Origin: an uncultured Acidobacteriota bacterium
GTDB taxonomy: Bacteria > Acidobacteriota > Terriglobia > UBA7540
Assembly: GCA_963804995.1 (NCBI GenBank)
Contig: CAWDSK010000002.1
Coordinates: forward strand, 256,001-320,000
Reading direction: 5' to 3'
Length of the DNA stretch: 64,000 bases
In this document: positions 1 to 64,000 of the stretch, piece after piece
Numbering within the stretch: the stretch's first letter is position 1
Layout of the letters: every line of letters starts with the position of its first letter
Position numbers and translations under genes: made by a program
Notes under the pieces: model-generated
Told to the model about the DNA's origin: nothing
Database searches by the model: none
What the model saw: the letters and a program-made list of their open reading frames with translations, nothing else

Positions 1-833
1 CATCGCTCGGGCGGCTGTGGACGATCTTCGAAGCTCAACCCGACATCGACAACCGCGCCATCCCGGCAAATCCCGTTACTACGCTCGGTGGCGAAATCGA
101 ATTCCGCAATCTGAGTTTCAGCTACAACGGGCACGCGATTTTAAAGGGGATCAACCTGCACATTCCCGCCGGCAAAACCGTGGCCGTGGTGGGCGCGACG
201 GGATCCGGGAAATCCACCCTGGTCAGCTTGATTCCGCGCCTCTACGACGCCCCGGCAGGCTCCCTGTTGATCGACGGGGTTCCCATCCGCGAAATTCCTC
301 TTCAGACCCTGCGCGCGCACATCGGGTTTGTGCCCCAGGAAACATTTCTCTTCAGCCAGACGATTCGTGAGAACATCCGGCTGGGAACGCCGGGGGCGTC
401 AGAGGCAGAGGTGGAGCGCGCCGCGGAGATTTCCAACATCCTTCCCGAGATTCGCGGCTTCCCCAAGAAATTTGACACCACGGTCGGCGAGCGCGGGTTG
501 ACGCTCTCCGGTGGGCAGAAGCAGCGGACGGCCATCTCCCGCGCGGTGATTCGCAATCCGCGCATCCTGATTCTGGATGATGCCCTCTCAAGCGTTGATA
601 CGTATACGGAAGAAACCATCCTGCGGCAACTGACCGGCATCATGGCGGGCCGCACGACCATCCTGATTTCGCACCGCGTCTCTACGATTCAGAATGCCGA
701 TGAGATTGTGGTGCTGCACGACGGGGAAATTGTGGAGCGTGGCACGCACGCGGAATTGCTGGCGCTCAATGGGTTCTATACGGAGCTTTATAACAAGCAG
801 TTGATCGAGGAGGAGTTGGAGAAGGAAGCGTAG
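1..833 (+). CDS. ABC exporter permease/ATP-binding subunit A (5'-truncated by window edge)
   Basis: Frame open from position 3 (SLGRLWTIFEAQPDI...GEIEFRNLSFSY). Walker A GATGSGKS, signature LSGGQ, degenerate Walker B ILILDDA, H-loop ISHR. Confidence 0.93.
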   Translation, partial: SLGRLWTIFEAQPDIDNRAIPANPVTTLGGEIEFRNLSFSYNGHAILKGINLHIPAGKTVAVVGATGSGKSTLVSLIPRLYDAPAGSLLIDGVPIREIPLQTLRAHIGFVPQETFLFSQTIRENIRLGTPGASEAEVERAAEISNILPEIRGFPKKFDTTVGERGLTLSGGQKQRTAISRAVIRNPRILILDDALSSVDTYTEETILRQLTGIMAGRTTILISHRVSTIQNADEIVVLHDGEIVERGTHAELLALNGFYTELYNKQLIEEELEKEA

Positions 834-836
834 CTA

Positions 837-942
837 AGGAGTCAGAAGTCAGGAGTCAGGAGCCAGAATGGAAGCACCGCTCAGGCCGTTCAGGCTGCCG
901 GAGTTATTCGTTCTGACTCCTGACTTCTGACTCCTGAGTCCT
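837..942. repeat. Inverted pair of 7-bp tandem arrays (AGRAGTC)n / (TYCTGAC)n
   Basis: AGGAGTC AGAAGTC AGGAGTC AGGAGCC AGAA at 837-868; complementary TTCTGAC TCCTGAC TTCTGAC TCCTGAG TCCT at 911-942. Confidence 0.9.
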
Positions 943-952
943 CACAAGACCT

Positions 953-2830
953 ATGGCTGATACGTTCCACGAAGAAGAGGTCCTCGGCAAAGCGTACGAC
1001 TCGCGGCTGATGCGGCGGTTGATGGAGTACCTGCGCCCGTATTGGCGGATGACGCTGTTCGCGCTGATCGCCATCTTGTTTTACGGAATCCTGCAGGCCG
1101 CGCCAGGTTACCTGCTGAAAGTGGAAGTGGACCGTTACCTTGACCCCACGGGTGGACAGCGCCTGCCGGCGGTGCTGGCGCAATACCTGAGCAACGATCC
1201 GTTGAAAGGCATCGCGCAAATTGCCTTCGTGCTCTTTCTGCCGACGGTGATCCTCAGCTTCCTCCTGGAATTCTCACAATCTTTCGCCATGCAATTCGTA
1301 GGGCAAAAGGTGATGTACGATCTGCGCAAGCAGATTTTCCTTCACCTCCAGCGGCTGGAGATGGGCTTTTTCGACCGCAACCCGGTGGGCCGACTGGTGA
1401 CCCGCCTGACCACCGACGTGGACGTGCTGAACGATCTCTTCGCCTCCGGCGTGGTGGCCATCTTCGGCGACGTCTTCTCGCTGCTCAGCATCATGGTGGT
1501 GATGCTGAAACTGAACTGGAAGCTGGCGCTGCTGACTTTTTCGGTGCTACCCATAATCGTGATCATCACCGGGGCGTTCCGGCGCGCCGTGCGGGAATCG
1601 TACCGGCGCATCCGTGTGGCCATCGCGCGCATCAATGCGTATTTGCAGGAGCACATTACCGGCGTGGCCGTACTGCAACTCTTCAATCGCGAGGAGCGTA
1701 GTTACGACGAATTTGAGGAGACCAACCGTGCCCACATGGAAGCCTACAAGGATTCCATCCTGGCGTATGGCCTTTTCTATCCCGCCGTGGAACTGGTGGG
1801 AGTGGCGGCCGTCTGCATCATTCTTTATATGGGCGGCGGGATGACGTTGCGCGGCATTGTCAGCGTGGGCACGGCCATCGCCTTCATTCAGTACTCCCAG
1901 CGCTTCTTCCGCCCCATCCAGGATCTGAGCGATAAGTACAACCTGCTGCAGGCCGCCATGGCGAGTTCGGAACGCATCTTCAAGCTGCTGGATACGCCGG
2001 TGAAGATCGAGGATCCTCCCCATCCCAAGCTGCTTGAGGATCCCCGCGGCCAGGTGGATTTCCAGAAGGTCGGGTTTGCTTACCGGGAAAACCAGAAGGT
2101 CGTGGAAAATGTCAGCTTCACGATCGAGCCGGGCGAAACGGTGGCAGTGGTGGGACACACGGGCGCCGGCAAGACCACCCTCACCAACCTGCTGCTGCGC
2201 TTTTACGATGTGCAGGAGGGCCGGATTACGTTCGACGGCGTCGATATCCGCAACCTGCGCCTGCGTGATCTGCGGAAGAATTTCGGCATCGTGCTGCAAG
2301 ATCCATTTCTGTTTTCGGGGACGATCACGAGCAATATTCGGCTGGGCAGCGATTGGATTACCGATGTGCAGGTGCGTGCGGCGGCGCGGCAAGTGAAGCT
2401 GCTGGATTTTCTCGAAAGCCTTCCGGCGGGTTTTGACGAACCGGTGAAAGAACGCGGCGCCACGCTTTCGGTGGGTCAGAAGCAACTACTCTCTTTCGCG
2501 CGCGCCCTGGCGCACAATCCGCGGATATTGGTTCTGGATGAGGCCACTTCGAGCGTGGACCCTGAAACCGAGCACCTCCTGCGCGAAGGCATGCGCCGCC
2601 TGATTGAGAACCGCACTTCGCTGGTGATCGCGCACCGGCTCTCAACGATTCAAAACGCCACCAAGATTGTGGTCATGCACAAGGGTCACGTCCGCGAGGT
2701 GGGCACGCATCAGGAATTACTCCAGAAGCGTGGAATTTACTTCAAGCTCTACCAGCTTCAGTACAAGGATCAGGAGATCCCCCTGGCGCCGGTTGGTTCC
2801 GCCACGGAGTCCTTGCCAGAACGTTCTTAA
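953..2830 (+). CDS. ABC exporter permease/ATP-binding subunit B (MdlB/TM288-like)
   Basis: N-terminal transmembrane domain, Walker A GHTGAGKT, degenerate signature LSVGQ, Walker B ILVLDEA, IAHRLST. Confidence 0.95.
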   Translation: MADTFHEEEVLGKAYDSRLMRRLMEYLRPYWRMTLFALIAILFYGILQAAPGYLLKVEVDRYLDPTGGQRLPAVLAQYLSNDPLKGIAQIAFVLFLPTVILSFLLEFSQSFAMQFVGQKVMYDLRKQIFLHLQRLEMGFFDRNPVGRLVTRLTTDVDVLNDLFASGVVAIFGDVFSLLSIMVVMLKLNWKLALLTFSVLPIIVIITGAFRRAVRESYRRIRVAIARINAYLQEHITGVAVLQLFNREERSYDEFEETNRAHMEAYKDSILAYGLFYPAVELVGVAAVCIILYMGGGMTLRGIVSVGTAIAFIQYSQRFFRPIQDLSDKYNLLQAAMASSERIFKLLDTPVKIEDPPHPKLLEDPRGQVDFQKVGFAYRENQKVVENVSFTIEPGETVAVVGHTGAGKTTLTNLLLRFYDVQEGRITFDGVDIRNLRLRDLRKNFGIVLQDPFLFSGTITSNIRLGSDWITDVQVRAAARQVKLLDFLESLPAGFDEPVKERGATLSVGQKQLLSFARALAHNPRILVLDEATSSVDPETEHLLREGMRRLIENRTSLVIAHRLSTIQNATKIVVMHKGHVREVGTHQELLQKRGIYFKLYQLQYKDQEIPLAPVGSATESLPERS

Positions 2831-2841
2831 TGGACTACATT

Positions 2842-3102
2842 CGGGGCGCGTGATCCGGGACACGGGTTACGGGACACGGGACACGGGATACGGACGAACC
2901 CCAATTTTCGAATTCGGGGTTCGAACGAGGGCCAAGTGAGTTCACCCAGGGAATCGGCTATCCCAACCCCGTGCATCGGGACCGGGTCATTACCTTGCAA
3001 GATGTGCGCCGAGCTGTCGGCTGACAGACGCCGCTCCTGAGTCCCGAAACGCGTATCCCGTTCCCCGTGTCCCGTACCCCGTACCCCGTACCCCGTATCC
3101 CG
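2842..3102. repeat. Inverted pair of 7-bp tandem arrays (CGGGACA)n / (TACCCCG)n
   Basis: CGGGACA CGGGTTA CGGGACA CGGGACA CGGGATA from 2856; TATCCCG TTCCCCG TGTCCCG TACCCCGx3 TATCCCG ending at 3102. Confidence 0.9.
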
Positions 3103-3116
3103 AGCCTCAAAGTGAA

Positions 3117-4286
3117 ATGTCCAAAGTTACCATCATGATCGTGGCCGGTGAGCGCTCCGGCGACATCTACGGCGCCGGCCTGGCACGCGCTCTGGAGAAG
3201 CGTCTGCCCGGGTTGGAGGTTTTCGGCTGTGGCGGCGATGCCATGCGGCAAGCCGGAGCCGTCACCGTCGTGGACGCGCACCAGATGGCCATGGCCGGGG
3301 TCACGGAAATCATCTCAGGAATCCCGCGCGCCTATCGCGCCTTTCATCGCCTGCTTGAGGAAGCCGACCGCCGCAAACCCCAGCTTGCCATCCTGATTGA
3401 CTTTCCGGAATTCAACCTGCGCATGGCGCGGCAACTCAAGAAACGGAACATCCCGGTAGTCTACTTCGTGAGCCCGCAGGTCTGGGCGTGGCGCAAGCGG
3501 CGGATTAAGAAATTGAAGGCCCGCGTCGCCAAGATGATCGTCATTTTCGATTTTGAAGAAGAGATCTATCGGAAGGCGGGGGTGCCGGTCGAGTACGTTG
3601 GGCATCCGCTCCTGGACATGGTTCGGCCGCATCTGACGCGCGAGGAGTTCTTCAGCAAAGTGGGCCTGGACGCTTCTCTGCCTACGGTTGCACTGCTGCC
3701 CGGCAGCCGCGAAAAGGAAGTCACCAAAAACCTGCCGGTGATGCTGGACGCCGCGACCCGCCTGACGGTCGATCACAAATTGCAGTTCGTCGTCGCCGTA
3801 GCGCCCTCCATCGACCCGGTCTGGCTTGAAACCACCCTGCTGCAATTTTACGTGGGTCGAGCGGTCGTCCGCCCGGCCGTGCACATCACCTACGACGCGC
3901 TGCAACACTCGGAAGTGGCCGTGGTGGCCAGCGGCACGGCGACGCTGGAGGCGGCCCTGCGCGAGCGTCCCATGGTGGTGGTTTACCGCGTCTCACCCCT
4001 CACTTGGTTTGTAGGAAAGCTTCTGGTGGACGTGCCCTATTACAGCATGGTGAACATCCTGGCGAAGAAGGAGATTGTCCCCGAGTTGATGCAGCACGAT
4101 TTCAATGCTGCGAACGTCGCGTCGCGGGTAGAATACTTATTGGAACATCCCGAAGCCCGCCAGGCGATGATCGAGGGGTTTCGGGCCTTGGTGCCCCGCT
4201 TGGGACCGGGAGGCGCCATTGCGCGCGCCGCCGATGCCGTGGTGGGGGTACTCCAATCTTCCGGCACAGCCGCCCCGGCGACTTAA
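3117..4286 (+). CDS. lpxB: Lipid-A-disaccharide synthase
   Basis: Motifs IVAGERSGD, IDFPEFN, YFVSPQVWAWR, YVGHP, LLPGSR, ASGTATLE. Confidence 0.95.
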   Translation: MSKVTIMIVAGERSGDIYGAGLARALEKRLPGLEVFGCGGDAMRQAGAVTVVDAHQMAMAGVTEIISGIPRAYRAFHRLLEEADRRKPQLAILIDFPEFNLRMARQLKKRNIPVVYFVSPQVWAWRKRRIKKLKARVAKMIVIFDFEEEIYRKAGVPVEYVGHPLLDMVRPHLTREEFFSKVGLDASLPTVALLPGSREKEVTKNLPVMLDAATRLTVDHKLQFVVAVAPSIDPVWLETTLLQFYVGRAVVRPAVHITYDALQHSEVAVVASGTATLEAALRERPMVVVYRVSPLTWFVGKLLVDVPYYSMVNILAKKEIVPELMQHDFNAANVASRVEYLLEHPEARQAMIEGFRALVPRLGPGGAIARAADAVVGVLQSSGTAAPAT

Positions 4287-4447
4287 GAAATCGACCGCGA
4301 CTCGAATTTAACTTTTGTGGGATGCAACGCAGAGGTCCAGCGAACAATCCAACCGAATGGTTGCCCTTTTGAGGGGCGGCGGAGCGAAACCATCGGGTTG
4401 GCATCCACGTCAAGGTTAATACAGGAATGGTAGTGGTACAGGTGGAT

Positions 4448-4481
4448 GTAGCGGCGAGTTTACCTCGCCATATGGCGGCGT
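4448..4481 (+). repeat. GTAG-type REP (family 2), single copy
   Basis: GTAGCGGCGAGTTTACCTCGCCAT hairpin, matching the arms at 6766-6840. Confidence 0.8.
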
Positions 4482-4690
4482 CCCGATCAGATCGGGATGA
4501 ATGCCGCCACCGCTACTTGGACCACTGCCAAAGGAATACGGACCCCCTGCCGCGCGTCAGCAATCACTTTCAAGTCGAGTGGCAGGCGACGTGGTGTGAG
4601 ATGAAAACAGGCAGAGGGGGGTTCACCCGCCTGAGGTGGCAGTGCCAGCGCGGAGCGCACAACACAACGATTCCGCGAGGAGAGCCGAGC

Positions 4691-6718
4691 ATGACGCAAA
4701 TCAGATCAGGGGGCCCGTGGGCATTTCCGGGCACTTTCCGCTTCAATCCGCGGTGGCTGCTCGAAGCGGGACTGCTGAGCCTGATTTTGGCAGTAGGGGC
4801 GGGCTTAGGCAGGGCGCAAGTCTCCGCGCCCCGGTTTGAGGTCACCAACTACCTCATCAACGCGGAGTTGTATCCCTCCACGCACGTCCTGAGTGCGAAG
4901 GTACGTGTAGATCTTCTGCCCAGGACTGACCTTACTACCTTGTCGTTCGAACTCCACAGCAACCTCCGAGTTGAGAAAGTCCTGGATACCAAGGGTCAAG
5001 AGGTGTCTTTCAAGCAAGAAGGCCAGGCTCTGACCCTGTCACTCTTGAACCCCTTACCCGCGGGCAAGCCGGCTTCGATCATGCTGAGTTACGGTGGAAC
5101 ACTCAATACCGCCGATGGCAGCCCGGTGGAAGGACTGAAGCTGGCGTATGTGGGCACCGAGGGCTCTTACCTTCTCTACCCGGGCCGGTGGTTCCCTGTT
5201 AGCGGCTATGGGGTCAATCGTTTCACTGCCACCATGAAGATCACCGTCCCCTCAGAAGAGACCGTGATTGCTTCCGGGAAATCCGGGGGCCTGGAACGCG
5301 AGGCGGGAAAAGTAACTTACACTTATGAGTTCGGCAAGGCCTCGTTCCCGGGAACCGTCATCACGGGCCGCTATGTGGTACAGCCGGCCACCGCCGTCGG
5401 CGCGGATATCGCTCTCTACCTCAAACCCGGCCATGAGAATCTTGCCGCGAGCTATGGTGATACGGCGGCGAAGATCCTGGCCTTTTACAGCGATGAGTTC
5501 GGCCCGTTGCCGAGCGCCCACCTGGCGATCGTTGAAATCGAAGACGGCACGGTGGGCGGTTACACGTCACCCGGCGTGGTAGCCCTGGCCTCACGTGCGT
5601 TCACGACCACGGTCAATTACCGGCTGCTGGCGCACGAGATTTCCCACTTGTGGTGGCGGTGCCTGGTCAATCCCGCGACTCCTAATGATGCCGTTCTCAA
5701 CGAAGGCCTGGCCTCTTACTCAGCCGCCATGTATGTGCAGCAGTTTGCAGGGGACGCAGCCTTTGAAGATCTGATGCGTGAGACGGAGGTGGGCGCGCTG
5801 ACCCATGAGGAGGTGGCGCCCATTGCGCAGGCCGGGCAATTGCATGAGTTCACCCCTGAGTACGACTCGATCGTTTTCAAGAAGGGGTCCATGGTGTTCC
5901 ACATGCTCCGCTGGGTGGTGGGGGACGAAGCGTTTCGTAAGACGCTGCGGACCATGGGGCAGGAGTACGCCTGGAAATCCATCTCCACGGATCAATTCCA
6001 GCGCCTGGTGGAAAAAATTTCCAAACAGCAGTTGACCTATTTCTTTGCGCAGTGGGTCAGCTCCACCGGTGTGCCGCAATTTAAGCGGAGCTGGGCCGTT
6101 TATCGGCTGCAAAAGGGCTACCAGGTGATTGGCAAGGTTCAACAAGACCTGGATATCTTCCGCATGCCGGTGGAGGTTCGGGTCATCTGCCAGGGTTCCA
6201 AACCCGTTAACCAGCGCATAGAAATGGTGGGCACGACGGCGGACTTCACCATCGATACTCGCACCAAGCCCCTGCGCGTCCTGGTCGACCCGGCCAGCCG
6301 CATCCTCAAATTCGACGATAAAACCAAGTATCAAGTTGAGCTGGCCCGCGCCGATCAGCTTGTCCAGCAAGAGGCGTATCTGGAAGCCATCAAGCAGTAT
6401 CAGGATGTCCTGGAGCTCAATAAGAACAGCTCGCTGGCCCACTACCGGCTGGGTGAATTACATCTCAAATTGCGCAATTACAACGCCTCGATGGAGGAAT
6501 TCCGGCGCGCCCTGGATGGCGATTTGGATCCCAAGTGGGTGGAAGTCTGGGCGCACCTGCAACTGGGGAAAATTTTCGACGTGACCGGCCAGCGCGACCG
6601 CGCCCTTAACGAATATCAACGCGCCCTGCAGACCAATGACAATACCCAGGGAGCGCTGGACGAAGCCAATCGGTATATCCAAAAACCCTACACAGCCCCG
6701 CAGACCGCGACAAGCTGA
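4691..6718 (+). CDS. Secreted M1-family (gluzincin) aminopeptidase-like protein with C-terminal TPRs
   Basis: Signal-like N-terminus, HEISH...NEGLASY zinc motif, C-terminal TPR helices. ATG 4691 preferred over the ORF-caller start at 4427, which runs through a REP. Confidence 0.85.
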   Translation: MTQIRSGGPWAFPGTFRFNPRWLLEAGLLSLILAVGAGLGRAQVSAPRFEVTNYLINAELYPSTHVLSAKVRVDLLPRTDLTTLSFELHSNLRVEKVLDTKGQEVSFKQEGQALTLSLLNPLPAGKPASIMLSYGGTLNTADGSPVEGLKLAYVGTEGSYLLYPGRWFPVSGYGVNRFTATMKITVPSEETVIASGKSGGLEREAGKVTYTYEFGKASFPGTVITGRYVVQPATAVGADIALYLKPGHENLAASYGDTAAKILAFYSDEFGPLPSAHLAIVEIEDGTVGGYTSPGVVALASRAFTTTVNYRLLAHEISHLWWRCLVNPATPNDAVLNEGLASYSAAMYVQQFAGDAAFEDLMRETEVGALTHEEVAPIAQAGQLHEFTPEYDSIVFKKGSMVFHMLRWVVGDEAFRKTLRTMGQEYAWKSISTDQFQRLVEKISKQQLTYFFAQWVSSTGVPQFKRSWAVYRLQKGYQVIGKVQQDLDIFRMPVEVRVICQGSKPVNQRIEMVGTTADFTIDTRTKPLRVLVDPASRILKFDDKTKYQVELARADQLVQQEAYLEAIKQYQDVLELNKNSSLAHYRLGELHLKLRNYNASMEEFRRALDGDLDPKWVEVWAHLQLGKIFDVTGQRDRALNEYQRALQTNDNTQGALDEANRYIQKPYTAPQTATS

Positions 6719-6765
6719 GGCGCTGGCGGCTTCAGCCCCTAAGCGCTAACTTAAGTCACCATGGT

Positions 6766-6840
6766 CGTAGCGGCGGGTTTACCCCGCCATTTTCGCGGCG
6801 GCGTCACGCCGCCACATGGCGAGGTAAACTCGCCGCTACG
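6766..6840. repeat. Inverted pair of GTAG REPs (REPIN-like, family 2)
   Basis: GTAGCGGCGGGTTTACCCCGCCAT...GGCGGCGTCACGCCGCC...ATGGCGAGGTAAACTCGCCGCTAC. Confidence 0.85.
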
Positions 6841-6848
6841 TACCGACA

Positions 6849-6915
6849 GGCTGGCGCAGCTCTGCCACTCATCCGTTTCGCTTACCATATCGCAGAGTTT
6901 TACTCTGCGCCGGCC
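6849..6915 (+). repeat. ~75-bp double-hairpin repeat, copy A (GGCTGGCGCAG family)
   Basis: GGCTGGCGCAGCTCTGCCACTCATCCGTTTCGCTTACCATATCGCAGAGTTTTACTCTGCGCCGGCC; homologous to 8483-8560 and 11615-11692. Confidence 0.9.
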
Positions 6916-6995
6916 TATGACGGTTCCTTATTGGCAATCTTTGCTAATTCTGCCACAATCTCCTTGAGAATCGATACCCCGATAAGGAACGACCC

Positions 6996-7238
6996 ATGCC
7001 CACGCGCAATGTGAATCTGACTGACGAGCTTGATCGTTTCGTGCTGAAGAAAGTCGAAAGTGGCCGTTACGAAAACGCCAGTGAGGTTGTCCGTGCCGCC
7101 TTGCGCACCTTGGAGCGCGAAGAGCAGCAATACGAGGCGAAGCTTGCCGCGCTGAGGATGGCGATTGATGAAGGTGACGCGAGTGGCGTTGCCGACGGGA
7201 ATTCCTTTGCGCGCGTCCGGCGGGCTGGCGCAGGGTGA
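6996..7238 (+). CDS. parD: ParD-family (CC2985-like, ribbon-helix-helix) antitoxin, orphan
   Basis: MPTRNVNLT...VESGRYENASEVVRAALR...LAALRMAIDEGDASG; RBS AAGGA. No ParE-like ORF follows. Confidence 0.85.
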   Translation: MPTRNVNLTDELDRFVLKKVESGRYENASEVVRAALRTLEREEQQYEAKLAALRMAIDEGDASGVADGNSFARVRRAGAG

Positions 7239-7248
7239 AACCCTGCGA
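7223..7248 (+). repeat. Half copy of GGCTGGCGCAG repeat overlapping the parD 3' end
   Basis: GGCTGGCGCAGGG-TGAAA-CCCTGCGA, with a compensatory stem change relative to CGCAGAG/CTCTGCG. Confidence 0.75.
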
Positions 7249-7519
7249 CTTTGGGATCGACCCGCATCGAACCAACGAGTCTTAGAGCGTTGCGTTACCC
7301 TGCTGCTCCCCATGTGACCATAATCAGTCAACAGCAGGTTTTGTGGTCTCAGAATTTGAGGCATGATGACAGCCTGCGCGGATGCGGCTGGGGTTATACT
7401 GGAGGCAGCAGCGGGAAGGCAGTATGAACACTCTGCCCTATGAACTCCGCTCCCGCAGGCAGTGGCGGGTTTTCGTCTCTTGCCCTCGGTTGCTCCCCCT
7501 GCCGGCTCGGGGAAGGGTG

Positions 7520-8449
7520 ATGTCGTCGCTGAAGCATTTTGCCGCGGTTCTGATTCTGTGTGGCCGGCTTGCCGTGCCCCACTCCGCTGCCGCCATGCCA
7601 TCCCAGCTTCTGCCACCAGACGAATTAAGGTACTACGATCGAGCCAGGTCCGTTGTGGACCTGACCCCGGCCGAACTGCGGAAAGCATACCCCGAACTCT
7701 ATGATCTGGATCCCGTGCGTAGCCAGAACGACCTCGGCCGCATCCTGCAAAAGGTAGGCGAAGGGGTTGAGGCGTTCATCCGTGACTTCCCCAACACAGC
7801 GTCGCTCGAAAGTGTGCGGCGGGAAAGGCTCGACCGGAAAGGGATTGTCCTGGAAAGCGATACGCAGACTTTCAACTATCTGGCGTTGGGTCGCAGCGAG
7901 GGAAGCAAAGGGGGCCTGAGTGAGATCCGTACGGACAACATGGGCAGGCCCCTCGAACCCCATGCCATGAACGGGCCCTCCATACTCACCATTGGGTTTG
8001 TGTCCATGGTGATGTACTTCCACCCCAAACTCCAGCCCGACTCCACCTTTCGTTACCTCGGGCATCTGACGGTCGATGGTCGTGACGCCTATGTGGTGGC
8101 CTTCGCGCAGCGGCCGGAGGCAGCGCAAGTGGGCACCTGGCTCGAATTTGGAAGCCAGTCCAGCAGGATCCTCGTGCAGGGGATTGCCCAGATTGACGCC
8201 GATTCCTCCCAGATTCTTCAGATGCGTGTGGACCTGCTCGCACCACGGCCCGACCTGGGAGTGAACAAGTATTCCACGGAACTCCATTTTGGCAAAGCTC
8301 GGTTCAGACAAATCTCCAAGACGTTGTGGACCCCCCATAAGGTGGTTGTGACCTTGGATCTGGGCGGCCAATTATTTCGGAATTACCACCACTACTCCCA
8401 CTTCAATTTGTTCAACGTGGAAGCGAAGATAAAGGAGGACGCCCCCTAG
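7520..8449 (+). CDS. Putative secreted hypothetical protein
   Basis: Long ORF with signal-peptide-like N-terminus (MSSLKHFAAVLILCGRLAVPHSAAA) and beta-rich C-terminus. Start uncertain. Confidence 0.7.
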   Translation: MSSLKHFAAVLILCGRLAVPHSAAAMPSQLLPPDELRYYDRARSVVDLTPAELRKAYPELYDLDPVRSQNDLGRILQKVGEGVEAFIRDFPNTASLESVRRERLDRKGIVLESDTQTFNYLALGRSEGSKGGLSEIRTDNMGRPLEPHAMNGPSILTIGFVSMVMYFHPKLQPDSTFRYLGHLTVDGRDAYVVAFAQRPEAAQVGTWLEFGSQSSRILVQGIAQIDADSSQILQMRVDLLAPRPDLGVNKYSTELHFGKARFRQISKTLWTPHKVVVTLDLGGQLFRNYHHYSHFNLFNVEAKIKEDAP

Positions 8450-8482
8450 CCGCCCCCCGCCGACCTCCCCAAGCCCAGAAGC

Positions 8483-8560
8483 GGCCGGCTGGCATAGAGC
8501 GCAGCTCTGCGACTCATCCGCATCGCTCACCATATCGCAGAGTCTTACTCTGCGCCCACC
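8483..8560 (+). repeat. ~75-bp double-hairpin repeat, copy B
   Basis: GGCCGGCTGGCATAGAGCGCAGCTCTGCGACTCATCCGCATCGCTCACCATATCGCAGAGTCTTACTCTGCGCC. Confidence 0.9.
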
Positions 8561-8651
8561 CGCCGACGGCACATTCTGTAAGACTGCGCGGGCACGGGGT
8601 ATTTCTGCGGGTAGGCCGTATTACGACCGAGTGAGTCTTCTCGCCTGTTGA

Positions 8652-8687
8652 TTTTGCAAGAAAAAAGTGTTATTTTTTCTTGCAAAA
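8652..8687. promoter_or_regulatory. Perfect 15-bp inverted repeat, probable AbiEi autorepression operator
   Basis: TTTTGCAAGAAAAAA-GTGTTA-TTTTTTCTTGCAAAA ending 14 nt upstream of the antitoxin ATG. Confidence 0.7.
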
Positions 8688-8701
8688 CGAATGGATAAAG
8701 T

Positions 8702-9319
8702 ATGGCGCAAACAATTGAAAATAAGGTCGTAAGCCGCATTCGAGGAACCGCTAGAGGGTGGGCATTCTCGCCACGTGATTTTCTGGACCTTGGCGAGCGG
8801 CCAACCATCGATTCTGCCCTGCATCGCCTTGCCCAACAAGGACAGGTTCGGCGCATCATCCGCGGTATCTACGACTGCCCGCGCTCCAGTAACCTTCTAA
8901 AACAACCCTTGAGTCCGGACATTGACCAGGTTGCCCGCGCCTTGGCGCGCAAATTTCGGTGGCGGATTCAACCCAGCGGGGCAACCGCTCTGAATATCTT
9001 GGGCTTATCAGCTCAAGTTCCAGCGCGCGTTGTCTATCGGTCCGACGGCCCGGACCGTAACTACAGGGTTGGCAATACGAACTTGGTTTTCGAACATACT
9101 GCGCTCAAAGAGGCGGGTTTCAAACTGCGGGAGAGCGGCTTAATCGTTCAAGCCATCCGCTCTCTCGGGCAGGAACACGTGACGCCGGATGTCGTTACCA
9201 AAATCCGATCATGGTTGCCGCCTTCTCTGCGCTCCAAAGTCCTGGCGGATACCAAGACCGCTACCGGATGGGTGTACGCCACGATACAGCGCATTACCGA
9301 GGGGGAGCAACGTGGATAA
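8702..9319 (+). CDS. abiEi: Type IV toxin-antitoxin antitoxin, AbiEi-like (DUF6088-type)
   Basis: N-terminal wHTH (FSPRDFLDLG...IDSALHRLAQQGQVRRIIRGIY), SGATALNILGLSAQVP; overlaps the downstream nucleotidyltransferase gene. Confidence 0.82.
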   Translation: MAQTIENKVVSRIRGTARGWAFSPRDFLDLGERPTIDSALHRLAQQGQVRRIIRGIYDCPRSSNLLKQPLSPDIDQVARALARKFRWRIQPSGATALNILGLSAQVPARVVYRSDGPDRNYRVGNTNLVFEHTALKEAGFKLRESGLIVQAIRSLGQEHVTPDVVTKIRSWLPPSLRSKVLADTKTATGWVYATIQRITEGEQRG

Positions 9320-10322
9320 GATCGCGATGCGGCCAGCCTCCGACCGGCGAGACCTATTTAGTGAATCAGCGAGCCAACTCGGGATGAATCCGGTCATCAT
9401 CGAGAAGGATTTCTGGGTGTGCTGGATTCTGAAGAGGCTATTCGCCGACCCTCGCCTGAAAGATCAAATCATCTTCAAGGGTGGAACTACCCTTTCCAAA
9501 GTCTACAGGCTCATCGACCGGTTCTCTGAAGATGTCGATCTGATTCTAGACTGGCGTCTGCTTGGCTATGGTCCACCGCAGGGGGACGATCCCTGCCGGG
9601 ATCTTCCCTCTAAGACACAGCGGAGTCGTTACAACCAGGAGATCAACGCACGGGCTGCCGGGTACATTCGCGATACACTTCTCCCACAACTGAGTTTACT
9701 TCTTGGCACAGTGCCGGAAATCGCCATCTCCATCGATGCAACTGATTCCCACACCGTGAATGTAAGTTATCCAGCCAGCTTTGCTGCTTCCTACATCCGT
9801 CCAGAGGTCCGGCTCGAAATAGGTCCATTAGCCTCCTGGCTTCCCTCAGGCGAACACGCTATTCGACCCTACGCCGCTGAAGTGTTTCCAGACGTATTTG
9901 AGGACGCAAGCTGCCCAGTGGTCGCAATCCACGCAGAGAGGACGTTTTGGGAGAAAGCTACGATTCTCCACCAGGAGGCACATCGCTTGGGGACCATGCC
10001 GGCGCGCCACTCGCGTCACTATTATGACGTTTACAAAATGGCGGGCAGCAAGATAAAGGATGCGGCGTTTTCCGATCTTGCACTACTCCTTGACGTGGTC
10101 GCCTTCAAAGAACTCTTCTACTACTCCTCTTGGGCGCGCTTTGACTTGGCAAAGCCCGGATCCTTCCGGCTGAGCCCCCCGCCCCGCCAGATCACAGCAC
10201 TCCTGCGCGATTACAAAGAAATGCGCGACATGTTTTATCGAGAACCGCCGGAATTCGCAACGATTCTGGCGGTCCTACCGCTCCTTGAAGAAGAAATCAA
10301 CAATCTTGGCAGGCAGCGCTGA
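9312..10322 (+). CDS. abiEii: AbiEii/AbiGii-family nucleotidyltransferase toxin
   Basis: IEKDFWV, FKGGTTLSKVY, RFSEDVDL, ERTFWEK, SRHYYD motifs; GTG start at 9312 with GGAG RBS. Confidence 0.9.
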   Translation: MDKIAMRPASDRRDLFSESASQLGMNPVIIEKDFWVCWILKRLFADPRLKDQIIFKGGTTLSKVYRLIDRFSEDVDLILDWRLLGYGPPQGDDPCRDLPSKTQRSRYNQEINARAAGYIRDTLLPQLSLLLGTVPEIAISIDATDSHTVNVSYPASFAASYIRPEVRLEIGPLASWLPSGEHAIRPYAAEVFPDVFEDASCPVVAIHAERTFWEKATILHQEAHRLGTMPARHSRHYYDVYKMAGSKIKDAAFSDLALLLDVVAFKELFYYSSWARFDLAKPGSFRLSPPPRQITALLRDYKEMRDMFYREPPEFATILAVLPLLEEEINNLGRQR

Positions 10323-10328
10323 GCGGCA

Positions 10329-10369
10329 CGTAACGCGCGGGTCGGACCCAATTCGAGGTCCGCGCTACG
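10329..10369 (-). repeat. GTAG-type REP-like hairpin
   Basis: Minus strand reads GTAGCGCGGACCTCGAATTGGGTCCG; lies just after the abiEii stop. Confidence 0.55.
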
Positions 10370-10549
10370 CTTGCTCCAACGACCGAGATGCGCCAGCCTG
10401 CCCAGTTGACGCAAAGACAACTAATCCGGCAGTGGAAATGCGGTCGCGCGATGGAGGTTCAAACTTTTCCTTCTTTGTGATATATGGATGCAGTCTGGTT
10501 CGACCCATACTGGTCTATCGGTGACCGTTTGATCAGGCAACTCGAATCG

Positions 10550-11602
10550 ATGAAGCTCCTTCGCAAACACGCTTGCTTGATGACGGTGCTCATTTTGGCC
10601 AGCGGCAACTTCACGCTTGTTCTCGGTAATGACAGCGCCGCGTCGACCGCAATCGGTGGAATTCAGTTGCGCCGGGAGGCGAATATCTCCATGGAAAAGG
10701 AGCGCCTAACGATCAGTGAGGCCAAAGTTACAGTTGAGTATGAATTCCTAAACCAGACGGATAAGAACATCACGACCGAAGTCGCCTTTCCAATTCCGCC
10801 TTATGATGTTGCATTCATGGATGCCGGCGGCGTAAGAGATTTCGACAACTTTCGTTTGTGGGTCGAAGGTAAGGAATTGAAGTACAACATTGAAGTCCGA
10901 GCGAAACTACGCGGCAAGAATTACACTGATTTGCTCAAGAGTCTGGGGATTGACATCGCATCATTCGGTCATTTCGATGTAGACCGGGAGGGAGAACCGA
11001 CAGGTCAAATCACCAAGCTTTCCAAGGGACAACGAGATCAGCTATTTCGGTTGGGACTGATCTCTGGACCTGATGCTTCTCCACCGGGAATGCCGGCGTG
11101 GGATGCCGTGAAGACATATTATTGGATGCAGACCTTTCCAGCTCACAAAGTACTGCGTGTTCGTCATGAATACACGCCGAGCTTTGGCTTCAAGGATATG
11201 TCCGCACGCGACCTAGACCCCAAGACGCCGCACCCCAGTGATATCCGCGGTCAAATTGAGAATGCGTGCGTCGATCCATCCTTGCGGAAGGGACTGACGG
11301 ACCAAGCGATTAAGAATTACAAAGCCCCTGAAGAAACGCTAATGGGCATGGTTTGGGTAGACTATATTTTGACGACAGCCAATTCTTGGAAAACTCCAAT
11401 CAAAGACTTCACCTTGGTCATCGACAGGCGAAGAGATTCGAAGCATATTGCTGGAGTGGGGATGGAATACGTTAGCTTGTGTTGGGACGGACCGATCAAA
11501 AAGCTGGATGCCGATCACTTCCTGGTGCACGAAACGAATTTTGTTCCCAAGAAGGAACTCCACGTTGCCTTCTTTTCCTTCCTTGTGCCGCCAGACAAGT
11601 AG
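10550..11602 (+). CDS. Secreted DUF4424-like protein
   Basis: Signal peptide, then NDSAASTAIGGI...ISMEKERLTIS...VEYEFLN...VAFP, YYWMQTFP, YILTTANSW..PIKDFTL, VSLCW. Confidence 0.75.
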   Translation: MKLLRKHACLMTVLILASGNFTLVLGNDSAASTAIGGIQLRREANISMEKERLTISEAKVTVEYEFLNQTDKNITTEVAFPIPPYDVAFMDAGGVRDFDNFRLWVEGKELKYNIEVRAKLRGKNYTDLLKSLGIDIASFGHFDVDREGEPTGQITKLSKGQRDQLFRLGLISGPDASPPGMPAWDAVKTYYWMQTFPAHKVLRVRHEYTPSFGFKDMSARDLDPKTPHPSDIRGQIENACVDPSLRKGLTDQAIKNYKAPEETLMGMVWVDYILTTANSWKTPIKDFTLVIDRRRDSKHIAGVGMEYVSLCWDGPIKKLDADHFLVHETNFVPKKELHVAFFSFLVPPDK

Positions 11603-11614
11603 CCACCCTCCGAC

Positions 11615-11692
11615 GGCCGGCTGGCGCAGAGCGCTCCTCTGCGACTCATCCGCTTCGCTCACTATATCGCAGAGTTTTACTCCGCGCCAGCC
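11615..11692 (+). repeat. ~75-bp double-hairpin repeat, copy C
   Basis: GGCCGGCTGGCGCAGAGCGCTCCTCTGCGACTCATCCGCTTCGCTCACTATATCGCAGAGTTTTACTCCGCGCCAGCC. Confidence 0.9.
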
Positions 11693-11738
11693 AGCCCCTT
11701 TATCCCTTGCTCAGCACTATCCCTTTTAGCTTGTCAGC

Positions 11739-11861
11739 ACCACCCCGGAGTCAGCACCTCCCCGTCGCTCAGCGCGCCACCCCTCCTCATCTGAGGAGGG
11801 GAGTTCTTGAAAAACTCCCCTCCTGATTCAGGAGGGGTGGCGCGCCGAGTGCCGGGGTGGT
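11739..11861. repeat. Long nested palindrome (CCCCTCCT...AGGAGGGG twice) between convergent genes
   Basis: ACCACCCCGG...GCGCGCCACCCCTCCTCATCTGAGGAGGGGAGTT-CTTGAAA-AACTCCCCTCCTGATTCAGGAGGGGTGGCGCGC...CCGGGGTGGT. Confidence 0.85.
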
Positions 11862-11901
11862 TACGATAGAGCGGTTTGCGCCGGGGTGTTCTTCCACCTT
11901 T

Positions 11902-13047
11902 TCACCCCGCTTCGGCGCGGGCGTACTTCAATCCCGCGAGTTCCGGCCGAGAAACCCCGCGGTGCTGAACGAGCACTTTGAAGACTTCGCCCATCCCGAC
12001 CGGAGAGATCAAGCGTTTCAGTTTGAGCCGGGCATCGAGCCTCTCAACTTCACTTTGACCTGCGTCGTAGGCGTCCGCGAACTCGTTAGCCTCGCCCAGG
12101 CCCAGCAGGAATCTCTCCTGCGTGGTGAATCCTGCCAGCTCCAGCCCCGCCGCCTTCCCCGCATCGATCAGGGCGCTGAAGTTCACGTGCGCGGTCAAAT
12201 CGCATTCACCCGGTGTAGAGAAAAACTCCTCTGAGACGGTGTGGACGCGGTACGCCAGCAACGTCCCGCGCGGGCGGTCCGGCGTGTAGAGCCGCTTCGC
12301 GGTGTCCCCGTAATCGACCGTGATCACAAAACCGCGTGCCAGTTTGGCGGCGACGGCGCGCATCCACTCCTGCGCCTGCCGGTTCACCTCCACGCGATGA
12401 CCTTCCTCAAGCTGGTTCGCGTACCGCGCGACGTAGGCCGCGATGGCGGGATCGCTGATGGGGCCAAGCTTCTCGCCCAGGTTGTCGCCTTCAGCGGTTA
12501 CATAGACTTCCTTGAGATGTCCACCCGCGCGCGTGATCACGCTGACCGGAAAGGCGTCCACAAGTTCGTTCGAAAAGAAGCAGCCGGTGGTGGCCTCAAC
12601 TTCTGCAACATTTGCGAGGAGGCGGACCCGCCGCTCCAGGCCCGCGCTGGCCAATCGGGTCGCGATAAGCTGGCGCTGTGGCCGCCCGGGCTCGATGGCG
12701 ACATAGTCGAGCGCCACGGCAAATTCCGGCAGCGCGCGGGTTGTCCAAGTCAGGAAGTCGGTGGCAAAAAGCCCCCGCCCCGTGCCCATTTCGACCCAGG
12801 TGAAGCGCTCGGGCCTTCCCAATGCTTGCCACATCTCCGCCGCCTGCCGCGCCAGGAGTCGCGCAAATATCGGGTGCAGGTCGGAACTGGTGAAGTAATC
12901 GCCGTCCTTCCCGGTGCGCTCCCGCCCCTGGGTGTAGTAACCGAAATCCGGATGATAGAGACACAGCGCCATGTAACGCTCAAAGGTGATGGCGCCCTCG
13001 CGGCGGATAGAGTCGAGAAGCAGTTGTTCGAGAGGTGTTTGGCTCAA
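11902..13047 (-). CDS. SAM-dependent methyltransferase, MidA/NDUFAF7 family
   Basis: ITFERYMALCLYHPDFGYY, GDYFTS, EMGTGRG, SNELVDAFPV, VDYG, DLTAHVNF, MGEVFKVL. Confidence 0.92.
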   Translation of the reverse strand: MSQTPLEQLLLDSIRREGAITFERYMALCLYHPDFGYYTQGRERTGKDGDYFTSSDLHPIFARLLARQAAEMWQALGRPERFTWVEMGTGRGLFATDFLTWTTRALPEFAVALDYVAIEPGRPQRQLIATRLASAGLERRVRLLANVAEVEATTGCFFSNELVDAFPVSVITRAGGHLKEVYVTAEGDNLGEKLGPISDPAIAAYVARYANQLEEGHRVEVNRQAQEWMRAVAAKLARGFVITVDYGDTAKRLYTPDRPRGTLLAYRVHTVSEEFFSTPGECDLTAHVNFSALIDAGKAAGLELAGFTTQERFLLGLGEANEFADAYDAGQSEVERLDARLKLKRLISPVGMGEVFKVLVQHRGVSRPELAGLKYARAEAG

Positions 13048-13065
13048 GGAGAACTCAGGAGTCCC

Positions 13066-13389
13066 TCAGTACCTTGGCACGCGAGGGTCGATCTCTAGCG
13101 ACCAGCGGTCAATGCCCCCGCTCAGGCTGAGCGCCTCAACACCCTGTTGTTTCAGCCACGACGCGACATCGAAGCTGCGCATGCCCGCATGGCAGTAAAC
13201 CACGACCGGCTGGTCTTTGGGAATCTCATCGAGGCGCTGAGGAATCTGGCGCATGGGAATCAGGGTGGCTCCTTCAATGTTTGCCGCCTCGAATTCCCAC
13301 GGCTCGCGACAATCGAGGAGGAGGAATTTCTCTGCGCGCTCCCGCATCTCGTGGACTTTGCGAGGTTCGATGGTGAGTTCGTCGTTCAT
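13066..13389 (-). CDS. Single-domain rhodanese (sulfurtransferase)
   Basis: LLDCREPWE, VVYCHAGMRS, LSGGIDRWS..IDPRVPRY. Confidence 0.92.
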   Translation of the reverse strand: MNDELTIEPRKVHEMRERAEKFLLLDCREPWEFEAANIEGATLIPMRQIPQRLDEIPKDQPVVVYCHAGMRSFDVASWLKQQGVEALSLSGGIDRWSLEIDPRVPRY

Positions 13390-13423
13390 GTTGCACCCCT
13401 GCCTTCCCTATGGCGCAAATGCC

Positions 13424-13528
13424 GTCCGTCGCCAGGCTCATCAGGCGATCGACATCTCCGGCCTCGACGGCGGCAAGCCACTCCGCCTTGACCTTTTCGA
13501 TTTCCTCGGTTTCAGGAGTGGCTGGCAC
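13424..13528 (-). pseudogene. N-terminal remnant of an NTF2-like/DUF4440 protein
   Basis: GTG with GGAG RBS, EEIEKVKAEWLAAVEAGDVDRLMSLATD; resemblance stops after ~35 codons. Confidence 0.5.
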
Positions 13529-14243
13529 GGCGCTCCGCTCCCTGGCGGCATTTGGCTACGAACTGCACAAAGATTTCACGCTGCTCCGCGGATTGGCTGA
13601 CCATTTCCTCCGGATGCCACTGCACCGCCATCAGGAAGGGATAGTTGTCGGCTGATTCCACGGCTTCGACGAAACCGTCTTCAGAGCGCGCCGTCACTTT
13701 CAATCCGCGCCCCAAGCGCTTGACCGCCTGGTGATGCAGGCTGTTGACGCGGCAGGTCCGCGGGACCATCGCCCCCAGAGTCGACTCCGGGTCCGTCACC
13801 AACACCGTGTGGGTCGGCGCCTGGCGCGGCTGGCCCAGGTCCGTCTGCCGATGCTCCAATTGCGGGGCGGCTTCGAGATTCATGTCCTGATAAAGCGTGC
13901 CGCCGAACTTTACGTTGATCATCTGCACGCCACGGCAAATGCCAAGAATAGGGAGGCGGCGCGTCAAAGCCAGATCGAGCAATGCGAATTCGAATTCATC
14001 GCGCGCGGGGTGGTCATGGACACTGTCGTGGTGCTTCGCCTCACCGTAAAGCGAGGGATTCACATCCTCCCCACCCGTGAACAAGATGCCGTCATAGCCC
14101 TCGGCGTGCACGCGGCCGGCGTCCGAAGCCGACACCAGTTCGATTTCATCCGCCTTCACGCCCACCTCGAGGAGCGCCTGAAAATAGGGGGACTCCGGCC
14201 CTCTGGCCTTTTCCTTCTCGGCGACCGATAGGGCAATGCGCAT
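13512..14243 (-). CDS. Gamma-glutamyl-gamma-aminobutyrate hydrolase / peptidase C26 family
   Basis: DGILFTGGEDV, LGICRGVQ, VNSLHHQAV, AVQWHPE; start trimmed to MRIALS. Confidence 0.9.
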   Translation of the reverse strand: MRIALSVAEKEKARGPESPYFQALLEVGVKADEIELVSASDAGRVHAEGYDGILFTGGEDVNPSLYGEAKHHDSVHDHPARDEFEFALLDLALTRRLPILGICRGVQMINVKFGGTLYQDMNLEAAPQLEHRQTDLGQPRQAPTHTVLVTDPESTLGAMVPRTCRVNSLHHQAVKRLGRGLKVTARSEDGFVEAVESADNYPFLMAVQWHPEEMVSQSAEQREIFVQFVAKCRQGAERRASHS

Positions 14244-14517
14244 CTTCCGAACCATCCTTGGCCCGCTGGTTTTGTTCTGTCGCCAATGCTTCTGCGTCAG
14301 TGCCCACTCGAACTTCCCTAATATACCGCATCGACACTGCATCTCAGGAGAGACAAATTGGGGAATGTCCCGATAGGGTGGATTGAATTGCAGAAAGGGG
14401 GTAGACCCGAAGACGGGAAATCTGCACATCCGGCTGGACCAGGGGCGAGGAAATCAGGATCGGCGCCGCGTGTGCCCCACCTCGGTTTTCGCAGCTCAGC
14501 GACTTATTGTCATCAAG

Positions 14518-14632
14518 GTGGGACTGTCCCACTTGTTGCTCTCCGCGGGGCATAGCGCGCAACGTCCCACCAAATTCCCCACCCTCAGGCGTTTTTCGCC
14601 CCCTGAATTTGATTGGCGGATCCGCCGCGCTA
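14518..14632 (+). repeat. ~115-bp dispersed element, copy 1
   Basis: GTGGGACTGTCCCACTTGTTGCTCTCCGCGGGGCATAGCG...CCGCCGCGCTA; reverse-complement homolog at 46679-46792. Confidence 0.85.
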
Positions 14633-14705
14633 CCTTGCTCTTATACTCATCACCCGCGGCGCCGCCAAGTGCACCGGATCGATCATGCGGAGTGCCCGTC
14701 GGTGA

Positions 14706-15173
14706 TCAGGCTGCGGTCTTCAGCGCGCCCTTTGCACGCTGGGAAGCTGCCTGGTGTTCAAACGCCCTGACCGTGAAATAGATCGCCTTGTCGAAGAAGT
14801 TTTCCACCAGCCGGTAGAGTTCCCTCTCCTGATGTAACTCCACGGCGGAATCCATCAGGCCTGCGGAACGAATGTAATCGTACAGATGATTCCGCGTGGA
14901 GATGAGTGCGAACACAATTTCCTCGAGGGGAACCCCTTCCTCGAAACGCCGCTTCGCCAGATCGCTGTAAGTGGCCTCAATCGGCTCCTCCGTCTTATGG
15001 CCGAGCCAATGGCCGAGATTCCGGTAGACGGTGTAGGTACGATAATGCAACTCCTCATAGGTCAATCGATGGTAATGGGGAGTACGAAAATGAGTCTGAA
15101 GCGTGGTGATAACTCCCCGCGTCAGTTCTTCCGCGTGGTCTTCAATCATCTGCACCAAGCGAACCGATAGCAT
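14706..15173 (-). CDS. Conserved helical hypothetical protein (possibly RsbRD-N/globin-like sensor domain)
   Basis: ATG with AGGAGG RBS; MLSVRLVQMIEDHAEELTRG...RRFEEGVPLEEIVFAL...FFDKAIYF. Confidence 0.7.
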   Translation of the reverse strand: MLSVRLVQMIEDHAEELTRGVITTLQTHFRTPHYHRLTYEELHYRTYTVYRNLGHWLGHKTEEPIEATYSDLAKRRFEEGVPLEEIVFALISTRNHLYDYIRSAGLMDSAVELHQERELYRLVENFFDKAIYFTVRAFEHQAASQRAKGALKTAA

Positions 15174-15373
15174 GGGGCGCCTCCTCGCTAACCTGTCTCT
15201 GGTTCGAGAAGTGGAACAATCTCGCGCTGGTTCGTGGCCACCATGAGGGCCTTCTTTTGCGAGGTTCGGGTGGACGAGCTGACCCAAGAGTAGCCCTCGG
15301 AGTGGCGATAGTCAAGCGAGGGGCACGGCAGGGGTGCGCGACATAAATGTAACGCTCTGGGCTGGCTCTTTTT

Positions 15374-15412
15374 TTGTCGCTTATATCCTAACGTATATGA
15401 TACGTTAGGATA
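15374..15412 (+). promoter_or_regulatory. IS promoter (TTGTCG-N16-TATGAT) overlapped by a perfect 13-bp palindrome
   Basis: TATCCTAACGTAT-ATG-ATACGTTAGGATA at 15384-15412, followed by the GAGGAGG RBS. Confidence 0.6.
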
Positions 15413-15426
15413 GAGGAGGCCTTAAC

Positions 15427-15831
15427 ATGCCCCAATCCCTTGACGTCCTGGAGAACCAACGGGCGGAGTTGATCCGCCAGATCGCCCAACTGGGTGACCT
15501 CCGCAGTGGTTCGATCACCAGCATTACCGCCCGCTGCGGCAAGTCCAACTGTCACTGTCATCAGCCCCATCATCCCGGCCACGGCCCTAACTTCCGGCTC
15601 ACTTACAAGGTGCAGGGCCGGACCGTCAGCGAAACCTTCCCCAGCCCTGCCGCCCGGCACCAGGCGGAACGACAGATTGCCGAGTTCCGCAGGTTTCAAC
15701 AACTGCGCCGGGCCTTCGTGGAGGTGAACGAAAAAATCTGCCGTCAGCGCCCCCTCCCCCAGGAGGCCGAAGCGGCGGAGCAGGAAAAAAAACGGCGGAA
15801 GCCATTCAGCGGGAAGTGGCGCGAGAAGTAG
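15427..15831 (+). CDS. IS accessory ORF1 (DUF6788-like, CGKxNCxC...HGP)
   Basis: GDLRSGSIT...RCGKSNCHC...GHGP motif; strong RBS. Confidence 0.8.
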   Translation: MPQSLDVLENQRAELIRQIAQLGDLRSGSITSITARCGKSNCHCHQPHHPGHGPNFRLTYKVQGRTVSETFPSPAARHQAERQIAEFRRFQQLRRAFVEVNEKICRQRPLPQEAEAAEQEKKRRKPFSGKWREK

Positions 15832-17144
15832 AGTCCCTGCTGGCGGTGATCTTTGCTGGGCGGCGCAAGTCCGGGACGCTGGATTTGGAAGCCGTCGAGA
15901 TGGCCACACGCGCGGCCTTGCACCGGGCGGGGGCGGCGGTGCTGGAGGAGTTGCTGGCCGCCCCGGACGAGTGCCCTCGCCAAGTTCCCTGCGGCTGTGG
16001 TCGGGGGGCACCCTACCGCGGCAGGCGTCGGAAGCAACTGCTGACCGTGCTGGGGCGGGTCGAGACCGAGCGTCCCTATTACGTTTGTCCGGCCTGTCAC
16101 CGGGGACAGAGTCCCCGCGATCAGGAACTGGATGTGGAGGGCACGGAATATTCTCCTGGGGTGCGACGGATGATGGCGGTGGTGGGCAGCGAAACCTCCT
16201 TTGCGCTCGGTCGAGAACAACTGCAACTGCTGGCCGGGTTGGAGGTGACCACCAAGGCCGTGGAACGGCAGGCAGAGGCTCTGGGCGCCGAGATTGCTGC
16301 CCAGGAACAAGCCTCAATCCAGCAAGGCCTGCAACGGAACTTGCCGCAGGTGAGGGGACCGGAAATTCCGGTACTCTATGTGGAGATGGATGGGACGGGA
16401 GTACCGGTGGTGAGTTCGGAAACCGAGGGTCGAGCGGGGAAACAGAGCGAGCAAGCGCGCACGCGGGAAGTGAAATTAGGTTGTGTCTTCGCCCAGACGA
16501 CACGGGATGCCCGGGGCCGACCGGCGCGCGAAGAAGGCTCCACCACCTACACGGGAGGCATCGAAACGGCCGAGGTTTTTGGGCGACGCATCTACCTCGA
16601 AGCATATCGTCGGGGCTGGAACCGGGCCCAAAAGAAAGTGGTGATCGGCGATGGTGCTCCTTGGATTTGGAACCTCACCGCCGAGCACTTTCCGGGAGCC
16701 ATTCAGATTGTGGATCTTTATCATGCCCGACAGCACTTATGGGAGCTGTCGGGCCAGCTCTGGCCCACCGACGAGCGCCACCGCCGAAGGTGGACCAGAA
16801 AACGGGAGGAGAAGTTGGAGAGCGGGCGGATCGAATCCCTAGTGCGCGATTTGCGCTCGCTGTTCCCAGCCACGCCCGAAGCCGCCGAACTCTTGCGCCA
16901 CGCGGCAGATTATTTTACCGTCAACGCCCAACGGATGCGCTATCCGACCTTTCGGCGTCAGCATCTGTTCGTAGGTTCCGGGGTCGTCGAAGCCGGCTGC
17001 AAAACCCTCATCGGCACTCGGCTGAAGCGCTCCGGTATGTTCTGGAGGGTCCGCGGGGCCAATGCCATCATCGCCCTTCGCTGCCATCGCTTGAGCGGCA
17101 AATTCGAGGATTACTGGGAGAACCGTCGCCCCCGCGCGGCCTGA
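15816..17144 (+). CDS. ISKra4-family DDE transposase
   Basis: Zn-ribbon CGCG/CPAC, YVEMDGTG, REVKLG, IGDGAPWIW, VDLYHA, GSGVVEAGCK, RLKRSGMFW. Confidence 0.92.
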   Translation: MAREVESLLAVIFAGRRKSGTLDLEAVEMATRAALHRAGAAVLEELLAAPDECPRQVPCGCGRGAPYRGRRRKQLLTVLGRVETERPYYVCPACHRGQSPRDQELDVEGTEYSPGVRRMMAVVGSETSFALGREQLQLLAGLEVTTKAVERQAEALGAEIAAQEQASIQQGLQRNLPQVRGPEIPVLYVEMDGTGVPVVSSETEGRAGKQSEQARTREVKLGCVFAQTTRDARGRPAREEGSTTYTGGIETAEVFGRRIYLEAYRRGWNRAQKKVVIGDGAPWIWNLTAEHFPGAIQIVDLYHARQHLWELSGQLWPTDERHRRRWTRKREEKLESGRIESLVRDLRSLFPATPEAAELLRHAADYFTVNAQRMRYPTFRRQHLFVGSGVVEAGCKTLIGTRLKRSGMFWRVRGANAIIALRCHRLSGKFEDYWENRRPRAA

Positions 17145-17327
17145 CCCACACAGATTTGTCGCACACCCGTTGAAGGGGCCAAGCCAGAATGGTTCAACAG
17201 GCGGCATGGAAAGTCCAAAAGTTCAGAGCGTTGGTTTTCCGACTACGGCCTGTCCAGGTTCTGGCGTGACATGCCTAAGGCGCTCACTGTCCGAGGCATT
17301 TCACCTTCAACCCTCAACCTTAAACCT

Positions 17328-17747
17328 TCAACTGGTCCTTAAATGGTAAAGCATCCAGTACACCGCGACCCCGGTGACGGAGACATAGAGCCACAGGGGC
17401 AGCGTCCAGCGAGCGACACGGCGGTGCAGGTCGAAGCGCTCGCGCCAGGCGCGGTAGAGCGTGGTGAGTACCAGGGGAACGATCGCAACGGCCAGGATCG
17501 TGTGCGAGCCGAGTAGCGTGAGGTAGAAGTTGCGGACGAAGCCATGGCCCGGGAAGCGCGTCACACCGTGGAAGTAGTGGTAGGTCAAGTAGCAAATGAG
17601 AAAGAGAACTGAAGTGGCAAAGGCGGAGAGCATGCAGGCCTTGTGCGCCGGAATGTTCCTGCGTCGAATGAAGTAGAAACCGCAGGCCAGCAGCAAGGCG
17701 CTTGCGGCGTTGAGCGTGGCGTCAACAGCAGGGAGGTAAGGGATCAT
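17328..17747 (-). CDS. DUF420 membrane protein (oxidase-cluster associated)
   Basis: LPAVDATLNA, HKACM, FLICYLTYH, H..LA, HRRVARWTLPLWLYVSVTGV. Confidence 0.9.
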   Translation of the reverse strand: MIPYLPAVDATLNAASALLLACGFYFIRRRNIPAHKACMLSAFATSVLFLICYLTYHYFHGVTRFPGHGFVRNFYLTLLGSHTILAVAIVPLVLTTLYRAWRERFDLHRRVARWTLPLWLYVSVTGVAVYWMLYHLRTS

Positions 17748-18064
17748 TTGGAATCCGTGGTGGCTTCACTTGAGGAATCGCTTGACGAGGAAGATTTCCG
17801 GAATCCTTTCAGCAGGGCTTGGGCCTCGCCGGTGTAAATTGACCAGGCGATGTTCCCTCCAAAGACGGTGGCCAGCGTCAGGCTGATCAAGGTTAGCCAG
17901 AGTCCATCGATGGAAAAGAAGCGGCCGGTGGCGAGTTCCCAAACGACCAAACCTAACCCGCCAACCGCCAGGAGGAGACAGAAGACGATTAGGAAAACGT
18001 CCTCCAGCAGGGCAACTCCTTCTTCGCCCTGCTGGACTTCACCGGTAGATTGAGCCTGTGCCAT
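17744..18064 (-). CDS. Small two-TM membrane protein
   Basis: Two hydrophobic segments; stop overlaps the DUF420 start (ATGA); GAGG RBS. Confidence 0.65.
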   Translation of the reverse strand: MAQAQSTGEVQQGEEGVALLEDVFLIVFCLLLAVGGLGLVVWELATGRFFSIDGLWLTLISLTLATVFGGNIAWSIYTGEAQALLKGFRKSSSSSDSSSEATTDSK

Positions 18065-18208
18065 TACTGTCACCTCGAAGGTCTCTTAGAGTTTGGGATA
18101 CAGGAGGCCCCATGCAATTCGTCCAAAAATGGGCTTTTTGACCCATCCCCCAAGTATCGGGTTGTGTTAATCCATCCGCTAAGTTGCCCGGAATCAATCA
18201 ATTTCCTA

Positions 18209-18224
18209 TGGCAACTCAATTGCA
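18209..18224 (+). promoter_or_regulatory. Sigma-54 (-24/-12) promoter candidate
   Basis: TGGCAAC-TCAA-TTGCA with exact GG-N10-GC spacing, upstream of the 18296 gene. Confidence 0.6.
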
Positions 18225-18295
18225 CTAACATAAATGCTACCCGGTCACCGGTCCCCTGAACATGATTGCCAGAGGGCTGGAAGGAGGCAGAAACC

Positions 18296-18682
18296 ATGGC
18301 AACCGACCTAAAAGAGATTATAGAACAACTCAAGCTGCAAAGAGACATTCTGAAAGACGGCGGGTATGGCCGCTCCGTGCGCACACCCTGGAAAGCGGAG
18401 ATTCTCTTTCGCGACTCCGTCACCTGCCTGAACGTTGGTGAGCAGGTCAAGAAACACCCGTGCAACGAATGCCTCCTGTGGGAATGGGTGCCCGAGGAGC
18501 ATAAGGACCAGGACATCCCCTGCCACTTCATCCCGCTGAATGAGCAAGGTAAGAGCATTGCGGAGTTGGAAGAAGCTGGAAAGCACGAGGAAGCCGAGCA
18601 AGCGTTGCGGGTTTGGTTGGATTCCACGATTGAGAAGTTGGAAGAGAAACTTGCGAAGGAGGAGCCAGGAGTCAGAAGCTAG
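18296..18682 (+). CDS. Small four-cysteine hypothetical protein
   Basis: AAGGAGG RBS; GGYGRSVRTPW...TCLN...HPCNEC...IPCHFIPLN. Confidence 0.8.
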   Translation: MATDLKEIIEQLKLQRDILKDGGYGRSVRTPWKAEILFRDSVTCLNVGEQVKKHPCNECLLWEWVPEEHKDQDIPCHFIPLNEQGKSIAELEEAGKHEEAEQALRVWLDSTIEKLEEKLAKEEPGVRS

Positions 18683-18863
18683 AAACTAGAAGTTAGAAGC
18701 TAGGAGTTAGGAGTCAGAATAAGGACTACCAATCTCATGACTTCTCGGTTCTGACTTCTAACTCCTCGCTTCTAACCCCTTCCTTCAAGCCAGGAGCTAG
18801 AAGAGGGGTCGCTTTTCTTCTGACTCCCAACTCCTAGCTCCTAACTCCTAACTCCTAACTCCT
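18660..18863. repeat. Inverted 7-bp tandem arrays (AGRAGYY)n / (TCCTAAC)n
   Basis: Eight units at 18660-18719; complementary arrays at 18749-18780 and 18818-18863; lies between convergent genes. Confidence 0.92.
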
Positions 18864-18865
18864 TC

Positions 18866-19798
18866 TTATCTCCCCCGCGTCTGATCGAACATCAAAAGCG
18901 CAAAAACCAAGGGCAAGTAAACAATCGACGCCATCAGCAATTGCTTGGCGAGCACGTTGGTCCGCGTGGCCGCCAGGCGCGCGCCGGAATACAAGAATCC
19001 CGCCCCAAGAATTCCTGACCCCACTAAGTAAATTGCTCCGGCGTGCCCGGTCAGAGCCGGAATCAAGCTCACCGGCAGGAGCGCGAGTGTACAGCCCAGG
19101 ATTTGCCGGACGGTCTGGCGGCCGTCGCCATCGTTTCGCGGAAGCATTTGCAAACCCGCGCGCGCGTAATCCTCACGATACATCCAGGCAATCGCCAGAA
19201 GATGCGGGAACTGCCACAAGAAAAGGATCGCGTAAAGCACCCACGCTTCAGCGCTCAGACCGTTGCGGACCGCCGCCCAGCCGATTAGCGGCGGCATGGC
19301 TCCGGGGAATGCGCCGACCAGAGTGCAAAGGGGCGTCTGCCGCTTGAGCGGGGTGTAGAGAGCAAGATACGTGGCAAGGGTCGCGAGCGCCAGCACGCTG
19401 GTGAGCGGATTCGCGACGATCCAGAGTTCCGCGCCGCCCGCGACCGCAAGCAGGATTCCGAACCAGAGAGCTTCCGCAGGCGCCAAACGCCCCGCCGGCA
19501 AGGGTCGGTTCGCTGTGCGGCGCATGAAGGCGTCGGTGCGGCGCTCGAGGTATTGATTGAGCGTGCCGGTGCCGCTGGCTACGAGCAACGTCCCCATCAA
19601 CGTGTGGAAGAGCAGCCAGCCGTTCATGGCCCCAGTGGTGGCGAGCGAAAACCCCACCAGGGCGCTTACCAGAACCAGGAAGTTGACTTCGGGCTTGGTC
19701 AGCGTCCAGTAGTCCGCCAAGTGTACAAGCCAAGCCGGGTGTGCGGGCTGAGCCAGGATTACGCCCGCGATTTGCGAGTTTTGCTTGCCACGCGTCAT
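18866..19798 (-). CDS. ctaB: Protoheme IX farnesyltransferase (heme O synthase)
   Basis: LTKPEV, NQYLERRTDAFMRRTANRPLPAG, YTPLKR, GAFPGAMPPLIGW, FLWQFPH, YREDYARAG. Confidence 0.96.
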   Translation of the reverse strand: MTRGKQNSQIAGVILAQPAHPAWLVHLADYWTLTKPEVNFLVLVSALVGFSLATTGAMNGWLLFHTLMGTLLVASGTGTLNQYLERRTDAFMRRTANRPLPAGRLAPAEALWFGILLAVAGGAELWIVANPLTSVLALATLATYLALYTPLKRQTPLCTLVGAFPGAMPPLIGWAAVRNGLSAEAWVLYAILFLWQFPHLLAIAWMYREDYARAGLQMLPRNDGDGRQTVRQILGCTLALLPVSLIPALTGHAGAIYLVGSGILGAGFLYSGARLAATRTNVLAKQLLMASIVYLPLVFALLMFDQTRGR

Positions 19799-20715
19799 GT
19801 AGTCGCCTGATGAGGATCCGAAGCGATCTTCATTTCTTCCTTGGGAGTCGTAAGATAGCGATGCGTCTGATAGGTGAGGTATAGACTCGTCACCATGACC
19901 AGCGCCCCCACCGCCACGTGCGTTGTGGTGATGTCCACCACGGGCGGCTGCGGCTGCGGAGCACCCAGCGCCGCCATCTTCATAATGTAGGAACCAATGC
20001 CCAGAAAGACCTGCACCACCAGTAGTCCGCCCAGGAGCAGCGCGGGCCGCAGCAGCGCAGGCTCTATCGCGAAGTGGGTCACGATCCGCACAATAACCCA
20101 GCCCACCAGCAAGGTGACCACGCAGGCGCCCACCACGTGCGGGGCGATCCTCCCGAATTCAGAATGACGAAAAACAGCCCCGAGGATCAATTGCATCAGG
20201 ATGACCCCCGTCGTGGCGATCGTGAGATGCTGCAACGACGGAGAGGACGCGTCCTCAAGCTTCGCCCCATCCCAGCGCCAGTCGGCGCGAGTGAAGAAAG
20301 CCAGGCTTGCCGTGAGGCAGAAGAAGATCTGTCCCAGGGTCGCGTGGGCGGTGGAAATCGCCACGGGCAGATAGAACAGCACCGTGATGCCACCCAGAAG
20401 GGCTTGGGCAAAAACTGCCATCACTGCCCCGAAGCCCACCCAACGTAGCCAGCGACGCGAATCCTTCATCCAGAGCCCAATCACCAGCAGAATAGTAAGA
20501 ATGCCAACCGTTCCAGCAATCATGCGATGGCCGTGCTCAAACTTTATTCCTCCCACCATACGCGGCATGCGGAAGGTGCCGAACGAGGTGGGCCAGTCGG
20601 GTACGGAAAGGCCGGCATCGTTGCCGGTCACCAGAGCGCCCGCAATTATCAGAAGGAACGTGCAGCAGGCGACGAACGTCGCGTAACGATGAAGCCAAGG
20701 ATGGTTTTCCCCCAT
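19795..20715 (-). CDS. ctaA: Heme A synthase, COX15/CtaA family
   Basis: GALVTGNDAGLSVPDWP, FEHGHRMIA, QALLGGITV, conserved His residues. Alternative coupled start at GTG 20766. Confidence 0.9.
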   Translation of the reverse strand: MGENHPWLHRYATFVACCTFLLIIAGALVTGNDAGLSVPDWPTSFGTFRMPRMVGGIKFEHGHRMIAGTVGILTILLVIGLWMKDSRRWLRWVGFGAVMAVFAQALLGGITVLFYLPVAISTAHATLGQIFFCLTASLAFFTRADWRWDGAKLEDASSPSLQHLTIATTGVILMQLILGAVFRHSEFGRIAPHVVGACVVTLLVGWVIVRIVTHFAIEPALLRPALLLGGLLVVQVFLGIGSYIMKMAALGAPQPQPPVVDITTTHVAVGALVMVTSLYLTYQTHRYLTTPKEEMKIASDPHQATT

Positions 20716-20762
20716 TGGATTTACCTTGCCCCTTGAGATTTGGATGACCTCCAACTCCTGAT

Positions 20763-21149
20763 TCACGGCTTCGCGACGGGCTCAATTTCCCCGAGCATTT
20801 CGCGCAACTCGCGATCATGCTCAGGCTGCCAGTCGGCCGGGTAACGGAACCTGTTCCGGTATTTATAGATTACCACGGCTATGATTGCGAAAATCACCAT
20901 GGGCGGCACCAGCAAAATCAAGGTGCCGTTGGCAAGGGCTTCCTTCGCGCCCGTCTTTGCCGCGGAAGCACTGTTATAACACATGGCGCAACCCTGGGCG
21001 TGAAGGGCTGCAGGCAGTAGGCAGAAAGCAGAAGGCAGTAGGCAGTAGGCAGTAAGCAGCAATTTCGAGATTCGGGATTTGAAACCTGCAAGGCTGCGGC
21101 CAATTTCCGATTGACGATTGTCGATTGTCGATTGCCGTGCCACATCCAT
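20763..21149 (-). CDS. Small exported/membrane protein with QGCAMC (CxxC) motif
   Basis: Signal-like segment, then AQGCAMCYNSA..., one TM helix; coupled to ctaA. N-terminus is encoded by 7-mer repeats. Confidence 0.7.
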   Translation of the reverse strand: MDVARQSTIDNRQSEIGRSLAGFKSRISKLLLTAYCLLPSAFCLLPAALHAQGCAMCYNSASAAKTGAKEALANGTLILLVPPMVIFAIIAVVIYKYRNRFRYPADWQPEHDRELREMLGEIEPVAKP

Positions 21150-21272
21150 ATGCCTTCTCACCTAATTCCCGCTTACCCTGCCCACTGCTTCCTGCCTATA
21201 CCCTGTTGCCTTCTGCCTACTTCCCACCGATTTCCGCCTTCCGCCTACCGCTTTCTGCTTTCTGTCTGCTGC
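21011..21272. repeat. Composite 7-bp arrays (TAGGCAG)n, (CGATTGT)n and inverted (CTGCCTW)n
   Basis: Seven units at 21011-21059, four units at 21108-21137, degenerate complementary array at ~21170-21272. Confidence 0.88.
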
Positions 21273-21273
21273 T

Positions 21274-21588
21274 CTAATGCGGCCTCATATGCAGCAGACG
21301 TAGGCTGTCAGGGAGGAAGATGTTCATCAGTACGATGACAATTACCAGCGCTGGCATCAGGGCGAGCGCCATACTTGCCCGCTCGTATCGGAGGTGCATA
21401 AAGTAAGCGATGATTAACCCCGCCTTGATGACCGAAAGGCCCATCAGCAGGATGAGCATGAGCTTCAATTCCAGTTGCTTGTACCCCAGAAAGACCTCAA
21501 CGGCGGTCAGTGCCAGGAGCCAGAACCAGACAATCATGAAAACCCGTGTCGTGCCCTCGGCGTGGGTGTGTTCCGTTAACGAGCTCAT
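21274..21588 (-). CDS. ctaF: Cytochrome c oxidase subunit IV (CtaF-like)
   Basis: WFWLLALTAVEV, KAGLIIAYFMHLRYE; GGAGG RBS before ATG 21588. Confidence 0.88.
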   Translation of the reverse strand: MSSLTEHTHAEGTTRVFMIVWFWLLALTAVEVFLGYKQLELKLMLILLMGLSVIKAGLIIAYFMHLRYERASMALALMPALVIVIVLMNIFLPDSLRLLHMRPH

Positions 21589-21603
21589 GAAACCTCCAGA
21601 AGA

Positions 21604-21749
21604 CGAATATCGAAACTCGAAATTCGAAACTCGCAAATCCCCCGCTATGTCATCCCCGCGAAATCTCGAATCCATGACCTCATGAACACCCCCCTTCGGG
21701 GGGGCGCCGTCGCGGGGAGTGATTCCCGAGTTTCCATTTTCGAATTCCG
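21604..21749. repeat. Inverted 7-bp arrays (CGAAACT)n / (CGAGTTT)n with internal hairpins
   Basis: CGAATAT CGAAACT CGAAATT CGAAACT; CGAGTTT CCATTTT CGAATTC. Loop holds GTCATCCCCGCGAAA and CCCCCCTTCGGGGGG. Confidence 0.75.
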
Positions 21750-21774
21750 TCCTTTTCCGACAATGGACACTCTA

Positions 21775-22422
21775 TCATCCTTGCTTGATCGAAAGAATGT
21801 AGACCAGCGGGAAGATGAACATCCACACCAGGTCGACGAAGTGCCAGTAGAGTCCCGCAACCTCCACATCTTCCGACCCCAGTTTGCCTTTGCCGAACCA
21901 GCCCGCTACCACGGCCAGGTATACGACGCCGCAGAAGACGTGCGTCATGTGCAGCCCGGTGAGCGTGAAGAAGGCCGCGCCGAACAACGGCGAGCCCCAG
22001 GGATTGTGGAACAGCCGCACGCCTTCCCCCAACAATCCCGCCCACTCCGTCGCGTGGATGATAATGAACAGTAAGCCGCCCGCCATAGTGGCCAGGATCC
22101 ACTTCACTGCCGAGGCGCGTTGTTCAAGCTTTGCGGCCCGCACCGCCATTACCATGGTCACGGAGCTCGAAAGCAGAATAAAGGTCATCACCGTGGCCTT
22201 TATCAGGGCGGGATAGAAATCAAATGGCGTCGGCCAGTTGTCGCTAGCCACGCGCACGTAACAATAGGCCATCAGCAGCGCGCCAAAAGTAATGGCGTCC
22301 GACATGATAAAGAGCCACATGCCGAGCTTTTTCGAACCCGTGGCGAACGGCGCAACGCCGCCCCCCCACGCCGATTCCTGGAGACCCTGGAGATTTGCGC
22401 CAATCGCTTCGTGGCTCGCCAT
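21775..22422 (-). CDS. ctaE: Cytochrome c oxidase subunit III (copy b)
   Basis: KLGMWLFIMSD, T.ILLSSS.TM, FFTLTGLHMTHV, GLYWHFVDLVWMFIFPLVY. Confidence 0.93.
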   Translation of the reverse strand: MASHEAIGANLQGLQESAWGGGVAPFATGSKKLGMWLFIMSDAITFGALLMAYCYVRVASDNWPTPFDFYPALIKATVMTFILLSSSVTMVMAVRAAKLEQRASAVKWILATMAGGLLFIIIHATEWAGLLGEGVRLFHNPWGSPLFGAAFFTLTGLHMTHVFCGVVYLAVVAGWFGKGKLGSEDVEVAGLYWHFVDLVWMFIFPLVYILSIKQG

Positions 22423-22423
22423 G

Positions 22424-23092
22424 CTATGCCCACCTCGTCAGTAGGAAGAAGATGTAAATCCAAAGCGCATCCATAAAGTGCCAGTAGATGGCGGTAACAT
22501 CGAGCGCCGTGCGGCGCTCCCACCCGCGCGCCATGCGGACGCCGTGAGACACCACGTAACCGAGCGCCAGGACACCGCCCGCAAGGTGCACGGCGTGCGT
22601 GATGGTCAGAACGTAAAAGAACGCGCTGCTGGGGTTAGTCGAAAGATAAACGCCGCGCGCCGCAAGCCCACGCCAGGCCACGAGCTGCCCGGCAAGGAAC
22701 CCCAGACCCAGCACCACTGTCGCTGCCAGCCAGCGGATAAAATTCACTGCCGCGCGGTCGGTCAACGCGCGCCTGGCAAACTCCAGCGTCAGGCTGCTCG
22801 CAATCAGTATGCCGGTATTTGCCCAGAGGACACGTGGCAGGGCGATTGAAACCCAGTCGAACGACATCCCACGGCGCACCACCATGGCGCTGGTGAAAGC
22901 CGCGAAAAGCATTACGATTCCAATGAGCGCGAACCACATCCCCAGTTGGTAAGTACGGCTTGGAACACGATACTCCGGGAGGCCAGAGTCGCCGCCACCC
23001 CCGCCGAAACCATTGCCGCCCGGACCGCGGCCGTGATCGTCCAGCTTCCCGTCTGCTTCAGGCCTTGTCGGTGTGAGGATGGTTGATGCCAT
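22424..23092 (-). CDS. ctaE: Cytochrome c oxidase subunit III (copy a)
   Basis: NTGILIASSLTL, FFYVLTITHAVHL, YWHFMDALWIY. Confidence 0.9.
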   Translation of the reverse strand: MASTILTPTRPEADGKLDDHGRGPGGNGFGGGGGDSGLPEYRVPSRTYQLGMWFALIGIVMLFAAFTSAMVVRRGMSFDWVSIALPRVLWANTGILIASSLTLEFARRALTDRAAVNFIRWLAATVVLGLGFLAGQLVAWRGLAARGVYLSTNPSSAFFYVLTITHAVHLAGGVLALGYVVSHGVRMARGWERRTALDVTAIYWHFMDALWIYIFFLLTRWA

Positions 23093-23165
23093 GATCCTTC
23101 TTTCGAAACTCGAAATTTGCCAAGCTTGATTAAGTTAGCCCCGAATTTCGATCGTCTGATTCCTG

Positions 23166-24941
23166 CTAATATTCCTTCACCACTTCCGTAGAATTCTGCA
23201 TGACGTAATCCTTCTCCGCGCCCGGGACGGCGAACTCATAGGGACCGTGATGAACCACGGGATGCACGCCGGCAAAATTGTCGAAAGGCGGTGGCGAAGG
23301 AATCGTCCACTCAAGCGTGGTGGCTTCCCAGGGATTCCCCGTTGCTTTCTTGCCCCAAAACATGCTCCAGATGAGATTTACGAAAAATATGATCTGGGCC
23401 GCGCCGGTGATGAACGCCGCGATCGAAATGAACTTGTGCAACCTCATCAGCGGCAACAGGAAGTTGTCAATAAATTCCGAGTAGCGCCGGGGATTGCCTT
23501 CCAGACCCAGATAATGCATGGGCATGAAGATGGCGTACACGCCGACGAAGGTGATCCCAAAATGGATTTTGCCCAGTGTCTCGTTCATCATGCGGCCGAA
23601 CATCTTGGGGAACCAGAAAGCGGTTCCCGCGAACATACCGAAGATGGCCGCTACACCCATGATCAGATGGAAATGGGCGAGGACAAAGTAAGTGTCGTGG
23701 AAATAGATGTCGATGGGGGGTTGGCCCAGGAAGATTCCGGAAAGGCCGCCGCTCACGAAGATCGAAACGAAACCGAGGGCGTAGAGCATCGGCGTTTGGA
23801 AGCGGATCCGGCCACCCAGAAGCGTCCCGAGCCAATTGAAGGTCTTGATGGCGGACGGCACGCCGATGGCCATGGTGAGGATTGAGAACGCGAAGCCCGA
23901 GTACGGGCTCATGCCACTTACGAACATGTGGTGGCCCCAAACCCCGAATCCTAAAACCGCGATGGCCGCCATGGCGTATACCATGGCGCGGTAACCGAAG
24001 ATGGGCTTGCGCGCAAAGGTGGAGAGAATGTGCGAAGTCACGCCCATGCCCGGCAGGATCGCGATGTAAACCTCCGGATGGCCGAAGAACCAGAAGAGAT
24101 GCTGCCAAAGCAGTGGCGAGCCGCCGGTGTGATTCGACAAAATCTTGTCGCTGACAATCAACCCGCCGGGGATGAAGAAGCTTGTGCCACCCATGCGATC
24201 CAGCAGTAGGAGGACGCCCGCCGCCAACAGAACTGCAAATGACAGGAGACCGAGGATGGCCGTCAGGAACCATGCCCAGCAGGTCAGGGGCAGCCTCATC
24301 AAGGAAAGCCCGCGCGCACGCAAATCCAGAGTGGTGGCAATAAAGTTGATGGCACCCAGCATCGATGCGACGCAGAAGATGGCGATGGAGAATACCCAAA
24401 GCGTCTCACCTACTGCCATGCCCGGTCCGGCGGCCCCTCCCACGGCGGACAGTGGCGGGTAAGACGTCCAGCCGCCAATGGGCGGACCGTCATGGATAAA
24501 GAACGTGGCAATCAGGACCACGAGACCGAGGAGTGTCACCCAGAAGGAAAGCATGTTGAGGCGCGGGAAGGCCATGTCTTCCGCGCCGATTTGGATTGGC
24601 AGGAAATAATTGCCGAAGCCGCTCTGGGGCGCGGTGGTGAGCACGAAGAAAACCATCAGCGTACCGTGCAGAGTCAGGAGCGAAAGGTAGTACTCGGGGC
24701 TAATCACCCCGTTGGGCGCTCCGAGGGGTGAGAGTTTGTCGAGGAGCGGCACGCTCGCCTGCGGCCACACCAAATGGAGGCGCATCAGGATGGAGAGCGT
24801 GAGGCCGATAAACACACTGAATAACGCGAGGAACCAATACTGGATGCCAATCACCTTGTGGTCGAGGCTGAAAATGTATTTCCAGATGAAACCCTTCGGA
24901 GCCTCGTGCCGGTGAATTGCTTCCGCGTGTGCTTCTGCCAT
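23166..24941 (-). CDS. ctaD: Cytochrome c oxidase subunit I (A1-type heme-copper oxidase)
   Basis: DHKVIG, HGTLMVFF, DMAFPRLN, GWTSYPPL, FWFFGHPEVY, VWGHHM, HDTYFVLAHFH. Confidence 0.97.
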   Translation of the reverse strand: MAEAHAEAIHRHEAPKGFIWKYIFSLDHKVIGIQYWFLALFSVFIGLTLSILMRLHLVWPQASVPLLDKLSPLGAPNGVISPEYYLSLLTLHGTLMVFFVLTTAPQSGFGNYFLPIQIGAEDMAFPRLNMLSFWVTLLGLVVLIATFFIHDGPPIGGWTSYPPLSAVGGAAGPGMAVGETLWVFSIAIFCVASMLGAINFIATTLDLRARGLSLMRLPLTCWAWFLTAILGLLSFAVLLAAGVLLLLDRMGGTSFFIPGGLIVSDKILSNHTGGSPLLWQHLFWFFGHPEVYIAILPGMGVTSHILSTFARKPIFGYRAMVYAMAAIAVLGFGVWGHHMFVSGMSPYSGFAFSILTMAIGVPSAIKTFNWLGTLLGGRIRFQTPMLYALGFVSIFVSGGLSGIFLGQPPIDIYFHDTYFVLAHFHLIMGVAAIFGMFAGTAFWFPKMFGRMMNETLGKIHFGITFVGVYAIFMPMHYLGLEGNPRRYSEFIDNFLLPLMRLHKFISIAAFITGAAQIIFFVNLIWSMFWGKKATGNPWEATTLEWTIPSPPPFDNFAGVHPVVHHGPYEFAVPGAEKDYVMQNSTEVVKEY

Positions 24942-24959
24942 CAACAACCTCCGCTTTGA

Positions 24960-25080
24960 AGAAGGGAGAAGTTAGAAGCTGGAATGAAGAGCTTTGCCCC
25001 TCCGCCTTTCTTGTTGACGGCGGATTTCAGGCCTCTTCGGCCATTCCTTCTAACTTCTCACTTCTTATTCCTGACTCCTG
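24960..25080. repeat. Inverted 7-bp arrays (AGAAGTT)n / (TTCTAAC)n
   Basis: AGAAGGG AGAAGTT AGAAGCT GGAATG...CATTCC TTCTAAC TTCTCAC TTCTTAT TCCTGAC TCCT. Confidence 0.75.
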
Positions 25081-25083
25081 CTC

Positions 25084-25884
25084 TTATTGTGCCGCGGTCA
25101 TGTTTTGCAGCCATTTCTGGAAGTCTTCCTCAGTCATCACATCCACAAAGGCCCGCATCTTGTAGTGGCCCAGGCCGCAGAGTTCAGCGCAGGCAAGTTC
25201 GTATCGGCCGGTTTTCGTGGCCGTAAAGTGAATGGGAATCTCCATTCCGGGAACCAAGTCTTGCTTCATGCGCAGTTCGCGAACGAAAAAAGAGTGCGTA
25301 ACGTCTTTGGAGCGGAGAATCAACTGGATTTCGCGATTGACCGGAAACGCGAGGGTGGCGGTGACGATGTCGTCCTTGGACGCCGCGTCGTGTTCACGGT
25401 CGAGTCCCAGAAAATTGCCCATGGCATCGTCAACTTTTTCCACGCGCACGGGACCGAACTGGCCGTCGGGTCCGGGATAACGGAAGTACCACGCGAACTG
25501 CTGGCCCCACACTTCAATCTGCATGGCACCCGGCTGCGCTCCCACAAAGTGGATGTTGGCCCAGGTGCGGTAACCCATCAGATTGAGGCCGATGAAAAGG
25601 ATGGCCGCGCCGATGGTCCAGGTAGCTTCCATCAGGTTGTTGCCGTGGGAGTACCTTGCTTTGCGGCCGTTGCCTTGGTCACGATACTTCCAGATCGCGT
25701 AGGCCAGCGAAACCTGCGCAGCCACGAAAATGATTCCTGTGATGATCAGGGTCAGCATGAACTGATGATCGATGGCAGGGCCGTGCTGGGCGATGTCAAT
25801 CGGGAACCACCAAGTATGTGCCCAGAAAAAGTAGCCGGAAAGCAAGGTGATGATGACCACCGCGAGCGCGATTGCCAACGCCAT
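25084..25884 (-). CDS. ctaC: Cytochrome c oxidase subunit II
   Basis: QFAWYFRYP, DVTHSF, CuA motif CAELCGLGHYKM; no fused cytochrome c domain. Confidence 0.95.
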   Translation of the reverse strand: MALAIALAVVIITLLSGYFFWAHTWWFPIDIAQHGPAIDHQFMLTLIITGIIFVAAQVSLAYAIWKYRDQGNGRKARYSHGNNLMEATWTIGAAILFIGLNLMGYRTWANIHFVGAQPGAMQIEVWGQQFAWYFRYPGPDGQFGPVRVEKVDDAMGNFLGLDREHDAASKDDIVTATLAFPVNREIQLILRSKDVTHSFFVRELRMKQDLVPGMEIPIHFTATKTGRYELACAELCGLGHYKMRAFVDVMTEEDFQKWLQNMTAAQ

Positions 25885-26200
25885 AAGTCAATGCTCCTGG
25901 ATAAGTTTCCCTGTTCGCAGATGGACAACCCTGTACAGGGGCGCACAACCATGCACACCGCCGCAGTTACCGTACACACACCGGAACTGCTACAACTTAC
26001 AAATCAGATTGTGGGAAAAAGCCCCAACTTAGCGCAAAGGGACACCAGACCTAATGTCGCGGAAAATGTGTCCGAGCGCAAGAGACATTATGTCCCTGTC
26101 CCATTTCTGCTGAACAACTTCAAGCTGACGGCACGCCCCACGCGAGCCGTAGCGAGCGTAGTCCCACCAAAAAGAAACCGCAATGTGTTTTGCCAGGCCA

Positions 26201-26233
26201 CCCCTCATCCGTCCCACTTAGGCGGATGAGGGG
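26201..26233. terminator. GC-rich hairpin downstream of the lipoprotein gene
   Basis: CCCCTCATCCG-N11-CGGATGAGGGG; no clear adjacent U tract. Confidence 0.4.
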
Positions 26234-26272
26234 GCCTCGTCCCATACACGACTATCTATTCCGAAATAGTTT

Positions 26273-27058
26273 TCAGGACGCCTTGAACTTGAAATCGGCC
26301 GTCTTGCTTTCCTTCGCGCCGACCGTCACTTTCTGTTCCTGCGTTCCGAAGGTTGCCGTCCAAGCTTCGATCGTGTAATCGCCGGGCGGCAGCCCCTGGA
26401 TGGTGAACGTTCCGTCAGGGCCCGATACGGCGTAGAACGGGTTCGACGTGACCCCGACCCAGGCGCGCATCCAGGGGTGCTGGTTGCATTTGACCGGGAC
26501 CATAATCTCCGGCCGCGCGAACTTCTGCTCGATGGGCGCAGCGCCGGGCGCCTGCGACATATTCCACTCGCGATTATCCTTGGGCATGGGGTGGATGTTG
26601 TGCGCGGTGGCGTCGCTGGAAACGATTTTCAGCGTCTGTCCCGCCATGATGCCCAGGACGTGCGGTTTGTACATGCAGCCATCTTGGTCGAGGGTCACCG
26701 CATCCGCCGGGGGCGCAAAGGTGTACTTTTCAGCACCGGACTTCACGTAGACAAACACGTTGGAAAGTGTGCCGTTCTCATTTACTTCGCCATCCTCGGC
26801 GAAAACAACTTTGCCACCATGCTTCTGCACGCACACGGGGTCCTGATCCATCATGATCCGTGCCGGCTTGGGCTTTGCACCTTCAAAAGTGATCTTGCCG
26901 GTTACCGAGCCCACCGTAGCCTGATCAATCGGCGTGGGGGCGGGCGCCGTCGTGGTTTGGGCGGGCTGCTCAGGTGCCTGTTCCTCTTTCTTCCCGCAGC
27001 CGACGAGCCCCAAGACTACCAAGGCTGTAAAGAGCAAAATCCATTTTCGGTTATTCAT
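26273..27058 (-). CDS. Lipoprotein with cupredoxin-like and carboxypeptidase-regulatory-like domains
   Basis: Lipobox LVGC, LDQDGCMYKPHV, AHNIH, VKCNQHPWM, GTFTIQGLPPGDYTIEAW. Confidence 0.82.
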   Translation of the reverse strand: MNNRKWILLFTALVVLGLVGCGKKEEQAPEQPAQTTTAPAPTPIDQATVGSVTGKITFEGAKPKPARIMMDQDPVCVQKHGGKVVFAEDGEVNENGTLSNVFVYVKSGAEKYTFAPPADAVTLDQDGCMYKPHVLGIMAGQTLKIVSSDATAHNIHPMPKDNREWNMSQAPGAAPIEQKFARPEIMVPVKCNQHPWMRAWVGVTSNPFYAVSGPDGTFTIQGLPPGDYTIEAWTATFGTQEQKVTVGAKESKTADFKFKAS

Positions 27059-27094
27059 GGGATAAACCTTTCCTCGAAATTTGATTCGCGTACC

Positions 27095-30000
27095 TCAATT
27101 ATGCGCTTTCGTGAGAAAACTAGCGAGAGTTGGATTCTTGTGGCGAGATGGAACTGCAGCCAATGCTTGTGCGGGGGAACCGGCGCTGTGAACAGGGGGC
27201 TCGGCTCGATTCTCCGATGTCTTCAGCAGTGCTCCGCTCAATCCGATCAGCCGTCGCTGCTCGTCCGGTGTAATCTCAAACAAGTAGCGCATCAGCAATT
27301 CCGGCTGGTCGCCATCGTAGCCCTTAAAGATATCAGGCGTGGGGCCGGCAAAGACGTAGTGGTCAGCCTGGGGTTTAAATAAGCCCGAAGGCATTGCTGT
27401 TCCGGGGCTGATCATGGAGGGGTTGAGCATCCAGCGACGAGCCCAGCCGGGCTTCAGGCGATCCCGAGCCAGGAGGAAGTTGGGCGCAGTAGCAAACTTG
27501 TCGTGCGCCGGGTCGCCCGTGGCGTGGCACTTCAGGCAGGGCGCGGCTTTGCTTGTGAACAGCGCGCGGGCCATGGCAATTTCCTGCTCCGATAGCGGGT
27601 CGAGCTTGGGTGCGATGTAGGGCATGGGCTGGCCGGAAAGCGCCTGGAAGAAGCGCACCAACTTGCGCAGCTCGATGGGAGAAAAGTGGAAGGTCGGCAT
27701 ACGCGCTTTCAAATAAGGCCGCACCCCGTCGCGATCTGTGTCCTTCGGATCGAGCGCGGGATTCGACAGGAACTTCAGCATCCAGTCAGGATTGGCGCGG
27801 GCACCCTCGCCCATAAGTTTGGGCGGCAACTGATCCTTCCACTCGGGCGTCTGATAGAGCGGCAAGGTCATCAAGCGGCTCGACTGCCCCACCATGAACT
27901 GGTGGCAGCCCATACAGTTGTACTTTTTAACAATCCACCAGCCTTCCTGGATATTGTGCCGCTGGTCCTCCGGCGCATCCCAGTAACGACGCGGATATTG
28001 CGACTCTACAGCCCCCATCAAGAACGTGGTGAGGGCGGTAATTTCCTGAGGCTTCATATCGAAGTCGGGCATGCGCAGTCGGTCGTTGGGATCGCGGTCG
28101 GTCCAGTCGCGCCCGGTGTCGTAGACCTCGGGCTTCTCAAGCTTGTGCTCGAAGAATCCCTTGTGGCTGTACCAGTCGGCCTTTTGGGCCTCTCCGGTGA
28201 GCAATCCAAAATCAATCTGCTCGAGGGGCTTGGAACCTTCCTTGGTGAGCTCCGTGCCGATGCGGCCTTCATCTTCCATGCCCGCAATCTCGTGGCAGCC
28301 TGCGCAACCGTAACGCTGCACGAGGGTGCGGCCTTGCTCCTTGAGCTTGGGGTCGTACAGGAAATCGGCGCGGGGATATGTGGAAGGATCTTCTTCCTTC
28401 AGCGTGACCAGGTAGCTGGCTATGTCGCGCGCTTCCCCGATCGACAAGCGCAAGTTGGGCATGATGGTTTCCTGCTCCACCTGCAACTCGTGACCGTCGT
28501 TCGGACATCGCGAGTGGCCGAGGTCAAATACAAACGGCAGTCCGTGACGCTTGTAGTCCGCTTCCGTGAGGTCGCGCTTTTCGTACGGGCAATAGGGGCG
28601 CGTGCGTTCGCGGGGGTCGTGAATCCAGCGCACCAGGTAATCGTAATTATCCTTTTCACCCACCTTCGAAAGGTTAGCGGCAAAACCGGCGTCGGAATCG
28701 CTCAAGGAGTGGCAGCCCATACACCCGCGGGTCTCGAAACTTTCTTTGCCCTTCACCGGATCCCCGGGTGGCTGGTGCGGCAGCGTGCCATCAATACCGC
28801 TCTGCCAAATGAACGCGGAAATCTCTTTTACTTCGTCCCCGCTCAAGCGGAAACGCGGCATGCGCGTAGTGGGGCGCCAGGCATGGGGGTTGGAGATCCA
28901 GACCGGGATCCAGTCCGGCCTAATCTTTACGCGCACTTCTTTCAAATCCGGTCCGACTTTCTTCATGCCGCGCATCAGGTCTTTGGAGCGGCGATCGAGC
29001 TGCTCGATGCGGCCGTCGATGTCGCTGATGGAAACGCGCAGCATATCCGCCTGGGTATAATACTTCCGCGCGGTGTCATTGTCGGGCGCCTGATCACCCA
29101 TCTGGATGGCATGCTGGATGTCGCGCTGCGCGTCGTGCCGCCGATTCTCAAGCTGCATCATCTCCTGCTGGCCCGCCACCAACTCTTCCGGCTCCGGATC
29201 GTAATTCTGGAACCGGTGGCAGCCCACGCAGCCCCGGTATTGGAAAAGTTCCTTGCCAGAGCTCAGCACAGGCGCGTGGTCGACAAGCATGTCGCTCGCG
29301 TGGCATTGCTGGCAGCCAGCCTGGACGTTCTCATGCGGGTGGAGCGGCCACAGCCAGTGCTCGTAGTTGCCGTGCGCTTTTTCGACGCTTTCCACCTGCA
29401 TGCCGTTACCATTGTGGCAGGGGGAGCAACCGAACTTCTCCGGGTCATGAAGCGCAAGCAACTCGGGGTCCGGGTGGCTCACGAATACTTTCTTGCCACC
29501 CATGTCCTTGGCCGTAAGTACGACCGGCTCGCGAATCCCCGCGTGGCAGGACTCGCACCGATCTACAATGCCTGCGTCAGGATTATTGACCTGCCGAATA
29601 TCAACTACGGAACCATTCACCTTGACGAGAAGGCCGTGCAACTGCTCAGCGGTCAGCCCATTCAGGTGGTCCGCGACATACGCATCGCGCTTCTTGCGCA
29701 GATCCGAAACGGGCCGCAGCAGCGCAGCCTTTTCCTCCAGCATCTTCGCCTTGTCGAGCTGGACACTGTTAAATTCCTCTTGCAGTTGTTGGAAGGTGTA
29801 GCTGCCCTTCTCGCGATGACCGTCCGGCAGAGTGGGCAGGGAGAGTTCGAAAGGGCCAGCCTCGTACTTGGCCAATCCTTTCTGTATTGACGCTTTGCTG
29901 CCCGCCGAGGTGTGCTCAATCTGGTAAACCTGCGTCGCTACGTAAGCCCGGGCGGTCGTGAAGGTATCCGTGAGGGTGGAAAAGCGCGCGTCCAGCACGG

Positions 30001-30307
30001 CGATCTGCCGGTCCAGTTCCTCCGTCTTGTCCTTTACTTGGGCTTCCGAAGTCTTGAGTTGCTGGTCGAGTTGCTGATACTCGGTGGACTTCAGAATGGC
30101 TTCCTCAGCAATCTTTTGTTTGGGAATCTCCTTGACCAGAAAGGAATGGTAGCGGCGCGCAAATTCGCGTTGATAGCTCTTCCAAGGGCGCAGGCCGAAA
30201 AATTCGCCATAGAGCGCCCAGACGAGCGTCAGCATCAGGAGGACAGACGCGGCCACAAAGAACGTGGCGAGCGATGTCGTAATGACGGGATCCTTTTCCT
30301 CAGGCAA
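27095..30307 (-). CDS. Membrane-anchored multiheme (8 CxxCH) cytochrome c
   Basis: N-terminal TM helix and coiled coil; CESCH, CSPCH, CQQCH, CVGCH, CMGCH, CAGCH, CMGCH, CLKCH. Confidence 0.93.
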   Translation of the reverse strand: MPEEKDPVITTSLATFFVAASVLLMLTLVWALYGEFFGLRPWKSYQREFARRYHSFLVKEIPKQKIAEEAILKSTEYQQLDQQLKTSEAQVKDKTEELDRQIAVLDARFSTLTDTFTTARAYVATQVYQIEHTSAGSKASIQKGLAKYEAGPFELSLPTLPDGHREKGSYTFQQLQEEFNSVQLDKAKMLEEKAALLRPVSDLRKKRDAYVADHLNGLTAEQLHGLLVKVNGSVVDIRQVNNPDAGIVDRCESCHAGIREPVVLTAKDMGGKKVFVSHPDPELLALHDPEKFGCSPCHNGNGMQVESVEKAHGNYEHWLWPLHPHENVQAGCQQCHASDMLVDHAPVLSSGKELFQYRGCVGCHRFQNYDPEPEELVAGQQEMMQLENRRHDAQRDIQHAIQMGDQAPDNDTARKYYTQADMLRVSISDIDGRIEQLDRRSKDLMRGMKKVGPDLKEVRVKIRPDWIPVWISNPHAWRPTTRMPRFRLSGDEVKEISAFIWQSGIDGTLPHQPPGDPVKGKESFETRGCMGCHSLSDSDAGFAANLSKVGEKDNYDYLVRWIHDPRERTRPYCPYEKRDLTEADYKRHGLPFVFDLGHSRCPNDGHELQVEQETIMPNLRLSIGEARDIASYLVTLKEEDPSTYPRADFLYDPKLKEQGRTLVQRYGCAGCHEIAGMEDEGRIGTELTKEGSKPLEQIDFGLLTGEAQKADWYSHKGFFEHKLEKPEVYDTGRDWTDRDPNDRLRMPDFDMKPQEITALTTFLMGAVESQYPRRYWDAPEDQRHNIQEGWWIVKKYNCMGCHQFMVGQSSRLMTLPLYQTPEWKDQLPPKLMGEGARANPDWMLKFLSNPALDPKDTDRDGVRPYLKARMPTFHFSPIELRKLVRFFQALSGQPMPYIAPKLDPLSEQEIAMARALFTSKAAPCLKCHATGDPAHDKFATAPNFLLARDRLKPGWARRWMLNPSMISPGTAMPSGLFKPQADHYVFAGPTPDIFKGYDGDQPELLMRYLFEITPDEQRRLIGLSGALLKTSENRAEPPVHSAGSPAQALAAVPSRHKNPTLASFLTKAHN

Positions 30308-30323
30308 CCTAAACCCCCAAAGT

Positions 30324-30394
30324 TCGAAGCTCGAAAATCGAAACTCGAAAATCGAGATCCGCCCCGAGTTTCGAATTTCGAGTTTCGGATTTCG
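30324..30394. repeat. Inverted 7-bp arrays (TCGAAAM)n / (CGARTTT)n
   Basis: TCGAAGC TCGAAAA TCGAAAC TCGAAAA TCGAG...CGAGTTT CGAATTT CGAGTTT CGGATTT CG. Confidence 0.9.
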
Positions 30395-30406
30395 TCATTT
30401 TGCTTT

Positions 30407-31342
30407 TCAAAGATTGAACCAGGGCGTCACCCAGATATATTTGATTCTAAACAAATGCCGTATGAGTATTTTGATCGGAAGCAGCAACATGATCGTTAAG
30501 AAAGCCTGCATGGTCATGTACTGAAGGAAGCTCATCTTCTGGTAAATCTTCTTGTTGAAATCATTCCAGGTAATCAACTTATGCACGAATCCGCCCGCCA
30601 CCACGAAGTAGACCCCCGTAACAATGGCCCCGAAGATCACCTTGCCCCATACGGAGGAGATAAAGAAGATGTCGGGCAAGTCCCGGTTCACCTCAAATAC
30701 CTGACGGTTGGGATCCCAAGTCTGGCCAGGCCAGAACCACATCCATCCGGGGCCACGGATGAAAGTCCCGATCACCACCATCAGCAGCCACAGCAACATG
30801 AAGCCGAAACAGAAGGTCCCAATGGCGAAACGACGCTGCTTCCAGGTGTAGTACCCGGAGCCCAGCGGGTTGGCGTCGATATAGGGAATCACCATCAGCC
30901 CCACGATGATGAGTGTGGGCATCACCACCCCCGCCATCCAGGGATCGAAATAGACCAGCATTTCCTGGAGGCCCAGAAAATACCACGGGGCCTTGGCGGG
31001 GTTCATGGTCAGGTTGGGGTTTGACAACTCCTCGAGCGGTGCGTTGAGCGTGATGGACCAGACCATCAGGATAACGGTGACAATGATGGCGGCCAGGAAT
31101 TCAATGCGCAGCAGGAAGGGCCAGACAGGAACCTCCTTGGTCCAACCGGGCTTCCAGGGTAGCGCCTTGCGATGATGGGTCTTGGCAAGCTGCGGGTCGG
31201 CTTCCAATTGCACGATCAGGCGGTCGTTGGCGAGCGCCTGCCGGAGGCCATACCAGGTATAGAAGGGTACGAGCCCGATCAACGCCACGATGGGAACGTT
31301 GTCAGGCGCGGAAGTAATTTCCCAGAGTTGATGCCAATCCAT
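30407..31342 (-). CDS. Cytochrome b C-terminal subunit (PetD/subunit IV-like) with extra TM helices
   Basis: VPVWP, NAPLEELSNPNLTMNPAKAPWYFLGLQEML, IPYID.NP; follows cytochrome b. Confidence 0.85.
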   Translation of the reverse strand: MDWHQLWEITSAPDNVPIVALIGLVPFYTWYGLRQALANDRLIVQLEADPQLAKTHHRKALPWKPGWTKEVPVWPFLLRIEFLAAIIVTVILMVWSITLNAPLEELSNPNLTMNPAKAPWYFLGLQEMLVYFDPWMAGVVMPTLIIVGLMVIPYIDANPLGSGYYTWKQRRFAIGTFCFGFMLLWLLMVVIGTFIRGPGWMWFWPGQTWDPNRQVFEVNRDLPDIFFISSVWGKVIFGAIVTGVYFVVAGGFVHKLITWNDFNKKIYQKMSFLQYMTMQAFLTIMLLLPIKILIRHLFRIKYIWVTPWFNL

Positions 31343-31346
31343 TTTG

Positions 31347-31430
31347 GCTATCAGCTTTCAGCTATCAGCTCTCAGCTCCCGGCCATCAGCTTGGAGGCGA
31401 TGCCTCGACTGACGGCTGATAGCTGATAGC
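31347..31430. repeat. Inverted 7-bp arrays (GCTATCA)n / (CTGATAG)n
   Basis: GCTATCA GCTTTCA GCTATCA GCTCTCA...CTGACGG CTGATAG CTGATAG. Confidence 0.9.
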
Positions 31431-31436
31431 AACTTG

Positions 31437-32396
31437 TCATTCTGTGTGCTGCGGCACCACGTACGGCAGCACCTTCATCTTCAGCGCTTCTTGCTCCAGG
31501 ATCACGGGCGCGGGCCCGGAGATGCCGCCGTCTTTTCGCACCCGCCAGAAATGCACACCCATAAAGACAGAGGCAATAAGTGGGATTGCAATACAATGCC
31601 AGATATAAGCACGCAAAAGAGCGTTGGCATCCACGATGGAGCCGCCCAGCAGGGCAAAGCGCACGTCGTTGTAAGGGGTCATGCCGAGTTGCGCGCCAAA
31701 GGGGCCCTCATGCCCGAGCAACGGGGTAGCGCGCGCCATGTTCGTGCCCACCGTCACCGCCCAGAAGCCCAGTTGATCGTCGGGAAGCAAGTAGCCGGTA
31801 AAGCTGAGCAGCAAGGTGAGCACCAGCAGGATGACACCCACGCACCAGTTGAACTCGCGCGGCTTTTTGTAAGAGCCCGTGAGGAAAACCCGGAACATGT
31901 GAAGCCAGACAGTGATGATCATCAGGTGTGCAGCCCAGCGATGCATGTTGCGCAGCAGTGACCCGAACGGCACGTCGCTCATCAAGTAGACGATGTCTCG
32001 ATACGCCTGACCCTTGGTGGGGTGGTAATAGAACATCAGCAGTACGCCGGTGATAGTCAGGACCAGGAAAAGATAAAATGTGATGCCGCCCATACCCCAG
32101 GTATAGCCGTAGCGCACGGCGTCACGATTGATCTTGGAGGGATGCAGGTGCAGGAAGACATTAGATAGCACCCCCAGGGCGCGGCTCCGGGAACTGTCAT
32201 CGTGCTTGACACGGAAGATGGACTTATAAAGGGTGGTCTTTTCAGGCCGCTTAAGGCCCTCGATATCCTCTTTGGCCTTACCCTTCAGCACTTCCGTGGT
32301 TTCGCGCACCTCCTCGAGCACAGCAGCGATGCCCTTTTTAGAGGGCGCCGCGCCCGGTTCCTCTTTCGGAGGGTTGGCGCCGTGTTCGTCAGCCAT
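31437..32396 (-). CDS. petB: Cytochrome b6-like N-terminal subunit
   Basis: TGVLLMFYYHP, RNMHRWAAHLM...LHMFRVF.TGSYKKPREFNW, FTGYLLP, WHC...VHFWRVRKDGGISGP. Confidence 0.93.
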   Translation of the reverse strand: MADEHGANPPKEEPGAAPSKKGIAAVLEEVRETTEVLKGKAKEDIEGLKRPEKTTLYKSIFRVKHDDSSRSRALGVLSNVFLHLHPSKINRDAVRYGYTWGMGGITFYLFLVLTITGVLLMFYYHPTKGQAYRDIVYLMSDVPFGSLLRNMHRWAAHLMIITVWLHMFRVFLTGSYKKPREFNWCVGVILLVLTLLLSFTGYLLPDDQLGFWAVTVGTNMARATPLLGHEGPFGAQLGMTPYNDVRFALLGGSIVDANALLRAYIWHCIAIPLIASVFMGVHFWRVRKDGGISGPAPVILEQEALKMKVLPYVVPQHTE

Positions 32397-32412
32397 TGAT
32401 CTCTCCGCTTCA

Positions 32413-32561
32413 AGCTATCAGCCGTCAGCTTTCAGCCAAACCCTAGGGTGACTGCTGAGCCCAGATTGCAGATTGTTGTTTCCTTGTCAACTCTTCAACT
32501 CTCAGCGGTCGGCGCTCAGCTCGTCATTGAGCTGATAGCTGACGGCTGAAAGCTGATAGCT
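32413..32561. repeat. Inverted 7-bp arrays (GCTATCA)n / (GCTGATA)n
   Basis: GCTATCA GCCGTCA GCTTTCA...GCTGATA GCTGACG GCTGAAA GCTGATA GC; abuts the Rieske stop codon. Confidence 0.9.
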
Positions 32562-33171
32562 ACACGTTAATGTACGAGCCGGCATCATTAAATTGATCCA
32601 CGCCCCCCTTGGGCCAGGAATAGAGGCGGCTGGTGTCAACCACGATCTGTCCCGTCGCGTCCAATTCCACATGCGCACGGTCCATGGGTCGGGGAGCCGG
32701 CCCTTCAAAGTTAATTCCTTCAGGCGTGTACCCGCTGCCGTGGCAGGGACACTTGAATTTGTGCTCCGCAGGTTTCCAATCTGGGGTGCAGCCGAGATGC
32801 GTGCAGCGACCAAAGATCACGAAGATGCGGTCGGCTTCGCGAACCACCCAGATGCGAGCCTGTGCTTTGAAGCGCTCATCTACACCCGGCTGGAAATCCG
32901 CGGGATATCCGATTTTGAAGACGGTGCTGGGTTCAAAAAGTGTGCGAGGAAAGAAGAAACGGAGGAACATCAGGAGATTGGCGCCAATGAAACCCCAAAT
33001 ACAACTCCAAATGATTCGCCGCCGCATCGTGTCCGCCGGTGACGCTTCAGCCGTAACGGTTTTGGCCTTGGCAGGAGCAGTCGGTTTAGGAGCGGGTTTG
33101 GCGGGAGCTGCGACGGCAGACGGAGACGGTGGAATAGGAGTAGGAGTGGCTGCGTCGCCCGCATTCGCCAT
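32560..33171 (-). CDS. petC: Rieske 2Fe-2S subunit of the bc complex
   Basis: MRRR plus TM helix, CTHLGC and CPCHGS boxes, GPAPRPM; Pro/Ala-rich N-terminus. Confidence 0.95.
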   Translation of the reverse strand: MANAGDAATPTPIPPSPSAVAAPAKPAPKPTAPAKAKTVTAEASPADTMRRRIIWSCIWGFIGANLLMFLRFFFPRTLFEPSTVFKIGYPADFQPGVDERFKAQARIWVVREADRIFVIFGRCTHLGCTPDWKPAEHKFKCPCHGSGYTPEGINFEGPAPRPMDRAHVELDATGQIVVDTSRLYSWPKGGVDQFNDAGSYINV

Positions 33172-33240
33172 AACCAGACCTCGTGGGTTGGCTTTCGTGA
33201 TTACTAGTTCAGGTGAATTCCTGTTAGCCCAGAAAAGAGA

Positions 33241-33270
33241 AATATAATGGAAGCCCCACAAGTCTGTCAA
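33241..33270 (-). promoter_or_regulatory. Sigma-70 promoter candidate for the bc operon
   Basis: Minus strand TTGACA-N18-TATATT. Confidence 0.55.
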
Positions 33271-33308
33271 CAATCGATCGCTACGGTTTTCCGAAAAAGA
33301 TGATTTGC

Positions 33309-33322
33309 TTGACGACCGTCAA
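33309..33322. promoter_or_regulatory. FNR/Crp-family box candidate
   Basis: TTGAC-GACC-GTCAA palindrome with TTGAT-N4-ATCAA geometry. Confidence 0.5.
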
Positions 33323-33534
33323 GCTATCAACCCTAAACATATCGCAATGTGACAGGTTTTGAAGGGAGATCACGGGCACAGTATTTGTAGCGCCAGCGTC
33401 CCCGGGGCGTTTCAGCGATAGAGCGGCGCCGCGGCGACCTTTGCCCCTCTGAAAAACTGATCTCCGCTGGAGCCAGCGCCGACTGCGTCGGGGCGCGAAT
33501 TACGATGCACCCGGGTTAAGCTGCCGCGGCCCAC

Positions 33535-33576
33535 CGGTCGATCCCCCGATGAACCGATGGCCCGATCGCCCGATAG
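33535..33576. repeat. 8-bp-period tandem array (NNNCCGAT)n
   Basis: CGGTCGAT CCCCCGAT GAACCGAT GGCCCGAT CGCCCGAT, next to the pgl stop. Confidence 0.7.
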
Positions 33577-33579
33577 CTC

Positions 33580-34755
33580 TTATTCCATCGGCATAAACTT
33601 CACACACACGGGCGCCCCGATCTCCAGCACCTGCCCGCTCGGCGTAAGGCGGCCGGTCTTCACATCCAGGTGAAACACCGTAAGGTTATTGGAGTTCTGA
33701 TTCGCAGAAATCACGTAATGACCGGAGGGATCGATCTCAAAACTGCGTGGCTCCTTGCCGCCGCTGGAAACAATTTCGACCGGTGTGAGCGTCCCCTTGA
33801 GGGGGTCAATCGAGTAGACGGCAATGCTTTCATGCCCACGATTCGAGCAGTAGAGGAATCGCCCGGAAGGATTCACTGCGATCTCCGCCGTGTTGCTCTG
33901 GCCCTTGAACTCCTTGGGGAGCGTCGTGATGGTCTGCAATTCCTTCAGCGTGCCGTTTGTCGCGTCGTAAGAAAACGCCGTGACGATGTTCCCCATCTCG
34001 CTGTTCACGTAAAGGAATTTGCCGTTGGGATGAAACGCCATGTGGCGCGGTCCGGAGCCGGCCTTTACTTCACCATAAGGGGGATTGTTGGGTGTGAGCT
34101 TTCCCTGGTTGGCATCAAATCGATAGACAACGACACGGTCAGCGCCCAGATCAGCAGCCAGCACAAAACGGTTGTCCGGCGAAGGCAGAATGCAGTGCGC
34201 GTGCGGGCCCTCCTGGCGCTCGGGATCAATGCCATGCCCTGTGTGCTGGACGATAGATGATGCCTTGCCCAAACGGCCATCGGCGAGAATGGGGAAGGCC
34301 GCCACACTCCCGCTCGAGTAGTTGGCAGCCAGAACATATTTGCCCGTCTTGTCGACAATCACGTGGCAAGGGTCGAGGCCGCCGGAGGCAACTTCGTTCA
34401 GCAAGGTTAGTTTCCCCGTCTTCCGATCTATCGCGAAGGCGCTAACCGCACCGCTTTTCTGACCTGCAAAGTTTCCGATTTCGTTGGCCGCGTAAAGAAA
34501 GCGGTGGTTGGGATGAATAGCCAAAAAGGAAGGGTTCGTCGATTCCGCCGCGAGCCCAAGCGGAGTCAGCTTCCCCGTCGCCGATTCAAACTTGTAAACA
34601 TAAATTCCCTGGCTTTTCGGTCCGGTATACGGCCCGACGTACACAAAATAGTTGTCCATGGTTCCAGGCCTTTCGGCGCCCAGGGCGGAAACCAGCCAAC
34701 CGCTCAGGGCGAGGAGTGTGAAAAGGAGCAGCGCGGAGTAAGGTATGTTTTTCAT
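33580..34755 (-). CDS. pgl: 6-phosphogluconolactonase (beta-propeller lactonase), with signal peptide
   Basis: YVGPYT, NPSFLA, PCHV, ANYSSGSV, RQEGPHAH, DLGAD, GSGPRH, SNRGH, PRSF, ANQNS. Confidence 0.92.
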   Translation of the reverse strand: MKNIPYSALLLFTLLALSGWLVSALGAERPGTMDNYFVYVGPYTGPKSQGIYVYKFESATGKLTPLGLAAESTNPSFLAIHPNHRFLYAANEIGNFAGQKSGAVSAFAIDRKTGKLTLLNEVASGGLDPCHVIVDKTGKYVLAANYSSGSVAAFPILADGRLGKASSIVQHTGHGIDPERQEGPHAHCILPSPDNRFVLAADLGADRVVVYRFDANQGKLTPNNPPYGEVKAGSGPRHMAFHPNGKFLYVNSEMGNIVTAFSYDATNGTLKELQTITTLPKEFKGQSNTAEIAVNPSGRFLYCSNRGHESIAVYSIDPLKGTLTPVEIVSSGGKEPRSFEIDPSGHYVISANQNSNNLTVFHLDVKTGRLTPSGQVLEIGAPVCVKFMPME

Positions 34756-35032
34756 GCCCCCTATGAAAGCGCAGGGCAACGAAAAGCGCAAGGGAAGTTT
34801 TGCCACCCGCGCCCGGGGGACAGGACAATGGCTAGAGGGGAGGTACTGCCCACCCATCTCAATTCCGCAACCCGCTCGCGAGGGTCCGAGATCCGCCGCG
34901 GCGGAAGAGGGGGTGCGAGATCCGCAGGCAGGCGGGGTTCTGTTTCTACCCTTGGAATTGTACGTCCGCAAAGCGTGGATACCTACTCTTGCGGGAATCG
35001 CGTCCCTACGGGGGTAAGCGTTGACTGCAGAC

Positions 35033-36055
35033 CTACGCCGGCACGCGGGTGCTGACCGTGTGGAGCACCAGGTCCGCTAGGGCGGTGACGAATGAAGGGG
35101 AATCGTTCAGGCCTTCCATGGTTTCGAAATGGTGTATGCCAAAGTATTCAGCTTGTTCGCGCGCTTCCACATTGATTTCGTAGAGGGTTTCCACGTGGTC
35201 GGAGACGAAGGAAATGGGCACCACCAGCACACGCTCGGCGCCGCGCACGGCGAGGTCTTGCAAAGATTCGCGGAGGAATGGCTGGAGCCAGCGGCCCGGG
35301 CCGGAGCGGCTTTGGTAGCACAGGCGGTGCGGGTTTGCCCAGCGGCCTCGCTCCATTACCAGCTTGGTTGTGGCTTCGATCTGCGACCGGTAAGGGTCAC
35401 CCTTGTGAATGACGCTCTCTGGAACGCTGTGCGCGCTGAACAGCAGGTGGACGTCTGCGGGCACGCGCGCGGCATGGCCGTTGGAGCGCCGAAAGCGCTC
35501 CAGGCCTTGGTTGATGCGCTCCACTATCGCGTCGAGGTAAAGAGGTTGGTCGTGAAAATCGCGGATCACTCGGACCTGCTGGGCGTGGTCGTGCGGAAAG
35601 TGGCGATGCCACTCGTTCAGGCTGCTGCCCGTGGTGGTCGAAGAGTACTGCGGGTAGAGTGGCAACAGCACAATCTCCTCCGGCGCGAAGGCCTGCAGCT
35701 CTTCTACCGCCACTTTCGTGAGCGGATGCCAGTAGCGCATGGCTACGATCACGCGTGCCGCGAAGGATTTCGAAAGTTCGATTTCGAGCGCCCGGGCTTG
35801 GCGTTCGGTGAGCTCGCCGAGAGGTGACTTGCCGCCGATCTCCTGATAGTGCTTGCGTACCTTGCCCGCGCGCCTTGAGGAAATCAGCTTGGCCAGCGGT
35901 TCGCGGGCTAATCGCGCAAAGGGGAAATCGATGATGTCTGGATCGCAAAACAGGTTGTAAAGAAAGGGTTCGATGGCCTCGAGCGAATCCGGCCCGCCAA
36001 GTTGAAAAAGTACAACCCCCACACGCGTACCCGGACTGCAATTCGAATCGCTCAC
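35033..36055 (-). CDS. hemH: Ferrochelatase
   Basis: QLGGP, YQEIGGKSPL, AMRYWHP, LPLYPQYS, FSAHSVP, GDPY, YQSR.GP..WL.P, FVSDHVETLYEI. Confidence 0.96.
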   Translation of the reverse strand: MSDSNCSPGTRVGVVLFQLGGPDSLEAIEPFLYNLFCDPDIIDFPFARLAREPLAKLISSRRAGKVRKHYQEIGGKSPLGELTERQARALEIELSKSFAARVIVAMRYWHPLTKVAVEELQAFAPEEIVLLPLYPQYSSTTTGSSLNEWHRHFPHDHAQQVRVIRDFHDQPLYLDAIVERINQGLERFRRSNGHAARVPADVHLLFSAHSVPESVIHKGDPYRSQIEATTKLVMERGRWANPHRLCYQSRSGPGRWLQPFLRESLQDLAVRGAERVLVVPISFVSDHVETLYEINVEAREQAEYFGIHHFETMEGLNDSPSFVTALADLVLHTVSTRVPA

Positions 36056-36381
36056 CCCTTGACAACCTCTCGAAAGCAGGATTGTAAGATTCCGCCGGAC
36101 CGCCTAGTCCCCAGCGTGCTGCTAAGCTGCAGTCAGGAAAATATCCTACACAGTGGGGCTGGAAAACAGCAAGGGAATCCATCATAAGGAGCTGGTTAGT
36201 GGCAGGAAGCGAGTACTCAATCAGCCTTCGTGGCCGCGACTCACTGACCCGAGGCCTCACATCAAAACCTATGAAGGTGACCGCCCGGGGATTCTGGCAG
36301 CGATCCACATGAATGCTTTCGACGTGATCTTGGCAACTCCTCCTATTGCCTTTCAAACGGGAGGGATCATGCAAGGCCACA

Positions 36382-37257
36382 TCACTTTTGCGTTGCCGGA
36401 TGAATATCCGGTTCGATGTAGCCCTTGCGGACTCGAAACAGGAGATCGTTGAGCCCTGAGGGAGAAATGAATCGAGTCCAAATAAATCCGCCGAACCCGC
36501 TGACCCTTACCTGACTCGCACCCAGCTTGGAGGCATAGCTGAAGATCATGTCCGCCAATTCCCCTGGCCCCGACAGATTGTCTATAACTGCCTCAACGGG
36601 ATGAGGCCGGCTGTGAAGTTCCTCAATTGCCTGTTGCACGTGTGATTGAAGAGCCAAACAGGGTTCGGTATGACATTCCAACATCTTTTCGACGGAATAG
36701 AGCGCCGTATAGTTAATCCGATCAACGAAGGCCAAGTAAAGATGTCGTGTGGAAGGGATGAAGTGGACCGGAACCATTTCTGCAATTTCCAGCAGTGGAA
36801 AGGGGACCAAGTCCGCACATTCAAGATAACGGTGGGTCTGATTGAGCGGAAAGACAGGGATTGACCACTGCACTCCCAGCACCTGGGTAACCTGTTCCTC
36901 GGTTGCGGCCCCCATGTGCCGAAGCCATTCCCCGACTCGCCCACTCCCGGAGTCTTTCTGGGCCTTCAAAGCTTTCTGGAGTTGCTCCTTGTCCACATAG
37001 CCGCGCGAAAGCATGAGCAGCCCCAGTGGAACCCTGTGAGGCTTCGTTTGAGGCCGCGTGGCAACTTGAAGTAGTTGCTCGATAGCAGTGGTCAGAGCAC
37101 CATGAAAACAATCTTCGCTGCAATACCACCGGTCGTCGAGCAAGAGACCCCGCTGAGGTTCAAGCCATGCCCGCCACGGCCTCTTGCGATGGGGACATAC
37201 AGGGGATTCACATTGTCGTCGGACCCGCTCAGTCTTCATGTTGGTTATGAAACCCAT
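36382..37257 (-). CDS. MshEN/GSPII_E-N-domain protein with N-terminal Cys/His motif, no ATPase
   Basis: PLGLLMLSRGYVDKEQLQKALKAQ-x5-RVGEWLRHMG...VLGVQ tandem motif; CESPVC and WYCSEDC. Start uncertain. Confidence 0.7.
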   Translation of the reverse strand: MGFITNMKTERVRRQCESPVCPHRKRPWRAWLEPQRGLLLDDRWYCSEDCFHGALTTAIEQLLQVATRPQTKPHRVPLGLLMLSRGYVDKEQLQKALKAQKDSGSGRVGEWLRHMGAATEEQVTQVLGVQWSIPVFPLNQTHRYLECADLVPFPLLEIAEMVPVHFIPSTRHLYLAFVDRINYTALYSVEKMLECHTEPCLALQSHVQQAIEELHSRPHPVEAVIDNLSGPGELADMIFSYASKLGASQVRVSGFGGFIWTRFISPSGLNDLLFRVRKGYIEPDIHPATQK

Positions 37258-37313
37258 TCAATCTGGACGCTTTACAAAGGTCCCCGCGGATCGTCCTCCG
37301 ATGCGCTCTTTGA

Positions 37314-38183
37314 CTAGCTCCGCAGTGACTCAATCCGTTCGAGTGGGCTAACAATCTCCTTAACACGTAACCCGTAATTGCCGTCCACGACGACAACCTC
37401 ACCGCGGGCGATCACCTTCCCTCCCACAAGTAAGTCGACGGGGTCTCGGACATTCTGGTCGAGCTCAACGACTGATCCCGCATTCAGATCCAGGATGTCG
37501 TGCAATACCATGTGCTTTTCTCCAAAGCGCAGGGTAACGTCCAATTCCACATCCATTAACAGCTCGAGTTTTGGGTCCCGGGCCGGAGCAAAGGGAGCGG
37601 GAGTGGGGGTTGGTGGCGGCAGCTCCAGGGCTGCTGGGACAGTCGGCTGGGGGGGAGGGTTGAGAACCTTTTCCAAATCGGAACTGATCTCAGCGATAAA
37701 GGTAAAAGGCGCCATCGCGGAGCTACTCCATTGCAGACCGATCCGGGCTGCGGGCTCACCCGCCAGGCGTTCCATGCCTGACCACTTAAAGTTCACTTCT
37801 CCGCCGGCTAAGTCTTTGAGGGCGCTCGCCGCTGCTCCTGCAAACTGCCGAAACAACTCGCTGACAGCGTCGCGGTGGTCGTCGCTAAGGGCGGCCGCGC
37901 CGTCTTGGGGTTCTGTCAGCAACAGTTGAGCAAGCCTGACGGCGTCGCCTTTCGACAGCACAAACCCTTGTTCACCGGACAGGTGTTGAGCCGCCTCGAA
38001 ACGGACGCCGAGTCCATCTTCCTTAAGCGTTTTCCAGAGCGCTTGGGTGGCTTCCGGAGAGAGTTCCTGGGGGGTATTGGGGGTACCCGCCACTTCCTGC
38101 AGGACGCGCCCTATGCTTGCGGTCCAGGCTTCGGCATACTCCTGCATTTTCGGACTGCGGGCTGCCTTATTCTCAGTGCTCAT
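37314..38183 (-). CDS. fliN: Flagellar switch protein FliN/FliY-like (CheC-like plus SpoA domain)
   Basis: C-terminal LLMDVELDVTLRFG...GSVVELD...ARGEVVVVDGNYGLRV; coupled to the fliM stop. Confidence 0.88.
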   Translation of the reverse strand: MSTENKAARSPKMQEYAEAWTASIGRVLQEVAGTPNTPQELSPEATQALWKTLKEDGLGVRFEAAQHLSGEQGFVLSKGDAVRLAQLLLTEPQDGAAALSDDHRDAVSELFRQFAGAAASALKDLAGGEVNFKWSGMERLAGEPAARIGLQWSSSAMAPFTFIAEISSDLEKVLNPPPQPTVPAALELPPPTPTPAPFAPARDPKLELLMDVELDVTLRFGEKHMVLHDILDLNAGSVVELDQNVRDPVDLLVGGKVIARGEVVVVDGNYGLRVKEIVSPLERIESLRS

Positions 38184-39172
38184 GCGCTCTCCTTGTACAC
38201 AGGACTGGCAGTGTGCACACGTTCCTCCACTTGTGCTGCGCGACGTAGCCCGCAGCGGACCGGGTGGGCGCGAAATAATCTTTTGCCGCTGACCAGCACA
38301 TCGCCAGCTTCCGAAAGAGCGCACCCCAATTTCAGGACGTCCCCACACTCCAGTGAAAGAAGCTGGGAGACGGGGACGCGCCCCTCCGGCAGGACCAGTT
38401 CCACCGGGAAGACGCAATGGTCCAAGTGTCTGCGGATTTGTACGGTGCTATCTGCCGTGCCTCGTTGTTTTCGATAGACAGCCTGCTGCATGAGTTTCCG
38501 TAGGAGGGCATTCGAGACCGCAGCCGGCAGGGCCACATTCAACATCCCGCGCGCCTCAGGCATGCGGATTTCGAAGCTTAGCGACAGGACTTTTTCATTG
38601 GGCGCCATCAGGCGGGAGATTTCAGCCTGCCGAAGCCGTTGATCGAAGCAAAATTGCACCTCCAGCGCAGAGTGCCACGTTGTTTCCAGTTCTCTCCCAA
38701 TGACCTTCACCACACTTTCCAGAATTTCTTCTTCGATCTCAGTGATCTCGCGCACGGTGGCCTCGGCCCGGCCTGGTCCCCCGAGCAACAGATCGATGAT
38801 GGGAAATGCGAGGGGCAGGTCGATCTCGATCGCTGCTGCAACCTCCACTGGGCGGAGAGTCATGGACACCAGATAGGTCACCTCCGGGATACGTTGCAGG
38901 AACTCACCATAGGAGAGCTGTTCTGCCGAGACGAGATTCACCTCGAAGGCGACGCGAAGATAGGCGCCCAGTGAGTAGGTTAGATTCCGCGCGAAGGTTT
39001 CGTGTAATTGACTTACCGAACGGAGTTGGTCCTTCGAGATCTTCGCTGACTGCCGAAAATTGCAGGCCGTGGAGGCGCGGATAGCCACGGCCGGTTTTGG
39101 CTTTTCGGCGATGCGCCCCTGGGCAGCGCGAAATAGTGCGTCGATCTCTTCCTGGGTTAGAATCTTCTCCAT
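38180..39172 (-). CDS. fliM: Flagellar motor switch protein FliM
   Basis: ILTQEEIDAL, LHETFAR, IDLLLGG.G, REITEIE, C-terminal SpoA domain. Confidence 0.93.
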   Translation of the reverse strand: MEKILTQEEIDALFRAAQGRIAEKPKPAVAIRASTACNFRQSAKISKDQLRSVSQLHETFARNLTYSLGAYLRVAFEVNLVSAEQLSYGEFLQRIPEVTYLVSMTLRPVEVAAAIEIDLPLAFPIIDLLLGGPGRAEATVREITEIEEEILESVVKVIGRELETTWHSALEVQFCFDQRLRQAEISRLMAPNEKVLSLSFEIRMPEARGMLNVALPAAVSNALLRKLMQQAVYRKQRGTADSTVQIRRHLDHCVFPVELVLPEGRVPVSQLLSLECGDVLKLGCALSEAGDVLVSGKRLFRAHPVRCGLRRAAQVEERVHTASPVYKESA

Positions 39173-39978
39173 GCTGTCTCCACGGGGCTGGAATATGTTG
39201 GGGGCGGACCTTCTATCGAGGGCGAAGCTTTCTCCAGTAAGGCGCGCATCCTCGCCCGCAGTCGAACTAGGGCGGAGGAGTGAATCTGCGAAACTCGCGC
39301 CTCTCCTACTCCCAGGACGGCTCCCACCTCCTTCATGGTGAGCTCTTCAAAGTAGTAGAGGGAGAGGACCTGGCGTTCCCGTGGCTGAAGCTCACCCACG
39401 GCGCGGGCTAGGAGATCACGCAACTCCCCTTGCAAACACATAGTAAAGGGCTCCTGGTCAGAACGCTCCGGATGCGCCGCCATCGATTCGCGCTCTTGGC
39501 CGGACTCGGTAAACTCATCTTGGAGGCTGCCGAGGTCAAGTCCCCGCAAGTCACCCAGGAGCCGATGCAGTTCCTTCAGCTCCATCCCCAGTTCGACCGC
39601 CAGCTCGGGCTCCGTGGCAGGGCGGCCCATCCGGGCTCGAAGTTTCTGATGGGCCTGCTCAAGTTGACGGGCCTTCTTGCGCAGAGGGCGTGGGCTCCAG
39701 TCGAGGTCGCGCAAGCTGTCGAGGATTGCGCCCTGAATCCGGTGCTTCGCGTAGGTCTTCAGTTCCACATTCTTGCCGGGGTCGTATTTGTGGAGCGCTT
39801 CAATCAGCCCCAGGATGCCGGCCTGCACCAGATCATCCAGTTGGATGTGGGAGGGCAAACGATCGTGAATCCGGCGGGCGATGTAACGAACCTGCGGAAG
39901 CTGCTCCAGGAGCAGGCGTTCCTGATCTGCGGATTCCATATTTGAAGCGGATTCATAAGCTTTCTTGGCTTCTTTCAT
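39157..39978 (-). CDS. fliA: RNA polymerase sigma-28 FliA/WhiG
   Basis: DDLVQAGILGL, RIQGAILDSLRDLDW.PR, LYYFEELTMKEVGAVLGVGEARVSQIHS. Alternative start at 40020. Confidence 0.94.
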   Translation of the reverse strand: MKEAKKAYESASNMESADQERLLLEQLPQVRYIARRIHDRLPSHIQLDDLVQAGILGLIEALHKYDPGKNVELKTYAKHRIQGAILDSLRDLDWSPRPLRKKARQLEQAHQKLRARMGRPATEPELAVELGMELKELHRLLGDLRGLDLGSLQDEFTESGQERESMAAHPERSDQEPFTMCLQGELRDLLARAVGELQPRERQVLSLYYFEELTMKEVGAVLGVGEARVSQIHSSALVRLRARMRALLEKASPSIEGPPPTYSSPVETAWRRF

Positions 39979-40021
39979 GATTCTTCCCCTTTGCTTTTTG
40001 GCACGGGTTCCATCCGCCAAT

Positions 40022-42097
40022 TCACTGCACTACCCCCAGGGATTGAATTGAAACCGCGGCTGGAATCTCCGCGGGGGAGAGGACCACCAGTCTGGGAAGG
40101 AACGGCTCCAGAAGGCGGCGCAGGTGGAAACGGGTCGGACTGCTACAGAGAACGATAGGTGAGGGAACGGTCAGCGGCTCCCCCAGAAGCTTCTTCAGGC
40201 CTTCCATGATTCGGCGAATCAGGGAGGGCTGCAGGGCATTCGACGGTCGACTGGCGAGCTGCGGGTCCAGGATTTGAGCGAGTTGCTCCTCCATTGTTGA
40301 GTCAAGCTGGATGACGGTGAGTTTGCCATCGTCACCGAGCAGGGGTTGAACAAGGGCGCGGCCGAGCGCCTGCCTGACGGTTTCCACTAAGAGAATCGGG
40401 TTCTTGTTCAGGGTTGCCGTGTCGAGTAACGTTTCCAGAATTGTTACCAGGTCGCGCACGGAAACTTGCTCACGCAGCAGTTGCTGTAACACCTTCTGCA
40501 CGTCGCCCAAACTTAGCAATTTGGGAACGAGTTCCTCCACGAGCTTGGGCTGCGTCTCTGCCAGGGCGTTGAGCAGTCGCTTGGTTTCTTGCCGGGTCAG
40601 AAGCTCGTGGGCATGCTGCTTAATGACTTCCGCTAGATGGGTCGCCAAAACCGAGGTTTGATCCACGACGGCGTAACCGGCTGCCAGAGCCCGCTCGCGA
40701 AGGTTCGGCGCGATCCATTTAGCGGGTACCCCGAAAGCCGGCTCCAGGGTTTCACGTCCCTCCAGGGGCTGCGCTGTGGCCTCGGAGCTGATGGCGAGTA
40801 GCCCGTCCTGTGCCATCTCCCAACGCGCGATCTCCACTCCCCGGAAACGGATGACATACGCGCGGGGATTGAGCTGAACGTTGTCGGTAATGTGGACAGG
40901 TGGGACAATGAAGCCCAATTGCAGGGCGAGGTGGCGGCGCAGGGCACGGATCCGAGCCAGCAACTGTCCCCCCTGGGCTTGATCGACTAGGGACACAAGG
41001 CCGTAGCCCACTTCCAGGCTCAGATCGTCCAGCCGCAGGAGGTTCTCCAATTGCTCCTGAGCTTTTTCCGGTGGCAAAGTAGTGGAGGGAGTTACGGCTT
41101 CGGCCGCCTTGGCAGAGGTCGCTTGTTTTGCCCGGCGCGCCAACCAGACCAGAAGCCCTGCCATGAGGAAGAACGGAATCTTGGGCAGCCCCGGGACTAG
41201 CCCCAAGGTGGCCATGACCCCGGAGACGATCCACAAAGGATGGCTGCGAGGAAGCAGTTGCCGTGCGAGGTCAACCCCCAGGCTTGACTCGGAAGAAGCT
41301 CGCGTGGCCACCATCGCTCCGGCAACGGAAACCAGCAGCGAAGGGATCATGGTGACCAGGCCGTCCCCAACCGTGAGAATGGTGTAAGTCTTCAGTGCCT
41401 CGCTGAGCTGGACGCCATGGTAGAAGACTCCAATTAGGAATCCTGCGACGATGTTGATTGCGGTGATGAGCACTGTGGCCAAAGCATCGCGCTGGCTAAA
41501 GCGCGCAGCGCCATCCATGGCCCCATAGAACTCCGCTTCCCGGCCCACCAGTTCCCGGCGGCTGCGGGCCTGGGCCTCGTCAATCAGCCCAGCGCCCAAG
41601 TCAGCGTCAATCGCCATTTGTTTGCCGGGCAAGGCATCCAACGTAAAGCGCGCCGTCACTTCCGCGATGCGTACCGCGCCGTGGTTGATGACCAGGTACT
41701 GAATAGCGATCAACGCCACAAACAGGACAAAGCCCACGATGTAGTTGCCGCCCACCACGAATTGCCCGAAGGCTTCGATCACATGTCCGGCGGCGGCGGA
41801 ACCCTCGTTGCCGTGCATCAGGATGCGGCGACTGCTGGCCAGATTGAGTGAAAGCCGGAATAACGTCAGCAGCAGAAGGAGCGAAGGAAACACAGAGAAT
41901 TGCACCGGCCGCGAGATGTACATCGCGACCAACAAGACCAGCACCGACGCCGTGAGGCTCAAGGAAAGAAGGAGATCGAGGAGGAAGGTCGGCAGGGGGA
42001 CGACCATCACGAACACCATTGCCACCGCAACCAGCGGGACCATCCAGTCCAGGCCTATGCCTTTGTTGACGGGGGCCGGGTTGAGTGTCGGTTTCAT
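40022..42097 (-). CDS. flhA: Flagellar export protein FlhA
   Basis: FPSLLLLLTLFRLSLN, RIAEVTARFTLDALPGKQMAIDADL, FYGAMDGA, LTVGDGLV. Confidence 0.97.
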   Translation of the reverse strand: MKPTLNPAPVNKGIGLDWMVPLVAVAMVFVMVVPLPTFLLDLLLSLSLTASVLVLLVAMYISRPVQFSVFPSLLLLLTLFRLSLNLASSRRILMHGNEGSAAAGHVIEAFGQFVVGGNYIVGFVLFVALIAIQYLVINHGAVRIAEVTARFTLDALPGKQMAIDADLGAGLIDEAQARSRRELVGREAEFYGAMDGAARFSQRDALATVLITAINIVAGFLIGVFYHGVQLSEALKTYTILTVGDGLVTMIPSLLVSVAGAMVATRASSESSLGVDLARQLLPRSHPLWIVSGVMATLGLVPGLPKIPFFLMAGLLVWLARRAKQATSAKAAEAVTPSTTLPPEKAQEQLENLLRLDDLSLEVGYGLVSLVDQAQGGQLLARIRALRRHLALQLGFIVPPVHITDNVQLNPRAYVIRFRGVEIARWEMAQDGLLAISSEATAQPLEGRETLEPAFGVPAKWIAPNLRERALAAGYAVVDQTSVLATHLAEVIKQHAHELLTRQETKRLLNALAETQPKLVEELVPKLLSLGDVQKVLQQLLREQVSVRDLVTILETLLDTATLNKNPILLVETVRQALGRALVQPLLGDDGKLTVIQLDSTMEEQLAQILDPQLASRPSNALQPSLIRRIMEGLKKLLGEPLTVPSPIVLCSSPTRFHLRRLLEPFLPRLVVLSPAEIPAAVSIQSLGVVQ

Positions 42098-42343
42098 GTC
42101 CAATTCCTAACGAGGCTTTGCCCTACGTGAGCCATCCCGCAGGGCTGGACCGTACTTAGAACCACAGAAAAACACACCGCAACGCCTTCCTCCGAGGTTG
42201 GCGAGCGTCTGAGAGAGAGGGCGTCACTCCGGCCTGATCGACGTTCACCGGGGCGAATCCGGCGCGGCGATCCCAACCCTTGCCGAGATGGTAGAATTTG
42301 CCTCATCGCCACCCCACTCTTGACCCCTTGGTTCTACGTTGGC

Positions 42344-43426
42344 TCATCCCTGTTTCCCCCCGCGAGCTGCGCCTGGATTCATCAGGCCCTGGGTCCGGTA
42401 GATGAAGGCCAAGATTTCCGCGACTGCGGTGTACAATTTCGCCGGAATCGTCTGGCCGACTTGGGTGGCTCGATAGAGGGCCTGTGCCAGAGGCGGATTC
42501 TCCACCAAGGGAATTCCGCGCCAGCGTGCCTCCCGCTTGATCGCCTGAGCGAGTAGGTTTCGCCCCTTGGCCACGACCACGGGCGCTCCCATGCTTTCGG
42601 GCTTGTACTCGAGAGCTACGGCGTATTCGCTCGGGTTCGTCACTACCACAGTGGCGCGTGCCACATCCCGCAGCATTCGACGGCGCCGCATCTCCCGCTG
42701 CAGTCGCCGAATGCGCCCGCGGATAGCCGGATGACCTTCGGTCTCCTTGAAGTCTTCGCGAACTTCATCGCGGGTCATGCGGTGTTGACGCTCGTAGTTC
42801 ATGCGCGCTAGAAGGAGATCGAACCCCGCCCAGAGGGTAAAGACCAGCCCTCCCTTCCAGGCGATTTCGAATATGCGCGTCAGCATCCAGCCCAGCGAGG
42901 ATCTGACCCCCACGCGGGACATGACTAGGATCTGGTTCCAGTCCCGGGTCATGATTGAAACGGCGAGATAGAGGACCAAACAGGTGGGCACCAGCGACTT
43001 CAGAAGGCCTTGCAGCGCACCCACCGAAAAGAGCTTCCCTAAGTTCTGGACTGGGTTCATCCTCTCCGGCTTGGGGGCTAATGCACCCGGCGCCATAACA
43101 AAGCCGCCCAAGGCGAAACTGCCGGCCAAGGCCACTAACCAGCTCAGGAACATGACCGGCGCCGCCCAAACAAAAGTTCTCCAGGCGACCCAATTGAGCA
43201 ACGACGTGCTAACCGTCATATCACTTTGCGTGGCCGTGTTGAGTATTCGCTCAAAGAGTACGCGCCATTCGCCTTTCCAATTCTGGGGATACCACCACAA
43301 GAACAACACCAGAGTCATCAGGGCGAGTGCCGCGGGCAGTTCGCGGCTGCGCGGGACATCTCCCTCCTGCCGGGCCTTCCAGCGCCGTCGGGGGGTTGCT
43401 TGTTCAGTACGGTTTCCCTCTGCCAA
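42344..43426 (-). CDS. flhB: Flagellar export protein FlhB
   Basis: RTEQATPRR, EVREDFKETEGHP, VVTNPSEYAVAL (NPTH variant), PVVVAKG, ENPPLAQALY. Confidence 0.95.
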   Translation of the reverse strand: MAEGNRTEQATPRRRWKARQEGDVPRSRELPAALALMTLVLFLWWYPQNWKGEWRVLFERILNTATQSDMTVSTSLLNWVAWRTFVWAAPVMFLSWLVALAGSFALGGFVMAPGALAPKPERMNPVQNLGKLFSVGALQGLLKSLVPTCLVLYLAVSIMTRDWNQILVMSRVGVRSSLGWMLTRIFEIAWKGGLVFTLWAGFDLLLARMNYERQHRMTRDEVREDFKETEGHPAIRGRIRRLQREMRRRRMLRDVARATVVVTNPSEYAVALEYKPESMGAPVVVAKGRNLLAQAIKREARWRGIPLVENPPLAQALYRATQVGQTIPAKLYTAVAEILAFIYRTQGLMNPGAARGGKQG

Positions 43427-43438
43427 TGGTCCCGCTCC

Positions 43439-44206
43439 CTATCGTGCCAAATGCATGAGTCGCTCGCTCGTCCCCAGTGCCTCCCAGAAATACTTCTGCA
43501 TGATCCCCGGCCAGAAGCGCAGCGCTCCCACCATAACCAGAAACGCCACTACGCTCTTGAGGGAGATACCCACATACATCACCGGGAGCTGCGGCGAGGC
43601 CTTCCCCAGCAAACCTAGCGTCAGATCCACGAGCATCGTCGCCGACAGCGCCGGGATGGCAATTTGTATAGCGACAATCAGCATCCCCCCCGCCGCGCGC
43701 CAGAGTTCCGCGGTGACGGCCGGCGTCGCCACAATGGTTCCCGGTGGACAATACGTGAAGCTCTTGGCAAGACCTCGCAGCATCCAATGGTGAACGTCAA
43801 GCTGCATGAAGATCAGTATGGCCACCGCCTGGTAAAAGTTGGAAAGGACAGATGTCTCGACATCGGTCTGCGGATTAATCACGTTCGCAAGCGAGTGCCC
43901 GACTTGAAAACCCATAATCTGCCCTGCCAATTGCACCCCCTCAAAGACAAATTGCAGCGTGAGTCCCATGATCAAACCGATGACAAACTCCCCACACACA
44001 ATCTGCCAGGCGTTAGTGCCATTCAGGGGAATCAAGTCTGGAGCGACCACCGGGTAGAGCAGAGCAGTCAGCGCCACGGCGATACCTGCCTTGATGCGCG
44101 GTGCAATGGTCGCGCTCCCCAGGAAGGGAGCGAAGATCATGAGCGCACTCACGCGTGCTCCGACCACAACGACCCGGCCCACGATAGCTTCGAGCCCCAA
44201 TTCCAT
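43439..44206 (-). CDS. fliR: Flagellar export protein FliR
   Basis: APFLG, AGQIMGFQVG, LGKASPQL. Confidence 0.93.
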   Translation of the reverse strand: MELGLEAIVGRVVVVGARVSALMIFAPFLGSATIAPRIKAGIAVALTALLYPVVAPDLIPLNGTNAWQIVCGEFVIGLIMGLTLQFVFEGVQLAGQIMGFQVGHSLANVINPQTDVETSVLSNFYQAVAILIFMQLDVHHWMLRGLAKSFTYCPPGTIVATPAVTAELWRAAGGMLIVAIQIAIPALSATMLVDLTLGLLGKASPQLPVMYVGISLKSVVAFLVMVGALRFWPGIMQKYFWEALGTSERLMHLAR

Positions 44207-44223
44207 TTGTCACTCCCCGCGTC

Positions 44224-44493
44224 TCACCCGAGCCAGCGGTGGAAATCAGTGAAGAGGTCCAGGGTAAAGCTCACCAGCCTTCGCAACATCCACGGCAAAA
44301 GTATGAAAATGGAGGTGGCCACCACCGCCAACCTCGGTACGGTTGCCACGGTATGTTCCTGGATCGAAGTCATCACTTGCCCAATACTGATCAGCAGGCT
44401 CACCACGGTGGCGATCAAGAGGACGGGCGCCACCAACCATAGAGTTGTCAGGAGGGTTTCACGAGCAAGTTGCACGGCCAAATCTGCAGACAT
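44224..44493 (-). CDS. fliQ: Flagellar export protein FliQ
   Basis: QVMTSIQEHTVATVPRL...PWML. Confidence 0.93.
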   Translation of the reverse strand: MSADLAVQLARETLLTTLWLVAPVLLIATVVSLLISIGQVMTSIQEHTVATVPRLAVVATSIFILLPWMLRRLVSFTLDLFTDFHRWLG

Positions 44494-44502
44494 TTACCGA
44501 CC

Positions 44503-45264
44503 TCAATAGAAGCTTTTCATTAACGAACCAACCACCAAGTTCCAGCCATCGACCATAACGAAAAGGAGAATCTTCAAGGGGGTGGAAATCACCACGGGTG
44601 GTAATTGCAACATTCCTACAGACGTGGTCACCGAGGCGACGACCAGGTCAATCACCAAGAAGGGAAAGAACAGGATCGTCCCGATTTGAAACCCCGCCTT
44701 CAATTCCGAGAGGATGTAAGCCGGGATGACCACCCGCATGGAAAGATCCTCCGGGCGGCGCGGGCGAGGTTCCTTCGCCAATTCCACAAACAATGCCAGG
44801 TCCTTCTGCCGGGCATACCGCAGCATGAACCGCCGCAAGGGCCCCGCGCCCCGCTCCAAGGCTTCCATCGCCGTGACCTGATTGCTTTGCAGGGGAACGA
44901 TGGCAGTTTGGTAAATCTCCACTCCCACGGGTTGCATCACGAAGTAAGTCAAAAAAAGCGCCAAACCGATAAGAGTTTGATTGGTCGGGGTGTTTTGAGT
45001 CCCGAGTGCCTGCCGGAGAAAATGAAAGACCACTAGCAGCCTCACGAAGGGTGTCATCGCGAGAAGCAGGGCGGGCAAAAGGGTCAGCACCGTCAACAGA
45101 ACGATGATGGTCCAGGGCAGCGACGTCCCGTTGGGGGTCAACCCGGGAATCGTTAAACCGCTGGGTGAGGGTGGTGGTGCTCCCCAGGCCGAGGCGGAGA
45201 AGGCCCCTGCCGCTACACAGGTTGCAGAACACCCCAGGAGACGAATAAGTAATATGCGTTTCAT
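44503..45264 (-). CDS. fliP: Flagellar export protein FliP
   Basis: LRQALGTQNTPTNQTLIGLALFLT, PAYILSELKAGFQIG, PLKILLFVMVDGW. Confidence 0.96.
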   Translation of the reverse strand: MKRILLIRLLGCSATCVAAGAFSASAWGAPPPSPSGLTIPGLTPNGTSLPWTIIVLLTVLTLLPALLLAMTPFVRLLVVFHFLRQALGTQNTPTNQTLIGLALFLTYFVMQPVGVEIYQTAIVPLQSNQVTAMEALERGAGPLRRFMLRYARQKDLALFVELAKEPRPRRPEDLSMRVVIPAYILSELKAGFQIGTILFFPFLVIDLVVASVTTSVGMLQLPPVVISTPLKILLFVMVDGWNLVVGSLMKSFY

Positions 45265-45282
45265 GCCAGAACTCGCCTGACC

Positions 45283-45576
45283 TCAGACCATGCGGGTATC
45301 AGCCGACAGGTGCGGCTCGGTGATAACCTTCCCCTCCTGCACCCGGGCCAAGAGGGTGAGAGAACTTCCGCTCCCAGCCACCAAGAATTCCTGGCGGTCG
45401 AATTCTATGACCGCCAAAAACCGCCGGTCGCCGAGCGACAAAGACTCTCGTACACGTAGCCGCCGACTTTGGCGGGATTTCAGGGCGCGGTGAACCCAAT
45501 GCCAGAGCCCTCGAAAGGCCACCATCCAGCTTGCTTCTGCTCTATCCTTGCCTGGATTCGTGAGAATACCTTCCAT
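45283..45576 (-). CDS. fliO: Flagellar protein FliO-like
   Basis: RRLRVRESLSLGDRRFLAVIE...FLVAG..SLTLLA; located before fliP. Confidence 0.8.
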   Translation of the reverse strand: MEGILTNPGKDRAEASWMVAFRGLWHWVHRALKSRQSRRLRVRESLSLGDRRFLAVIEFDRQEFLVAGSGSSLTLLARVQEGKVITEPHLSADTRMV

Positions 45577-45618
45577 CGTCTACTGCTCCTTCCTCCGGGG
45601 CGAACCAGGAGTGGGGGG

Positions 45619-45897
45619 TCAAACCATCTCGGTAAGACGGACCACCAGCCAATCCTCGATCACATCAAATTCCGCCCACCCCACCATGACGCCGTTCACG
45701 TTCACGGGGACATGTGCACCTTCGTGCCGTCGCGTATCCACAATGGAGTTAACCTCCAGCGAGAGAAGAGCCCGGATTGTGAAGCTCGGAACCTCCAGCG
45801 CCACGCTAAGGCAGCAAGACAGATCCAGCACCTCCGTCCAGAGCTCCCGGAGGGGGGGAACTGACTCAACCACGCGGGTTTGATCTTCGTTTCCCAT
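45619..45897 (-). CDS. Small SpoA-domain (FliM/FliN C-terminal) protein
   Basis: LSVALEVPSFTIRALLSLEVNSIV...VNGVMVGWAEFDVI...VRLTE. Confidence 0.82.
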   Translation of the reverse strand: MGNEDQTRVVESVPPLRELWTEVLDLSCCLSVALEVPSFTIRALLSLEVNSIVDTRRHEGAHVPVNVNGVMVGWAEFDVIEDWLVVRLTEMV

Positions 45898-45900
45898 CGC

Positions 45901-46389
45901 TCAACGTTGTACGAGGAAATCCGTGAAATAAACTTCCTTCACACCTAATTCCGGCGCCCGCTCACGAAGCGCGCGTACTAATTCCTGTTTGAGCTTTTGC
46001 TTGCCGTCGGGTGCCAACAGAGCATCCGAACGCCAGGTCGACAACACGCCCAGAATCGTGTCGCGGAGGCGGGCCGTTGAGATCCCCGGATCTTCCCCCT
46101 TCCCCTCCTTGGCAGAGAGTGGGTTTTCAAGGCCCAGGTCAATCCCAACACGCAGAAACCGACTCTCTTCAGGGTCCGCCAGGTTCACTACGAAGGTCTC
46201 CAAATGCATGACCGCCTTTATCTCCGTAGTCCCTTGGCCTTTGTTGCCAGCAGCGTTGGCTTGTTTCGACGCGTGCTTGCACCCCCAACAGGCGGTTCCG
46301 GCAAACACTAGCAGCCCTACCACCACGCACGCGGCGCGCAGCGATGACTTCTCGCTTTGTATTTCTTGCACTTGAGCGACGCTGGCCAT
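45901..46389 (-). CDS. fliL: Flagellar basal-body protein FliL
   Basis: TM helix, LETFVVNLAD, RLRDTIL, GKQKLKQEL, EVYFTDFLVQ. Confidence 0.92.
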   Translation of the reverse strand: MASVAQVQEIQSEKSSLRAACVVVGLLVFAGTACWGCKHASKQANAAGNKGQGTTEIKAVMHLETFVVNLADPEESRFLRVGIDLGLENPLSAKEGKGEDPGISTARLRDTILGVLSTWRSDALLAPDGKQKLKQELVRALRERAPELGVKEVYFTDFLVQR

Positions 46390-46678
46390 ATGCGCACATC
46401 CAGAAAAAGCAAGTCGCTGTCCAAAGGTAGGAAAAACCTGCCTGCCCTCGCAGGTTGTAAGTGCGGGGGAGAACCCTTTATGTTTGCTGTGGTTCCAGGC
46501 GGGCTATGATTGCCTTTGAGTAACCGGAGTTCCCCATGTAAGAGCTCAGAAGGTTCCAAATTGGGAAACGCTCATTAAGGAGTTCTCAGTTGGCACGCCC
46601 CCTGATCTTTCAAATGAAGGGACGGAGGGTTGTCCCAAAAACCCTAGCGGAAAACTGCCAAGCATCAGCCAAGAGGCT

Positions 46679-46792
46679 TAGCGCGGCGGAGCCGTAAAAA
46701 TCAGGGGGTGAAAATCGGCTGAAGATGGGAAATCTGGTGGGACCTCGCTCGCTATGCCCCGCGGAGAGCGACAAGTGGGACAGTCCCACTTG
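46679..46792 (-). repeat. ~115-bp dispersed element, copy 2 (inverted relative to copy 1)
   Basis: TAGCGCGGCGGA...CGCTATGCCCCGCGGAGAGCGACAAGTGGGACAGTCCCACTTG. Confidence 0.85.
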
Positions 46793-47269
46793 CTTACAAA
46801 ACGTCGCGGGCCTGCAAAATTGGAGCAGGCGAGCAGGCGATGCCGGGCCCGACCTCCTCACCCGGCGCCCGGCCGCACGTCCAGATTCCTCGCCTCCGGC
46901 TCTCACGCCAACTCACCCAAGTCCCACCTCAGAGTCTCGATGCATCTGCCGCACTGTGCAGCCGCGACCCAAGGATCGAACCATTCTTATTGTAGTAATA
47001 CCACAAATGGCACAACATTCTTGCTAAAGTAACAACGGTATTGCACTGCAGAGGAGGACACTTCCTTCAAAAACGTGACAGGGAGGGAGGGGAAATCTGC
47101 GTGGGCGGCTGGCGAGTTGCCTTCAGCGAACGCATCGGTGAGAGTCTGGGGCTTGGGCGCCATGCCCCCCACCAAAGAATATAGTCAAGCCACGTCTTCC
47201 TCCATCGCTTTGCTGGCTCGCCTTGTGGTAAGGTGCGCCCTATGAACCGACACGAATAGGAGGAATCAT

Positions 47270-48274
47270 ATGAGACGACGAGAGTTCATGGCTACCACCA
47301 CCGTGGGAGGCGTTCTGGCCGGCACCAGCGCTCGCGCCGCTGCCCCGCAACTGGCGAGCAGCCACTCCCTAGCGGAACTCACTCGCCGGGAGGAGATTGT
47401 GATCGAGCCTGCAGCTCCCGGCAAGCCCCATGCCGGCAAAGTATTGGCGGTAATCCAACCTCACGCTGACGATATTCCACACTTCGCCGCGGGCACCGTG
47501 GCAAAGCTCATTGACGAAGGCTATACCGGCTATCTCATCCGAACCTCCAACGATGACATGGCCGGGGTAGGCACTCCCGCTGAGACCATGTTGAACAACG
47601 AAAGGGACGATGACCGGGTGGCCAAGGTTCTGGGCCTTCGCAAAGTCTTCGATTTCGGTTACCGGAATCATCGCATGGACGGAATTTCGCGCGAGGAGAT
47701 GCGCTGCCGGTTGATCTTCCTTTTTCGCCTCCTGAAAGTTGACACGATCATCTGCTACGACCCCTGGGGTCTCTACGAAGAGAATCCCGACCATTACGTC
47801 ACCGCCCAGGTGGTGGAATCAGCCTGCTGGATGGCAGGTGGGGATAAGGATTATCCGGAACATTTTGAAGCTGGATTGCAACCGCGCATGGTGGGTGAGA
47901 AATACTACTTTGCGCGGGGCCCGCAGCTTGCCAACCGCATTGTCGATATCTCGCCCTACATCGACAAGAAAGTGGAGGCTAACCTCGCGAATGTGACGCA
48001 AGGCCCGGCCGGGCAAAACGGGTCACGCCTGCGAGCTCGACTGGCCGCCCAGGGGCACCGTCTTCCCGTCCTGGGTTCGAGCGATGACAGCGCCAATCGC
48101 CTCTACATCAAGCACATTGTTTTGGACTATGACTCGCTCAGCCTGCGCGGAGTTCCGTCCGACCGGGAAATGGGCCGTGCCTATGGGCTGGAATGGGCAG
48201 AGGCATTTCACTACATCGGTCCCCCTCAGTCTAAGCTCGACCGATACATCTCCGAAAACGCCGTGGCGCTCTAG
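47270..48274 (+). CDS. Tat-exported PIG-L/LmbE-family deacetylase
   Basis: MRRREF Tat motif, QPHADD, ENPDH; AGGAGG RBS. Confidence 0.9.
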   Translation: MRRREFMATTTVGGVLAGTSARAAAPQLASSHSLAELTRREEIVIEPAAPGKPHAGKVLAVIQPHADDIPHFAAGTVAKLIDEGYTGYLIRTSNDDMAGVGTPAETMLNNERDDDRVAKVLGLRKVFDFGYRNHRMDGISREEMRCRLIFLFRLLKVDTIICYDPWGLYEENPDHYVTAQVVESACWMAGGDKDYPEHFEAGLQPRMVGEKYYFARGPQLANRIVDISPYIDKKVEANLANVTQGPAGQNGSRLRARLAAQGHRLPVLGSSDDSANRLYIKHIVLDYDSLSLRGVPSDREMGRAYGLEWAEAFHYIGPPQSKLDRYISENAVAL

Positions 48275-48515
48275 GTGAGCGGTGGGTCGGATCGAAATAA
48301 GCTCCCCGATCTCGCGCCGACCGGTGGGGAGCCGGGCGCCTTGCTCGCACCCACCGGGCCGGAGGTTTCCTTCCGGCCCCTGGAGTCAATACATTCTTTG
48401 GCTCATTTTCTCACCTGAATCGACCGATTACCGATTTGGGGAAGTGTGTCACGGCGGGGGCGGGCAAGCGGAGGATTCTGGTCATCGGGAGATCGGGTGA
48501 CTTGCGATTTCCGAA

Positions 48516-48743
48516 GGGTCGCAGAGTCTCAAAGAGCGTGAGATGCGCTACCCCGAATGGTCACGTAGGTATGAATTTGCCTGGACGGATAGAAGCGGGA
48601 AAGATGGGGTAGCGCAGAGTGTGGCCCTTTCACACTCTGCGGCTCTTAATTTGATAAACATGCAATGCAACGGTATGTCCGCGAGCAGGGCGCATCTGAA
48701 GACGAGCCGCAGAGTCTCAAAGAGCGCGAGACTCTGCGCTACC
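48516..48743. repeat. Left REP cluster (3 GTAG REPs)
   Basis: REPs at 48516-48554 (reverse), 48606-48645 (forward, GTAGCGCAGAGTGT...ACACTCTGCG) and 48704-48743 (reverse). Confidence 0.92.
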
Positions 48744-48787
48744 ACTCTCTGCAGCTTTTCCTCGGATGACGAACTATAATCGGCCTC

Positions 48788-49309
48788 ATGTCGCGTCTCC
48801 GCCGCCTCGTGTTGTCCGACCGGTATTTCTTTATCACCTGCCGCGTCCTGCCGCACCGGAAGGCGCTGGAGGAATCCGAGTTTGAGTGCTTGGCCAAGGT
48901 GGTGGCCGAGCGACGGGAGAAGCACGGGTTTCTGCTGACGGCCTGGGTTCTGCTTCCGGACCATTGGCATGCCATCTTCTATCCGCGCTCTCCACTCACC
49001 ATCTCGCGGGTTATGGAGTCCATCAAGGTGGGCGCCACCTCGAAAATCAACAGCGCCCGAAGGGAAAGGGGCCTCCTGTGGCAGCCGCGTTTCTTCGACC
49101 GCGCCATCCGTACCGTGAAGGAATATTACGAGAAAGTGGAGTACATTCACCAGAACCCGGTGAAGTCGGGCTTGGTGAGCCGGGCGGAGGACTGGGCGTG
49201 GTCAAGCGTGCGCGAATACTCGGGGACGGTCCATGCGCCCCTGAGCCCGCACCCTATTCTGACGATCAACCGCGTCACGCTACCGGCGGAGCTGCGAACC
49301 CGGATTTGA
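48788..49309 (+). CDS. rayT: REP-associated tyrosine transposase (RAYT/TnpAREP, Y1 HUH)
   Basis: YFFIT, WVLLPDHWH (HUH), LWQPRFFDRAIR, YIHQNPVKSGLV, DWAWSS; flanked by REPs. Confidence 0.93.
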   Translation: MSRLRRLVLSDRYFFITCRVLPHRKALEESEFECLAKVVAERREKHGFLLTAWVLLPDHWHAIFYPRSPLTISRVMESIKVGATSKINSARRERGLLWQPRFFDRAIRTVKEYYEKVEYIHQNPVKSGLVSRAEDWAWSSVREYSGTVHAPLSPHPILTINRVTLPAELRTRI

Positions 49310-49313
49310 GGAA

Positions 49314-49605
49314 GGGCCGCAGAGTCTCGAAGAGCGTGAGACTCTGCGCTACCCCCGTGTGTTGGCATAGGAGAGAATTCGCTTAGACAGATGCAAGCGG
49401 GTCAGATGGGGTAGCGCAGAGTGTATGCCTTTCACACTCTGCGGCTCTTAATATGATAAACATGCACTGTATTATTAACACATGTCTTAACCACCTAACG
49501 TGGTGATCCAGTTTCCCTGGGGGACACAAGCGGTGAACGGAAGCCGCGCCCAACAAACGAAGAGCCGCAGAGTCTCGGAAAGCACGAGACTCTGATGCGC
49601 TACCC
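49314..49605. repeat. Right REP cluster (3 GTAG REPs)
   Basis: REPs at 49314-49355 (reverse), 49408-49447 (forward) and 49562-49605 (reverse); first spacer and following tail homologous to the left cluster. Confidence 0.92.
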
Positions 49606-49654
49606 GCTCATTTCAAGACACGCAGATGTGCGGAGGGGGGCTGTACTAGCGGCC

Positions 49655-50437
49655 ATGGACATGGAACGTTTTGAACACGCGATTGCTTTGCGCAATGCCG
49701 GTCGTGTTGAGGAGGCGCTGAGGGAGCTTGCCATGCTCACGGAATTGACCCCCGAATCCGAAGGGAAGGCCACCCTGCTGGTTAACCAATCGACGTGCTT
49801 GATAAGCCTGGGCCGGATACAGGAAGCGAGGCGGCAGCTCTCCTCGGCTCGCCACATAGCTCCGAAGACGCAGATACAACTCTACCTGGAATTTGAGGAC
49901 GCTGGCTTATGCTCCCATGAGGGCAAATGGGACAAAGCTCTGGCAATTCTCGACAGCCTGCAACAGAAGCATGGTGACCTGCTGCTCATGACAGAGCACC
50001 GGGAACTCTATGAACAGGTCCAGGTTATCCGTGGCGGGGCGCTGGTGGCGCTTGCCCGTTTTCGGGAGGCGCGCACTATCTTGGAAGAGTGCTTACGATT
50101 TCATCTCGGCGCGGACGACGACCGACACGTACTTGCTAACCTTGGTGCCTGCTATAAGAACTTGGGTGAAAAGGCCCTCGGCAAGCAGGCACTCCTGGAG
50201 GCGCTCCAGAAGGGTGTACAGGGTTCCGATGCAGTCTCCGCACACTACTATTTGGGGACGATCTACTCTGCCGAGAAAGCACATGCTAAGGCCTTGATGG
50301 AGTTTGAGTGGTGCCTGGCTCACGTGGAGGGAGGCCAGATTCCCAAGCGGCACATATGCGAGTGGCTCGCCAGCACAGCCCGAACTCTAGGGATGAGGGA
50401 GGATGCAGAACATTACGAAAAGCTCACCAAAGAGTAG
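49655..50437 (+). CDS. TPR-repeat protein
   Basis: Repeated TPR-like helices (LANLGACY, AHYYLGTIY, ALMEFEWCL); start trimmed to fall outside the REP. Confidence 0.8.
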   Translation: MDMERFEHAIALRNAGRVEEALRELAMLTELTPESEGKATLLVNQSTCLISLGRIQEARRQLSSARHIAPKTQIQLYLEFEDAGLCSHEGKWDKALAILDSLQQKHGDLLLMTEHRELYEQVQVIRGGALVALARFREARTILEECLRFHLGADDDRHVLANLGACYKNLGEKALGKQALLEALQKGVQGSDAVSAHYYLGTIYSAEKAHAKALMEFEWCLAHVEGGQIPKRHICEWLASTARTLGMREDAEHYEKLTKE

Positions 50438-50470
50438 GCAGGCTGGCGCAGAACGAGCACAGTTCTGCGA
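50437..50470 (+). repeat. Half copy of GGCTGGCGCAG repeat
   Basis: GGCAGGCTGGCGCAGAAC-GAGCACA-GTTCTGCGA immediately after the TPR stop. Confidence 0.75.
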
Positions 50471-50513
50471 TTCAGTGCAAATCAAGTCAGTCGGTCCGGG
50501 GAGGGCAACAACC

Positions 50514-50786
50514 ATGCCGACGAATCGCGAAGAAATTATTGCGGACATCCAGGGACACATTCAGAAATTCGGTGGCGGGTTGAGCGAATGGTGTGTGGGC
50601 ACGGCCAAAGACCCTCGTGGCCCGTTTTCCAAGGGCAGTGGCTAGTTGCTAGTGGTTAGTGGCTAGAAGAGCAGTCCCAAGCCATTCGCGACCACTTCGT
50701 AAAGTCGCCGCGGCGACCGGCCTCGAACTCGACCTCGAAGACGCCCCCGAGCCCGGCAAAATCGTCTTCGTCTACTCAAGAATAGG
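50514..50786 (+). pseudogene. Disrupted small hypothetical gene
   Basis: GGAGG RBS, MPTNREEIIADIQGHIQKFGGGLSEWCVGTAKD; stop inside the (GTGGCTA)n array; protein-like remainder (AIRDHFV / PEPGKIVFVY) in other frames. Confidence 0.5.
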
Positions 50787-50880
50787 GAATGGGGAATAGG
50801 GAATAGGGAACAGGTGACAGGGAACGGAAGTACAGGGAATAGGGAACAGGTTACAGGGAACAGGTGATAGGGAACAGGGA
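50638..50880 (+). repeat. 7-bp arrays (GTGGCTA)4 and (AGGGAAY)n
   Basis: GTGGCTA GTTGCTA GTGGTTA GTGGCTA at 50638-50665; AGGGAAT/AGGGAAC/AGGTGAC array at ~50780-50880 with no inverted partner nearby. Confidence 0.9.
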
Positions 50881-50945
50881 CGAGAAAGAGTGCTGAATTT
50901 GCTTGACCAAAGCCCGGGTCCGAGTCAGAAATGTACAAACTCCAG

Positions 50946-50969
50946 GGGCCGGAAGCTTCCTTCCGGCCC
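50946..50969 (-). terminator. Hairpin downstream of flgE
   Basis: GGGCCGGAAG-CTTC-CTTCCGGCCC, 30 nt after the flgE stop; weak U tract. Confidence 0.55.
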
Positions 50970-50999
50970 TCCGCATTTCCCGCAGCATCTTACGCAAGC

Positions 51000-53390
51000 C
51001 TAACCCTGTATCAACGCGATGGAAGATTGCATCACGTTGTCGGCCGTCGTGATTGCCTTGGCATTTGCCTCATAACCGCGTTCGGCCTGGATAAGTTGGG
51101 TGAATGCCGTGGCAATGTCCACGTTGGAAGCCTCCAGCGAGCCTCCGTCCAAGGTTCCACGGCCACCGCTTCCAGGTGTCCCCACGCTAGCAGCCCCGGA
51201 AGCCAAACTCGTTTGGTAGTCGTTCGACCCAAGGCGTGTCAGACCGTCGTAATTCGGGAAGGTTGCGAGCGCAATCTGGTCCAACGAAACAGTTTGGCCG
51301 TTAGAGAGAACCCCGTTGATCATCCCGGAAGAGTCGATGGTGTAGCTCTGCAAAGTTCCGGCGCTATAACCATTCTGATCTTTGGCAGATGTGGCAGAAG
51401 GTTCTGCCGTCTGGGTAATGACGGCATTCCCCGGTGAATTGTAGAGTTGCCAATTGATGGCCATGGTTTTGGCTCCATCAGCCAAATTACTGACGCTGAT
51501 TCCCGCCACGTCTGCTGAAGGCAGAACCAAATTCCCGGACGAGTCGAACTGTAACGTCCCGCTAGCCACTACTTGGGGGTTGCCCGCGGCCCCTACGTCC
51601 GCGGCAGGAATGGTGATCTGATAATTCCAAGTCCCGGCCGCTGACTTATTGAAATTGAAGTTCAGAACATGGCTATTGCCGAGGGAATCATAGACGGTCA
51701 TGGAGTCGCTGAACGTTCCTGCGTCGGCGCCTCCCGCCAGGTCTGCGGCCCCGAATGAACCGGTAATACCGGAGGCGGAATCCCAGGTGGTCGAGGTGAC
51801 CATGGCGTTGCCGCTTGCCCCACTATTAACTGCCTGAAGGTTGAGTGTGGTGGCATTAGAACTGAGGGCCGTAACCGAGGCGTTGGCGACGGTGTTCGGG
51901 CCGTAAGTCGTTCCCGCTGCCTGCCCTCCCACTCCTGACGCGTTGATGGCGCCCACCAGGTTGGCAAGGGTATGTGCGACGTCGGCTCCGATCAGAACGG
52001 TGTTCGGTGCGCTCGCGCCTGTGATGGAATTTTCGAAGGTGTAGGTCGTTCCGCCAATGTTAACAGTCTGGCCCTGGACCGGGAGAGGAACCGGCACGGT
52101 GAGCGCCCCGGTCGCCGTCACCGCGTTCACGCCTCCCGCCAGGTCGGCGCCCCCGAATGAACCGTTGGTCCAAGTGGTGGAGGTGCCGACATTGTTGCCC
52201 AATTGTCCAATGGGAACTGCCGTCAGGGTGAGCGAGGTGGCCGTAGGATTCGAGGCCGCGGCCGAGGCGTTGGCGCCGGCGACAGAAGCGATGTAGTCAG
52301 TGCCTGCATTCGGTCCCGCGTTGATGGCTTCCTCCAGGTGGGTAAGGGTATTCTGGACGCTTGCTGGGTCGATCAGAACGTCGTCGGGGTTGGCGAGGAC
52401 GGTCTGGAAGGTGTAGGCCCTTCCAGCGATGGTCACGGTCTGGCCCGCGGTGGGAACAGCCGACGCAGTAAGCGCCCCGGTCGCCTGCTGAACGGTCACG
52501 CCTCCCGTCAGGCCTGTCCCCCCGAATGAACCGCCAGTCCAGTTGGTCGTGGTGACATCGGTATTGCCGAGGGCCCCAGCATTTTTTGCTTGCAGGTTGA
52601 GTGCGGTGGCTGTGGAACCGGTGGCCGTAACTGAAGTGTTGGCAGCTATGGTGTTGGAGGAATAGGTAGTGCCTGCCCCCGCTCCCAAATTGATGGCGGC
52701 CATCAGGTTGGCAAGTGTCGATTGGACATCGGGTCCGATCAGCACAGTGTCTGCCGCACTTTGGGCCGTGAGGGCTGTAGCGAAAGTGTAGGGCGTTCCC
52801 CCAATGGTAACTGTCTGGCCCGCGGCCGGGAGCGCCAGCGGCACCGTAAGGGCCCCCGTTGCCGTCGCCAGCGAAGTGGCCGAGGCATCCAAGTTCATGT
52901 TCAGTTCCACGTTGGAGGTGGCGTTGGGGGGATAGCTCTGGCCGCTGGAAATGACGATCGGGGAGAGGACTTGGCTGGTGCTGATAGCACCGTTCACGGC
53001 GGTGTAGCCCATTACGTTGTTCCCATTGCTGTCCACAAGATTCCCTTGAGAATTCAAGCTGAAATTGCCCGCGCGGGTGTAAACCTGAGTGCCATTCTGA
53101 CTCAATATAAAGAGCCCGTTCCCTTGGATGGCAACGTCCGTAGGTACGCCCGTCGTGGAGATATTGCCTTGCGTAAGGGGCGATGAGACGGAACTCATCG
53201 TGGTGCCCACTCCCACTTGCACCGGGTCACCGGCCCCGTCTGTGCCCAACATCTGGTAGAACAAGTCGCTGAAAATGGGGGTCCCCGTCTTGAATGCGGT
53301 GGTGTTCAGGTTGGACAAATCATTAGAAATAACCGAGAGGGCCTGTTCCTCGGCATTGAGACCGGAAAGTGACGTGGAAAACGATGACAT
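51000..53390 (-). CDS. flgE: Flagellar hook protein FlgE, 796 aa, with three tandem inserted domains
   Basis: SLSGL...ISNDLSNLNTTAFK, DVAIQGNGLF, YTRAGNF, VYDSLG, LEASNVD...QAERGYEANAKAITT. Confidence 0.95.
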   Translation of the reverse strand: MSSFSTSLSGLNAEEQALSVISNDLSNLNTTAFKTGTPIFSDLFYQMLGTDGAGDPVQVGVGTTMSSVSSPLTQGNISTTGVPTDVAIQGNGLFILSQNGTQVYTRAGNFSLNSQGNLVDSNGNNVMGYTAVNGAISTSQVLSPIVISSGQSYPPNATSNVELNMNLDASATSLATATGALTVPLALPAAGQTVTIGGTPYTFATALTAQSAADTVLIGPDVQSTLANLMAAINLGAGAGTTYSSNTIAANTSVTATGSTATALNLQAKNAGALGNTDVTTTNWTGGSFGGTGLTGGVTVQQATGALTASAVPTAGQTVTIAGRAYTFQTVLANPDDVLIDPASVQNTLTHLEEAINAGPNAGTDYIASVAGANASAAASNPTATSLTLTAVPIGQLGNNVGTSTTWTNGSFGGADLAGGVNAVTATGALTVPVPLPVQGQTVNIGGTTYTFENSITGASAPNTVLIGADVAHTLANLVGAINASGVGGQAAGTTYGPNTVANASVTALSSNATTLNLQAVNSGASGNAMVTSTTWDSASGITGSFGAADLAGGADAGTFSDSMTVYDSLGNSHVLNFNFNKSAAGTWNYQITIPAADVGAAGNPQVVASGTLQFDSSGNLVLPSADVAGISVSNLADGAKTMAINWQLYNSPGNAVITQTAEPSATSAKDQNGYSAGTLQSYTIDSSGMINGVLSNGQTVSLDQIALATFPNYDGLTRLGSNDYQTSLASGAASVGTPGSGGRGTLDGGSLEASNVDIATAFTQLIQAERGYEANAKAITTADNVMQSSIALIQG

Positions 53391-53418
53391 GTTTCTCCTC
53401 CTAATTCGATGTGGGCGT

Positions 53419-53703
53419 CTAACTCGAGGTCGTTGCCGAGGTGGCATACTGCTGCACGACCTGGTTGATATCTGTCACTTGCTCGAGTTGGTTCAACTGA
53501 ACAAGCTGCGACATGAAAGTTGTGGGATCCATAGGTTGCGTCGGATCCTGGTTTTGGATTTCTGCAACCAATAGGGTCATGAAATCGTTGGGATTCACAC
53601 CACTGGTAGAGCTCGAAGAACTGGATGACCCTGAACTGTTAGTGCCATTAGTGTTCGTCGTCGCCGCGTATGCGTGAAGACCATTTATCGTCATCGGTAT
53701 CAT
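53419..53703 (-). CDS. flgD: Flagellar hook capping protein FlgD (N-terminal domain only)
   Basis: NDFMTLLVAEIQNQDPTQPMDPTTFMSQLVQLNQLEQ. Confidence 0.92.
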   Translation of the reverse strand: MIPMTINGLHAYAATTNTNGTNSSGSSSSSSSTSGVNPNDFMTLLVAEIQNQDPTQPMDPTTFMSQLVQLNQLEQVTDINQVVQQYATSATTSS

Positions 53704-53719
53704 TCTCCTTCGGCTCCGG

Positions 53720-56003
53720 CTAAGCCCGAACACTCAGACCGGCTGCCGGATCTGTTGATTCCTCACTCTCCGAAGAACTTCTCGCCGCGCTGCGGGATTG
53801 CGGCGGGTTGTCCCACGGCAGAACTTGATGCTGCGGTGAAGGGGAAGAGCCTGACTGCTGATCGTGCTTCTCCCCCCCGTTCATTCCTCCACCTACGTGA
53901 TCCTGGTAAACGGCAAGGTTTCCCACGCGCAAGTTCCGTTCTCCCAGCGCATGCTTCGAGCGAAGGTAAGCCTGCCGTCAGCAGCGTGTGGGCTTCTTGA
54001 CCCTCGACATGAATCTCCGCCCCCACGGACCCTTCGTGCACGATGGCGCGAACATCCAAGGGGCCCAAGGTGCCAGAGCGAAGCTCCACATGCATTTCCG
54101 CGCCATTGACAGAATCACTGAGCGACGCCGACCGCACAATTTTGCCTGCGCCGCCGTCGTAGTTCTGCCAGGCTGAGAGTGTTGCGGCCGGCTGGCTGGA
54201 AGACCGTGGGGCTTGGGGGGCTGAGTTATCGGCATGGGTCAAGGGAACGCTGGGTGCATGAGCCGTGAGGAGATTCGTGGTCGCATCGGGGGCCGCCAGG
54301 TTGTTGGCGAGGCTGGGAACAACTGCTGGGATGCCTGTAGGATTGTCTCCTGACCCTGGCCCGCCTTGTTGCCCGGATTTCCCATGGTCACTCGTCGATG
54401 GGTCCGAAAGGTTGGAGTGGACCGCGCTATCACCTGAACTGGCAGACACTGCGCCACTGGGCGGAATCCCGTTGGCCTCCGGAGCTGCGTTATTCTGCAA
54501 AATTGTTGCCGGCGTGGCAGGTTGCGAATTCGCGTCGGATGGCGGGACTGTAGCACCGCTTTTAGCTGTGAGGATTGAGTCGCGCAGGTCCGTGGGCTCC
54601 ACCCCGGGGGCCTTCTGCAAGGCAGGATCCAGAGCCGAAGCGTTGGAAAGCGGCCCGGAATGCCCCTCCCCCTTCTCCGGATGGCCGCCAAGGGTTTCAG
54701 GTTTGGTGGTGAGCTGACTCTGGGGAGAGCTGGCCAACACCTGGACCGGTTCACCGCTGGCAGGCACAGCCGTCACCGGGGAACTCACCGGGCTGGCTGT
54801 CTCCGCCACTGCGGGCCGTCCCGACTTAGTTTCCGGGACCTGGAGATTCACCTCTGCTCCCGCGAATTTTGCCAGCCAACTTGACACCTCGGCTAAATCA
54901 GAGGTAACAGGCCGTGCGAATTCAGGCAGGGGCGAAGCGAGTTCCGTGGCCGCAAGGGGCACAGGCGGTTCGAGGGGAGATGCAGACACCGAGGTGCTAC
55001 CTTGAGCCACGGGCGCCGGAGTGGACACTGGCGCGGCTGGCACCGGGACAGGCCTCTGCTGTTCCGGTTGCGTCGAAGGCTGGTCGCCAGGAAGTTGAGG
55101 GAGCGCAGGTGGTGCGGGCACCGTGTTCAGAGTCGCCTGCGTTGGCAGGGGTGTGTTTCGTTCTGAGAAGGGCAGAGACCTCTCCGTTCCCGTTAAGGCT
55201 TGCGATGCATGGCTGGGCACGGGCCCGGTGACTTCTTGGGCGCGGACCCCATTCGGCTCTTTCGACTGGGAAGCTGGCACAGCTAGATTGGGCGCACTCT
55301 TGAACCCCTGAGTTGCTGCGGGGGAGAGTGCCTCTACGATCTGTGGTCCGACAGGCCCGTTCGGGGCAGGGAGTTCCTGAATCTCCGGAGTGCTCACCGG
55401 TGTTGTCATCATCGGCTGAGGGGAAGGAGCGGGGCCCTCTCGATTTGGACCGTCCGTCGGGATTTGTCTCGCGCCGGGCGCAAGCGGCTTTGACGGCTCC
55501 GAGTTGCCTGTCTCTACCTTCCCAACGACCTTACCGACCCTGCCCGAAAGAGTATTCAGGTTAGCCACGCCTGGCAGGGCCGTCGAGGCAGTGGCTGCTC
55601 CCACGTATTGGCCTGGCTCGTCCGCGGAGGAAGCCGGTAGAGTCGTTGCGGAAGTGGACTGAGTGGCAGGCGCGACACCAACCTGGCTAGGAAGAGGCTG
55701 GTTGACCTGGGTGCCCGAGGCAACAGTCGGTGCGGGTTGGCCAGAGCTCGCGACGAACCAACTCAACAAGAGCCCCGCCATCGTGGAGAAGTCGCTCAGG
55801 GAGTTGTCCGTGGGAGGTTTCTGACGCGGTGAGGCCTTCGGATCGCTGCTCGGTGCGTCCAGGATTGGGGTCGGCTCGGCACCCAAGGCACGGCCAAGCG
55901 TCAACGAGAATGACTCACCCCCAGCCGGGACTCCGCCAAGTCCGCCGGAAGCGGGAGGCGTTGGAGTGCTTGCACCTGCGGGTTGAACAAGAGGGGTTTC
56001 CAT
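53720..56003 (-). CDS. fliK: Flagellar hook-length control protein FliK (one +1 frameshift near 53955)
   Basis: Long Pro/Ser/Ala/Thr-rich region, then EMHVELRSGTLGPLDVRA...LPSL. Removing one base restores LEHALGERNLRV...GLSVRA. Confidence 0.82.
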
Positions 56004-56104
56004 AAGAGCATCGGCCCGTTGGGCCACCGACCTAGGAGCAGGAGTAACGCCAAACACGTTTTCGTCAACGGGAATGCGCCCAGAGCCTGAATCTCCTTGA
56101 GAAC

Positions 56105-56131
56105 TAAAGTAATTTCGATCTGGGCCGAACT
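56105..56131 (+). promoter_or_regulatory. Sigma-28-like promoter, antisense to fliJ
   Basis: TAAA-N15-GCCGAACT in the fliJ-fliK spacer. Confidence 0.4.
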
Positions 56132-56201
56132 AAGGGCGTAGAGGATTTGCTGCGGTCGGACTGTCTGGAGAGGAAATGTTTGCCGATTGACTGGGCAACA
56201 A

Positions 56202-56648
56202 CTAGCTGGATGCCTGCCCGGAATGCACCATGAGGAACCTATCGTCCATCTGTTGTTGCTCTCGCCGGTCTCGAATCAGGCGGTAGGCTGCAAACTGCCG
56301 GTCCCGAAGGTTTTCCAGAATTTTACGCCCCTGCTGGGCTTTGCGGAACGCCTCGAGCTGGCGAACTCGCAACTCCTCGAGTTTCAAGACGTGTTCTCTT
56401 ATTGCCACGATTCGCCGGGCGCGCGCCCGGTCACACGCCATCTCGAATTGAAGTTCGGCTACCCGTAGACCGAGACGCAGCTTTTGCCTTAACTCTCCCA
56501 CGGCCCTAACCCTTTCCTGCTTTGCTTCCTCGCCTTGCTGGCGCGCCTTCGCAACCTCGCGGGTGATGACTTGCAGCCGCAGACGCTCACGACGCTCGAA
56601 GCTTTCGCGATAGCGGAGCACGGCTTGTAAGGAGAAGTGAAATGCCAT
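56202..56648 (-). CDS. fliJ: Flagellar export chaperone FliJ
   Basis: MAFHFSLQAVLRYRE...KILENLRDR...EQQQMDD; follows fliI. Confidence 0.9.
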   Translation of the reverse strand: MAFHFSLQAVLRYRESFERRERLRLQVITREVAKARQQGEEAKQERVRAVGELRQKLRLGLRVAELQFEMACDRARARRIVAIREHVLKLEELRVRQLEAFRKAQQGRKILENLRDRQFAAYRLIRDRREQQQMDDRFLMVHSGQASS

Positions 56649-56655
56649 GGGTTAG

Positions 56656-57969
56656 TTAGCCAGGCAGCGACTGGAGGGCAGCCAGGGTTTGAGCGAGGGA
56701 AGCCTTCTCATCGCCCCTCTGTTGAAGAAAAGCGGTCAGAGCCGGAAGAACCTCGATGGCCTTATCGAGGGCGGCGTCCAGGCCTTTCTGGTACGCGCCC
56801 ACGCGGATCAAATCTTCGGACGCCGTGTAAGCTGCCAGTAGTTTCCGTAGACGCCGTGCCTTTTCGAGATGCTCAGGCGTGCAAACGGCGGGCATCAAAC
56901 GGCTCAGGCTATCCAGGATAGAGATAGACGGGTAATGGTTCTGGGCGCTCAGGCGGCGATCCAGTACGATGTGGCCATCCAGCAGTGCGCGGACGGCATC
57001 CACCAAAGGATCTTGTTGATCGTCACCTTCCATGAGCACGGTGTAGAAAGCCGTGATGCTTCCGGCGTTGAAGTGGCCGGCGCGTTCAATCAATTGCGCC
57101 AGCAAAGTGAAAACCGAGGGCGTGTAGCCTTTCGCCGTAGGGGGCTCACCGGCGGCCAGCCCGATTTCACGTTGGGCCATGGCGAAGCGCGTCAAAGAAT
57201 CGACCACCAGTAATACGGTCTTGCCCTGGGCGGCAAAATATTCAGAGACGGCTGTCGCCACCAGCGCCGCGCGGATACGGAGCAGGGGCGACTGGTCCGA
57301 GGTCGAGACCACGACAACCGAGCGCCTCAAGCCTTCTTCGCCCAGGGTTCCCTCCAGAAACTCCCGCACCTCGCGGCCGCGCTCGCCGACCAGTGCCATC
57401 ACGGTCACGTCGGCCGAGCTGCCGCGGGCCATCAACCCCAGCAGAGTGCTTTTTCCAACCCCGCTGCCCCCGAAGACGCCCACTCTCTGCCCACGCCCGC
57501 AGGTTAGGAAGGCGTCAATGGCGCGCACCCCGCAACCGAGCGGTTCGCGGATGGACAGCCGATCAAGCGGCAAGGGGCCGGGAGAGTGGAGGGGCCAGTA
57601 ATCCATGGCTCGGTAGTCCGGACGGGAATCCAGCGGCCTACCCACCCCGTCAATGACCCGACCCAGCAACTCTTCCCCCACCCGCAAGGTGGGCTTGGCG
57701 CCCCAAGTGACGATTCGATCCCCATAGCGGATGTCGCTCAGCCTGTCCAGAGGCATGGAGAGCACCGTGCTGCCGCGGAATCCCACCACTTCTCCGGCGC
57801 GGGCTTGACCCGTCGGGCCCAAGACCTCACAGCATTCCCCCAGAGAACAAAAGGGTCCTTCCGACTCCACGATGTGACCCACCGCTTTCGTGACTCGACC
57901 GAACCAGCGTGCCGTGGAGAGGCTCTCTAACCGACGGAAATAGGGGGCCAGAAGGGAGGGGCTATTCAT
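56656..57969 (-). CDS. fliI: Flagellar export ATPase FliI
   Basis: GQRVGVFGGSGVGKSTL, GERGREVREF, DSLTRFAMAQREIGL, GEPPTAKGYTPS, LDGHIVL. Confidence 0.97.
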   Translation of the reverse strand: MNSPSLLAPYFRRLESLSTARWFGRVTKAVGHIVESEGPFCSLGECCEVLGPTGQARAGEVVGFRGSTVLSMPLDRLSDIRYGDRIVTWGAKPTLRVGEELLGRVIDGVGRPLDSRPDYRAMDYWPLHSPGPLPLDRLSIREPLGCGVRAIDAFLTCGRGQRVGVFGGSGVGKSTLLGLMARGSSADVTVMALVGERGREVREFLEGTLGEEGLRRSVVVVSTSDQSPLLRIRAALVATAVSEYFAAQGKTVLLVVDSLTRFAMAQREIGLAAGEPPTAKGYTPSVFTLLAQLIERAGHFNAGSITAFYTVLMEGDDQQDPLVDAVRALLDGHIVLDRRLSAQNHYPSISILDSLSRLMPAVCTPEHLEKARRLRKLLAAYTASEDLIRVGAYQKGLDAALDKAIEVLPALTAFLQQRGDEKASLAQTLAALQSLPG

Positions 57970-58671
57970 GCGGCTTTTTGTGGCCTCTGCGCCAGCAAAT
58001 CAAAGAAGCCCTGCTCGATTTCTTTGAGTTGGGCATCCAGAGTCAAATCGGTCGAGCCCAGTTCAGTTTCCAGGCGGCATTGCCCGGGTCCCAACGTCGT
58101 ATCCCCCATCAGCTCCGGAACAGATTGGAGGTCGGGTTGTTGGGCAAAGAATTGCTGCCAGATCTGGATTTGGTCCGGATGAACTCGCAACCTGACATGG
58201 GTTCCCGCGGCTACTTTGTTCGAGCCCGACACGTACGACTCCCGCCAGCAGCAGAGGATCAACCTGCGCTTCCCGATGCAGGATCTTCCGGGCGATCGCG
58301 AGGGCTAAACCTACTACCTCTGCTTCCACCCGGCCGAAGTAAGTCTCGCGCTCGCGCATAAACTCGCGAATTGCCTGGGCCAACTTTTCACGCTCGGCTG
58401 ACAACCCCTTCTCGTATTCCGCCCGCGTCTTGGCCGCCGCTTCCTCCCACCCTTGCTTGCGGGCACAGGCTTCACGCGCTCGAATCTGCTCCTCGCTGGG
58501 AGCCTGCGAAACCGAGCCTCTTGCTTCTGAACCCCAAAGGCTTTCCAGAGTGGAAGAGTTGCCAGGCGATGAAGCAGGCTTCGCTGCGCCGGGAGCGAGG
58601 GGAGGCGGGTAAACATAATCTTGCGGTTGCGCCCCCGCTTCGTTGATGGCGGGGTTGGGATCAGACCACAT
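57966..58671 (-). CDS. fliH: Flagellar assembly protein FliH (one +1 frameshift near 58219)
   Basis: EVVGLALAIARKILHREAQVDP in one frame; VRLRVHP...GQCRLETELGSTD...QLKEIE in the next. Confidence 0.88.
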
Positions 58672-59707
58672 ACGCGTCATCTCCAAAACTCTTCAGTGTC
58701 AGTTTCCCATCCGCCTCGAGCTTGCGCGCGTGATGCACAACTTCTTGCTGTGCTTGGGCCACCTGGCGGGAGCGGACGGGCCCGAGCGCCTCCATATCTT
58801 CCTTCATCATCTGGACAGCGCGTGAAGACATGGTCTTGTATATGTGGTTCTTCATCTCTTCCGAAGCACCCTTCAAGGCCAGACACAATGTCTTTTTGTC
58901 AAGGTTACTAAGCAACTCCCTGATGCTCCCTTCCGGTACCGTGAGGAGGTCTTCAAAGGTAAACATCAGGTTGCGAATCTTGAGGCCCAGGTTGGGGTCG
59001 TCCTGCTCGATAGCCTCCAGAATGGTCTTGGCGACGGACGGCTCAATCCGGTTAAGCAGATCTGAAACCGCCTTGACGCCGCCATAGGCGCGGCGGTTTT
59101 GCTCGCCCAGCGCCTTGAGCTTCTTGTTGAGCACCACGGAGATCTTTTGGACCATTTCGGGAGAGAACTGGTGCATTTCCGCGAGTCGCCGAATAACTTC
59201 GGCCTGCGTTTTGTCCGGCAAAAGCAGGAGGACCGCGGACGCCGACCGCATGCCCATGTGGGCCAGAACCAGCGCGATCGTCTGGGGATGCTCGCCTTCC
59301 ACAAACATCACCAACTGTTGGGGGTCGGCTTTTTGCAGCGAATCTAAAGTGGCGTTCCGGGCCTCCTGATAATGCATCACCTCTTCGAGCAAGTGCTGGG
59401 CGCCTTCATCTCCAAAGGCTTTCACCAGCAGTTGCTTGGCATAATCGGACCCGCCCTGGGTGAGGTACTCTTGCGTGATGCTCAGGCGGTGGTATTCCTG
59501 AAGAACCTGGCCGGCGATTTGGGGAGAAATGTATTCGAGGCCGGAGATTTCTTCCGTAAGCATCTGAACTTCTTCTTGGGGGAGGTTCCGATACACCAGG
59601 CTGGCCGCCTCGTCTCCCAGCAGCACTAGAAGAATGGCCGCCTTGCGAACTCCGGTCAGATTCGACTGCTCCGCTGTGGCCTTGGCGAATTGCGTAGCCT
59701 CGCTCAT
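58661..59707 (-). CDS. fliG: Flagellar motor switch protein FliG
   Basis: GVRKAAILL, GGSDYA, EHPQTIALVL, MFTFEDL, MSSRA, LGPVR. Confidence 0.97.
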   Translation of the reverse strand: MSEATQFAKATAEQSNLTGVRKAAILLVLLGDEAASLVYRNLPQEEVQMLTEEISGLEYISPQIAGQVLQEYHRLSITQEYLTQGGSDYAKQLLVKAFGDEGAQHLLEEVMHYQEARNATLDSLQKADPQQLVMFVEGEHPQTIALVLAHMGMRSASAVLLLLPDKTQAEVIRRLAEMHQFSPEMVQKISVVLNKKLKALGEQNRRAYGGVKAVSDLLNRIEPSVAKTILEAIEQDDPNLGLKIRNLMFTFEDLLTVPEGSIRELLSNLDKKTLCLALKGASEEMKNHIYKTMSSRAVQMMKEDMEALGPVRSRQVAQAQQEVVHHARKLEADGKLTLKSFGDDAYVV

Positions 59708-61374
59708 ATCTTCGTCTCCTGCCGCATCCAGTTTTGGATCAGGCGACTGGCGGTTGCAGGTTCCTTCTTAACCTTCTCCAGCAGATTCTTCTTCAGCGCG
59801 ACAGCTTGTTTAACCTCGCTCGGTGACCCTTCCAGTTGAAGTGGAGCAGAACCGTCCAGTCCTGCCGCATCTTCTCCTCCTGCTACACCTTCGGCGCCAC
59901 CCTCTCTAAGCGCAACCTTGCCACTCTTGGACGTTCCGATTTGCTTGGGAAGCTCCCGCAAAGTGGTCACAATCTGTCGCTTGATAGGCCGCAAGATCAG
60001 AGCGTAGACCAGCAGAAACAGGGCGGCGAGCGCTCCGTAGCGAACCACATTAATCCACTTGTCCACCATGGGAACCACCCGCTCAGTCAAAGTGGGCGGC
60101 GGTGGAGATTCCAAAGGAAGCGTCTGGAAAGAAAGGTTTTCGACTGCCAGCTTGTCCCCCCGCGTGGCGTCAAGACCAATTGCCGCGGTGACCAGTTCCT
60201 GGATCTGCTTCATCTCTTCCGGCGTCCGCTTGCGGCGCGTTTCCACCTTCTGCCCGTTGTCTTCCTTGGTTTCCACCGCGTCGTCGACAAGCACGGCGGC
60301 GGCAAGGCGCTTCAGGCTTCCTGCGGGTTGCACCACGTGGCGGACGGTTTTGCTGACTGCGAACGTTTTGCTTTCCGTGCGCATGCCTTGCGTCTGCGCA
60401 GCTAGGGTAGCGGGGGGCTTGGTACCTGTCGCCGCCTGTTTTCCCGGAACGTTGGAGGGGGTTCCCGGAACTCCCCCCGCGTCGGTCTCGCCCTCACGTT
60501 CATCGGAGATCTGGGAGGTGAGGACCACGGTAGCGTTCGGGTCATAGGTTTCCTGCGTGCTGTCGCTGGTGGTGAGGTCATATTCCACCGTGACATTGGC
60601 GCGGGCCTTGCCCGGCCCCACCACCGGCTCCAAGGTAGCGATGACCTTGTGGGAAAGAGCCGTCTCGAAATCTGCCCACTGCCGGGAACGGTTTGCCGAA
60701 CCCCCGCTGCGCGCCAGGATCGGCGTGCCGCCATCGGCATTAATCAAAGTGACGTTTTCAGGCTTCAGGTTATCGACGGCACTGGCCACGAGGTGCGTGA
60801 TAGCTTCCTGGGCGTCGTCCCCCAGTCGCCCGCCTCGGAGCCTGATCACCACCGAGGCCTTGGCCTCGCGTTCCTGTTCAGTGAAGAGCGATTCGTGGGG
60901 CAGAACCAGGTGCACGCGCGCTGCCTCAATCTCACCGATGGTTTGGATGGTTCGCTCCAGCTCGCCTTCGAGCGCCCGCTGATAATTGACCTTCTCGGCA
61001 AAATCGCTGCCGGACCAGTTAGGCTTGTCGAAGAGTTCGAAGCCAAGCCTTCCCGTTTGCGGCATTCCCTCGGCTGCCATGTCGAGTCGCGCCTTATCAA
61101 GCTGATTGGCAGGGACGCGGATACTGCTCCCGTCGCTCGCCAACTCGTACGGGACGTTCTTGTCAGCCAACCGCCGCGCCAGGGATTGCGCATCGCTCGG
61201 TGACAAGCCCGAATAGAGCGTCTTGTAATCGGCTTTCCCCAGAAGAGTGACAAACGCCCAGAGCGTTCCCGCCACGACCGCCGCTCCCACCACCAAGCCG
61301 GCTTTTTGGCGGAGGGTCAGACCCCGAAAGAAAGTGCTGACTTGATTCGTGATTTGGTCCGCAGTCGCAGCCAT
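59704..61374 (-). CDS. fliF: Flagellar MS-ring protein FliF
   Basis: GFELFD, NYQRALEGELERTI, ARVHLVLP, AKASV, LVASAV, RGDKLAV. Confidence 0.97.
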   Translation of the reverse strand: MAATADQITNQVSTFFRGLTLRQKAGLVVGAAVVAGTLWAFVTLLGKADYKTLYSGLSPSDAQSLARRLADKNVPYELASDGSSIRVPANQLDKARLDMAAEGMPQTGRLGFELFDKPNWSGSDFAEKVNYQRALEGELERTIQTIGEIEAARVHLVLPHESLFTEQEREAKASVVIRLRGGRLGDDAQEAITHLVASAVDNLKPENVTLINADGGTPILARSGGSANRSRQWADFETALSHKVIATLEPVVGPGKARANVTVEYDLTTSDSTQETYDPNATVVLTSQISDEREGETDAGGVPGTPSNVPGKQAATGTKPPATLAAQTQGMRTESKTFAVSKTVRHVVQPAGSLKRLAAAVLVDDAVETKEDNGQKVETRRKRTPEEMKQIQELVTAAIGLDATRGDKLAVENLSFQTLPLESPPPPTLTERVVPMVDKWINVVRYGALAALFLLVYALILRPIKRQIVTTLRELPKQIGTSKSGKVALREGGAEGVAGGEDAAGLDGSAPLQLEGSPSEVKQAVALKKNLLEKVKKEPATASRLIQNWMRQETKI

Positions 61375-61385
61375 ACTCTACTTAC

Positions 61386-61685
61386 TCAAAAAGCCATCTG
61401 GGAGACTTGCTGGTAAGCCTGCACGATCTTGTTGCGTACCTGCATCATCAACTGAAAGGAGAGATCCGCTTTCTCGACAGCAATCATGGCCGCATGCAGA
61501 TCCTGCCCGCTGCCCTGCAGAACGTCAGCCACCTGCTGCTCGGCCCCCGACTGCAACTCTCCGGCTTTGTCGATGGCGCTTTCCAGGGTGTGAAAGAAAT
61601 CCGTCCCGCCGCTGGAGGGCTTGCTGACCTCCAGTTGGACATTTCCCCAGTCGATTTTCGGCAAACTTGCGATCGGGTTCCCCAC
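61386..61685 (-). CDS. fliE: Flagellar hook-basal body protein FliE
   Basis: DLHAAMIAVEKADLSFQLMMQVRNKIVQAYQQVSQM. Confidence 0.95.
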   Translation of the reverse strand: MGNPIASLPKIDWGNVQLEVSKPSSGGTDFFHTLESAIDKAGELQSGAEQQVADVLQGSGQDLHAAMIAVEKADLSFQLMMQVRNKIVQAYQQVSQMAF

Positions 61686-61822
61686 AGCCTTATACCTCCC
61701 GGCGCGCCTTCCGCAGCTAGTGCCAGTCCAACTTATTGAAGCTACGTATTCCGCTCTTCTGTTTCACGGTATCGACTTGCCATCGGGCTTATACGAATTC
61801 GTCACAAAAAGTTGGACCGGTA

Positions 61823-62263
61823 CTAGGTCAAGATCTGAATCGATTCCGAGATCATGGATTTGGTGGCTTGGGTTGCCGCCACATTAAGCTGGTAAGCCTG
61901 GGCAGCCCCCATCAGGTTCACCATCTCCTCCACCGGGTTAATGTCCGGAAAAGAGACATAGCCCTGGGCGTCGGCGTCCGGATGACCAGGTTCATAGCGC
62001 CGTATGGGGGGCGCCTTGTCTTGCACCACCTCCGCTACTTTCACACCCCGCACTTGCAGATCACCGAGCCGCGTCAGAGTGTGAGCAAAGTTCGCGGGGT
62101 TCGGCCGGCCGGTCCCAAAGACCACAAGCTGTCTTTTGTAGGGACCCCCCTTGGGCGTACGGGTGGTTTCCGCATTTGCCATGTTGCTGGCCACAACCTC
62201 CGCCCGGGCGCGTTCGGCGGTCAGAGCAGAGGCATTAATGTCAAGAACTCCAAAAAGGTTCAT
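61823..62263 (-). CDS. flgC: Flagellar rod protein FlgC
   Basis: ASNMANAETTRT..GGPYKR, YEPGHPDAD..GYV..P.IN...EM. Confidence 0.96.
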   Translation of the reverse strand: MNLFGVLDINASALTAERARAEVVASNMANAETTRTPKGGPYKRQLVVFGTGRPNPANFAHTLTRLGDLQVRGVKVAEVVQDKAPPIRRYEPGHPDADAQGYVSFPDINPVEEMVNLMGAAQAYQLNVAATQATKSMISESIQILT

Positions 62264-62267
62264 GGTC

Positions 62268-62624
62268 TTATTTCCCTTCGTTGATCGCGGACGCCAGGGT
62301 GTGGATTTCCGTTCGCAGCAGTTCCACGCCGGCGCGGTACTGGAGTTGGGTTCGTGCCAGAGCCAAGCCCTCGCGGTCCAAACTGACGTTGTTGCCGTCC
62401 GGGCGCTCGATCAATCCCTGGACTTCCTCGACGCGCGGCGAGCCCGGGTCACCCTGTAAACCGAACTCGGCCCGGCGCATTTCGCTCTCAAAGTCCAAGT
62501 CCCGGGTGCGATAGCCGGGGGTATCGACGTTGGCCAGATTGCTGGAAACTAGTCCCTGGCGGAACGCCACGAGGTCCAGGTAACGTTCCAGGCGGCGCAT
62601 CATGGGGGTTTCGATCCAGTTCAT
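62268..62624 (-). CDS. flgB: Flagellar rod protein FlgB
   Basis: RQGLVSSNLANVDTPGYRTRDLDF, DGNNVSLDRE. Confidence 0.95.
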   Translation of the reverse strand: MNWIETPMMRRLERYLDLVAFRQGLVSSNLANVDTPGYRTRDLDFESEMRRAEFGLQGDPGSPRVEEVQGLIERPDGNNVSLDREGLALARTQLQYRAGVELLRTEIHTLASAINEGK

Positions 62625-63951
62625 GCGGCCCTCCTGGGAGGTAAACCAAATTCGCGAATCTTGTTGCGTACCGTACGCAGGCTAACACCCAGCATGCCTG
62701 CGGCGCGGGTGCGGTTTCCGCCTGTTGCCTCCAGCGTCTTCTTCGAGGAGCGTGCGTTCGAGTTCGCGCAGCGTTACCCCAGGTGAGATTGCCCCCAGGG
62801 GCGGCGCATCCTCTTGAAGATCGGCTTCCGGCAGCAGCTCCACTCCGGCTACGGGTCCGGGAGAAAGCACCAAAGCACGACGAATGAAGTTTTCAAGCTC
62901 GCGCACGTTGCCGGGCCAGTCGTAGACTTGCAGCCGCTCGAGGAGTTCCGGCGAGAGCCCCACCACGTTGGAGCGTGAGGCTGGCGCGTATTTGCGGAGG
63001 AAGTGCTCGACCAAATCGGGAATATCTTCGCGCCGCTCCCGCAAGGGCGGAAGCGAGAGCGGAATCACATTGAGTCGAAAGAAGAGGTCAGCGCGGAATT
63101 TCCCTTCCGCCACCAGCCCCCCCAGAGGCCGGTTGGTAGTGGCAATGACCCGTACGTCCACGGGCAGAGGCCGCGTGTCACCCAGCCGGTCGACTTCCCG
63201 TTCCTGGAGGACGCGCAGCAGTTTAGGTTGCAGGCCCAGCGGCATCTCGGCAATTTCATCCAGCAGCAGCGTGCCCTTATGGGCCAATTCAAATTTGCCG
63301 GCCTTGGAACCCATCGCCCCTGTGAAAGCTCCGCGCACGTGGCCGAAGAGCTCGCTCTCGAGGTAACGTGTCGGGGAATCCCGCGACGTTTACGGCCACA
63401 AAAGGCCGCTGGCTGCGGGGGCTGGAGCGATGGATCAGTCGCGCCAGAACTTCCTTGCCCGTCCCGCTCTCGGCCTCCACCAGGATGTCAGCGTCCGTGC
63501 GTGCCACCTGCCGGGCGCGCTCAATCAGGCGCTGCGTCATGGGGGAATTCCCAACGAATTCCACACTGTTCTGACCCGGCTCCTTGCCCCCGCGCGCCCC
63601 TAGTACGCGCAAGGCAGCCTCTTTCAATTGCTCGAAGGAGACGGGCTTTACCAGATAGTCGCAAGCGCCGGCGCGCATGGCATTGACAGCCTCCGGCACG
63701 TTGGCAAAAGCCGTCAGAAAAATCACGGCTGTCTCCGGCGCCAGGGCCCGCACGCCCTGCATGACGCGCAGACCGTCTCCATCCGGCATGCGCATATCGG
63801 TGACGACCAGTGGGCAGGGCGCGGAGCGGAAGCGCGCGAGCGCTTCCGAAGTTCCCGAGGCGGTAGTCACTCTCCACCCCTGGCGGCGGAAATTCGCTTC
63901 CAGCGCCGCCCGCATGCCGGCTTCATCGTCCACTACTAGAACCTGATTCAT
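62621..63951 (-). CDS. Sigma-54-dependent response regulator (FleR/FlrC-like) with two +1 frameshifts (~63362 and ~62742)
   Basis: Receiver domain (VVDDE, TDMRMP), [28 protein letters not shown]. Corrected C-terminus [22 protein letters not shown] (Fis HTH) ends in ATGA overlap with flgB. Confidence 0.9.
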
Positions 63952-64000
63952 TCCTCGACTCCTTGGACCGGAAGCACCAGCGTAAAGGTCGTTCCCTGCC
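63948..64000 (-). CDS. Sensor histidine kinase, C-terminal end (truncated by window)
   Basis: ...[16 protein letters not shown] HATPase terminus; stop overlaps the regulator ATG. Confidence 0.75.
   Translation of the reverse strand, partial: QGTTFTLVLPVQGVEE

Follow-up and report, generated by a model that had tools for sequence, protein, structure and literature searches.

Between two conserved genes of an uncultured Acidobacteriota bacterium lies an island of accessory genes in which a copy or remnant of one hairpin repeat is found at all 5/5 joints, both outer cargo boundaries included. The repeat is a 78-bp doublet, two transposon ends set back to back, each of the form G(G)|CN-GGCTGG-hairpin, and the same ends bracket the gene for a 183-aa RAYT. 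On the sequence evidence, we give an even chance to the reading that these repeats derive, as miniatures that code for nothing, from a mobile HUH (Y1) transposon with hairpin ends found in Terriglobia, and that their ends, one at a time, make the joints of the island by cut-and-join.

Layout of the island

The window, that is, the whole 64,000-nucleotide stretch of DNA that was analysed, carries the following features:

4691..6718, + strand, M1 peptidase-TPR gene (Pfam), the conserved left anchor, present in 27/27 relatives searched
6766..6840, no strand, GTAG REP doublet belonging to a different RAYT family (z -8.3; 216 motif copies)
6847..6913, + strand, element A, a decayed doublet with an 8-nt deletion in the left arm; junctions GA on the left, GG on the right
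6996..7238, + strand, parD antitoxin gene, cut at codon 75; parE missing
7221..7289, - strand, element D, a decayed doublet in reverse orientation, its foot joined at GG within parD
7520..8449, + strand, gene for a protein that is predicted to be secreted and belongs to an unnamed family in Acidobacteriota (candidate starts 7382, 7520 or 7655)
8485..8562, + strand, element B, a 78-bp doublet with GG at each junction
8702..9319, + strand, abiEi antitoxin gene (PADLOC)
9315..10322, + strand, abiEii nucleotidyltransferase toxin gene (bacterial type IV TA / Abi; Pfam, PADLOC)
10329..10369, - strand, lone GTAG REP from a third family (202 motif copies)
about 10384..10400, - strand, remnant E, a bare element foot joined at GG upstream of the DUF4424 gene
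10550..11602, + strand, DUF4424 gene (50% GC; Pfam)
11617..11694, + strand, element C, a 78-bp doublet with GG at each junction
11756..11861, no strand, inverted repeat belonging to yet another, unrelated family (165 motif copies)
11902..13047, - strand, MidA-like SAM methyltransferase gene, the conserved right anchor
48788..49309, + strand, GTAG-type RAYT gene with GTAG feet on its flanks, not the likely enzyme for the 78-bp element
50439..50474, + strand, lone right-type end joined at GG overlapping the stop codon of a TPR gene

The preliminary description of this DNA had seen repeats falling between the cargo units, and the array is real, with remnant E, too short for left/right end typing, as a fifth member that had been overlooked. 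Elements A, B and C are, as it stated, double hairpins in one orientation; B and C begin close to stop codons (35 and 14 nt after them), the covariation of the stems holds genome-wide, and the further copy placed after the TPR gene beside a RAYT is the lone end at 50439. The cargo labels also stand: ParD (PF03693, TIGR02606), AbiEi and AbiEii (PADLOC 5e-64 and 5e-100) and DUF4424. The supposed half copy at 7223 is full-length but decayed and points the other way (element D), and the GTAG REPs reported at 6766 and 10329 are present but belong to other large families, the first with a motif that also borders a RAYT at C6:1198811, the second resembling the flanks of a RAYT at C5:58461. The predicted secreted protein is paralogous (36%) to the C-terminal region of a protein of 694 aa encoded on C7.

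In integron arrays and CALINs, accessory TA, defence and secreted-protein genes stand between hairpin repeats, and the island had at first been likened to integron-like capture cassettes. Its TA, Abi and secreted-protein cargo and the position of B and C near stop codons agree with that likeness; here, however, the cargo has its own promoters, junctions fall inside genes and one repeat is reversed. In this genome (92% complete) the best match to the IntI model TIGR02249 scored 77.9 bits against a cut-off of 265, and no attC core pair (RYYYAAC...GTTRRRY) was found on either strand of 6701-11900 or in any element copy. Whole-gene, co-oriented cassettes were rejected on the cut parD, whose DNA stops at 7220 and whose final 5 codons are supplied by the reversed element D; parD homolog loci (9/9) have an 85-aa ParD with a partner gene downstream and are free of the element. 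Nor was the predicted enrichment at gene 3' ends found, as 18/109 ends lie within 60 nt of one, which is not above the GTAG REP families. With neither IntI nor attC, parDE broken, a copy reversed and so few ends near 3' ends, integron-like cassettes are unsupported; an integron remnant (an attC cluster that has lost its integrase) is very improbable, and equally so are cassettes handled by the GTAG RAYT at 48.8 kb, as it is a different RAYT that the element ends bracket.

A dispersed family of hairpin ends

Elements B and C are 87% similar, and A is 82-91% similar to them over the aligned part. Elements A and C fold better than 200/200 shuffles (z -3.9); B folds weakly (z -2.1; 8/200 shuffles). 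A strict pattern counts 85 GYTGG-foot hairpins in the genome and a profile 135 ends in 78 clusters. These ends make up one family, scattered through the genome singly, as dimers and in clusters, and their feet read CTGG, TTGG or GTGG in place of GTAG. The organisation is that of two inverted hairpins with a spacer in extragenic DNA, 1/110 ends lying inside a called gene. A search of viral contigs for the element gave 43 pattern matches, 0 with a hairpin.

REPIN-RAYT systems, as outlined in the parts of the sources drawn on here (10.1101/2021.07.10.451892; PMC8266576), are alike in their two inverted hairpins with a spacer, their length of about 80-100 bp, their extragenic position and a cognate RAYT flanked by the repeat. 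They differ in having a GTAG foot cut at C|T, where we find a CTGG foot and a G(G)|C junction, and in a single-copy domesticated RAYT at a fixed locus, where we find two copies that are apparently mobile.

An apparently mobile RAYT between the same ends

The 183-aa RAYT is encoded at C2:467478-468029 and C3:777557-778108, each copy bracketed by element ends. This autonomous form, end-RAYT-end, is 667 bp long, and its two genomic copies are 93.7% identical exactly across the 667 bp, foot to foot, within unrelated flanks. Ortholog loci (n=30) have both ends in 22 cases, one end in 7 and none in 1; the flanks differ at every one of them, and the clade is present in more than half of the family's 133 genomes that were searched. 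With two copies, and with surroundings that change from one ortholog locus to the next, the RAYT itself appears to be mobile. The protein passes NF047646 (110 bits against a cut-off of 80), has Y1_Tnp as its sole annotation, and belongs to a family in which the catalytic residues are invariant (HUH H60-x-H62, and Y144 with NP in Y-x-x-x-NP). It is likely the enzyme acting on the 78-bp element, and the RAYT/HUH origin first suggested for the repeats is supported.

The particular RAYT then named, at 48.5-49.6 kb, does not fit: the link between the element and this GTAG RAYT at 48.8 kb is unsupported because a different enzyme, 29% identical to it, is bracketed by these ends, and we rejected it as a candidate. 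Positions E100/H101/R104 of TnpA-Ec have been tied to GTAG recognition (PMC6006769); the equivalent positions are kept in type (D-R-x-x-R) in the GTAG RAYT and replaced in 9/9 aligned members of the 183-aa family. Subclass 2.1 enzymes have a C-terminal HTH and GGGGWSAS ends (PMC6006769) and the system described here has neither; since it lacks the HTH, the 183-aa RAYT is not a typical member of that subclass. A close likeness in organisation is to TIRtrons, for which the parts of PMC3733652 (Di Nocera et al. 2013) drawn on here describe a RAYT-like gene (TIRYT) between non-GTAG terminal inverted repeats, with repeats again occurring as singles, dimers and clusters, and name a TIRYT group in Acidobacteria as well as TIRs that are self-complementary; those parts describe neither a junction rule nor cargo arrays, both of which are seen here. 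In the literature searched, with most subscription journals outside its scope, there was no report of this end type or of RAYT-built cargo arrays.

By what means RAYT-family enzymes spread their repeats, and to what advantage for the host, has long been in question, as the portions of PMC8266576 and 10.1101/2021.07.10.451892 considered here set out. The present system offers a compact test case, with a 183-aa enzyme, a 78-bp substrate, a non-GTAG foot, a junction predicted at G(G)|C and rearrangements in nature whose edges fall there.

Junctions at the element feet

Conservation of the ends stops at G(G)|CN-GGCTGG, with G at -4 in 85/110 ends and at -3 in 92/110, and random sequence further out. 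Where an outer flank has a homolog, that homolog also reads GG in 11/19 cases and diverges thereafter; in the island, GG is found at 7/8 recognisable feet.

The left end of IS608 offers an analogy for the foot chemistry that we propose. A RAYT-type transposase would join each end singly to single-stranded DNA at a G/GG site: cleavage would leave the 5' foot of the element on the catalytic tyrosine, in keeping with the HUH chemistry outlined in the relevant part of PMC8266576, and the target strand would be cut after G(G), at the first or second G, and joined to the foot. Because the two ends would act semi-independently, neighbours could be trimmed and unrelated DNA linked, and if this happened again and again in one neighbourhood, co-oriented copies would come to lie wherever unrelated pieces had been newly joined. 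Such a process would be blind to gene boundaries, selection keeping whole useful genes (abiE, DUF4424) while the broken parD decays, and would resemble IS26-type array building or one-ended transposition, unlike an integron.

Several breakpoints fall where this proposal would place them, among them the edge of the parD DNA and the X1 and X5 junctions described below, and junctions vary among close relatives. Of the near-identical metagenome loci, L083 and L085 are set apart by a deletion of 35 bp that stops at a foot, and L068 and L084 agree at one junction only. For two cargo pieces of other arrays, intergenic homology with loci of G017 and G043 that carry no element breaks off at a foot, although most cargo edges in that donor comparison end 15-70 nt before a foot, which counts against joint-making by the ends. 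Feet show no excess of truncated genes (3/110 vs 55/1000). Comparison of the outer flanks of the 110 ends found no two alike, and co-transfer of neighbours is therefore not seen among them; cross-species "modules" adjoining ends mostly end at gene borders and were not taken as co-transfer. The element loci of G007 and G015 have no flanks in common.

The site and its cargo in relatives

The 4.8-kb cargo is missing from 21/27 relatives, and among 132 other genomes of the family abiE DNA has 1 match (70%), the secreted-protein gene 0 and DUF4424 0; that the island is specific to its lineage and has a repeat at each joint is supported. Breakpoints at repeat feet, which had been put forward as a check, are supported too. 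Three relatives (G004, G005 and G017) have inserts at the same site without the element, which counts against joint-making by the ends.

Those inserts, unrelated to the island, suit a different history, which we hold to be possible though short of an even chance: the cargo came by other means to a tolerant intergenic hotspot, and the element later hopped into the gaps between accessory genes, marking the island without importing anything, its local hops within one single strand producing co-oriented siblings and now and then a deletion beside a copy. The island is also crowded with three other repeat families, cargo donor loci are without ends, the ends share no outer flanks, and the enrichment beside atypical genes expected from genome-wide mapping was not found: compared with random intergenic points, the gene outside an end is neither more atypical (p 0.67) nor smaller (p 0.39), in a gene set from an in-house caller that missed some genes, such as abiEi. 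Late arrival is harder to reconcile with a copy or remnant at every one of the five joints. It also meets a difficulty in element 2 of the C3:774k array, which joins pieces found on separate contigs in G017 and in G005, and in the search for a contiguous, clean empty site, with none among 57 paired elements, 46 of them without a homolog on one or both sides. Even if the element did no more than colonise and trim, the RAYT would still represent an undescribed mobile clade.

Metagenome relatives, read as contigs of which none spans the whole island, bear on a third reading. In X1 and X5 the left end of an element lies 4 nt past the abiEii stop; X1 also has one ~68 nt further upstream of DUF4424 than remnant E is in the island, and homology to the relative's contig begins at 10400, the edge of that remnant. 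The X1 joints 10321->8480 and 11696->10400 are formally those expected if an element and its neighbouring genes were excised as a circle and conservatively integrated at a sibling element, building arrays gene by gene as IS26 does. The flank exchange at an element between loci L068 and L084, which have one junction in common and the other not, and the same-subfamily direct repeats within arrays could be taken the same way. A linear fifth copy accounts for both X1 joints, however, and the ~68 nt between element and 10400 are not in the window; copy D is reversed, and no cargo was found with the same element junction at a second locus. Sequence likeness is barely higher within than between arrays (0.845/0.80, 0.92/0.91, 0.856/0.857), and we consider such translocatable units improbable. 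IS26 arrays, in the part of PMC4196232 drawn on here, likewise have unique accessory segments between direct copies of one element, but that element is a full DDE insertion sequence in identical copies, whereas the island has decayed 78-bp HUH doublets.

Arrays elsewhere in the genome

Cut-and-join by single ends would have wider consequences if it imports DNA, as a third route to gene arrays beside integrons and IS26. In its broadest form, which we regard as doubtful, it would be a Terriglobia-wide, integrase-independent gene collector, in which a mobile, CTGG-guided RAYT attaches its miniature doublets to single-stranded DNA as it comes in, so that genes for defence, TA and secreted proteins pile up in co-oriented arrays; this would be the HUH equivalent of both integrons and IS26 arrays, and would give the host a concrete benefit from keeping a RAYT. 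The TnpA-REP/prochlorosin proposal, in the part of 10.1101/2020.03.09.984088 considered here, likewise has a RAYT-family enzyme diversifying adjoining accessory genes, although with subclass 2.1 enzymes and one gene family, and a note added by its authors states that there is no strong evidence for causation.

Complete doublets less than 6 kb apart are co-oriented in 11/11 neighbouring pairs, often flanking low-GC DNA, whereas adding lone and decayed ends lowers co-orientation at this distance to 7/11; at 6-200 kb it is 18/39. Neighbouring compact doublets are of one subfamily in 9/11 cases (7/9 without the window; shuffle p 0.002), and 8/15 between-element segments are in the lowest GC decile. 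Two observations speak against joint-making by the ends: the GTAG sister family clusters too (11/51 vs 2.3; low-GC between-segments 3/7), and in the array at C6:1.888 Mb the island reaches past the leftmost element. Replication-strand bias was rejected as the cause of co-orientation, with 37/68 agreeing with GC skew, which is weak in this genome. Other genomes have direct sibling pairs at 7/10 loci.

Structure of the island and its repeats

The three same-orientation copies of the element claimed in the preliminary description were recovered (copies A, B and C), and a repeat is present at 7223; rather than the half copy described there, it proves to be full-length, though decayed, and reversed (D). 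A fifth remnant, a bare foot (E), had been overlooked. From left to right, the island reads:

M1 peptidase-TPR gene, left anchor
6766, GTAG REP doublet
6847-6913, copy A
parD
7223, copy D, reversed
secreted protein gene
8485-8562, copy B, oriented as A
abiEi-abiEii
GTAG REP
~10384-10400, remnant E
DUF4424 gene
11617-11694, copy C, oriented as A
11756-11861, further inverted repeat
MidA-like methyltransferase gene, right anchor

A copy or remnant of the element thus lies at every cargo joint. The stretch 8553-8566, made up of B's right foot and the bases just beyond it, matches the 14 bases left of C (11603-11616) at 13 positions, possibly the trace of an earlier junction, or chance. The inverted repeat at 11756-11861 represents a further family with 165 motif copies, and similar sequence lies upstream of a RAYT homolog (contig C6:722282-722827).

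The repeat family and its transposase

Under a strict pattern the genome holds 85 GYTGG-foot hairpins, compared with 81 GTAG-foot hairpins of the same stem, and a profile search returned 135 ends grouped in 78 clusters. The RAYT encoded in the window, whose surrounding REPs had been noted to match the element's stem core, is not its likely enzyme: its own feet are GTAG, and it is 29% identical to a second RAYT that is bracketed by ends of the GYTGG-foot family. Two of the 14 Y1_Tnp matches in the genome are so bracketed, the ends being inverted; these two are 96% identical in protein and 93.7% identical in DNA across exactly 667 bp, foot to foot, with unrelated flanks. Both ends are found at 22 of 30 ortholog loci, which span 59-100% identity and count this genome's own as one; seven have one end and one has none. 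Matches to the protein occur in 76 of the family's 133 genomes; the end pattern is also present in 76 of 133, the reversed control giving 3 matches. The enzyme is recognized by the NCBIfam RAYT model and retains HUH and Y-x-x-x-NP; the C-terminal HTH is absent, and other residues stand at the positions of TnpA-Ec E100, H101 and R104, which PMC6006769 ties to GTAG recognition. Its named nearest homologs are from Terriglobia, which marks the host as an acidobacterium. The flanking makes it likely that this RAYT is paired with the element ends.

Near-perfect 78-bp doublets turn up in many different places across 22 loci from genomes and metagenomes, several of which are redundant. Together with the end-bracketed RAYT, this makes the element a miniaturized form of a mobile transposon of the TIRtron-like kind (PMC3733652). 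The family is TIRtron/REPIN-like, with a CTGG foot, co-oriented arrays and a short, apparently mobile RAYT. The genome is unusually rich in repeats and TA genes, with at least 8 RAYT-like genes with different repeat families and 59 PIN-domain matches. At C1:533404-535233, C6:1005717-1007547 and C6:1258122-1258296 the right hairpin of the element family contains either a DDE_5 (PF13546) insertion sequence whose ends are CTGGAGTTT or its 175-bp miniature; the 19-bp hairpin is duplicated by these insertions.

Junctions at the foot

Starting four bases outside GGCTGG, G, G and C are found at 85, 92 and 88 of 110 ends, and the sequence farther out is random. A second genomic location homologous to the outer flank exists for 25 ends; 19 of these have GG at the junction, and there the homolog has GG in 11 (three being tandem ends or a local duplication) and the first-position G in 16. 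The following C is common to end and homolog in only 6 of the 25. Because homologous flanks keep G(G) and rarely the C, G(G) probably belongs to the target and CN-GGCTGG to the element, with the cut after either the first or the second G. Seven of the eight recognizable feet in the island obey this rule.

In the island, parD ends at codon 75, precisely at the foot of D, whereas at all nine homolog loci the gene runs to 85 aa and is followed by a partner gene, presumably parE, with no element end. The homologs have GG-CAGGC or similar at the cut position; as this resembles the foot, microhomology may have helped to form the joint.

Cleavage by HUH enzymes yields a 5'-phosphotyrosine and a 3'-OH, and the cut REP substrate can then be joined to any strand with a suitable end (PMC8266576). 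We propose that each end is joined on its own, to G(G) in single-stranded DNA; this would account for the rule at the junctions, for deletions beside elements, for the new joints and for co-oriented siblings close by. That the ends make the joints is, in our estimation, evenly balanced; the same reaction may also import foreign DNA. It is somewhat less probable that the element only follows such DNA, and arrays built through IS26-like units (PMC4196232) are improbable. No two of 110 ends have a common outer flank. No clean empty site was found for 57 paired elements.

The locus in relatives and in metagenomes

Among 27 genomes having both anchors, these are adjacent in 21 (20 by coordinates, with 24-190 bp between the anchor matches, and one, L064, by sequence), separated by unrelated inserts of 0.85, 5.4 and ~19 kb in three, and on different contigs in three. 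The retrieved stretches of relatives contain no element end (best 8 bits versus 16-27 for most window ends). Alignment of the locus, proposed earlier as a check on gain and loss at the repeats, thus bore out a variable cargo gap, but the three inserts lack the element. The peptidase-MidA site is therefore an insertion hotspot with or without it, which lends some weight to the tentative alternative that the element only follows foreign DNA imported by other routes. The inserts are at loci L045 (genome G004), L046 (G005) and L047 (G017); that of G017 starts with the GTAG REP family of 6766 and encodes several transposases, along with what look like TA or defence genes.

Sediment metagenome contigs cover all cargo genes at ~93-98% identity, and none bridges the repeat. 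In X1 and X5, from one study, a same-subfamily left end lies 4 nt past the abiEii stop, a position taken by a GTAG REP in the window. X1 also has a C-like copy upstream of DUF4424, ~68 nt farther out than remnant E of the window, and its homology with the window begins at 10400, the junction of E. The simplest reading is a population with a fifth full copy and later re-joining in the window's lineage; circles may be an alternative. Near-identical metagenome loci also differ by a 35-bp deletion that ends at a foot, and in having one junction in common and the other end with a different partner. In one contig of run X3 (depth 3.7) the foot of C (11692) is joined to sequence like the peptidase gene 3' end (6681); a circle, duplication of the gene end or DNA from another organism could explain this.

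Arrays elsewhere and the cassette comparison

Among 39 compact doublets, neighbours less than 6 kb apart are co-oriented in 11 of 11 pairs (one a segmental duplication) and of one subfamily in 9 of 11, or 7 of 9 with the window left out (shuffle p 0.002); co-orientation is 7 of 11 once lone and decayed ends are counted. At longer range the genome's ends show no co-orientation excess, and no relation to GC skew. Other genomes have direct sibling pairs at 7 of 10 loci, chosen by closeness of matches, not orientation. Segments between elements fall in the lowest GC decile in 8 of 15 cases, or 6 of 11 when those of the window are set aside; the GTAG sister family has 3 of 7. In two arrays, intergenic DNA matches loci from other species that lack the element, and the match ends at the foot; most other cargo edges end 15-70 nt before it.

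The likeness to integron cassettes drawn in the preliminary description does not hold: the genome has no IntI, 6701-11900 has no attC core on either strand, and parD is cut at the foot of D. The expected enrichment of the repeat at atypical genes was likewise not seen, genes outside the ends being genome-wide neither more atypical nor smaller than at random intergenic points; nor is gene truncation at feet enriched genome-wide. Within 60 nt of a gene 3' end lie 18 of 109 ends, more than at random (5-8%) but comparable to four GTAG families (12-22%), and ends cluster in the GTAG families as well.

Three other arrays of the family (C6:1887945-1890607, C3:774532-778153 and C9:253100-255990) contain low-GC genes and a TIR-domain gene, and an Eco29kI-type nuclease lies alongside; an intact copy of the RAYT is part of one of them. 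Two species share an HTH antitoxin gene, 96% identical, on the inner side of a lone right end (L133:2729-3139; C6:521407-521758 in this genome, where its 3' end is deleted as far as the hairpin), a possible passenger-carrying form.
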